Virus record (IMG/VR): IMGVR_UViG_3300005259_000021
Location: 1 to 30,482 of that record
From: a virus
Taxonomy: Duplodnaviria > Caudoviricetes
DNA length: 30,482 nucleotides
Strand: one strand, 5' to 3'
The notes under the pieces: generated by a model
Told to the model about the DNA's origin: nothing
Seen by the model: the letters and a program-made list of their open reading frames with translations, nothing else
Databases searched by the model: none
Shown here: positions 1 to 30,482 of the stretch, in pieces
Position numbering within the stretch: the first letter of the stretch is position 1
How the letters are laid out: each line of letters starts with the position of its first letter
Position numbers and translations under genes: made by a program

Positions 1-721
1 CGAATAGGAAGGACTTAATTATTCAATATTGCACCAGCAAAGAGGGTAAATAGGAATCCTCTAACTTCAATGTAATAGTTATTTGTTAGTAGTTTTGCGA
101 ATTTGTGTATATATTGGCATCCAAGGCGGCCTCCTCTCCGCCCTTCGCACCCAGGGCACAGTAGAAAGCCAAGACACTCGCCTCCTGGGCATCCTTGGGC
201 CTCGGGATTCCACTATTTATATAAAAATGAATCGCCACCAGTCACCGCAGGCACCACAGAAGACGCTCTAAAACCTCCTCTCGCAGTACTCCCGTCGTCG
301 CCTCTCAGCCTCCCGGAACTCGCCCAGAGCCATCCGGGCCTCTGGGGAGAGATCCGCCTCCGGCAACCTGTCCAAGGCGGAAAGGCGAATAGCCAGGAGA
401 CTGGGGCGCAGGAAAAGCCCCAGAGAGCAACCCAGGGCATCCGTGCACGCCGGTTTCCAGTGGAAGAATAATAAAAGAAAGGTAGATAAAAATGGATTAA
501 ATGATGCCTGGCGCATCCATTTCTCATTTTAGCACAAAAGGCCCTTCTGCAGTAGGCCAAAATTCCTTTAACCAATCAGGCCCTTCATCCTTTATCCTCT
601 TCCAAATTACTTTTACTGAGACTCCGTCACCACCGATTAGCCACCCTTTTTTATCATGAATGGAAGCCATGATTTTAAGCCTCCTGGATCATTAGCATTA
701 AATCAACTTGATCTTGCATAT

Positions 722-994
722 TCAAGCCCTCACCTTTCCGTTTCCTAAAAATATTACCTTCCAGCTTACTTGATCTGTGCTGTCGCTGGCCTCCATTAGT
801 TCAGCCTCTGGGATATTCGCCTCCCTGGCGTCCTTCAAGGTCACTTTTGCCAGCCGGGCCTCGGCGGAGAGCTCCACCTCCGGCCACATGTCCAGGGCCT
901 TGCACCTCTGCCTGGTCTTACCACTAACGATTAGAGTGAGATCCCGGACGGCCACAAAAATAAGGGATGAGGCCTTAAGCTGTAGCAGTTGCAC
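722..994 (-). CDS. Hypothetical protein, last gene of the leftward ardC-like operon
   Basis: GTG start preceded by GGAGGGGAGAGGG; overlaps the end of the upstream gene; no recognisable motif. Confidence 0.55.
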   Translation of the reverse strand: MQLLQLKASSLIFVAVRDLTLIVSGKTRQRCKALDMWPEVELSAEARLAKVTLKDAREANIPEAELMEASDSTDQVSWKVIFLGNGKVRA

Positions 995-1835
995 GCCCTC
1001 TCCCCTCCGGAAGCTTGCCGGTCATGACGTATTCCACAGCCTCGCGGGCCTGCTTACTGGCCTTCAAAACCCATTTAGGATTACTCTGCAAAGCCTTCAG
1101 CCAGGAGCCAATATATGCAGTGGAGTTTTGCAGGGTCTGGGATGTATCGAGGGCGGCAATCTGGCAGAGGAAGGCGGCGCCCATCTCGGCGGTGAGCTCC
1201 TCCTGGCTCCTCACATCCGTTCCCATGTGGTAGTCCCTGAGGGTTTCCCGACTAAGCCTCTCAGCTCCTCCCGTCCAATGTATCAGTTCGTGAAACGCCG
1301 CTGCATAATAATCTTCACTGCTGTCGAACTGATCAAGAGTAGGAAGATAAATCGTATCGCTTTGCGAGCAATAATAAGCCTTTTTGAGATCGGCCTCTAT
1401 GCGGGGACCTCTCCGCCGCAGTAACTCCTCAGCGCCGACGACCTGATGATTTTCCCTCTCCCCGGGAAGCTTCTTAGGCAAGCCCTTTGTCTGGCACCAG
1501 TTAAAGACGGTATAGTACTTGAGGAAGTTCAGAATTCTAAGGGAGACCTCGCCCTTTTCGTTCTGCTCCTCCTTTACTACGCGGTCAGCAAAGACAATTG
1601 GCCGGCCCTTCTCACCGGCCTTGATGGAGCCTCCCATCTTCTGAGCCTGGCGGAATGTGACCCAGTAAGGGCTCTCGTAATTCGACTGCAAGAGGAGGGT
1701 ATTGATCCCTTGATACTCCTTGTTTGTAACATAGGATGTAGGCCAGCAGTCCTGCCAGGGACGACGCCAGGGAACTATTCCCTGGCCAAGCTGCTTTAGT
1801 ATCTGGCCGGTCACGACCTGGAAGACGTCCTTCAT
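975..1835 (-). CDS. ardC: ArdC-like ssDNA-binding antirestriction protein (DUF1738 N-terminal plus zincin-like metalloprotease domain)
   Basis: Motifs PWRRPW, YQGIN, WVTFRQA..GG.IKAGEKG, YYTVFN, HELIHWTG (HExxH), EELTAEMGAAFLC and YIGSWL are typical of ArdC. Confidence 0.9.
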   Translation of the reverse strand: MKDVFQVVTGQILKQLGQGIVPWRRPWQDCWPTSYVTNKEYQGINTLLLQSNYESPYWVTFRQAQKMGGSIKAGEKGRPIVFADRVVKEEQNEKGEVSLRILNFLKYYTVFNWCQTKGLPKKLPGERENHQVVGAEELLRRRGPRIEADLKKAYYCSQSDTIYLPTLDQFDSSEDYYAAAFHELIHWTGGAERLSRETLRDYHMGTDVRSQEELTAEMGAAFLCQIAALDTSQTLQNSTAYIGSWLKALQSNPKWVLKASKQAREAVEYVMTGKLPEGRGRATATA

Positions 1836-1975
1836 CTGGCCTGCCTCCCGGAATGGTCATCATATCCCAGGGTCTGCAACTCACCCAGGATGAGATAAGA
1901 TAACGTGGTAGCTATTCTCTCCTGTTCGGAAAGAGGAAGCTTGAGGGCCTCCTCAAGAACCTCATCAGGGCTCAT
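1832..1975 (-). CDS. Small protein (47 aa, MSPDEVLEEALKLPLSEQERI...), resembling a putative addiction-module component
   Basis: ATG at 1975 with AAGGTGG upstream; ATGA overlaps at both ends; LKLPLSEQERI pattern. Confidence 0.55.
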   Translation of the reverse strand: MSPDEVLEEALKLPLSEQERIATTLSYLILGELQTLGYDDHSGRQAR

Positions 1976-2133
1976 AGCTTCCACCTTCTGATTATCTCCC
2001 GGTGCCGGGGGGCTTGAATCCAGGAACGCCACCAGGAGTTAAGAGCGACAAAGGCCACAGTAACGAAAAGCAGGCCAAAAAAGAGGAGATTGGCATCTAC
2101 CGGCCAGGCAGAGGTATCAACTACATTCTGCAT
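1972..2133 (-). CDS. Small single-TM protein (53 aa, MQNVVDTSAWPVDANLLFFGLLFVTVAFVALNSWW...), absent from the ORF track
   Basis: Translated by hand; starts just after the upstream stop and ends in an ATGA overlap with the next gene; one hydrophobic stretch. Confidence 0.6.
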   Translation of the reverse strand: MQNVVDTSAWPVDANLLFFGLLFVTVAFVALNSWWRSWIQAPRHREIIRRWKL

Positions 2134-2135
2134 TT

Positions 2136-2879
2136 TCAATACCCCAGGCTGATGCAGTAGCGGTGCTCTTCCCGCTCAAGGTCCTTGTATTCCCGGCAGT
2201 CCCACTGGCCAGCATCTCCCAGGGCCTTCAGCCGGGACTGTATTGCTTCCAGCCTGCGGGCCGACCTGCAGAAAGCTTTGTAGTCCATGGGCTGAAACTC
2301 ATGCACCCGATGGGCGGCGTAATCGTTCTGCAGGTATTCTTGGTAATCTTTGACCCTCTTGGAATTGGCCAAAACCGGGACGGATTCGGGCTTTCTCCTG
2401 CCGGACTTTGGCTTTGGGGTGGAGGCCTTCATTGGGTGGCTTTCCGGGCGGCGTTCTGAGCCGTTCCCGTCTTCTTGCTGGGCGACGAGTTCGGGGAAAG
2501 CGGCTTTGAAGTGCCTGCACTTTCCGCGGTAGAGATAGCCTTTGCAGGTGCAACCATTTGGAGTCACTCGATAATAGAACTGGCCTGTAGAGGAGAGCAC
2601 CAGGGCAATTTGCTCGTAAGGGGTCTCAGGCATCTTTACCATATCGGGCTTGGCCACTGTGGCCCGGCCGGTCATGATCTCGACCAGGGCTTGCACAAAG
2701 CGGACCTCAAACATTCCTTCACTGGCTGCGGGCGGCAGTGGCATCTTTGCCTTTATCCTCTCGGCTTCGGCCTGGGCACCGGCTGCCATCCGATCTGCTA
2801 CCTGCCTCATTCTCTGCTGCTCGGCAAGCATCTCGTCAACGAGCCAGCTTGCGGGTGTTGCTTTTGTTTCAGTTGCCAT
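2136..2879 (-). CDS. SWIM-type zinc-finger protein
   Basis: CTCKGYLYRGKCRH is a CxC-xn-CxH motif; start MATETK follows a GGAGGT RBS. Confidence 0.75.
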   Translation of the reverse strand: MATETKATPASWLVDEMLAEQQRMRQVADRMAAGAQAEAERIKAKMPLPPAASEGMFEVRFVQALVEIMTGRATVAKPDMVKMPETPYEQIALVLSSTGQFYYRVTPNGCTCKGYLYRGKCRHFKAAFPELVAQQEDGNGSERRPESHPMKASTPKPKSGRRKPESVPVLANSKRVKDYQEYLQNDYAAHRVHEFQPMDYKAFCRSARRLEAIQSRLKALGDAGQWDCREYKDLEREEHRYCISLGY

Positions 2880-2934
2880 TTTTCGAACCTCCCAAAAGTT
2901 CTTAGTATATACCCTATTTTTGGGCTTATAAGTA

Positions 2935-2966
2935 TTGCGCTTGCGCAAACGCTTGCGCAAGCGCAA
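2935..2966. promoter_or_regulatory. Near-palindromic 32-bp operator of TTGCGC/GCGCAA hexamers beside the TATA-like box of the leftward operon
   Basis: ttgcgcttgcgcaaacgcttgcgcaagcgcaa, adjacent to CTTATAAG; the same hexamer occurs at 3654-3677. Confidence 0.65.
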
Positions 2967-3219
2967 ATATCTAGTTTAGGGCCTGAAAGGCAGCCAAGCG
3001 GCAATATTGCGCGACGAAGACAGCACTAAAATCGATATCAATAGACACTATAAACAGAACAAAGAAGACCAACAGAGATAACGCAAAATGGCTCGCTTGG
3101 AACGGTCAGCCCTTAAAAGTTATATGTCATTTTTAGAAATATCTACAAAAATGTCATAGAATAAAGTCCAGCTCAGGGCAGACCCCGCCCGGCCATCTCG
3201 CCCGTCCGTCTAGGTCAGT

Positions 3220-3253
3220 AAACCCCCCGGAATGTGGGGGGTCCGGGGGGTTT
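3220..3253. repeat. Perfect 12-bp stem hairpin
   Basis: aaaccccccgga-N10-tccggggggttt. Confidence 0.8.
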
Positions 3254-3254
3254 G

Positions 3255-3630
3255 CGTTAATTCCCACAGCGACGAGCACGGACCCCCACGGGTTGGGGTC
3301 CGCGCGCAGGAGCGTGCCTACTCGCATGCCCGGATCAACCGAAGAGAGGAAGCCGTACAGGAAAGCTCATGCCCCCTGATTACTGACAGAGGCCCTGTGC
3401 CCCCTGGACTCTCGACCGAAAAGCTCCCGCCCCGGAATTTCCGCCGCATGAAAGGTCCCCCGTGTATGGGGTTAGAGGAAGCCCGCACGGCGCTTGAGTG
3501 CGCCCCCACCCCTTCCGCGCGTTTTATCGCGCGCGGCACCCCATAAGAAGAAGCTCAAGCAGCAGAATTTTGGGGGAGAGGCCCCAACTGGCCCTGGAGA
3601 GGGCCATCCAGGCCCTCCTCCTAACAGTCC
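3255..3630 (+). repeat. Long structured direct repeat, copy 1
   Basis: Colinear with 4570-4914; shared blocks include aattcccacagcgacgagcacggaccccca, catgccccctgattactgacaga and agaagaagctcaagcagcagaattttgggggagaggcccca. Confidence 0.9.
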
Positions 3631-3640
3631 CGCAATCTCC

Positions 3641-3676
3641 GAAAAGTATTTATGCGCAAGCGCTAACGCAAGCGCA
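3641..3676 (+). promoter_or_regulatory. BRE/TATA promoter with four RCGCWA hexamers running into a leaderless ATG
   Basis: gaaaag tatttat gcgcaa gcgcta acgcaa gcgca-ATG. Confidence 0.65.
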
Positions 3677-3880
3677 ATGCCAGAAAAAAGGGATAAAGTG
3701 ATCGACCGGATCAACGCCCCGGTCCTTGCCACCGCCAAGCATGTCCTGAATGAGTTTCAGGAAAAAGGAAACTACAGCTCCCAGAGCGATGCACTCAGCG
3801 ACCTGCTGCTGGATTACGGAAGGCTCCAGGAGAGGGTAAAGGAGCTTGAAGCCCAACAGGCCGAAGCGAAAAAGAGTTAA
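3677..3880 (+). CDS. RHH-like DNA-binding protein with coiled-coil tail, paralog 1
   Basis: 67 aa; strand-helix-SQSDAL-helix pattern; 45/57 identical to 6916-7113 over the aligned part. Confidence 0.7.
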   Translation: MPEKRDKVIDRINAPVLATAKHVLNEFQEKGNYSSQSDALSDLLLDYGRLQERVKELEAQQAEAKKS

Positions 3881-3913
3881 TCTGCGCAGAGTATAAACTT
3901 ATTTGAGATATCG

Positions 3914-4234
3914 GTGGTGGAGCCAATTAGCCTCATCGATGAAATCAAAATGATGATCTCCAGACGAGATTATCACCTCACGTTTCACGCCCGCGCCAGG
4001 ATGTTTGAGCGGCACATTTCCAACCGAGACCTGGTAGACTTAATAATGAACGGAGAGGTAATAGAAGAATATCCTGACAGGGAGCCCTGTCCTGCCGTCC
4101 TCATACTGGGATTCGTGTCGGGTCGTCAGTGCCATGCAGTTGTGGCCTGCTGCATGGATCACCTGCGGATCATCACAGTATACTGGCCAGATGAAGAGAG
4201 ATGGATAAATCACTGCCTGAGGAAGAACGAATGA
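3914..4234 (+). CDS. DUF4258-family putative toxin
   Basis: Motifs TFHARARMFERHI, GEVIEEYPD and IITVYWPD...W; coupled to a YgiT-type gene. Confidence 0.85.
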   Translation: MVEPISLIDEIKMMISRRDYHLTFHARARMFERHISNRDLVDLIMNGEVIEEYPDREPCPAVLILGFVSGRQCHAVVACCMDHLRIITVYWPDEERWINHCLRKNE

Positions 4235-4476
4235 TACCGGATACTTGCAGTTTTTGCAAGGGCAAGCTGCACGAAGGCAAAAAGGAATTCGTTGTTAAAG
4301 TAAAGAATGAAGTAGTGGTCATCAAAGATGTTCCTGCCCTTGTATGTGACTGCTGCGATGAAGCGTATATCACTCCTGAGATCTCCGAAAAAATAGATGA
4401 AATCATGGAGGAGTTTTATGCTGGAAAGCTCCTGGCAAAACCTTTAGCTGCTGGAGAAGTGGCATTGAAAGCATGA
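4231..4476 (+). CDS. YgiT-type (MqsA-like) zinc-finger putative antitoxin
   Basis: CSFCKG...VVIKDVPALVCDCCDEAY; ATGA overlap with the DUF4258 gene. Confidence 0.85.
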   Translation: MIPDTCSFCKGKLHEGKKEFVVKVKNEVVVIKDVPALVCDCCDEAYITPEISEKIDEIMEEFYAGKLLAKPLAAGEVALKA

Positions 4477-4569
4477 CCTGATTCAAAAGACGACGCAGCT
4501 CTCACGCAAGCGTGAGAAGACCGTATTCTGACGGCAAAGACCCGTCCAAGCTCATTATCCCAGGTTTTA

Positions 4570-4914
4570 CGTCAATTCCCACAGCGACGAGCACGGACCC
4601 CCACTGGTTGGGGTCCACGCGCAGGAGCGTGCCAACTCGCATGCCATGATCAACCTGAAAGGCAGAAAGTACAGGAAATCTCATGCCCCCTGATTACTGA
4701 CAGAAGCCCTGTGCCCCCTGGACTCAAGGCCGAGAACTCCTGCCCCGGATGCATCATCGAGTCCAAGCCTTCCCGGCGTTGAGGGAGCCCCAACCCTCCC
4801 GCGCGTTTTACCGCGCTCGGCACTCCAGAAGAAGAAGCTCAAGCAGCAGAATTTTGGGGGAGAGGCCCCATTCGGCCCTCTCCAGGGCCTGCCAGGATCT
4901 CCTCCAAAAAGTCC
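4570..4914 (+). repeat. Long structured direct repeat, copy 2
   Basis: Colinear with 3255-3630 apart from an internal gap of about 30 bp. Confidence 0.9.
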
Positions 4915-5010
4915 ATGCAGTTCTACATGAACGGATTAGACAGATCCAATTATAGGCGCGCCATAGGCGAGTAACTGCCAGCATAAGAGTGGCGAACGGT
5001 CAAAGCGATA

Positions 5011-5637
5011 TCATAAAGAGATGTCCAGCCCATCATGCCCAGGGAGCACTTTTGATTTTTTGGTAACACAAAATTTAACAGGTGTTTTAGTTTCATCAAC
5101 TTTTATAAACCCGATATCCCTTATCATGGCTGTCTTCTCCACGATGCTACCTTTCATTTTTTGGTCGCAACCAAAAGTAATCTGCAACACCCTCTTGCGA
5201 TTAGGCTCTGCGCTATTCATTGGAAATGCATCTTTCGTCCAATCAAGATTTTCTAGGGAAATGCGGATCAGGTCCGAGTCCGAGAACCAGTTAGGACCAG
5301 CTGATACCTCAGTCCAATTTGTAGAATTATGTGCGCCAGTTGATGTAAGATTTATAGCTACATCTTCTAACCTAACCTTGAGTTTCGTCTCATCATTCTC
5401 CTTACCTTGGTTTTTTATATTAAATTCTAAAAACTTGTATTTGGATAAATCTTCTGGACTCCAATTAGGGTTGATGGCGACACAAGCTGCCCACCAACCA
5501 CCTTCTACATGCTTCCATTTCATGGCTAAAACAACTTTGTTATTAAGATAAAAAAACGGGATACGTCCTCGAGGGGCACTCTGAACAGGGTCATACACAA
5601 TTATATTGGAAATTTTATCCCCGTTACCTGCACCCAT
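5011..5637 (-). CDS. Carbohydrate-binding-like (CBM11/galactose-binding-like) domain protein
   Basis: GGWW...DLSKYKFLEFNIK...LKVRLED...IRISL...MIRDIGF pattern; AT-rich; in frame with the upstream ORF. Confidence 0.55.
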   Translation of the reverse strand: MGAGNGDKISNIIVYDPVQSAPRGRIPFFYLNNKVVLAMKWKHVEGGWWAACVAINPNWSPEDLSKYKFLEFNIKNQGKENDETKLKVRLEDVAINLTSTGAHNSTNWTEVSAGPNWFSDSDLIRISLENLDWTKDAFPMNSAEPNRKRVLQITFGCDQKMKGSIVEKTAMIRDIGFIKVDETKTPVKFCVTKKSKVLPGHDGLDISL

Positions 5638-5871
5638 CTACGAGGAAATCACAAAATTTTGTTTGCTAAGTGATATAAAAAGAACAGATAGGAGAAAAAT
5701 TAAAACCAAGAACATAAAAAAAGGAGGTTTAAATTTCAATTTATCAGTACTAAATACAATTATAGTAATTATTATACTCAAAATATTTAAAAATCCCACT
5801 AACTTGCTAAATGTCGGCCGCAATTCATAGTAGGCCTCATATACATATACTTTATCTAGCGGCTTTATCAT
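5638..5871 (-). CDS. Small two-TM membrane protein, possibly the N-terminus of 5011-5637
   Basis: Two hydrophobic helices; its TAG is followed directly by an in-frame ATG. Confidence 0.6.
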   Translation of the reverse strand: MIKPLDKVYVYEAYYELRPTFSKLVGFLNILSIIITIIVFSTDKLKFKPPFFMFLVLIFLLSVLFISLSKQNFVISS

Positions 5872-5886
5872 TAAATATCACCCGTT

Positions 5887-6290
5887 TTAAGTTAAGCGGG
5901 TAGTGTGCCTTGTCTGCTGTAATTCGCAATGGCCCTGTATCCTGATTCTACTCACTCTTCTAAGGATAAATACCTATTACCCGTTACCCAATCCTCAAGG
6001 GTCCTGCTTGAATTTGTTTTTGGGCTTCAAGCTGCAATACCTCATTCCGATAACCGGCAGTTAATTTCCTCATTCCCTCTTTTGGATCGACAAGATAATC
6101 TTCTGCTAAATCGCTCATACTCATGGCTCTGTGTCCTTCCTTAAGTTTCGACGACTTGGGGATACAGGGCTAATTATTAAATCTTGTGAAGAAATAACTT
6201 GCTGTTATCTCGTTCACAGCACGTCGGCTCTTGACGCGGGATTTAGCTGAGATTTTACAGCAAGGCGGGCACACTACCTGTTGCACTTGA
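5887..6290. mobile_element. Possible MITE or IS remnant, or invertible segment, bounded by imperfect inverted repeats
   Basis: 5887-5922 versus the reverse complement of 6255-6290: 26/36 identical, core GGTAGTGTGCC-N5-TGCTGTAA. No TSD and no transposase seen. Confidence 0.4.
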
Positions 6291-6378
6291 GATCTTTTTT
6301 TATTGAATTTGAAATTATCTCAATCGCCGAAATGCATATCTACATTAAGAACATAGGTTCTTTTTGATGCTTGCAGTT

Positions 6379-6862
6379 GTGGCCTAGTAAAACCAATATC
6401 AAACGACCGTATAAAATGTCGCACCACCAAAAGATGCAACAGAAGACTAGCACCCATGAGGTGATGGAATGGCGGAATCAAAAAAGTATAAGTATGTCCT
6501 TTTCGACAAAAACGATGAGTATAATGCACTATACACAGTCTCAAAACCAGAAGAGATCAACGATATGGACGCTGCGGTCGGATATATCCGGGATTATAGT
6601 AATTTGAAAGACATCAATGATTTTATCAGTGTTGATATAAGTGATGATAATGCAAAGATCTACGTAAAATTACCATATATTCCGAAAATATATGTATATA
6701 AGGTGATTAGAAAGACAATTCCCCCAAAAAATCAAGATTCGTGGTAAAGTATAAATATATCACATTATTTTATCCTGTTGAATCTTGAAGTGGCAGTCTG
6801 GTAAAACCAGTATCAAACTGCCTTTTAATATTTCGTACCACCACAAGATGTAGCAGAACACT
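6379..6862 (+). repeat. Pair of ~70-bp imperfect direct repeats (6379-6448 and 6790-6862) flanking one gene
   Basis: gtaaaaccaatatcaaac...caccaccaaaagatgcaacagaagact versus gtaaaaccagtatcaaac...taccaccacaagatgtagcagaacact. Confidence 0.8.
6469..6747 (+). CDS. Hypothetical protein (92 aa, AT-rich)
   Basis: GAGGTGA RBS before the ATG; no recognisable motif. Confidence 0.7.
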   Translation: MAESKKYKYVLFDKNDEYNALYTVSKPEEINDMDAAVGYIRDYSNLKDINDFISVDISDDNAKIYVKLPYIPKIYVYKVIRKTIPPKNQDSW

Positions 6863-6875
6863 GTTTCGTAAAGCT

Positions 6876-6915
6876 GCAAAAGCTTTAAATGTAAGCTACG
6901 CTTACGCTTACGCTT
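6876..6915 (+). promoter_or_regulatory. BRE/TATA promoter with three tandem ACGCTT hexamers before a leaderless ATG
   Basis: gcaaaagc tttaaat gtaagct acgctt acgctt acgctt ATG. Confidence 0.65.
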
Positions 6916-7113
6916 ATGCCAAGAGAGAGTATGATAGCCCGCATAAATGTAACTGTGCTAGATGCTGCCAAGAAGATCTTGAACGAGTTTCAAGAAAAAG
7001 GAGACTACGCGTCTCAAGGTGACGCTCTCACCGACCTTCTTTTGGATTACGGAAGGCTCCAGGAAAGAGTAAAGGAGCTTGAGGCCCAACTGGCCGAAGC
7101 AAAGAAGGAGTAA
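6916..7113 (+). CDS. RHH-like DNA-binding protein, paralog 2
   Basis: Close paralog of 3677-3880; heads a rightward operon. Confidence 0.7.
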   Translation: MPRESMIARINVTVLDAAKKILNEFQEKGDYASQGDALTDLLLDYGRLQERVKELEAQLAEAKKE

Positions 7114-7158
7114 CTCCATCAGTTAATGCCTTAAAATCGCAGAAAACCAGATTGCAGG

Positions 7159-7359
7159 ATGAAAATGCCCAAGCCAAATAGCGCTTATGTCCCCTGTCTC
7201 TACTGCCGGAGAGGCCCGAAAGGTGACGACCCGGACCCCTGTTCCGGTGTGCGTCACATCCGGTCCTTGCAGGCTTGCGGCTGCTTCCTGGGAGAGGTCA
7301 TGCCTGGCAAGGAAGCGCTCCATGCCAAATTCACCAAGACCCTGGAGGTGAAAGCCTGA
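7159..7359 (+). CDS. Small Cys-rich protein
   Basis: CLYC...C...CGC; its 3' end contains the RBS of the next gene. Confidence 0.6.
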   Translation: MKMPKPNSAYVPCLYCRRGPKGDDPDPCSGVRHIRSLQACGCFLGEVMPGKEALHAKFTKTLEVKA

Positions 7360-7622
7360 AGATCGAGCGCAAGGACGATCCCCAGACCCAGGAGCATGTG
7401 ATTACCATCACCCTGACCCGTGAAGAGATGCTTCGGGCCAGCGACGAGATGACCCCCGATGAAAAGCAGACCGCTTATCTCATGAGCCAGAGCCCATTGC
7501 TCTCCACCCAGCTCTGCTCCCTGTTCGAGATGGCATCTGCCCTTGAGAAGGCCGCTGCCAAGGCGGCCATGAGCCCGGACGCCCTGGTGAATGATGATGA
7601 GGATTATCTGGATGACCTCTGA
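7356..7622 (+). CDS. Hypothetical protein with probable CTG start
   Basis: GGAGGTG-N5-CTG; CTGA overlap with the upstream stop; acidic C-terminus. Confidence 0.6.
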   Translation: MKIERKDDPQTQEHVITITLTREEMLRASDEMTPDEKQTAYLMSQSPLLSTQLCSLFEMASALEKAAAKAAMSPDALVNDDEDYLDDL

Positions 7623-7951
7623 GTCTCGCTGCCGGAGCAGGGAGCACTGAGAAGATACAGGCCTTCTTTGTGAACAGCGATCTGGAAGATGGGATGTACG
7701 GCCCCTACACCGATAGAGTCCTGGGGGAGAGGGTCCTCAAGATCGTTCGCATGGCCATAGACGAGGAAGCTGAACTGCAAGTTGCAGAGGCGGACGTGTT
7801 CGGCGAGCAACTCCAGAGCGGCCTTTTGCCCTTCAAAGTTTGCGTGGTTGTGCAACAGGGCAAGGTGCAGGATGTGGAGGTCTCGCTCTGCTGGCCTCCC
7901 GTCCCGGAGGGAATTCTGGTCGAGCGGGAGGACTACAGGCGTGGGGTATAG
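7619..7951 (+). CDS. Hypothetical protein with probable CTG start; may be truncated by a TAG and the tnpB insertion
   Basis: The frame is open from CTG 7619 (CTGA overlap) to TAG 7949-7951; the ORF track starts it at GTG 7670. Confidence 0.5.
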   Translation: MSLAAGAGSTEKIQAFFVNSDLEDGMYGPYTDRVLGERVLKIVRMAIDEEAELQVAEADVFGEQLQSGLLPFKVCVVVQQGKVQDVEVSLCWPPVPEGILVEREDYRRGV

Positions 7952-7975
7952 GGGCAGAGAGAGCAACGGTCTTTA

Positions 7976-9191
7976 GGCCAGTGGTGAATCGTGCCCCACT
8001 GCTACGCTGCAAATCTAGATATACCATAATAGCGTAGAACACTCTTATGCTTAAGGCGTACAAGTACCGGATCTATCCAACCAAGTCCCAAAGTACCATG
8101 ATGGAGAGAACCTTAGACTTGTGCCGCTGGACATACAACCAGACCTTGGCATATCGAAAAGATGCTTGGGAGAAAGAAGGCAAATCCATCTCAAAATATG
8201 AGACAAATGCGCTTCTCCCAATCTGGAAATCTGATAAACCGGAACTTAAAGACGTATATGCTCAGACCCTCCAGAATGTTCAGGAAAGGGTAGATCTGGC
8301 TTTCAAGGCTTTCTTCAGGCGGGTTAAGGCAGGCGAGGAACCCGGATATCCTCGATTTCGGGGAAAAGGTTGGTACGACTCGTTCACCTACCCACAACCT
8401 GAGAAAGGGATTAAGGTTCTTGCCGAAAAATTGCATGTTCCTAAGATCGGAGATATCAAGATCAAGCTGCATAGACAGATCGAAGGCAGGATCAAGCGTC
8501 TGACGATTCGCAGAGCTGCAACCGGGAAATGGTTTGCCTGTTTCTCGGTCGAGATTGAGGATCTGCCAAAACCTCCCTGGAAAGATGGGTCAATCGTCGG
8601 CATAGATGTCGGCTTGGCGAGCTTTGCCACTCTCTCAAATGGCGAGAAGATCCCCAATCCAAGGTTTTTCCGGGATGAGGAAAAGGAACTCGCTAGGGTC
8701 CAAAGGAAGCTCTCAAAAGCTGCTAAAGGTACTCTTGAGAGGAAGGCTGCCTTAAAGGTCGTTGAACGGGTCCATGAGAGGATTGCTAACAAAAGATATG
8801 AATTTGTTCATCAAGTCAGCCGGGGGCTAGTTAATAGATTCGGCTTGATCGCTTTTGAAGATCTGAACATCAAGAACATGCTTCAAAATCATTGCCTTGC
8901 TAAATCCATCTCGGATGTGGCTTGGAATATGCTTGTGACTGTGACATCTTACAAAGCTGAAAATGCTGGTTCGATTGTCGTCCTGGTAGATCCGAGAAAC
9001 ACTTCTAAGATGTGCTCAAGGTGTGGTATTCTGGTCGAAAAAACTTTGGCTGATCGAGTCCATAATTGCTCGGAGTGCGGGCTATCTCTGGATCGAGATT
9101 GGAATGCAGCCATAAACATTCTGAGATTGGGACTTCAATCTCTGCCAATCAACGGCTAGAAGCCCCGCCCTTCAAGGCAGGGAGAAGTCAC
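7976..9191 (+). mobile_element. IS200/IS605-family (IS1341-like) tnpB-only element
   Basis: Right end gaagccccgcccttcaaggcagggagaagTCAC (hairpin plus TCAC); left end inferred after TTTA (7972-7975); no tnpA. Confidence 0.7.
8047..9159 (+). CDS. tnpB: RNA-guided endonuclease TnpB
   Basis: KAYKYRIYP N-terminus, GYPRFR, RuvC residues in GIDVG / FEDL / DRDWNAAINI all intact, Zn ribbon CSRC..CSEC. Confidence 0.95.
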   Translation: MLKAYKYRIYPTKSQSTMMERTLDLCRWTYNQTLAYRKDAWEKEGKSISKYETNALLPIWKSDKPELKDVYAQTLQNVQERVDLAFKAFFRRVKAGEEPGYPRFRGKGWYDSFTYPQPEKGIKVLAEKLHVPKIGDIKIKLHRQIEGRIKRLTIRRAATGKWFACFSVEIEDLPKPPWKDGSIVGIDVGLASFATLSNGEKIPNPRFFRDEEKELARVQRKLSKAAKGTLERKAALKVVERVHERIANKRYEFVHQVSRGLVNRFGLIAFEDLNIKNMLQNHCLAKSISDVAWNMLVTVTSYKAENAGSIVVLVDPRNTSKMCSRCGILVEKTLADRVHNCSECGLSLDRDWNAAINILRLGLQSLPING

Positions 9192-9317
9192 AGGGAGTAC
9201 TTTGTCTGGGCCAAAAACCAAAGCGAGGCCAAGACCAGATTGGCCAGCCTGCCGAAAAGCCAGAATGCCTGCGAGGCAGATGGAGTGAAGATGGATGAAG
9301 GTTGAGAGGCTGATCTA

Positions 9318-9692
9318 ATGCACTACCCAGAAGGTCCATTCTTTTGCGATATCTGCGGCCATGGTTTTAAGTACATACATATAATTCGAGTGGTACCTCA
9401 TGAGAATTTCACCCGGATAATCTTACAGCTCCATTGTCATAACGAGAAAGCCCACGAGGTTATCCCCCATCTGGTCCGAATCTCGGCCTGCGTTGAGAAC
9501 ATTATTGCGCAGGATCTTGACGGACAGGGATGGATGCAAATTCCAGAGGCGGCAGTTCTCAAAGATTTCGATTACTACGAAGAAAGAAAACAGGACGATT
9601 TGATAGACAAAATGGGACCCTGCTATAAATGCCTTGATAATTGTCGTGACTGTCCGGAAATGCCAGATGGACCCAAGGCAAAAGAAGACTGA
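9318..9692 (+). CDS. Cys/His-rich hypothetical protein
   Basis: CDIC, HCH and CYKC..NCRDC motifs; RBS-like GAGGCTGA. Confidence 0.7.
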   Translation: MHYPEGPFFCDICGHGFKYIHIIRVVPHENFTRIILQLHCHNEKAHEVIPHLVRISACVENIIAQDLDGQGWMQIPEAAVLKDFDYYEERKQDDLIDKMGPCYKCLDNCRDCPEMPDGPKAKED

Positions 9693-9731
9693 GGATGTAC
9701 GCTTCATGAATAGCCCTGAGAGAAGAAATTC

Positions 9732-10137
9732 ATGACTGATGCCATCTTCTCGATCAAGCACCGCTACGCAGAGCGCATTTACAGCGGCCATAAGTGCGTG
9801 GAGCTGCGGCGGACGGCTCCCAAGACGCCCATAGAGAGAGCCTGGATCTACGAAACTGCGCCGGTAAAAAGGGTTACAGGCTGGTTTTGAGCCCGGCCTG
9901 ATTTATCCGGCGATGGACTGCGAGGCCCTCCTGGAGCAGTTCGGAGAGGAGAAATGCCTGGGGATAAAGGTCGCCGGGACCAAGGATGAGCGGCTCCTGG
10001 CGATGATCGAGGCCCTGGGAGACAGGCCTCTGCACGCAATCAGCATAGAAAGAGCCCAGAGGATAAGCCCGGTGGAGCTTCGCATCCGGCCACCGCAGAG
10101 CTGGATGTACTGCAAGAAGATGGCAACGCTCGGCTAA
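9732..10137 (+). pseudogene. ASCH/PUA-like domain protein with a one-base frameshift
   Basis: MTDAIFSIKHRYAERIYSGHKCVELRR...WIYETAPVKRVTGWF stops at TGGTTTTGA (9882-9890); removing one T continues to ...RPPQSWMY. Confidence 0.85.
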
Positions 10138-10139
10138 GC

Positions 10140-10175
10140 GTTTTCGATGGGTTACGACTTTTCAGTCATGGAGAC
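10140..10175 (-). repeat. CRISPR-like solitary repeat A (most degenerate, distal)
   Basis: Plus strand gttttcgatgggttacgacttttcagtcatggagac. Confidence 0.8.
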
Positions 10176-10196
10176 GTTATCTCTTCTTCTGCCATG

Positions 10197-11075
10197 CTAT
10201 TCGCCTTGACCTTTTTGATTTCGTTTAATGATTTCCCTTAGTTCATCTAGCGAAAGTACCTCGTCTTTCTTTCGGTGGATCATTCTATGACAGTTTGAAC
10301 ATACAACTGCCATTTCGGTTTTAGGATCAACATTAGTCTCTTTTTCGAGCGTGCTAACGGGCTTCAGATGATGAACTTCAATAAAATTTGCCCCTCGTTC
10401 TCCATATCTTTGCTTGAAATCGAAATCACAAGCCATACATTTGAACCCATGAATCCCAATTGTTTTTTTGCGTAGTTTCCTATTGCGTTCATAGAAATTA
10501 ATAAATCTTTGATCTATTTTCCCTTCAATTAACTTTTCTTTTTCTTCTTCTGCTAAAATCGAATCTAAATCTGCATCAATTGTTGATTCTAGAGATGAGT
10601 TGGTATTTTCGGGCACCACAATGAGCTTTTGATTATTGGACTTTTTTTCCTCTTCTATAGTTTTATAAACATTATTTAGCTTTCTTGTTTTATTTGGCTT
10701 ATCCAATTCATTCTTCAAATCAGATATACCCATTTTCATAGAATCGGCTACAGCATTTTGAATTCGTTTACATTCGGGGCAGCTCACATATCGCCGATAG
10801 CTATTGGGGTGAACCTGTCTGTGATGTTCTCGCCAATTAGGCATGTAATTGTTGCAGCAATCATCGAAGACGCATTCACCATATTTCTTGTTCTTGCAGT
10901 AGCTCCTGCCTTCTGGGAGTTTGTTTGATTTTCGCTCATATAATAGACAGGAAGCCCACGGATGATAATCAGGCTGGCCGGGCTTAGACTCTCCAAATTT
11001 GGCGCTCAATTTCTCCCAATCATCCAAATCGTGTTGTGCTGCTGCTAGTTTTCCCTTAAGGATTACTTCATCCAT
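10197..11075 (-). CDS. HNH endonuclease (McrA-like C-terminal domain) with Cys-rich N-terminal domain
   Basis: EGK...YERN..LR...CMACDFDF..RYG...FIEVHHLKPVS...CSNCHRMIH. Confidence 0.9.
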   Translation of the reverse strand: MDEVILKGKLAAAQHDLDDWEKLSAKFGESKPGQPDYHPWASCLLYERKSNKLPEGRSYCKNKKYGECVFDDCCNNYMPNWREHHRQVHPNSYRRYVSCPECKRIQNAVADSMKMGISDLKNELDKPNKTRKLNNVYKTIEEEKKSNNQKLIVVPENTNSSLESTIDADLDSILAEEEKEKLIEGKIDQRFINFYERNRKLRKKTIGIHGFKCMACDFDFKQRYGERGANFIEVHHLKPVSTLEKETNVDPKTEMAVVCSNCHRMIHRKKDEVLSLDELREIIKRNQKGQGE

Positions 11076-11115
11076 TGATTAATTCCCCGTATTCCCTGCC
11101 ATTGGTGCTTTGACT

Positions 11116-11151
11116 GTTTCAATGGAGCCACGACTTTTCAGACATGGAGAC
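11116..11151 (-). repeat. CRISPR-like solitary repeat B
   Basis: Plus strand gtttcaatggagccacgacttttcagacatggagac; 40 nt upstream of the HNH start. Confidence 0.9.
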
Positions 11152-11160
11152 AAGAAAAAA

Positions 11161-11707
11161 TTATGAGCTCATTGGACTAACGATAACGTTTCCCACCAAC
11201 TGCGATATCATTTCTTCCTGCCCTGTTGATGGACAGCTCCAGTAATCTCTCTCCTCGCTCATTTTGCGAGTAGGGAGCAGGTTTATATTCCAAACCTCCC
11301 ACCGAAGCGGATCTCCGGTGGAAACCACTGTAACAAGAGTGCTCTCACTCTTATTGAGAATGATATTACCATAATCCCTTGTTTTCACAAGGGTACCCGC
11401 TGGCCACGACACGAGAAACATGGTGTCATTGGCTGACCACCCGGCATTCAACATCGCCTGGTAGAAAGCGACAGGAGATGTGTTCCCCCTAACTTCAACC
11501 CTGGCAGCCGCGACTGTCCGCTTAAGAAAATCAACAGACGGTGGCGTCATCTCAATGCAGGCTTGAATGGTGCGGGTAGCGTTCTCGCCGAGATTGATGA
11601 CGGTTTTTTGCCACCAACTCTCTTGCATCGAAGCAAGGAGTAGCGTTCACTACGTTACTAATCAACAAACTAATTAACAAGCTGGCTAACAGATACGTTA
11701 CTTTCAT
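11161..11707 (-). pseudogene. Secreted paralog 4, frameshifted just after the signal peptide
   Basis: MKVTYLLASLLISLLISNVVNATPCF (ATG 11707) is out of frame near 11629 with QESWWQK...YQAMLNAGW...RWEVWNIN. Confidence 0.75.
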
Positions 11708-11723
11708 CTCTCTCATACCTCTT

Positions 11724-11841
11724 GTTTTCCATGAAAACTGAATTATCATGTCGGTAGATCTTGTTTCCCATCTGTCACGTATGAGCCCCAGCCCGGGCTT
11801 ATGGGCGTTTCAATGAGGCACGATTTTTCAGCCATTGAGAC
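11724..11841 (-). repeat. CRISPR-like repeat C (11807-11841) plus conserved leader
   Basis: gtttcaatgaggcacgatttttcagccattgagac; leader colinear with 12468-12553 and 15901-15984. Confidence 0.9.
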
Positions 11842-11876
11842 ATTTCTTTTCATACTTTCCTTAATAAAAGAAAAAA

Positions 11877-12446
11877 TTATGAATCAAAATATTCGGTCGC
11901 GTTAAACACGTCTACCGAGTATAAAGTGACTATCGCATTAGGGTCAGCCACTATTTTGTCGGTATCAGGGTCATAGTAGGCGTTGAATTCAAGGGGCATA
12001 TAAGCGTAAATACTATTTGGTGGGTTTGCATTATTAGCTTCCCATTTTCCATAAGTGTTTAAAGACGCTGTATAAACTGCTTCACCTTCCTGAACTGTAC
12101 CGCCGTTTAGCGGTTGAGTACCGTACTTACCGATTTTCATCGGTACTTTCTGCCAGCCATTTCTCCAAAGACTTGCTGCAAAATCCTTCGCAGAGTAATT
12201 GCGTTTTTCTGTAGCACTAAGCTTGATATACTCAGCATATGCAGATACTTGCGCCTTCGATAGATTCCCGAAACTATCAGGAATAACGAGTTCGCAATCT
12301 TCCGGTGCTTTTAGTGCGGGCGCCGCCTGAATAGTTAAGCCGTTTTTATAAGACATATCTATCAACCAGTCGTAACCGCAAGGAGCGGCAGCACTTAAAA
12401 AAATACTCAATAACATTACTATACCTACTGCTGCTACTAATCTCAT
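11877..12446 (-). CDS. Secreted paralog 3 (189 aa)
   Basis: GGAGGT RBS; signal peptide MRLVAAVGIVMLLSIFLSAAA; LNTYGKWEANNAN. Confidence 0.85.
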   Translation of the reverse strand: MRLVAAVGIVMLLSIFLSAAAPCGYDWLIDMSYKNGLTIQAAPALKAPEDCELVIPDSFGNLSKAQVSAYAEYIKLSATEKRNYSAKDFAASLWRNGWQKVPMKIGKYGTQPLNGGTVQEGEAVYTASLNTYGKWEANNANPPNSIYAYMPLEFNAYYDPDTDKIVADPNAIVTLYSVDVFNATEYFDS

Positions 12447-12467
12447 TTTCGAAACCTCCTGCTTGTC

Positions 12468-12590
12468 CAGTTTCCCATGGAAACTGAATTCATAATGTCG
12501 ATAGATCTTGTTTTCCATCTGTCCCATGTGAGCCCCTACCTGAACGCATGGGCGTTTCAAAGGGACCACGAATTTTCAGGTCATGGAGAC
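12468..12590 (-). repeat. CRISPR-like repeat D (12554-12590) plus conserved leader
   Basis: gtttcaaagggaccacgaattttcaggtcatggagac; the repeat supplies the last codons and stop of gene 12576-13064. Confidence 0.9.
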
Positions 12591-13064
12591 ATTAAACCGC
12601 TCCACCTTAAACGCTCTAACAGTATCAACGACGGTCGTTTTCCCAGTTATGGGACTAAACCACGCATCCAAATCTGCGGCATTTTTACCATATAGATTTG
12701 CGTTGTTCACTTCCCAATTTCCGTACTGGTTTATGGTTATCGTGATAAGGGTAGACCCTGTGCTGCCATCATCCCTGGTGTACCAGAGAAACCGCATTTC
12801 TTCTCGCCAATTTTTCTTATTTTTTAATTGTGTGGCGAGTTCTTCGTATGTAGTACAGTTTCCTCGCAGTTCCTCAACGTAGCTGATGAACTGCGACGAA
12901 GTGTTTTGGGGCGAAAGCATACATCTCGACTCCTCCGCTTGGGTGTTATGAAACCCCGTATACACCTTCTCTAATAACCACCCTCTGTCGCATTGTTGGG
13001 CGGTTGCGTTCGCAACTACTATCCCTGACAAAATAAATATAAGAGCTATTTTGCTCAATTTCAA
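12576..13064 (-). CDS. Secreted paralog 2 (162 aa)
   Basis: AAGGAGG RBS plus TTG; signal peptide ...IVVANATA; INQYGNWEVNNAN. Confidence 0.85.
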   Translation of the reverse strand: MKLSKIALIFILSGIVVANATAQQCDRGWLLEKVYTGFHNTQAEESRCMLSPQNTSSQFISYVEELRGNCTTYEELATQLKNKKNWREEMRFLWYTRDDGSTGSTLITITINQYGNWEVNNANLYGKNAADLDAWFSPITGKTTVVDTVRAFKVERFNVSMT

Positions 13065-13161
13065 TTACATTCCTCCTTAACGCGATCTTTCGCATCAACT
13101 AGCTATCGGCTCTCCAAATCCCACCAGCGACCGATGGGAATCACCAGAGACCCGCCGTATT

Positions 13162-13256
13162 AAATAAGGCTCGATGATCCGGGAGCAGGCCCCGGCTGCA
13201 ATCCATGCCTCCATAGATCGCTAGCGTGCTGTTGGGCGCTGAGCAGGCCATGAAGC
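13162..13256. repeat. 95-bp intergenic repeat, copy of 16032-16126
   Basis: Five mismatches in 95 bp by manual alignment. Confidence 0.92.
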
Positions 13257-13282
13257 TTTAGTCACACGGTTAAAAAAGAAAG

Positions 13283-13795
13283 TTAAGCGGCACAATCCCA
13301 CTTCCGAGATATTACCGACATATTCGTTTTTATACCGGCCACAGGATCATTTGGGATGTTGAAATGGATTCCATCAGAACCCTTCCACACTACGTTGACT
13401 ATGACCTCGCGCCCATCAATAATGGTACTAGTCACAAAAGAGTCGCCCTTTCCAATCATGTACTCCTTTATTACACCATTTTTTGTTACGGTGAATTTTA
13501 CACTATCGAAATACGCACAACAAGAAGGATTTTTCAGCCCTGCGTCTCTGAAAGCTTTTTCGATCTCTGTTGCATTTGGTGCTCCATCATGTCCATAATA
13601 CAACTTAGACCAGGCTTCAGCCCCTATCTTACCGATTTCGTCCAAATTTTGGGTCGTGCTGTCGTTTACGCAGGGATTATTGATATCTTCCCCACCACGA
13701 TAAGTTTCCGTAACGAGCTCTACAAACTGGCTTCCACTTACTGCACTAATACTTATTATTGCACTTATTATCAAAACTAAAAACGACTTTTTCAT
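13283..13795 (-). CDS. Secreted protein (170 aa), likely distant paralog 1
   Basis: GGAGG RBS; signal peptide MKKSFLVLIISAIISISAVSG; EKAFRDAGL. Confidence 0.8.
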   Translation of the reverse strand: MKKSFLVLIISAIISISAVSGSQFVELVTETYRGGEDINNPCVNDSTTQNLDEIGKIGAEAWSKLYYGHDGAPNATEIEKAFRDAGLKNPSCCAYFDSVKFTVTKNGVIKEYMIGKGDSFVTSTIIDGREVIVNVVWKGSDGIHFNIPNDPVAGIKTNMSVISRKWDCAA

Positions 13796-13814
13796 TAATC
13801 TTCCTCCACAGGGC

Positions 13815-13850
13815 GTTTCAATTGGGCCACGACTTTTCAGCCATTGATAC
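13815..13850 (-). repeat. CRISPR-like solitary repeat E
   Basis: gtttcaattgggccacgacttttcagccattgatac; 19 nt upstream of ATG 13795. Confidence 0.9.
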
Positions 13851-13902
13851 AGAGTAATGAAAGGACGCTTCATCCCAGGGATCTCTTTTCTTTATTAGAT
13901 AG

Positions 13903-14847
13903 TCACGAAGAAGGCAAATCAGCAACGAGACAACAACGGCATCCCATTTTACAGGTACATTCTTCATAAGGCAGTTCAGGCACTTTATTTATTGAATAAG
14001 TATTATTCTTTAATTCCCTGCAATGCTCACATGCATTATCGGCAACGATAATCCTCGCTTTTTTGAATCCGCATTTTTTTAATTCATGCAAATTTTTTAA
14101 ATAACTTGGATGGAAAATTAACATTCTTGCGGCGGACTCAGCGCCAAGACTGGAGTCGATATGAAAATCTGGTGGTAGCCAGTTTTTTACATTCCTGCAA
14201 GAAAGGAGATACATCATCGCCGCAACGACTCGCAATGCATTAAGTTGGTGATCTTTGATATTTTTTAAAATTTTAGGCTTACTGGCAAAAATTTCTTTAA
14301 TAAAAGTCGAGTCATAATCAATCCCTGTAGAGAATACAGCCTGCTGATGATAAGAATTTGCAATTTGACATGCTTTATCTAATTCTAAATTCTGAAGAGC
14401 TTGGAATACCTGCTGTTCCACTGCCGATTTTTTCTCTTTCTCCTCGTCTAAATAGCTCGCAGAGACAGCCTCGCCTTTTTCTGAGCACTCAAATATCTCG
14501 AGTCCCCTTACCAACACCTCAACGCCTGTTGCATCCGCTTCGATCAGCCTTTCGATTAGGATGTCCTTCTTACCAGTGACTTTCAATCCTCGAGCCTTCA
14601 GCAGATCTTTTAATTCTGGCAGTTTGAATTTATGATCTAGCTTCCCATTAATTCCTGCGGGTTCTATAAATCCATTGTCGATGAACCAGTCGAGAGCTTT
14701 CTTGGGCGGTTCTTTGAGTACCGTCTCCCAACCATCATCTTTCATGAAATCCTTGAGAGCATGTGGGTGAAGGAATCTACTCAAGAAGAAAAGGTGTGCT
14801 GGATCTTTTTCTCGATTGAAGCCCATGATTCTTTTCAAAAATTCCAT
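13903..14847 (-). CDS. SAP-domain protein with C-terminal Cys cluster
   Basis: FKLPELKDLLKARGLKVTGKKDILIERL is a SAP motif; CEHC...CTCKMGCRC. Confidence 0.8.
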   Translation of the reverse strand: MEFLKRIMGFNREKDPAHLFFLSRFLHPHALKDFMKDDGWETVLKEPPKKALDWFIDNGFIEPAGINGKLDHKFKLPELKDLLKARGLKVTGKKDILIERLIEADATGVEVLVRGLEIFECSEKGEAVSASYLDEEKEKKSAVEQQVFQALQNLELDKACQIANSYHQQAVFSTGIDYDSTFIKEIFASKPKILKNIKDHQLNALRVVAAMMYLLSCRNVKNWLPPDFHIDSSLGAESAARMLIFHPSYLKNLHELKKCGFKKARIIVADNACEHCRELKNNTYSINKVPELPYEECTCKMGCRCCLVADLPSS

Positions 14848-15076
14848 TTATCTCGCCCTCATGATTGTGATAAATAGCAGAGGAGAAAAAGATTTTGGCT
14901 GGCGTACCTTATGACTTTCTAAAAGTTCGCTAGAGGGGTCTCAGGAGGGTTTACTTTTTCACTTTCGTGCGCCTTAAACTCCATGCTCATCCAGAATCCT
15001 CTTCGTTACCTCTGCGAAGGATTCCCCAACGACTTCACTCATAATTGCCTGGAATAGTGATATCTCATACAACTGG

Positions 15077-15367
15077 CTAACCCCTGCTTGAATGTTCTAG
15101 CCTATCAAATATAGCCCTCGCTTCTTCCTCAGCGCGGGATCTCTTCAGCTCTAAATCCTTTTCTGTGAGGAACTGGTCCATTTCAACCCAGCCAGTCTGA
15201 TCTTGGTGGATCAAATATAGGAAATCCAAGAACATCTGCTCGTTAAGCTCATGCTTGCCATGCATGCTATCTTCAACGATAGCATATGTGCCCAATCGTT
15301 TTTTATCTGGAAGCTTATATCTCTCAAAGATTTCAGCACTAAACGATAATCTCCTTCTTTTTACCAT
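15077..15367 (-). CDS. Hypothetical protein (96 aa)
   Basis: Protein-like composition and co-oriented with neighbours; no motif. Confidence 0.55.
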   Translation of the reverse strand: MVKRRRLSFSAEIFERYKLPDKKRLGTYAIVEDSMHGKHELNEQMFLDFLYLIHQDQTGWVEMDQFLTEKDLELKRSRAEEEARAIFDRLEHSSRG

Positions 15368-15531
15368 GAGAGTGATTTAATGCATCCCACCAACTGTTAA
15401 AGGTATTGCCGAGCCACCGTTCCTGGGCCGGCGTGCCAGATCCGAGAGGCAGCCTCGCCTTATTAGACTTGGACACCATGTAGATTAATGATGAGCACGT
15501 AGAACATAGAGGGAAAAGGAGGACGAAGATG

Positions 15532-15825
15532 TTAAGCCTTCCCAATTGCCTTCTTATACCGATTCATTGCCTTTCTTGCCGTCAAAGGCTCCTCGCTGTG
15601 AACAGTAAATGGGTTGCCGATTAAATAATAGCCTGCAGAATATTTTCCTCCACAGTGTGCCCCTCGATGCCCCCATTCGTTCGGCCCTTCGCTGCCTTCA
15701 GGCTTACCACCTGATCCATGCAGATGGATCTCGCCGCAATACGGACAAATAACGAATACATGCACTTTATTAGCCGCTATCACCGTTGCCGGTCTTTCAT
15801 TATCTAATTCGATTATATCGCTCAT
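15532..15825 (-). CDS. Small Zn-binding viral protein (97 aa)
   Basis: CPYCGEIHLHG...GHRGAHC; start taken at MSDIIEL because the upstream extension runs through the repeat leader. Confidence 0.7.
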   Translation of the reverse strand: MSDIIELDNERPATVIAANKVHVFVICPYCGEIHLHGSGGKPEGSEGPNEWGHRGAHCGGKYSAGYYLIGNPFTVHSEEPLTARKAMNRYKKAIGKA

Positions 15826-15900
15826 CTCTTCTTGCTCCGTGATAAAATCTATTTGATTATCAAATGAAAAACCTTTTGTCCGTAGAATCTTGAGCAGGTG

Positions 15901-16019
15901 AGTTTCCCATGGGAAACTGAATTTTGAAGTCGATAGATCTTGTTTACATTCTGTCTCGTGTGAGCCCTGCCTGGGCACATGGGCGTTTCAATGGGCCACG
16001 ACTTTTCAGCCATGGGTAA
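15901..16019 (-). repeat. CRISPR-like repeat F (15985-16019) plus conserved leader with a perfect 18-bp palindrome
   Basis: gtttcaatgggccacgacttttcagccatgggtaa; agtttcccatgggaaact at 15901-15918. Confidence 0.9.
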
Positions 16020-16031
16020 TTGGCAGCCGAG

Positions 16032-16126
16032 AAATAGGGCTCGATGATCCGGGAGCTGGCCCCGGCTGCGATCCATGCCTCCAAAGATCGCAAGCGTGCT
16101 GTTGGGCGCTGAGCAGGCCATGAAGC
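16032..16126. repeat. 95-bp intergenic repeat, immediately upstream (minus strand) of repeat F
   Basis: Matches 13162-13256. Confidence 0.92.
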
Positions 16127-16281
16127 AGGAAATTAGCCAGGCCTGGCGGAGACGGCATCTCTCGCACTCCCGGCTAAATCCCGCCGCCGCTGCCGTAACC
16201 ACCGAGGAGAGAGGGTGGGGTCCGGGGAGGGGGAGAGGGAGAGGAGGCACAAGCCAGGAGAACCGGACGCAATGAGACAGC

Positions 16282-16986
16282 CTAGAACTCCATGATGAGC
16301 CTTGAGCCGGCTATTTCTGCCGCCTTGTCCTCTATGCAGCCCAGGGAAAGGCAGGGCTCAGCTTCATTCAATTTTCGGGTAGCTTCATCTCTGCGGTAGA
16401 TTTCTGCATCCCGCTGGTCTTCGGCATTGCGTATGTAAGCCTCTGAGTCATAAATTAGCTGCTGGATCTCGGCTGCGGTCGTTATGCAGTCCTCAGCCAT
16501 TTGTAAATATTCCTCTGCCTGCCAGAATAGCTCGTCTACCATGTCCTGCTGTTCCGGAGTCAGCTCCTCGTTCTCGTCCATGATCCTCTGTGCTGCATCC
16601 ATTGCCTGATTTGCGAGCTGGTTATATGTGACTGCATTGCCGTCTTGCTGGGCCTTATCTCCTTTTTCCTCGCCCAATTGCAGCTCTCGCTCGGCTATTT
16701 TGTCATCCCAGGCCACAATTTCCACGGCTGCATCGTAATACTGCTGCCTCAGTTCGCTGTGGCTGTTGATTATCTCCTCTCGCTTGTCTCGCCACAGCCC
16801 GGTTATTGTGTGCATGCGCCAGAGGCACCGGCATTTATCGTGCTGCGGGATCTCATAAGGCGGCTCCGGCTCCTCTTCGGCAGTGAACCAGCCATCGAGT
16901 TCCAAACATATGGGGCAGCAGCCGGATTTTGCTACGTGCTCAAAAAGGTAAATTGTGGCAATAGGACATTCGACATCACTAGCCAT
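16282..16986 (-). CDS. Acidic coiled-coil protein with N-terminal MuF-like Cys/His motif
   Basis: CCPIC..LDG...PQHDKCRC followed by a long acidic helical region; last gene of the structural operon. Confidence 0.7.
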   Translation of the reverse strand: MASDVECPIATIYLFEHVAKSGCCPICLELDGWFTAEEEPEPPYEIPQHDKCRCLWRMHTITGLWRDKREEIINSHSELRQQYYDAAVEIVAWDDKIAERELQLGEEKGDKAQQDGNAVTYNQLANQAMDAAQRIMDENEELTPEQQDMVDELFWQAEEYLQMAEDCITTAAEIQQLIYDSEAYIRNAEDQRDAEIYRRDEATRKLNEAEPCLSLGCIEDKAAEIAGSRLIMEF

Positions 16987-16998
16987 TTTATCTTCCTT

Positions 16999-18783
16999 TC
17001 ATGAATACGAAACGACTTGCAGATTTTCCAGGTAAAATGTGGCCATGGCTAGCGTCTCATCGTCCAGAATGCCCCTGAGTGCATAAATGAATCTCCATTT
17101 AGCTGAAGTAGAATACGAGGTGATTGTCTGGGTGCTCAGTAGTGTGGTCCTGTCTGCCTCGGCATAGATTTGCATGGTGATGATGGCGCTTCCTGCAGAG
17201 CGAGTCACTTTGCAGTAATAAACTGTCCCTACCGATATTGAATAACCCGAACTCAAGGACATATTTTTTGCCAGGTGCAATTTTCTGGACTTTACAGACC
17301 CGTCGGTATTCCATTCAATTACGAACATCGCCGTGGGGTCATTTGAGCCCAGGCCCGTTAGTAGCTCAGAGTGCTTGTTACTCAGGCTCCAAAGACCTAA
17401 ATAGGTAGGTTCCGGCTGCGGGCTGGTGTAGATAGCAGTGAGGGAAGACAATTTTACATCAAACCAGATCTCAAACCCGTCAAAGCAATCTTTCTCGTAG
17501 TCCTGCCAGACATAAGCCGAGCAAGAGGCATCAATTCCTATCGCTGTTGCCCGATGGATGGTTACTGATACTTCGTTGGGGTTGTAGTACATGTATTCCG
17601 TGAGATCCTCTGACTCGCTGGGTGTTGGTAATGCTTGCGCGGGACAGGGATTTACACGCACACGCATAACGGTTCCATGATACTCAGTTCCCCAGGCAGA
17701 AGGTGCAAAGAAAATGTAATTGGGGTCAGAATAAGCACCCAAGAACCCACAGGTGAGCATATCCTCTGCATAAAATACGTCCCTCTCCGCCCAGGAACCG
17801 GAATCTGAGAACGGTTTTTCAGTGTCATAGATTAAAATTGTGAAGTAGCTGGGCGCGAATGTAATGTACTGCCCCTGAACGCAGCAGCAATTATGCTGGT
17901 CGTCTGTATTTTCGCTGAGTAATGTGCTGTCGTAAGTCGAATAGGAGCTTGGGTCGGCAAATGGTAATGTGGAGTCGTACCTCAGAACGAGGTTATAAGT
18001 TGCATTGGGGAAGTAGATAAATCGCCCATCCGTGCAGGGAGCACCCAGGCCCTTGCAGTTGGCGCTAACCGTGGCCGCATTAAATACAGTCCAGGCCCCG
18101 GCAGATTTGAAGGGCTGGGTTATGTCATACCGCAGAATCTGGCCGTGGAAGTCGGTAGCGTTTCGACAGGGCGAGAAATAGATAAAATTGTCTTGCAGCA
18201 CAGCGCCCCAGTAGCCTTTTGCGGCACCGCCTGCCATTGCTCCCAGGTCGTAGGCTGCCCAGGAGTCAGACGACTTAAAGGGCTGCTTGGTGTCATACCT
18301 CAAAACAATTCCATTATAAGCCCCGTTGTTAAACGGCACGAAGTAGATAAACTGGCCGTCAAAGACTGCCCCACGAAAGCCCTTTGTTATCAGGCTATCA
18401 GTCTCTCCGGCGTCGTAAGCTTGCCAGGAGTCGGAAGATTTGAAGGGCTTGGTGGTGTCGTAGCGCAGAACAATTCCCGAGACATACCCGTTATTGTTGG
18501 GCACAAAATACATGAACTGCCCGTCAAAGATCGGATTGCCGAAGAACCCTTTTGTAGTGAGGCCATCCACGCTGCCGGCGTCGTAAGCCTCCCAGGTGCC
18601 TTCGTCCTTGAAGATCGCATAGATTTTCTGGCGCAGAATTACGCCATGGTACGCACTGCCATTGTAAAGAGGAGAATAGTACAGGTACTCTCCATCTGAC
18701 CCGATCCCAGAATAGCCCATGCAGTTTAGGCCGTCTGTGGCGCTGGCGTCCCAAATACCGATATTCCCAACCCAAAATACCAT
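16999..18783 (-). CDS. Beta-propeller repeat protein with beta-rich C-terminal domain; putative adhesin or receptor-binding protein
   Basis: Seven repeats of G[FY]xG..DG.[FY].YF.P...LRYDT..PF....W..YD. Confidence 0.75.
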   Translation of the reverse strand: MVFWVGNIGIWDASATDGLNCMGYSGIGSDGEYLYYSPLYNGSAYHGVILRQKIYAIFKDEGTWEAYDAGSVDGLTTKGFFGNPIFDGQFMYFVPNNNGYVSGIVLRYDTTKPFKSSDSWQAYDAGETDSLITKGFRGAVFDGQFIYFVPFNNGAYNGIVLRYDTKQPFKSSDSWAAYDLGAMAGGAAKGYWGAVLQDNFIYFSPCRNATDFHGQILRYDITQPFKSAGAWTVFNAATVSANCKGLGAPCTDGRFIYFPNATYNLVLRYDSTLPFADPSSYSTYDSTLLSENTDDQHNCCCVQGQYITFAPSYFTILIYDTEKPFSDSGSWAERDVFYAEDMLTCGFLGAYSDPNYIFFAPSAWGTEYHGTVMRVRVNPCPAQALPTPSESEDLTEYMYYNPNEVSVTIHRATAIGIDASCSAYVWQDYEKDCFDGFEIWFDVKLSSLTAIYTSPQPEPTYLGLWSLSNKHSELLTGLGSNDPTAMFVIEWNTDGSVKSRKLHLAKNMSLSSGYSISVGTVYYCKVTRSAGSAIITMQIYAEADRTTLLSTQTITSYSTSAKWRFIYALRGILDDETLAMATFYLENLQVVSYS

Positions 18784-18792
18784 TGCTGCACC

Positions 18793-21111
18793 TCACGAAA
18801 TGGTGTAAGTCGTGTCGTCTTGCCTGCCGGTCGTGTCGTTGTCGTTCCAGGTGTCCGGTGAATCGCACACCTCCGCTCGAATGTAGTTAGTGCCGATGTC
18901 ACAGGCCAGAGTCCTCCAGCTCCATGAGTTCTTATTTTGCCATCCGGTCATGTCTCTCCATGCGCCCCCTGTCCCTGGACCCTTCTGCCAGATACGATAA
19001 TAGATTTTCGAGGACTTGTTGGCCAGCACAGAGAATACAATTGTAGTCTCATTAGCTTGCGGGCTGTCCAAAGAGGGAGTCACAGACTCAATTGCTGCCC
19101 GCTGCACTGTGATTGCAACGCTTCCCTCGTCATCGAAACTCTCCTCCCCAGCATGTTTGCCGTCCCGGACATGACACTTGATTGTGACCGTCTCAAAATC
19201 CATCTGATCAAGCTGGTAGAGCACCCAGTTCTCAGTCTGCCAGCCGGTGAGCTGCTCCCAGGAGGCCCCCACTGTTTCCCGGTAGAGCCAGAACTTGTAC
19301 TGGATTTGGTCGCCGTCCACGTCAGCCGCATCGGCTACTACGTGGATTTTATCACCCACAAAAGGATTGCCGGGCTCATTGACATACACGCTGGCAATCG
19401 TGGGTGCCGTGTTCGTGGAGACTACGAAAGTGATATTGGCAGTAGCATCATAACCGCCCTCGCCCGCGTTGTTACCATCTCGAACCTGCACCTCGATGAT
19501 GTTGCTGCCAATGTCCCCCGCCCCAGGAGTCCACTGCCATGAGTTAATCTTGCTCCAATCCATGACCAGCTTCTTCTTGGCTGCTGTGCCTGGGCCGGTG
19601 CGGTAAAAGCGGTAAAGAATGGCATCCGAATCTGCATCTGAGGCAATGCAAATGAAGTCCAGAGCGGTTCCCTGGCCGCGGGGGCTGGAGAGGGAAGGCG
19701 TTAAGCTGGTAATTGTAGGCTTTGTGCCCGATCCTGTATCGGGCGCGGTAATGGTGTAGCTGATCGTTGCCAGATCGTCATAACTGCCTGGTCCCGCATG
19801 ATTGCCGTCTCGAATCTGCACCTCAATGGTGTTCTCGCCGATATCGTCAGTCCTGGGGTTCCATTCAAAGAAGTTTCTGCGGCTCCAATCCTGCACCAGT
19901 TTCTTTACCCCGGCAGTTCCTGGTCCGGTCTGGAAAAAGCGATACATCACCGCATCTTCTTCCGTGTCTGAGGCAATACAAATGAAATCCAGCAATACGC
20001 CGGCAGCCTGAGGACTGGTGAGAGAGGGAGTGAGGCTGGTAATCTCGGGCTCGGTGCCGATCCCGGTTCCTGCGGCTGCCTCGATCGTGAAGTTAACCGT
20101 TTCCAGGTCGTCATAGCTGCCTTCGGCTGCGTGCTGGCCGTCTCTGAGTTGTACCTCAATGGTGCTCTCGCCAATATCGACCGTTTGAGGCTGCCACTGC
20201 CAGGCGTTGCGGTGACTCCAGTCCTGGACCAGTTTCTTCTTGTCTGCTGTGCCTGGGCCTGAGATGAAAAAGCGATAGTAAAGCTGGTCATTATCAGCAT
20301 CAGAGGCAATGCAAATGAAATCAACCTTAACCTGTTCCTCCTGGGGACTGGCCAGAGAAGGCGTGAGGCTGGTAATCTCTGGTGCTGTGCCAATTCCGGA
20401 GCCTGCAGCTGCGGTTATGGTGTAGCTGATGGAGGTTGACTGGTCGGCTGCGCCTTTGTTCAGGCCGCCCCGGATTTCTACGTAAATGGTCGAGGTGCCC
20501 ACATCTGCTGCCGTTGTGCGCCAGAGGAAGCTATTGCGATTCTGCCATCCGGTGAGGTCGCGTGTTACGTTTCCTGTGCCCGGCCCGTTCACAAGAAAAC
20601 GGTATTCCAGGCCGAGAGAGGGCGTGGCAGAAGCGATGAAGGCTAATTCACTGGCGGCAACCAGCGGGCTTGCCTGGGAGGGTGTAAGAGTGAGTGTGAA
20701 GCTGCCTTTAACGTGGCAAGCTACTTGCATTCGGCACCTGTAGCCCTTGATTGTCGAATCCCAGCCCACCACGCCGCTAATCTTGGTGACTATGGCCCCG
20801 GTGAATCCATCGTCGAGGATCTGGCGTACTGCATCGGCAATCTGGGCGCAATACTCAGCGCCACCGTCGCCGGAGGTCTCTTTTCGTGTTCTGATATCCA
20901 CGACAAAAACTTGATCGGCAGAGAGAATCTGTCCGTGCAGATCCGAAAGTTCGCAGGAAATCTGGCTTTTATTTACATCTCCACTCAGATCTATTACACT
21001 GGCTGATATTGCCTTGTTCTTATAGATCTTCGAATTAACCAGCGTGCAGAGGGCGGAATTACCGGTTAATGCACTAACTAAATTATCCAGAAGTGAATAG
21101 CCAGTCATCAT
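18793..21111 (-). CDS. Tail-terminator-like N-terminal domain fused to six Ig-like repeats
   Basis: N-terminal ~135 aa (L.GNSAL..LV.SKIY...VDI...IADAVRQILD), then six ~105-110 aa units (TSLTPSL.SPQ...YRF..GPGT...DWS..N.W.W...DIG..TIEVQ.RDG). Confidence 0.7.
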   Translation of the reverse strand: MMTGYSLLDNLVSALTGNSALCTLVNSKIYKNKAISASVIDLSGDVNKSQISCELSDLHGQILSADQVFVVDIRTRKETSGDGGAEYCAQIADAVRQILDDGFTGAIVTKISGVVGWDSTIKGYRCRMQVACHVKGSFTLTLTPSQASPLVAASELAFIASATPSLGLEYRFLVNGPGTGNVTRDLTGWQNRNSFLWRTTAADVGTSTIYVEIRGGLNKGAADQSTSISYTITAAAGSGIGTAPEITSLTPSLASPQEEQVKVDFICIASDADNDQLYYRFFISGPGTADKKKLVQDWSHRNAWQWQPQTVDIGESTIEVQLRDGQHAAEGSYDDLETVNFTIEAAAGTGIGTEPEITSLTPSLTSPQAAGVLLDFICIASDTEEDAVMYRFFQTGPGTAGVKKLVQDWSRRNFFEWNPRTDDIGENTIEVQIRDGNHAGPGSYDDLATISYTITAPDTGSGTKPTITSLTPSLSSPRGQGTALDFICIASDADSDAILYRFYRTGPGTAAKKKLVMDWSKINSWQWTPGAGDIGSNIIEVQVRDGNNAGEGGYDATANITFVVSTNTAPTIASVYVNEPGNPFVGDKIHVVADAADVDGDQIQYKFWLYRETVGASWEQLTGWQTENWVLYQLDQMDFETVTIKCHVRDGKHAGEESFDDEGSVAITVQRAAIESVTPSLDSPQANETTIVFSVLANKSSKIYYRIWQKGPGTGGAWRDMTGWQNKNSWSWRTLACDIGTNYIRAEVCDSPDTWNDNDTTGRQDDTTYTIS

Positions 21112-21115
21112 TTCC

Positions 21116-21436
21116 TCAGATCATGAACTGCCCGAGATACGCCTTCCTCATCTGTTCCGGCCCCATTGCCGGATCTTTGCCCAGGCCAATGACAGGCCAG
21201 GAGAAGCCGCCTCTTGTTACGAGGTCATCCGTCTCTATCGGGACAGAGGTCAGGATATAGGCGACCTGCTGTAGTTGCCTGCCTTCCCCTGACTGGAAGG
21301 AGCGAACCTCATCATACCATAAAACGGAGATAGTCGAATCGGAATATACCGGATCGACATTGGCATCTACGCCGCTTTTGTGTCTCCAGGTTACGGATTC
21401 GCCCATCTTGTCTTTGTACGCATCCAACAAGCCCAT
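21116..21436 (-). CDS. Putative head-closure (stopper) protein
   Basis: 106-aa beta-rich protein between the adaptor and terminator-like genes; call rests on synteny and size. Confidence 0.55.
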   Translation of the reverse strand: MGLLDAYKDKMGESVTWRHKSGVDANVDPVYSDSTISVLWYDEVRSFQSGEGRQLQQVAYILTSVPIETDDLVTRGGFSWPVIGLGKDPAMGPEQMRKAYLGQFMI

Positions 21437-21445
21437 AAAAATCTC

Positions 21446-21721
21446 CTAAGAAAAATGCCTCACACAAAAATCAACAGCACCCACCGCACAGAGACAGGCG
21501 GCCCACTTTACCACGCCCTTGCTATCGAGCCACGAATATATGCACCGGGAAAACTTCAAGATGACTACGTTTTTATCATTCTCATCTAATCTCTCTGAGA
21601 TCAATCTATGCTCTTCTGTGTTCGATTCGATTAAATGATCAATGCGCTCAATTATCATTCCTAAAGTTATATCATGGTTCTCTGCGGTTTTTACCTCTAT
21701 TGCCAGTGGTTCCTGCTGCAT
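21446..21721 (-). CDS. Small coiled-coil protein with C-terminal hydrophobic segment (holin/XhlA-like architecture)
   Basis: Helical N-terminus plus VVKWAACLCAVGAVDFCV. Confidence 0.5.
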   Translation of the reverse strand: MQQEPLAIEVKTAENHDITLGMIIERIDHLIESNTEEHRLISERLDENDKNVVILKFSRCIYSWLDSKGVVKWAACLCAVGAVDFCVRHFS

Positions 21722-21760
21722 GCGTCCTCCAGACTCCAGAGAGGTCCATCACAGTAGCAT

Positions 21761-22276
21761 CTACCTGATTCTCGATCCTGTATATTTTCGCAAAAGCTGC
21801 CTGGCTCTTGCGCTTTGCAGGCTGCGATTGCCTGCACCCGGGATAAACGATTCTGATAATTTGTTTGCCAGGGTAAAAGACTGCACCCCCTCATCCTGTA
21901 ACTGTTTGCGTCCGCCTACTCCCGCCTGCTGGATGGCCAGTGCCTCCTCCATGCAGGCGTATCTGATATCCAGGGGCACTATTGCGGCTGATGTTGTGTT
22001 GTTGTAGTCTAGGGTTACGCCGTCGATTAGCCTGGGAAAAGCTCTTTTCTGGTCCGGCACACCGACAGTTATGCTCTGATCAGATTTTGTGCCCCGGAAC
22101 TGCATGTTGTCTATTGCTATTGTGGCCTGATTCAGTAAAGAGGTCCTCTGGGCCACAGTGAGGGCTAATAGAGCAGTTGCCCTGTCGTTTCCCGCAAAGT
22201 ATGTGTCCAGCTCGGCCAGGGTCACATAGGCGTCTAAGGTTGGCGTAGTGCCTAATGGTACTAATGTAAAACTCAT
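21761..22276 (-). CDS. Head-tail adaptor (DnaT-like phage connector family)
   Basis: DAYVTLAELDTYF...LNQATIAID..QFRG.K...QKRAFPR...VP..IRYACMEEAL...GVQSF. Confidence 0.75.
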   Translation of the reverse strand: MSFTLVPLGTTPTLDAYVTLAELDTYFAGNDRATALLALTVAQRTSLLNQATIAIDNMQFRGTKSDQSITVGVPDQKRAFPRLIDGVTLDYNNTTSAAIVPLDIRYACMEEALAIQQAGVGGRKQLQDEGVQSFTLANKLSESFIPGAGNRSLQSARARQLLRKYTGSRIR

Positions 22277-23046
22277 ACTATTTCCTCCTCCCATTCGAAT
22301 GTCTCACAACCCGGCAAGCTTGCCCGGAACCAGTAATTTCCTGCGTTAAGGTGGAACTGGAAATTGCCGTTTATGTCTGTGGTCTGCACATCGACCAGAG
22401 CAGTCCTGTCTGAGTCGCTGTGAGCTTCGATTTTCACTCCGACCATTGGATCTCCATTCTCATCTGAGAACGGTTCTTCTGGATCAGGATATGTGATTGT
22501 GCCAACTGCTGACGCACCCCAAGCCCCGGCTCCGTGATTAGCCGAAAGCTCTGTATCGATTTCATCCAACGTTGGCGCAAAGCCGGTTTTCGTTGTGACT
22601 GATGCAGCCACTACAGCCCCTCCGCCTACATTATACGCGCCCCCATCACAGGCAGACTCTAAGTTATCAGCAGCATCTGAGTCTCCTGATATCTCTGCAA
22701 CATCCACTTGCAGTTTATCATTTGAATATTTTGAGTCCCAATAGTTGGCTGTGACAACATAGAAATATTCTTTTCTGGGCAGCGCGCCGGCCTTGTGTAT
22801 TATGACCTCCAAGCAGCCCAGCGTATTTGTATCTGTCTCATCTAATGGAACATCATAATAGCCCAGTTCATCATGAGTCGCACCTGCGTTATTGTGGCTC
22901 TGCGCGATATCTCCGCCATTCTTTGTTAATCTTATGTCTGACTGGGCAATTGACAAGACCGTTTCTGCTGTTTTTCCGTCTGTATCGTCCAGGCATGGTC
23001 CGAACTTTACAGTAACTGCAGTATTTTGCTTTAGTTCCCTCACCAT
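22273..23046 (-). CDS. Putative virion structural protein with C-terminal carboxypeptidase-regulatory-like beta-sandwich
   Basis: TAATG overlap at the start; DENGDPMVGVKI...TTDINGNFQFHLNAGNY. Confidence 0.65.
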   Translation of the reverse strand: MVRELKQNTAVTVKFGPCLDDTDGKTAETVLSIAQSDIRLTKNGGDIAQSHNNAGATHDELGYYDVPLDETDTNTLGCLEVIIHKAGALPRKEYFYVVTANYWDSKYSNDKLQVDVAEISGDSDAADNLESACDGGAYNVGGGAVVAASVTTKTGFAPTLDEIDTELSANHGAGAWGASAVGTITYPDPEEPFSDENGDPMVGVKIEAHSDSDRTALVDVQTTDINGNFQFHLNAGNYWFRASLPGCETFEWEEEIV

Positions 23047-23534
23047 TATTCCATCACTCCTAGTTGGTAAATCATCTGTTTCACGCAACCTGTTGGAGTT
23101 GTGAAATCGATAGAAACCCAAGACAGATAACAGTAACAGCTCGTAGATCCGTTACCTTTGCAATAGACTCCTGCTTGTATTGCTGTTACTTCCTCATAAG
23201 TCCAGGCGTTGCCTGTTGCTGGGTTTGTGGTCCAAGTTTTTGTATTCAGTGTGTTTGTAGTGGTTACGTTAAATGCAGTTCCTTCATACCTTGTTGTGCC
23301 TATGTATAGTCCTGTGTTCCCAGCAGCGATTAGTGTCCCGCTGCTACTTTTCCAATATCCTGATACAGATAGGCTATTTATGATATCTCCTGCTTTCAGG
23401 ACTGACGGACTCGATAATGTATAAAAACACCAACCACCTGCTGCAGAAATTAGATATACATAATCCGATAGATCTAATGTTACTTCATCAATCCTTTGCC
23501 AGCCGGGAGCTGAAGGTATCGGTGCTAAACTCAT
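23046..23534 (-). CDS. Putative virion structural or fibre domain protein
   Basis: Thr/Ser-rich beta protein with WTTNPATGNAWT...IQAGV. Confidence 0.6.
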   Translation of the reverse strand: MSLAPIPSAPGWQRIDEVTLDLSDYVYLISAAGGWCFYTLSSPSVLKAGDIINSLSVSGYWKSSSGTLIAAGNTGLYIGTTRYEGTAFNVTTTNTLNTKTWTTNPATGNAWTYEEVTAIQAGVYCKGNGSTSCYCYLSWVSIDFTTPTGCVKQMIYQLGVME

Positions 23535-23611
23535 TAAATATCCAGCTCCTGCAGGCCGAAGTATTTCTGTAGTTATTTATATCACCCATTATTTTCTTTA
23601 TAAAAAAAGGA

Positions 23612-23791
23612 TTATTTGCCGAGGCCGGTCTTGATCGGCTTATCTTCCTTCTCACCCTTTTCTATCTCTTTGGGATGATCTTCTTTTCCCGGCCCGATCT
23701 CATATTTCTCAGGATATTTCCGTAGGTGCTTGAGAGTGCCCTCATCTGAGATCTCCCAGGTTGTCTTTTCGATCTTGTTAAAGACTCTCAT
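23612..23791 (-). CDS. Small charged protein (59 aa)
   Basis: TAATG overlap with the upstream gene; followed by a T-rich terminator-like tract. Confidence 0.6.
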   Translation of the reverse strand: MRVFNKIEKTTWEISDEGTLKHLRKYPEKYEIGPGKEDHPKEIEKGEKEDKPIKTGLGK

Positions 23792-24228
23792 TACCGAAGC
23801 ACCTTCAGAATGGCTATAGTGGCCGTGGTTACGTTTGTGGTCGAGAACTTGAGATACTTGGTAGTGTTCAGGAACCGGGCTGACTCCAACGGACCGCACA
23901 GGACCGAGCGGTTGACTGTAAGAGGGATTGCCAGGTTTCCTATCTCGGCCCGGAATGCAGGCGGGTTATTTCCGGCCAAGATGTTCAGTTTTGGACCTGT
24001 TCCGACTGTTGTAGCATTGATAATCACGAAATACATGTAGGCGCTATCGTAGGCGATATACTTTGTATTCGTGCTCGTGGGTGCAGCACTCCAATAGGCC
24101 ATCGTTACATAACTATTCTCACCCGTTAGTGTCCCGGCAGCCGTGAGCGCGGTATCTGTAGCCTGTACCTCTGCCATGCCTGCTAATAGAAGAGCACCGG
24201 CCAGCAAAAAATATAGAATCCTATTCAT
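23791..24228 (-). CDS. Capsid-adjacent (decoration-like) protein with an apparent signal peptide
   Basis: GAGGTGG RBS; MNRILYFLLAGALLLAGMAEVQA; ILAGNNPPAFRA...GPLESARF; directly after the major capsid gene. Confidence 0.7.
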   Translation of the reverse strand: MNRILYFLLAGALLLAGMAEVQATDTALTAAGTLTGENSYVTMAYWSAAPTSTNTKYIAYDSAYMYFVIINATTVGTGPKLNILAGNNPPAFRAEIGNLAIPLTVNRSVLCGPLESARFLNTTKYLKFSTTNVTTATIAILKVLR

Positions 24229-24241
24229 CTTATCCACCTCT

Positions 24242-25111
24242 TTAGCTGAAGTTGCAGGTCATGACGCCCAAGCACGCCGGCTTCACTACTTTTCTGCCGA
24301 ACACGTACTCCCCGTCTACCTTTCTGGCATACTGCTTTTCCATCGGCAGGATACGAGTATCTTCTACCTGAGATGCGAAGGTTATGGCCTGCTTGGTTCC
24401 GAACAGGATCTTGTTCAGTGTCCCGTTGGTGTTAGGCACGTTGTTGGATACCAGTAGCTCAAATCCACCAATTTGGCCAATCGATCCGTTTAAGATTGCA
24501 GGAGTTGCCACCGTTGGCGCGCTGGAACCCTGATCGTGCAGGTCGTTTACAATCAGTGCCTCCATCTCGGGAGGTATGATCATCCACTTTGGCATTGCTG
24601 CCGGCACCTTGGACTTTTTGAGCTTGGTTCCGCAATCCGTGATTAACTTGAATACATTGGAGGCGTCTCCCTTCGTTACATTAGGAGTCTTGGGTGCTGC
24701 GTCCGTGCCCACCAGATTAGAGGCACTGGCATCGACATAACAAGTAGCTACAGCCAAATCTACAGCATCAGCCACGGCATAAGCTGCCTCTACGTTGACC
24801 TCATCCATCAGGTTAATTTTGGTTTGCGCTTCATCTTTTGTGGGGATCTTGAAGTTATAACCCTTATGGAAATCAATCGTCAGATGCGTATCTGTATCCG
24901 CAATGGTTTCAGGATCAGGCATATCGACATTATCAATTACATCGAATACAGTAACTCCGCCGATGCCGGTTAGGCGCACACTCTTAGCATACTTTACGGA
25001 CCCCTCAAAATTGTGATTAACCACGCCTTCTTGGGCAAAAACTAACACCTTCTGTAATTGGTGTTGCACCTCCAACGCCACTACTTCTTCTTTAAACGCT
25101 TCATAAGCCAA
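24242..25111 (-). CDS. Major capsid protein (HK97 fold, P22-coat-like family)
   Basis: 289 aa; AAYAVADAVD, KSKVP...KWMIIPP, NGSIGQIGGFELLVSNNVP, FGRKVVKP; GAGGTGG RBS; follows the scaffold gene. Confidence 0.88.
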   Translation of the reverse strand: MAYEAFKEEVVALEVQHQLQKVLVFAQEGVVNHNFEGSVKYAKSVRLTGIGGVTVFDVIDNVDMPDPETIADTDTHLTIDFHKGYNFKIPTKDEAQTKINLMDEVNVEAAYAVADAVDLAVATCYVDASASNLVGTDAAPKTPNVTKGDASNVFKLITDCGTKLKKSKVPAAMPKWMIIPPEMEALIVNDLHDQGSSAPTVATPAILNGSIGQIGGFELLVSNNVPNTNGTLNKILFGTKQAITFASQVEDTRILPMEKQYARKVDGEYVFGRKVVKPACLGVMTCNFS

Positions 25112-25129
25112 AGTACCACCTCACCAAAT

Positions 25130-25852
25130 TTATTCTCTTACTCGGCCTTCTGCTTCTGCTCGCTTAATATCGGCCAGCGCTTCCGCAGTTACGGTTCCAG
25201 ACTTGCGAAGTTCCCGGACCTTTGCCGCAGTCCAAATTGTCTTTCCCTGCTGGCCTCCATTCTGCAATCCCTGGTTCCCAGCCCCCTGTGCATTTCCTCC
25301 GCCCTGAGCAGCTCCGTTCCCCTGGCCCTGCCCCTGGCCTTGCTGTTGCTGGCCTTCCTGAGGCAGCATTTTGGCCTGAGCCAGGGCATCAAGGCTGGCG
25401 TTGATCTCGGCAGAAGTCGTTCCGGCGATGTTCAGGAATTGCAGCAGTACCGGGATCTGACCCGATGGAACATTGCGCTGCATGAGGGCTTTCATCTTGG
25501 CCAGTTCCAGGTCAGCACCCGTTAGCGTCTCGCCTTTCGGCTCCTCTTTCGGCTTCTTGCCGGCTGCAAGGAGAGCCTTTGCTTCTGCGAGTGGCATTCC
25601 GAGAGCAGTTTCGATGTCTGCTAAACTCATGTTAGCCTCTTTTTGCTGATTGCTTTCTTGCCCAGATCCTTGACCTGCTCCTTGGCCCCGGTCTCCCTGG
25701 CCTCCCTGTCCTGCACCTTGTCCAGTTCCTTGTCCTGTTCCTTGACCCTGGCCAATCTGACCAGAGCCCTGGCCCCCTTCTTGTCCTGCACCCTGACCTG
25801 AGCCTTGACCCTGGCCACCCTGGCCGTCTCCTGCGTTTCCTTCATTTTCCAT
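25130..25852 (-). CDS. Putative scaffolding protein with Gly/Gln-rich low-complexity tracts
   Basis: Position directly upstream of the major capsid gene; GQGx repeats; C-terminus DIKRAEAEGRVRE. Confidence 0.7.
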   Translation of the reverse strand: MENEGNAGDGQGGQGQGSGQGAGQEGGQGSGQIGQGQGTGQGTGQGAGQGGQGDRGQGAGQGSGQESNQQKEANMSLADIETALGMPLAEAKALLAAGKKPKEEPKGETLTGADLELAKMKALMQRNVPSGQIPVLLQFLNIAGTTSAEINASLDALAQAKMLPQEGQQQQGQGQGQGNGAAQGGGNAQGAGNQGLQNGGQQGKTIWTAAKVRELRKSGTVTAEALADIKRAEAEGRVRE

Positions 25853-25934
25853 TGGATTTTCTCCGTTCCTAACTTGTCGTATTCACTGTCTTTACTAACG
25901 GAAAAAATAGAATTGATGATTCTAAAATTGAGGC

Positions 25935-26717
25935 TTACAAGATCACGATGTTGTGGATGCAATTGGGGTGAAATATGCCGCCAGCCCTGGCATCATCCAA
26001 AGTAGGATAGCCTGGTGTCTTGCCTGTCAGGCTCACGATCTGCCCTTTCCAATCCAGGCAATTTTTGCAGGTATAGCTGGTGTATTCGTCGGTTATCTGC
26101 ACCAAATCCTGCTCATGTTCGAGGGCTCTGATCTCAGTTCCCTCAATCATGGCCTCTCTTGTCACCAGTTGCCCCAGCATTTCTACGTAGCTCACAATAT
26201 TCCACGATTTCCCGGCTGCATCCTTGAATCCGGTTATCCCCTGTTCAGCCAGCTTTTCTTTCTGAGCCTGAGCCACCTGTTCCAATGTGTCTCGTGCAGA
26301 TAATTCGCCCTTAAGTTGCTCCATGGAGAGAAGTCTAACAACCTGCTCCACTCGGCGCTTGATAACCGAATCAACTTCCACGAAGCTCTCAAAAGCATTG
26401 TCTGCCAAGATTTCTTTGGCTTTCTGAAACTGTGGTGTGACTTCTTTAGTGCCCAAGGACTTGTCAACTTCAGAGGCAGCGAGATCAAAGAGCATTTCGA
26501 TTGCCTCATCACACCAGATGCGACTGCCGGCCAAGACTTCTTGCCTGATGAGATTGGTATTCCGTTGTAAATCTGCCAGCTTTTGAGGATTGTTTGCAGC
26601 AAGGAGGGCGTTGTTGTACTCTTTTAGCAAATCCTTTTCAGCACCCTCGTACATTTGCACCAGGCGCTTTGCTTGGGCACTCGATAATGAGGATTGCTGA
26701 GTTGTCAGCTTAGCCAT
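25935..26717 (-). CDS. Minor capsid / head morphogenesis protein (MuF / minor capsid 2-like)
   Basis: GITGFKDAAGKSW..SYVEM...CKNCLDWKGQIVS..G..PGYPTL...GIFHPNCIH. Confidence 0.85.
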   Translation of the reverse strand: MAKLTTQQSSLSSAQAKRLVQMYEGAEKDLLKEYNNALLAANNPQKLADLQRNTNLIRQEVLAGSRIWCDEAIEMLFDLAASEVDKSLGTKEVTPQFQKAKEILADNAFESFVEVDSVIKRRVEQVVRLLSMEQLKGELSARDTLEQVAQAQKEKLAEQGITGFKDAAGKSWNIVSYVEMLGQLVTREAMIEGTEIRALEHEQDLVQITDEYTSYTCKNCLDWKGQIVSLTGKTPGYPTLDDARAGGIFHPNCIHNIVIL

Positions 26718-28095
26718 TTAGCTCCAGGGGAGGAAGCCTGCTCTTTGGTGCAATCAGGGCAGTTTGCACACCTCGCAGTCTGCCTAATTCCATCTCATAA
26801 GCTTCGCTTCCTTCTTTTAGGCCCTGCAGTTCGAGCTTGCGTTCTAATGAGATTGCGCCCATTGCATCCCAAAGCTGTGCCGCTTTAGCGGTTTCAATCT
26901 GGTCCTCTGGTATTCCGTCCTTGAGTTTGACGTGAATATCTTTGATTGCTACAATGGGAGGATGCAATTGAGACCACAGATTCAGCACTCTTGGTATTGC
27001 TTCCTCAGCAGCTCGGGCATACTTGCCTACCTGGGCCAGGGTGGGGATGAGCCGGAATTTTAGAGCCGTCCCGGATTCTGCCGCACCGGCATCCTTTCCT
27101 GCTAAAAGAACCTTGCTGAGCTGGAGCATTTGCAAGAGCTGATCCATCTTCTGCTCAATGGCTGCCTCTACGTGGGCGAGCTGGGCGTCCCAGACCATCA
27201 GGCCAGGAGGTACATCTCCGGGCATTGTAAATATGGGCTCTCCCGGTCGGTAGACCCACTCACCTAAGCTGTGGTCAAATACCGTAGCACTCTCCGGGAT
27301 AATTGGTGTGGGCGCAGTAAACTTGGACTGCACCTCATCCCGCTCCGCAAAAGAGACCTCCAGGGATTCGATTAAAGATAGGATCGATGGCTTGTAATCC
27401 GAGCGCCCATAATATCGCTCACTGGAGAGCTGATTTTGAACATGGACCACTAAGACACTATCCACCTCTGGATTTTGAATGCCAAATTCATTAGTCTTTA
27501 TGCCTGCAAAGACCGGGAAGCTGCTGAGCGATACCGGCCCCGCCAATTTTGAGCTGGCTATCTCAAACACCAAATGCTGGATCTGCCCTTTTGAGTGAAT
27601 AGTGAACTTGATGTATTCGCATTCTTTGCCTTCAACATTCTTCTGCTTAAACTTGGCAAATAAAACAAAATGAGTGATATCCTGAATATTAGCGGGAGAG
27701 ACTACCAGATACATATTTTCAGGATTGATAACCGCTATTCCTGAATCTGAGATTTCATAGGCCCCGTGGCCGTAGCGGCTGGAATCAATAAGGACCTGAT
27801 CATCTGGGCGTTTGGGGATAATCATCATGGCCCCGGCTTTAACCTCGATCGGCTCGCCAAATGTGAGGTTCAAGTAGGTGGTGGTTGCGATGTTCGCCCA
27901 GTCCAGGATAATTACTTGCTTTTTCTCGTTCTCGGCTTTGTCGGCAAGATAAGCAGCATAGCGCGGGAAAACCCGGTCGTGCAGGCCGTTGTAGATCTGC
28001 CTCATGAGCGCATGCTCTGCGAGCCTGGCTGCCTCATCTTTGTCTCCTGGCGGCCAGGGTTTGCCATCCCCAATAAAGCCCAGATCATACAGCAT
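26710..28095 (-). CDS. Portal protein (SPP1 Gp6-like)
   Basis: 461 aa; YGRSDY and AESGTALKFRL motifs; located between terminase and minor capsid. Confidence 0.88.
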   Translation of the reverse strand: MLYDLGFIGDGKPWPPGDKDEAARLAEHALMRQIYNGLHDRVFPRYAAYLADKAENEKKQVIILDWANIATTTYLNLTFGEPIEVKAGAMMIIPKRPDDQVLIDSSRYGHGAYEISDSGIAVINPENMYLVVSPANIQDITHFVLFAKFKQKNVEGKECEYIKFTIHSKGQIQHLVFEIASSKLAGPVSLSSFPVFAGIKTNEFGIQNPEVDSVLVVHVQNQLSSERYYGRSDYKPSILSLIESLEVSFAERDEVQSKFTAPTPIIPESATVFDHSLGEWVYRPGEPIFTMPGDVPPGLMVWDAQLAHVEAAIEQKMDQLLQMLQLSKVLLAGKDAGAAESGTALKFRLIPTLAQVGKYARAAEEAIPRVLNLWSQLHPPIVAIKDIHVKLKDGIPEDQIETAKAAQLWDAMGAISLERKLELQGLKEGSEAYEMELGRLRGVQTALIAPKSRLPPLELNG

Positions 28096-28309
28096 TTGAG
28101 ATCTTCCCCGCCTCTTCGATGATCAGTTGATCATTCAGTTTGATTTTCTTATAACATTCTTGACAGCAAAATCTGTCTGTCAAAAGAGTAGTCCCCAGCC
28201 TATTTTGCGTCACTCCGGGAAGGAATGGCACAACAGGCGTGAATCTTAATTCCGCTATCGGTACAGGAAATTCTTTGCCTATCCCGCCTCCGCAAATTAA
28301 GCACCTCAT
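28085..28309 (-). CDS. Small Zn-finger protein
   Basis: MRCLICG...FCCQEC; overlaps the portal start. Confidence 0.65.
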   Translation of the reverse strand: MRCLICGGGIGKEFPVPIAELRFTPVVPFLPGVTQNRLGTTLLTDRFCCQECYKKIKLNDQLIIEEAGKISNAV

Positions 28310-28314
28310 AAAAA

Positions 28315-28983
28315 TCACTTCTTTTCTGTTCCTCTCCTCGGGCGTCTTGAATACCGGTACTCGCCATACCAGCTCGACAAGGCCATGCTGAGCACCAAAT
28401 CATCATGATCCGTCTCGCGCCAGGCAGAATAAGAATCATGCCCATTGGTATTGATTTTGAGCTTGAGATTGGTCAGCTCCTCCACGAGTGGTTTTGCCAA
28501 AGGGAGCGCATCTGCAATCTTCAATCTCTCCGACTGGAATATAGCAAGCAATGCAAAGACGAGATCGCGTTTAGGGACATGATAGCCACCTATTACACGA
28601 GAAGGATTATGGCCGGGTGTGATTGTGATTTCAATCACAGATTTATTCATTGCCACCAGGTTATTTTGAAACCTGTCATTCATTGACATGAACTTGGGGT
28701 TGAATAGATCGCAAACGGGTGCCCCTACGCCCGTTTTGTCAATTACAAGCTGAGGCGGTTCGCTCGCCTGCAGATTCTCTGATCTCAGCATGCCCTGAAC
28801 TTTTGTGACGATTACAGGATAGGGCATACCCCTAACTCGATCAAGATACTGCAGCTCATATTCATAGCGATTGTGTAGCAGGTGCCATTCCTGTTTGAGG
28901 ATGGAGAGAGCGGTGTAGTCGTTGGCCTGCCCCAGATCCAGGCCCACCAGATAACGCTTTTCAGCATGTCTAGGCGAATTCAA
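28315..28983 (-). CDS. Terminase large subunit, RNase H-like nuclease domain (separate gene)
   Basis: VGLDLGQANDYTAL, IDKTGVG and HDDLVLS motifs; GGAGGT RBS 8 nt before the TTG. Confidence 0.88.
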   Translation of the reverse strand: MNSPRHAEKRYLVGLDLGQANDYTALSILKQEWHLLHNRYEYELQYLDRVRGMPYPVIVTKVQGMLRSENLQASEPPQLVIDKTGVGAPVCDLFNPKFMSMNDRFQNNLVAMNKSVIEITITPGHNPSRVIGGYHVPKRDLVFALLAIFQSERLKIADALPLAKPLVEELTNLKLKINTNGHDSYSAWRETDHDDLVLSMALSSWYGEYRYSRRPRRGTEKK

Positions 28984-29764
28984 GAACTTTGACCTCCGGA
29001 GAGAAGGCTTGCTTAACTAAATCAAATCCAAAGAGCTGGTTGTCTGTATCCATAAACTGATTGTAATACTCCTGCAACCAGAAGCTCCTGGGCATGCCAT
29101 CGTCCAATTCTTGCTGCAAGAACTCCGCTGTGATCCGTGGGCACTGGTCTGCGTTTATCTCATATTTCTCCCAGTTTTTGGCGTTCATCCAGGTTTCGAA
29201 GAAATGGCCTCTCTTGCCAAAAGGCGTGGACATCATTATGTACCGACCACCGGATACGGCCAGCATTGGCGAGACGCTTTTTCTGAGGAGGTCATCCACC
29301 CAGGCCGCCTCGTCTTCGAGGAGCAGAGTTACAGCCGATTTTCCGCGGGAGGTCTTGGCTGAGCCAGGCCGGGCGATAAAGCGGTTGCCATTGGCAAACC
29401 TCACGGCAAGCTTTGTGTCACTATCCATATAGTCCGAGGAGAGCTCCACCGCCTGCCGGAACTCGTCAAACTTCATCATCAGCTCGCCACTCTGATCCTG
29501 GCTGGGTGCTATGGCCATGCCAAAAGACGGGCGCCTGTAAATGGATTCGTGCAGGCCCAGGGCGGCGCAGATTGTGGACTTGCCGGACTGGCGAGAGCAG
29601 TTAAGAATAATGCGCTGAGCGCGGCTTCGTAAAAGGTCTGCTTGCCAGGGGTCCGGCTTAATCCCCAGGACCTCTTTTATCCAGATTGCCGGGTCCAAAG
29701 CGTATAGAAGGTCGTCTCGCTTTTTCCAAGGCAGCGATAATTTTCTTTTTAGTCTCCTGATCAT
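28970..29764 (-). CDS. Terminase large subunit, ATPase domain (separate gene)
   Basis: PDPWQ, Walker A SRQSGKS, Walker B LLEDEAA, STPFGKRGHF; the exact start is uncertain. Confidence 0.9.
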   Translation of the reverse strand: MIRRLKRKLSLPWKKRDDLLYALDPAIWIKEVLGIKPDPWQADLLRSRAQRIILNCSRQSGKSTICAALGLHESIYRRPSFGMAIAPSQDQSGELMMKFDEFRQAVELSSDYMDSDTKLAVRFANGNRFIARPGSAKTSRGKSAVTLLLEDEAAWVDDLLRKSVSPMLAVSGGRYIMMSTPFGKRGHFFETWMNAKNWEKYEINADQCPRITAEFLQQELDDGMPRSFWLQEYYNQFMDTDNQLFGFDLVKQAFSPEVKVLEFA

Positions 29765-30260
29765 CTTCTACCGCCTTGAGAATTGCAAGCCTCGTTTCCT
29801 CCCACTCCTCCATTGCATCAGCCATTCGGCTCTCTGCATCATCCCCGGAAAGCTCCAGCTCCAATTTAGCGCAATCAAAGAGCATGCGTGTGCCAATAGG
29901 CCAGTAGATTGATGCAGATCCGAGGGTAAGCGCATGCATCGTCCCATCAGAAACGGCGAACAGATCCCCCAAATTCACATCGAGAAGCTGCTTTGCCCGG
30001 AGCTTGCCTAAATTGACCACGTCAAGCGTATTAACGATCTCATCTTTTGCTTTGTTTCTTGCATCGTCATGCCTCTGTGCTCGGACTTCTTTGGCCTCAT
30101 CTACCAAGTCTCGCAGGTCCCAGACGGCAGCCTTGTAGCGGTTGATCGTTGAATAGAGTCCAGGCTGCCCCAATTCTCTTGCTATCGTCCTAGGACTCTT
30201 TTTATCCGCAAATCCCTTTTCGATCTGGTCAATAAAGGGGGCCAATGTTCCGAATGCCAT
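29658..30260 (-). CDS. Putative terminase small subunit
   Basis: N-terminal HTH-like SPRTIARELG, helical body, directly upstream of TerL; start taken at MAFGTL. Confidence 0.65.
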   Translation of the reverse strand: MAFGTLAPFIDQIEKGFADKKSPRTIARELGQPGLYSTINRYKAAVWDLRDLVDEAKEVRAQRHDDARNKAKDEIVNTLDVVNLGKLRAKQLLDVNLGDLFAVSDGTMHALTLGSASIYWPIGTRMLFDCAKLELELSGDDAESRMADAMEEWEETRLAILKAVEDDQETKKKIIAALEKARRPSIRFGPGNLDKRGPGD

Positions 30261-30263
30261 AAA

Positions 30264-30360
30264 GTAGTCCTGATGCAGATTTGATGCAGTGATGCAAAGA
30301 TATTCGAGATGCGGTAGTCCAATGATGCAAAATGATGCAGTGATGCAAAATGATGCAAAG
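30264..30360. repeat. Cluster of seven TGATGCA direct repeats upstream of TerS
   Basis: Copies at 30271, 30282, 30290, 30323, 30333, 30341 and 30351, in two blocks each beginning gtagtcc. Confidence 0.85.
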
Positions 30361-30482
30361 TTAAGGTGAATCCCTTTTTTTAGCATCCTCTATGATATGC
30401 TTTTCCAAGCGGATCAAAAAGTGTGTAGTCCCGAAACCTTTGACTTTATATACCCATCAATTGGGCATGGGAAAGAAGAATA

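What the first reader, a model, noticed from the sequence alone, without database searches (positions are those of the whole stretch)
10140..16019. CRISPR-like repeats punctuating whole genes: a viral array with gene-sized inserts instead of spacers
Seen: six 35-37 bp copies in one orientation at 10140, 11116, 11807, 12554, 13815 and 15985, minus-strand consensus about GTCTCCATGGCTGAAAAGTCGTGGCCCCATTGAAAC. They are separated by 0.65-2.1 kb holding 1-3 co-oriented genes and sit at gene boundaries. The stem CCAUGGCU-GAAA-AGUCGUGG needs two G-U pairs, so it folds fully only on the mRNA strand, and copy A changes one G-U to A-U. Established: a ~36-nt hairpin repeat ending ATTGAAAC is the class 1 CRISPR repeat pattern cut by Cas6-family enzymes to leave an 8-nt handle, and from memory it resembles type I-G (I-U) repeats. 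Solitary repeats on viruses can act as RNA anti-CRISPRs. Inference: the virus may (a) use host Cas6/Csb2 to process this polycistron, tying expression to host CRISPR status, (b) make decoy crRNAs, or (c) use the repeats as recombination or integration sites for gene cassettes. No cas gene is in the window.
Basis: partly seen in the sequence, partly recalled or inferred. Interest (0 to 1): 0.92.

Follow-up and report, generated by a model that had tools for sequence, protein, structure and literature searches.

The report
CRISPR repeats as viral gene-swapping joints
A virus of methane-making archaea carries six worn copies of its host's CRISPR repeat with whole genes between them; related viruses gain and lose genes at these repeats, and a host jumping gene whose predicted guide RNA matches the repeat's last eight letters likely drives the swapping.

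Summary
The six repeats are real and are host CRISPR repeats: a 32-nt consensus matches Methanotrichaceae arrays exactly, beside cas4g-cas1g/cas2, Csb2-type Cas6 and type III-B or I-G genes. Gene content is not fixed. Seven related viral loci show one repeat and no cargo, one cassette between two repeats, a true array, or two of the window's genes in swapped order. One viral cassette is 97% identical to the DNA behind a host array and starts exactly at ATTGAAAC. This IS inserts precisely after ATTGAAAC, and its predicted bridge-RNA guide covaries with the insertion site across 11 guide classes (37 of 44 positions; 0 of 100,000 shuffles). Best reading: a cassette array joined at CRISPR repeats, with IS110 and its mini-element as the likely engine (0.55). 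Five of six copies have damaged hairpins, so Cas6 processing or decoy RNA is unlikely as the main role; no RNA data were available. How cargo 3' ends became joined to repeat 5' ends is unexplained. Novelty: new variant of a known kind.

The parts
9732..10137 (+). ASCH-domain gene (split by a frameshift here, intact in L014); fixed viral flank whose stop abuts the array
   Evidence: Pfam ASCH weak hit; conserved in relatives with the same junction
10140..10175 (-). R1, degenerate CRISPR repeat; 6 of 8 stem pairs, handle damaged; possibly a scar of imprecise mini-element loss
   Evidence: L013, L014 and L167 carry repeat + mini-element at this spot; scar reading is inference
10197..11075 (-). 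Cargo: HNH endonuclease (weak type IV restriction-like hit)
   Evidence: Pfam PF01844, PHROGs, PADLOC 6e-5; 81% identical host homolog L097 has no flanking repeats
11116..11151 (-). R2, CRISPR repeat, 35 of 36 identical to the repeat of array L015; one stem pair broken
11161..11716 (-). Cargo B: small protein with hydrophobic N-terminus, frameshifted near 11630; weak paralog of D
   Evidence: two ORFs; BLASTP to D E=0.005; no family hit; secretion is inferred from the N-terminus
11724..11806 (-). IS110-derived mini-element 1 (83 bp), inserted after the ATTGAAAC of R3
   Evidence: (D5)
11807..11841 (-). R3, CRISPR repeat; 5 of 8 stem pairs, 1-nt deletion, handle intact
   Evidence: pair count read from the sequence
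11877..12449 (-). Cargo C: 190-aa protein with hydrophobic N-terminus, paralog of D (23% identity)
   Evidence: E=2e-8; no family or usable atlas hit
12470..12553 (-). IS110-derived mini-element 2 (84 bp), after R4
12554..12590 (-). R4, CRISPR repeat with a 1-nt insertion that supplies the stop codon of gene D
   Evidence: homolog P0002 reads through an intact repeat and mini-element
12576..13064 (-). Cargo D: 162-aa protein with hydrophobic N-terminus; travels with R4 in virus L081
   Evidence: 3 homologs only; not found with this query in 105 host genomes
13162..13256 (.). Duplicated 95-bp viral junction sequence (D7), similar to part of a tail-region gene; not a CRISPR part
   Evidence: 80-83% match inside ORFs of L079, L085, L041
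13283..13780 (-). Cargo E: 165-aa protein with hydrophobic N-terminus; on the other side of D in L081
   Evidence: 2 homologs; not found with this query in 105 host genomes
13807..13814 (-). Possible 8-nt stub of a deleted mini-element after R5
   Evidence: resembles the element's first bases; inference
13815..13850 (-). R5, CRISPR repeat; 7 of 8 stem pairs, handle intact
13903..14847 (-). Cargo F: SAP-domain protein
   Evidence: Pfam PF02037; 71% host homolog L094 without flanking repeats
15077..15367 (-). Cargo G: 96-aa unknown protein
   Evidence: no family hit
15532..15828 (-). Cargo H: 98-aa protein with a CxxC motif
   Evidence: no family hit
15902..15984 (-). IS110-derived mini-element 3 (83 bp), after R6
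15985..16019 (-). R6, first repeat in transcription order; full 8-bp stem, handle intact, 1-nt deletion between them
16032..16240 (.). D7 and D7b viral junction sequences; other fixed flank, where some relatives carry a host-type CRISPR leader
16282..16986 (-). Minor head-like protein, last gene of the structural block (terminase, portal, capsid further right)
   Evidence: PHROGs, Pfam

Best explanation
The six copies are host CRISPR repeats that mark the joints of a variable cargo region in a Methanothrix-family virus, where genes are gained, lost and reordered at repeat boundaries, and a host IS110 recombinase with its 84-bp mini-element likely drives the swapping by acting at the repeat's ATTGAAAC end. 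Shown by sequence comparison: repeat identity, filled and empty sites of the mini-element, its two ends matching a full IS110, guide-target covariation, and a viral cassette that equals a host array's trailer flank. Inferred steps: (1) the IS110 protein and bridge RNA, supplied in trans by the host, insert the mini-element after ATTGAAAC in repeats and at look-alike sites in front of other genes; (2) recombination between such joints, by the IS110 enzyme itself or by ordinary homologous recombination over the ~120-bp repeat+element unit, places new DNA behind a repeat; (3) precise loss of the element leaves repeat|gene; (4) the far end of each cargo is closed by an imprecise event next to the 5' end of another repeat; (5) repetition and tandem duplication (paralogs B, C, D) built the six-repeat array, whose downstream copies now decay.
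For: Exact host repeat in 12 genome loci, including 23- and 21-copy arrays. Seven related viral loci differ at this spot: element+repeat with no cargo (L013/L016), one gene pair between two repeats (L014), array+leader (L015), repeat+leader (L022), leader-repeat-2.5 kb-repeat (L084), genes D and E in swapped order (L081), cargo-repeat-element (L167). An empty joint 10137->15983 stands in run X2. The 84-bp block has the first ~47 and last ~16 bases of a 1.6-kb IS110 (Pfam DEDD_Tnp_IS110 and Transposase_20). Of 46 listed element ends, 41 distinct flanks, 31 begin with exact GTTTCAAT; at least three repeat families and non-CRISPR sites are hit. One IS copy sits in the ATTGAAAC of another copy's own non-coding region (L065). 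The four bases before AAAC in the predicted RNA loop match the four bases before the element's core at 37 of 44 positions over 11 guide classes; shuffle mean 12.5, 0 of 100,000 reach 37. The L014 viral cassette is 97% identical over 807 bp to host L109 and starts right after ATTGAAAC; hosts L109 and L123 have the element at that base, behind two unrelated repeat families. A RelE pair starts after GAAAC in three contexts: a repeat, the element, and a non-repeat TTTGAAAC. Window and L081 share D+R4 and diverge at the base after GAAAC. Half-site recombination is reported for IS621 (10.64898/2026.08.31.748434, abstract and section 8).
Against: No experiment and no circular cassette intermediate was seen. 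IS110 acts at the repeat's 3' end, but cargo is also joined to repeat 5' ends (a truncated gene in L084; gene D fused in frame), which it does not explain. R1 and R2 carry no element and R5 at most a stub. No IS110 gene was found on the window or four related viral records (0 of 5; all incomplete). Eight related loci with no repeat still carry variable cargo between ASCH, D7 and D7b pieces, and the window has other cassettes between plain direct repeats, so the region is recombinogenic anyway. Host homologs of the HNH and SAP cargo are not repeat-flanked, and D and E were not found in 105 host genomes, so a host-array origin is shown only for the L014 cassette. Repeat-flanked host cassettes L050, L053, L055 and L059 show no copy of this element. 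The element set was fetched with a query containing the repeat, so the share of repeat versus non-repeat sites is biased. The shuffle test used one flank per class and ignores relatedness; 25 of 30 fetched loci entered the alignment, 5 being dropped for lying too near a contig end or lacking a usable hit.
Confidence: 0.55

Rival explanations
1. The virus integrates into host arrays through its repeat (or recombines with them by RadA), and imprecise excision carries off array-flanking DNA, as in specialised transduction; the IS110 mini-element is a passenger that lands on any ATTGAAAC.
For: L015 (array, leader, then virus) looks like one junction of an array-integrated provirus. L022 and L084 carry leader+repeat on the viral side. 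The L014 cassette is a host trailer flank with one precise and one ragged end, and L084 cargo ends in a truncated gene. Relatives encode tyrosine integrases (2 of 5 records). Precedent: phage AP1.1 integrates into CRISPR repeats and aberrant excision moves spacers (10.1101/2020.10.09.333658, abstract and section list).
Against: The matching second junction (ASCH, repeat, spacer, repeat) was not seen in any ASCH-bearing locus examined (8 of 105 genomes hit). In G106 the integrase lies about 15 kb from the repeat. About half the relatives lack a repeat. It does not by itself explain a cassette starting after a non-repeat TTTGAAAC or the same cassette behind two unrelated repeat families.
Confidence: 0.24
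2. The repeats are kept mainly as RNA signals: the host's Csb2-type Cas6 cuts the read-through transcript into gene-sized RNAs, or yields decoy crRNA mimics (Racr), for example the 8-nt handle plus the 84-nt element.
For: All cargo genes run in the array's transcription direction, fixed by the leader side of host arrays. R6 folds like the host repeat and four of six handles are intact. Hosts encode a stand-alone Cas6 half of Csb2; that domain cleaves repeat RNA in the Thioalkalivibrio system (PMC9638904, passages). Solitary repeats on viruses act as RNA anti-CRISPRs (PMC10651486, passages). Several genes start 20-40 nt after a joint, leaving little room for a promoter.
Against: Five of six stems are damaged, two handles are altered, and R3 and R6 have one base less between stem and handle. 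The one 'compensatory' change is a host variant. Eight related loci have no repeat. No cargo protein matched a named anti-CRISPR family in Pfam, NCBIfam, PHROGs or PADLOC, though these are not anti-CRISPR libraries.
Confidence: 0.13
3. The inserts are giant spacers: the host Cas4g-Cas1g/Cas2 integrase occasionally inserts kilobase fragments at a leader-proximal repeat, duplicating the repeat.
For: Leader-repeat-cargo-repeat occurs in virus L084 and host L110. Joints fall at both ends of full repeats, and some cargo ends cut through genes.
Against: Neighbouring repeats are not identical pairs (28-32 identities between window copies; the two L084 repeats differ). Leader-repeat-cargo also results from array collapse: L110 and the 38-repeat array L074 share the same trailer flank. 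The window has no leader. The same cassettes recur with the same start in several genomes, which random acquisition would not give.
Confidence: 0.08

Closest known systems
IS110/IS1111 elements guided to repeated targets: IS621 and ISPa11 (REP sequences), ISKpn4 and ISPst6 (integron attC sites) (PMC11208160, PMC11187229, passages read)
   Same: DEDD recombinase, non-coding region upstream of the gene, RNA loop matching the target next to a short core, precise insertion.
   Different: The target is the 8-nt 3' handle shared by several class 1 CRISPR repeat families in an archaeon; only one side of the target is constrained in the insertions seen; an 84-bp element without RNA or enzyme is widespread and sits in viruses.
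IS110 insertions splitting CRISPR arrays in Thermoanaerobacter (PMC4852346, passages read)
   Same: Repeated IS110 copies, and a MITE, inside CRISPR arrays.
   Different: In the passages read this is descriptive, with no guide RNA, no defined target base, no gene cassettes and no virus.
Non-autonomous ssr9 module of ISPpu9 (PMC12288879, abstract) and cargo-expanded IS110 loci (10.64898/2026.08.14.744561, abstract start and passages)
   Same: Short modules mobilised in trans by an IS110 enzyme; IS110 sites that accumulate cargo.
   Different: Here the module is only the two IS ends, and cargo is delimited by CRISPR repeats rather than held inside one expanded IS.
Solitary repeat units / RNA anti-CRISPRs (Racrs) (PMC10651486, passages read)
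   Same: Host-like repeats on a virus without cas genes, between genes.
   Different: Six copies in one run, most decayed, with documented gene gain and loss at their edges; no RNA test here.
Phage AP1.1 integrating into S. pyogenes type II-A repeats (10.1101/2020.10.09.333658, abstract and section list)
   Same: A temperate virus and a CRISPR repeat used as a DNA recombination site.
   Different: No complete pair of array-virus junctions was found here; whole genes rather than spacers are carried.
Integrons (recalled, not from a call)
   Same: Co-oriented, tightly fitted genes, many toxin-antitoxin pairs in the host versions, separated by a repeated site, in variable order.
   Different: No IntI, attI or attC; joints are CRISPR repeats; cassette far ends are ragged; excised circles not shown.

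Membership tests
Class 1 CRISPR repeat of the I-G (Csb2/Cas4g-Cas1g) family | Near-identical repeat in regular host arrays | tested here: met
   Exact 32-nt match in arrays of 23 and 21 copies; R1-R6 have 31, 35, 32, 31, 33, 33 identities to the nearest array repeat (R1 was cut one base too long there)
Class 1 CRISPR repeat of the I-G (Csb2/Cas4g-Cas1g) family | Arrays beside cas4g-cas1g, cas2 and Csb2 | tested here: met
   NF049935 and TIGR02165 over cut-off in L106, L108, L109, L118, L102
Type I-G system as the usual partner | Full-length Csb2 with Csb1 next to the array | tested here: inconclusive
   Met in L102; PF09609 in only 4 of 105 genomes; other loci have type III-B cmr genes and half-length Csb2
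Canonical CRISPR array or viral mini-array | Spacers of about 35-45 nt and a leader | tested here: not met
   Gaps 655-2134 bp, no leader in the window; met in relative L015
IS110-group bridge-RNA element (full partner in host) | DEDD_Tnp_IS110 plus Transposase_20 domains | tested here: met
   (L061, L065)
IS110-group bridge-RNA element (full partner in host) | Upstream non-coding region with a segment that covaries with the target | tested here: met
IS110-group bridge-RNA element (full partner in host) | Precise insertion at a short core, filled and empty sites | tested here: met
   L109/L123 versus L014; L074 versus L110
IS110-group bridge-RNA element (full partner in host) | RNA expressed, bound by the enzyme, circular intermediate | not testable with these tools
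   no RNA holder listed
Non-autonomous IS110 derivative (window elements) | Both IS ends, no transposase, multiple dispersed copies | tested here: met
Racr (RNA anti-CRISPR) | Repeat keeps the Cas6-bound hairpin | tested here: inconclusive
   met for R6 only
Racr (RNA anti-CRISPR) | Expressed, processed by Cas6, inhibits immunity | not testable with these tools
   no RNA holder listed
Integron | IntI integrase with attI and attC sites | tested here: not met
   no integrase domain among 36 window proteins; joints are CRISPR repeats; no dedicated attC model was run
Array-integrating temperate virus (AP1.1-like) | Provirus flanked by repeats of one host array on both sides | tested here: inconclusive
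   L015 fits one junction; the other junction not found

The most novel reading that the evidence does not exclude
Methanothrix and its viruses run an integron-like gene-capture system built from borrowed parts: CRISPR repeats are the attachment sites, an RNA-guided IS110 recombinase aimed at the universal 8-nt crRNA handle is the integrase, its 84-bp mini-element marks and primes joints, and host Cas6 may cut the co-oriented transcript into single-gene units. CRISPR loci would then store whole genes as well as spacers and trade them with viruses.
Probability: 0.3. Interest if true: 0.92.

Novelty: new variant of a known kind. Interest (0 to 1): 0.76.

Why it matters
It links two RNA-guided systems. 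An IS110 whose guide spells the 8-nt handle common to many class 1 repeats can hit several CRISPR families at once, split arrays and rewire what lies behind them. If it also shuffles genes between arrays and viruses, CRISPR repeats double as recombination sites and arrays become gene-exchange points in a key acetate-using methanogen. The system is small and testable in vitro: one protein, a ~170-nt RNA, an 84-bp donor and an apparently one-sided 8-bp target, which is also of interest for bridge-recombinase specificity. It offers a DNA-level origin for solitary repeats on viruses that does not require an anti-CRISPR role.

Tried and rejected
Rfam: no match. No tRNA in the window or in 10 loci near relatives' integrases and flanks. 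The 84-bp block as 'degenerate repeat + spacer' (CreA/CreR-like RNA): rejected, because it follows unrelated repeat types and non-CRISPR sites and matches IS110 ends; no shared fold among copies. D7 as a leader or non-coding RNA: rejected, it does not match host leaders and resembles coding sequence of a tail-region gene. Spacer-protospacer recombination as the source of 5' joints: 215 spacers from fetched arrays gave no full-length match to the window or 15 viral loci apart from L015's own; a small sample, so not excluded. One L015 spacer found only its own contig in viral contigs. An exact pattern for the element found nothing in viral contigs (too strict). Cargo functions: no family for B, C, D, E, G, H; ESM Atlas gave no usable hit for C or E; no structure prediction was run. 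Expression: no RNA holder listed. A GAAAC one spacer-length upstream of each repeat, predicted by one insertion model, is present before R2 only and lies in coding sequence; not used. Earlier-findings look-ups by words and by sequence gave nothing. Literature: ten full-text searches found no paper describing a guide RNA aimed at CRISPR repeats, this element, or repeat-delimited gene cassettes; most subscription papers and ISfinder are outside that library, most hits were seen only as listings, and no supplements were read (those of PMC11208160 and PMC4852346 could list such targets).

Full report
Setting. The window is a whole 30,482-bp viral record, about 45% complete, with terminase, portal and capsid genes. 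The array lies between a plus-strand ASCH gene and the end of the minus-strand structural block.

Observation. Six co-oriented repeats are present as described and exceed chance. The gaps are 940, 655, 712, 1224 and 2134 bp with eight minus-strand genes. Contigs from other public DNA runs span each repeat and its neighbours (4 runs, 3 studies, one possibly the source). Only R6 folds like the host repeat; the others have one to three broken stem pairs (pair counts read from the sequence).

The repeat. A 32-nt consensus matches 12 loci in named genomes, 11 of them Methanotrichaceae, including arrays of 23 and 21 exact copies. The leader side fixes transcription as ending in ATTGAAAC, the direction of the viral cargo. 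Neighbouring genes are cas4g-cas1g, cas2, a stand-alone Cas6 half of Csb2, type III-B cmr genes and, in one locus, a full I-G pair. Full-length Csb2 was found in 4 of 105 family genomes. So it is an I-G-family repeat that often serves type III. Several host variants exist, and the A-U change in R1 is one of them.

Related viruses. Seven distinct loci carry repeats at the same spot: element+repeat without cargo (L013/L016), a gene pair between two repeats (L014), an array with leader (L015), repeat+leader (L022), leader-repeat-2.5 kb-repeat (L084), genes D and E in swapped order (L081) and cargo-repeat-element (L167). Eight informative loci have no repeat (L024, L041, L077, L078, L079, L085, L159, L178, duplicates merged) and most hold other cargo between ASCH, D7 and D7b pieces; six more end too early to tell (L019, L026, L080, L087, L161, L164). 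Reads show an empty joint and a repeat-free joint. Gene content is therefore variable at repeat boundaries, inside a region that is variable anyway.

The missed part. An 83-84 bp block follows R3, R4 and R6. It is dispersed in host chromosomes and always abuts the ATTGAAAC end. Its ends match a 1.6-kb IS110 found inside arrays and at non-CRISPR sites. Among 46 listed ends with 41 distinct flanks, 31 begin with exact GTTTCAAT; the script called 33 of 46 repeat-adjacent, one of them wrongly (L061), and this share is biased by how loci were fetched. The other side of the insertion site shows no consensus. The IS has an upstream non-coding region predicted to form a long stem with loops; ATTGAAAC is invariant there in 5 of 5 copies. 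In diverged relatives this segment changes with the insertion flank: 37 of 44 positions over 11 guide classes, shuffle mean 12.5, none of 100,000 shuffles as high (25 of 30 loci used; relatedness not modelled). This is the signature described for bridge and seek RNAs (PMC11208160, PMC11187229; passages). No IS110 gene was found on five viral records, so any activity would be in trans.

Where cargo comes from. The L014 cassette is 97% identical over 807 bp to the DNA behind a 53-repeat host array; the virus has repeat|cassette, hosts L109 and L123 have repeat|element|cassette behind two unrelated repeat types. L110 and L074 form a second empty and filled pair. A RelE pair starts after GAAAC in three contexts, one not a repeat. 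Host chromosomes show repeat-separated cassettes, many of them toxin-antitoxin-like, in differing order. For the window itself the evidence is thinner: D travels with R4 and diverges at the base after GAAAC, but HNH and SAP homologs in hosts are not repeat-flanked, and D and E were not found in 105 host genomes. B, C and D are distant paralogs, so duplication contributed.

What is not explained. Cargo is also joined to the 5' ends of repeats, sometimes through a gene. IS110 does not act there. Imprecise recombination, aberrant proviral excision, spacer-protospacer recombination or Cas1 half-site integration are all possible; none was shown.

Mechanism. Most likely the repeats are DNA joints, and the host IS110 with its mini-element creates, primes and resolves them (0.55). 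Integration into arrays with sloppy excision is the main rival (0.24): L015 fits one junction, but the other was not found and the integrase in G106 is far from the repeat. RNA processing or decoy RNA as the main role is less likely (0.13), though R6 could still be cut; no RNA data were available. Giant Cas1 spacers are least likely (0.08).

Comparison. IS110 elements aimed at REP or attC sites are known, IS110 copies inside CRISPR arrays were noted descriptively in Thermoanaerobacter (PMC4852346, passages), MITEs shared by viruses and hosts are known (PMC11602168, passages), and solitary viral repeats and array-integrating phages are known. PMC10883916 (passages) reports a CRISPR-repeat-like protein-binding motif inside a Sulfolobus IS110, a different link. 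Passages of 10.64898/2026.08.14.744561, 10.64898/2026.10.21.760802 and PMC13343696 did not mention CRISPR repeats as IS110 targets. Ten searches found no description of a guide aimed at the CRISPR handle or of repeat-delimited gene cassettes; the library lacks most subscription papers and supplements were not read. Unchecked notes from this scan list other IS110 elements aimed at repeats, none at CRISPR repeats. The integron comparison is from recall.

Verdict. Real, not an artefact, and broader than one virus. A new variant of known kinds, interest 0.76; the integron-like reading has probability about 0.3.

Noticed in passing
L061:2772-4373; L060, L065, L066: Full 1.6-kb IS110 inserted at spacer-repeat junctions inside arrays of a second repeat family (next to cas6b and cas3), two to four copies per locus; in L065 one copy sits in the ATTGAAAC of another copy's own predicted guide region.
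   Followed up: yes
L126-L155: A family of related IS110 elements in 56 of 105 Methanotrichaceae genomes with at least 11 different guide segments; a second RNA segment appears to covary with the element's own subterminal sequence.
   Followed up: partly
L050, L053, L055, L059, L069, L076, L109, L110, L111, L116: Host chromosomes with solitary or few repeats separated by gene-sized cassettes, often toxin-antitoxin-like pairs (PIN, RelE, MqsA-like, nucleotidyltransferase/HEPN-like by eye), the same cassettes in different order.
   Followed up: partly
L106, L109, L118: Stand-alone ~262-aa genes matching only the Cas6 half of Csb2 (TIGR02165 positions ~250-487), near arrays with cas4g-cas1g; a likely crRNA maturase for type III-B here.
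   Followed up: partly
L106:8868-10631, L108, L109:12899-14758, L114, L122: A family A polymerase/exonuclease-like gene and a small SAVED-domain gene recur next to these arrays in several genomes, in varying position.
   Followed up: no
many host arrays (L027, L036, L045, L074, L076, L108, L109, L125): The mini-element sits almost always at the trailer-end repeat, while the full IS also sits inside arrays.
   Followed up: partly
window 3248-4914: A DUF4258 + MqsA-like gene pair (3914-4476) lies between long direct repeats (D4, D8, D13); similar pairs occur beside host arrays (L004, L006).
   Followed up: no
window 8047-9159: TnpB/IS605 OrfB gene; a close homolog lies right after element+array in host L125.
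   Followed up: no
window 975-1835: ArdC-like anti-restriction protein (ArdcN + MPTase-PolyVal).
   Followed up: no
L015:1-304: Viral record beginning with at least five perfect repeats and a host-type leader; either a virus-borne mini-array or a provirus junction. One spacer searched found no target.
   Followed up: partly
L014:3060-3640, L022, L085, L086, L088, L178: Another small gene with a hydrophobic N-terminus moves between relatives flanked by duplicated D7b sequence, without CRISPR repeats.
   Followed up: no

Follow-up and report, generated by a model that had tools for sequence, protein, structure and literature searches.

A miniature of an archaeal IS110 element behind CRISPR repeats of a virus, a likely entry point for gene cassettes

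Integrons carry arrays of co-oriented gene cassettes; a repeated site closes each cassette, and all are stacked behind a single entry point. Short non-autonomous elements are known from the IS110 family, as exemplified by MITEPpu9 (ssr9), a derivative of ISPpu9 in Pseudomonas putida (PMC12288879), and mini-IS cargo of IS1111 elements has been mobilised in trans in the laboratory (PMC11187229), which we count as a likeness to the case presented here. Our literature search found no report of an IS110 element that targets CRISPR repeats. We analysed a 30,482-nt stretch of viral DNA, hereafter the window, in which conserved sequence follows solitary CRISPR repeats. We consider it quite probable, taking the explanation as a whole, that this sequence is a miniature IS110 of Methanothrix-family archaea which sits at repeat ends and similar sites, is likely moved in trans, and likely provides the entry point for gene cassettes.

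The viral locus and its conserved stretch

The features of the locus are listed from the resident repeat onwards.

15985..16019, minus strand: CRISPR repeat F, resident repeat of the viral locus and target of element copy F; its upstream flank is that of the single repeat of virus L186
15904..15986, minus strand: mini-IS110 copy F, 83 bp; starts at the first base past the AA core of repeat F and runs to the AA core of its own right end; 51 nt align to the left end of the IS110 and 14 nt to its right end
13851..15901, minus strand: cassette 1 cargo, two small ORFs without named family and a 314-aa SAP-domain ORF (13903-14847)
13815..13850, minus strand: CRISPR repeat E, closes cassette 1; only GCCC follows, the first bases of the element's left end
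12591..13814, minus strand: cassette 2 cargo, two ORFs with hydrophobic N-termini and no family match, and a second copy of a 95-nt stretch present upstream of repeat F
12554..12590, minus strand: CRISPR repeat D, degenerate and 37 nt long, closing cassette 2 and serving as target of copy D
12472..12555, minus strand: mini-IS110 copy D, 84 bp
11842..12469, minus strand: cassette 3 cargo, an ORF of ~189 aa without named family
11807..11841, minus strand: CRISPR repeat C, closes cassette 3; target of copy C
11726..11808, minus strand: mini-IS110 copy C, 83 bp; left-donor motif with one substitution
11152..11723, minus strand: cassette 4 cargo, an ORF without named family; hydrophobic start in another frame, probably frameshifted
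11116..11151, minus strand: CRISPR repeat B, closes cassette 4, without element; differs at one position from the array repeat of virus locus L011
10176..11115, minus strand: cassette 5 cargo, a 292-aa HNH endonuclease; weak match to type IV restriction
10140..10175, minus strand: CRISPR repeat A, degenerate, without element, closes cassette 5; its downstream junction joins the flank found after the element in related records L186, L045 and L010

HNH and SAP were the only families named by searches with the cargo ORFs. A sequence-only reading of this DNA had described a conserved, structured leader behind three repeats, and all of its motifs were recovered on the minus strand. The stretch follows repeats C, D and F at 11724-11806, 12470-12553 and 15902-15984, respectively (the start given earlier for D, 12468, includes two extra flank bases), and the rest of it is absent behind the GCCC of repeat E, as had been noted. 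The proposed homology among the three copies is borne out by pairwise identities of 80-83% (67-70 of 84 positions), far above chance. Given that each copy shares 89-93% identity with copies in other records, and is therefore closer to these than to its window siblings, the three were not copied locally from one another. The suggestion of a recombination site travelling with the cassettes thus came close in that the stretch is a pair of IS110 ends, but not in the local copying that it implied.

"Structured" is weak: folding z-scores of the window copies range from +0.04 to -2.0, and the terminal palindrome lacks covariation, 369 of 500 shuffles having paired equally well. Some covariation is seen in two stems (12 cells; 0 of 500 shuffles). 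This palindrome is perfect over 18 bp in copy F (15901-15918), as reported, and imperfect in copies C and D; we rejected it as a selected hairpin because covariation is absent. The resemblance of its first half to the repeat's 5' end is better read as the IS110 right end plus target bases, which stays unchanged beside unrelated repeats (L021, L044). "Leader" is a misnomer, since true arrays of the same repeat carry cas4/1-cas2 and their leader on the opposite side. A conserved peptide was rejected, as the frames are broken in several copies, and an Rfam scan of the window gave no relevant match.

The parent element, its insertion sites and predicted guides

Its ends show the stretch to derive from a bridge-recombinase (IS110) element of Methanothrix-family archaea; it is non-autonomous and not a pseudo-spacer. 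The mini element is 83-87 bp long, without coding capacity or conserved short frames. Over the first ~46 and the final ~14 bases it matches the two ends of a 1.6-kb IS110. Matches to the left end only, in genome G001, are followed by an ORF with PF01548 and PF02371, marking a full IS110, and the D, E, D-D and S residues of the IS110 ORF align to IS621; both ends are common to the miniature and a full element encoding DEDD and Tnp domains. That these are IS ends explains why the stretch is conserved. No source was found in any full IS for the ~25-nt middle, and the window encodes no IS110 gene. Earlier candidates, a duplicated-target transposon and an IS200/IS605-type element, were dropped after the IS110 partner appeared. 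The shared ends and the shared target class suggest that the recombinase of the IS110, under a predicted bridge RNA, likely acts in trans to move the mini element. The latter is presumably still mobile; a right-end/left-end circle junction was not seen in the loci examined, and assemblies rarely retain circles.

Model matches occur in 41 of 105 genomes of the family, IS left ends counted in. Insertion falls on the AA of (G)ATTGAA-AC, both where CRISPR repeats end and at similar sites; this consensus is inflated by a search model that started with TGAAAC and a parser that required AA. Empty and filled sites differ exactly at the common AA core: L210/L031 in both directions at a non-CRISPR site, L028/L010, L014/L028, and the comparisons of L045, L186 and L010 with window repeat A. 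Dispersed copies thus have precise empty sites sharing the 2-nt core. For the in-gene copy in L219, the sole homolog found in an empty-site search covers residues 3-148 of 335. Full IS copies lie inside CRISPR arrays in 12 of 21 cases, and in three genomes a single repeat family makes up 16 of 39, 22 of 42 and 64 of 85 perfect GATTGAAAC sites. Since 48 of 81 copies of the main class lie away from repeats, targeting follows sequence and not CRISPR function. Beyond the family, a 14-nt junction pattern matched 10 of 401 genomes of the phylum, and eight of the ten loci, when read, were unrelated sequence; the first sequence pattern searched in the metagenome gave no match. Chance matches were left out (L004, L005, L006 and L008, 4 of 8; L027, 1 of 16).

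The left non-coding end of the IS110 is predicted to hold a bridge-like RNA, which would be made and would guide insertion. Its target guide reads GATTGAA-AC, which is the 3' end of several repeat families. The left target guide and the insertion site covary, with 4.05 of 5 non-core positions matching versus 1.36 when permuted (13 guide groups; p 5e-5). The left donor guide matches the right end at 7 of 7 positions in 31 of 34 copies. For the right target guide against core and right flank, a register-free comparison gave 4.3 versus 2.8 (p 6e-4) and a fixed register p 0.08. The guide statistics exclude L060 (mis-anchored), five rows without an anchor and ten ATTGAA-group copies missed by the parser. 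A canonical right-donor guide, complementary to core and left end, was not found; the expected strand matches an internal left-end 9-mer in the same sense, which makes the donor-mimic step uncertain.

The sequence-only reading had proposed, as one option, a pseudo-spacer acting as crRNA mimic or regulatory guide. In this scenario, repeat and element would give rise to a crRNA-like RNA (Racr or crlRNA type), acting in Cas complexes as decoy or regulator, for which the virus would keep the units. The six solitary, repeat-derived units in the virus fit the solitary-repeat layout as far as it is described in PMC10651486, the element stays behind the repeat in four related viral or host loci, and a discrete RNA might arise as a by-product of repeat cleavage. 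However, 58 of the 91 distinct full mini copies have no repeat in front (33 follow CRISPR-like repeats), so that the spacer-like part is not tied to the repeat; empty sites and a bare-repeat allele exist, folding is weak, and IS ends account for the conservation. The first 37 nt matched the rest of the window at 21-23 of 37 positions, which is shuffle level (mean 21). We consider this explanation improbable.

That the stretch is a structured RNA or terminator dedicated to the trailer end of CRISPR arrays is more improbable still. This reading could draw on the covariation in the two stems and on array-terminal position, as 18 of 19 copies in arrays lack an intact repeat over the next 400 nt. 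Yet the longer stem is the inverted repeat of the IS, the arms of which lie 1.5 kb apart in the full element, copies also occur in genes and operons (L208, L219, L018), and spacers and terminal repeats can come after the element: in arrays L016, L021, L022 and L024 a normal spacer and a degenerate last repeat follow it. The same sites exist in arrays without the element, and these empty sites already largely refute the trailer reading.

Cassettes behind the element

The window allele equals the repeat-plus-element allele of a related virus with 5.76 kb of repeat-terminated cassettes added behind the element. Relatives vary at this one entry point, with no cassette in L186, one in L010 and five in the window, and a contig of run X2 joins repeat F directly to the flank at 10137, representing a bare-repeat allele. 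In host genome G080, a 2,140-bp composite headed by the mini element occupies two sites, 98.7% identical and bounded by two cores. Another cassette (~810 bp in L028 and L195, shorter in L044) begins at the core behind elements in three array types, and is also present behind a bare repeat in a virus. Junction-type fusions were seen in L079, L095 and L052, those in L079 and L095 at core-like sequences with few shared bases.

We propose that the IS110 recombinase and its predicted bridge RNA would insert the mini element in trans at the AA of (G)ATTGAA-AC. Given that element and target both continue with AC after the core, insertion would preserve the repeat on the left side and create a donor-like end on the other. 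This right end could then recombine with another repeat end, thereby deleting or inserting DNA blocks that end in a repeat, and the mini element would likely be the entry point for the repeat-terminated cassettes of the virus. We see about an even chance that the recombinase placed the viral cassettes in an integron-like manner, with homologous recombination as the possible alternative.

In that alternative, the mini IS110 would be a passive hitchhiker, the repeats having arrived with host DNA and the cassettes having been exchanged by homologous recombination over the 36-bp repeat or over repeat plus element (120 bp). The empty/filled pairs prove insertion of the element and not of cassettes, the L044 cassette is joined to half an element at an irregular point, and the 95-nt duplicate within cassette 2 points to recombination between alleles; in addition, cargo homologs exist without such flanks, as five host loci with homologs of the HNH and SAP genes showed no flanking repeats or elements. 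Passive exchange is harder to reconcile with the G080 composite, which is bounded exactly by both cores at unrelated sites, with the single cassette behind three array types, and with the L079 and L095 fusions. We regard it as a serious contender, its probability falling a little short of even. More tentatively, and with somewhat less confidence, the recombinase-based reading might be extended to a natural RNA-guided integron, in which a bridge recombinase of archaea, programmed for the conserved 3' end of CRISPR repeats, would treat these repeats as cassette sites and keep the right end of the mini element as its lasting site of entry, trimming arrays back to the element and stacking or swapping cassettes between host CRISPR loci and viruses.

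These findings would name a natural target for an archaeal bridge recombinase, namely the 8-9 conserved terminal bases of CRISPR repeats from several families. The element would be a parasite of CRISPR arrays that does not disrupt the repeat. It may also delete immune memory, with 18 of 19 mini copies in arrays standing last as against 3 of 12 full copies, and may transfer genes between CRISPR loci and viruses. A further caution is that IS110 ends, rather than guides, can make up conserved "pseudo-spacers" found after solitary repeats of viruses. For testing, the system provides a donor of compact size, sister guides directed at other targets and a guide order that is unusual.

Comparison with known systems

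Within the parts of the cited accounts on which we draw, MITEPpu9 is the closest known element. Both are short, non-autonomous and possess both IS110 ends (boxes of 43 bp and 16 bp there, ~46 and ~14 here), and both share a common dinucleotide core, a repeated-sequence target and modular end combinations. In contrast to MITEPpu9, the element described here is archaeal, targets the CRISPR repeat end instead of REP with core AA instead of AG, has no known sRNA gene, and is found in viruses between gene cassettes (PMC12288879). The IS621 bridge RNA system likewise combines a DEDD and Tnp recombinase with a 2-nt core, a non-coding region that lies upstream of the gene, and target and donor loops whose left guides are same-sense. 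Here, however, the right (top-strand) target guide comes before the left one, a canonical guide for the right donor was not found, an inverted repeat of 15 bp lies ~36 nt inside the left end, and the recombinase is only a distant protein match (E 5e-6) (PMC11208160, PMC13626964). As in IS1111-attC and REP-targeting IS1111 elements, the target is a repeated site of another genetic system, the top-strand match precedes the bottom-strand match, and the inverted repeats are sub-terminal; the non-coding region lies upstream here and downstream there, and the target here is the CRISPR repeat 3' end (PMC11187229).

Stand-alone CRISPR repeats in a virus are shared with Racr solitary repeat units, crlRNAs and viral mini-arrays as these are described in part of the respective accounts (PMC10651486, 10.1101/2023.03.03.530964, PMC6858448), whereas a mobile element or gene cassette, and not a guide-length spacer, follows the repeat here.

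Among the 27 window ORFs scanned, none matched the tyrosine integrase family to which IntI belongs, and CRISPR repeats, without an Rfam match, take the place of attC. As in integrons, the viral cassettes are co-oriented, repeat-closed and arranged behind one entry point; unlike in integrons, the sites are CRISPR repeats and the candidate enzyme is an RNA-guided recombinase that would act in trans.

A miniature IS110 element behind the viral repeats

The 30.5-kb record carries terminase, portal and capsid genes, along with the following features relevant to this analysis:

975-1835: ArdC-type anti-restriction gene, near the left end
3248-3630 and 4563-4914: duplicated blocks on either side of a DUF4258/MqsA-like gene pair
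8047-9159: TnpB (IS605-type) gene, close to the cassette region
9732-10137: ASCH-like ORF, apparently frameshifted
10140-16019, minus strand: six CRISPR-like repeats (A-F), spaced 0.7-2.2 kb apart, with genes in between
13162-13256 and 16032-16126: a 95-nt stretch, 95% identical between its two copies, inside cassette 2 and upstream of repeat F; also found upstream of the repeat in related viruses

In Methanothrix-family records, the repeat, which we take to be of the kind labelled type I-G, also builds true arrays that follow Cas4/Cas1 fusions and Cas2; these records point to this family as the probable host of the virus. One viral contig (L011:1-304) holds a true array with a leader, its repeat being the same as repeat B.

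The sequence-only reading had described a structured leader of about 85 nt, possibly a pseudo-spacer or recombination site. The conserved stretch is a real feature: it follows repeats C, D and F, GCCC follows repeat E, and the 18-bp palindrome is present in copy F. The three copies share 80-83% identity among themselves and 89-93% with copies in other records. The copies fold weakly; the long hairpin displays modest covariation and the terminal palindrome none, and Rfam returned no match for the stretch. Its identification as a miniature, non-autonomous IS110 element of 83-84 bp is well supported. In one genome (G001), matches to the left end alone lead on to an ORF in which the two IS110 domains are both present, and two of them break up the same CRISPR array, both times where a repeat ends. 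In this ORF the catalytic residues D, E, D-D and S line up with those of IS621, and the viral copies match the full element over 51 nt at the left end and 14-29 nt at the right end. The hairpin is the inverted repeat of the IS, its arms lying 1.5 kb apart in the full element, which accounts for the modest covariation, while the palindrome consists of the IS right end plus target bases. Relatives of this IS110 occur in 43 of 105 family genomes; no IS110 gene was found in the virus itself. At another locus (L052), two arrays that differ in repeat family are linked by a full IS110.

Insertion sites and the predicted bridge RNA

A 21-base gapped pattern retrieved 16 loci from genome contigs, 15 of them true copies whose record titles name Methanothrix, Methanosaeta, Methanotrichaceae or Methanosarcinales; the remaining locus was a chance match. 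The true copies sit behind the final intact repeat in arrays belonging to various repeat families, behind solitary repeats, or without any repeat. At four loci the element is followed by a normal spacer and a degenerate last repeat, and the element is thus an insertion into the repeat-spacer junction. In a sequence-model search, which also counted IS left ends, 41 of the 105 family genomes gave a match. At least 91 distinct full copies with clean ends were collected, using only the higher-scoring of roughly 150 listed matches plus other scans. Of these 91, 19 lie behind an array repeat, 48 at a non-repeat site, and 14 behind a lone repeat-like sequence (three being those of the virus; one, L013, is actually in an array and two, L136 and L206, are doubtful cases). 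As the model started with TGAAAC and the parser demanded AA, part of the target consensus was imposed by the method. The other 10 form a separate class with target CCCTAA-AG.

Sister IS110 and miniature elements with guide CCCTAA were found at seven loci (L002, L019, L023, L031, L033, L057, L086). The insertion point of this class is the loop of a G+C-rich hairpin, presumably akin to IS200/IS605 ends; in one case the right flank agrees with the end of the viral TnpB element. A third miniature class (L161:1233-1324; target CTGAA, different right end) lies inside a repeat, not at its end. Elsewhere, an 84-bp copy lies in frame within an open reading frame (L219:582-671, L208), and a family A DNA polymerase gene recurs beside element-bearing CRISPR loci (L013, L016, L025 and L028, Pfam-checked in L028).

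The region upstream of the IS110 gene is structured (z about -2), and one loop bears GATTGAA-AC. In a set of 40 parsed copies representing 13 guide groups, the predicted left target guide agreed with 4.05 of the 5 bases that precede the core, compared with 1.36 after permutation (p 5e-5), and the donor guide matched the IS right end at 7/7 positions in 31 of 34 copies. The right target guide, located 5' of the left one, gave p 0.08 in a fixed register and 6e-4 register-free. No canonical right-donor guide was found; the would-be right-donor strand shows a same-sense match to a 9-mer that lies about 25 nt into the left end (8.0/9 versus 6.2 permuted; 7 groups) and is retained by the miniature element. 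In three genomes, a single repeat family accounts for 16/39, 22/42 and 64/85 of the perfect GATTGAAAC sites, and of the 21 full copies in the GATTGAA-AC guide group, 12 lie in CRISPR arrays. Perfect targets of the guide are thus found mainly in CRISPR repeats, for which it may have been selected. The IS has its own target within its guide, and the guide takes part in fusions at two loci: at L079 (G077:C12:107500-117000) a right end has fused with the next copy's guide, and at L095 the fusion partner is a donor-like site.

Empty sites and the possible assembly of viral cassettes

Empty and filled alleles differ precisely at the core.

Empty and filled sites compared
L210/L031: pair in both directions, at sites not linked to CRISPR
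L028/L010 and L014/L028: empty/filled pairs
L045, L186 and L010: compared with repeat A of the virus

A single contig of sequencing run X2 joins repeat F directly to the flank at 10137, with 33 bases on the short side. In genome G080, a 2,140-bp composite (miniature element, peptidase-domain gene, and transposase tail with its right end) occupies two unrelated sites at 98.7% identity, its limits being the two cores.

The viral record amounts to the L186 allele with an additional 5,762 bp, from the right end of copy F to the end of repeat A; likewise, L028 amounts to L014 with an extra 3.7 kb closing with a degenerate repeat. One shared cassette measures about 810 bp in both L028 and L195 and less in L044. 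It begins at the core, following elements in arrays of three types and, in virus L010, following a bare repeat. The flank after repeat A also adjoins repeat-element units or cassettes in host-type contigs (L045, L195).

Given that AC follows the core in both element and target, insertion would keep the repeat intact and yield a donor-like right end. If this end recombined with a repeat farther downstream, the intervening DNA would be lost, and the opposite reaction would stack repeat-terminated blocks. Among miniature copies in arrays, 1 of 19 is followed by an intact repeat within 400 nt (L101, with a half copy at a contig edge, provides a further exception); for full copies the figure is 9 of 12, within 300 nt. 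This position bias fits the deletion and stacking model, as do the fusions in L079, L095 and L052, although age alone could also generate the bias. We consider assembly of the viral cassettes by the recombinase about as likely as not. Against it, the right-donor guide was not found, the loci examined contain no circle junction, cargo homologs at 5 loci have no repeat or element flanks, and the L044 junction is irregular. Precise excision at a low rate would be compatible with PMC13626964, and 10.1101/2025.10.25.684509 likewise allows copy-out or direct transfer of single junctions.

Relation to known IS110 systems

The IS110 clade may already be catalogued. The literature searched (mostly non-subscription papers), including PMC11208160, PMC13343696 and 10.64898/2026.10.21.760802, contained no IS110 aimed at CRISPR repeat ends. 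An integron-like use of the element is a plausible candidate role. According to PMC11187229, REP and attC sites are known targets of IS110/IS1111 elements. The same paper also describes the right-target-guide-first order for IS1111 elements, whose non-coding region lies downstream of the gene, whereas it lies upstream here. MITEPpu9 beside ISPpu9, as described in PMC12288879, shares its anatomy with the miniature element and full IS110 reported here.
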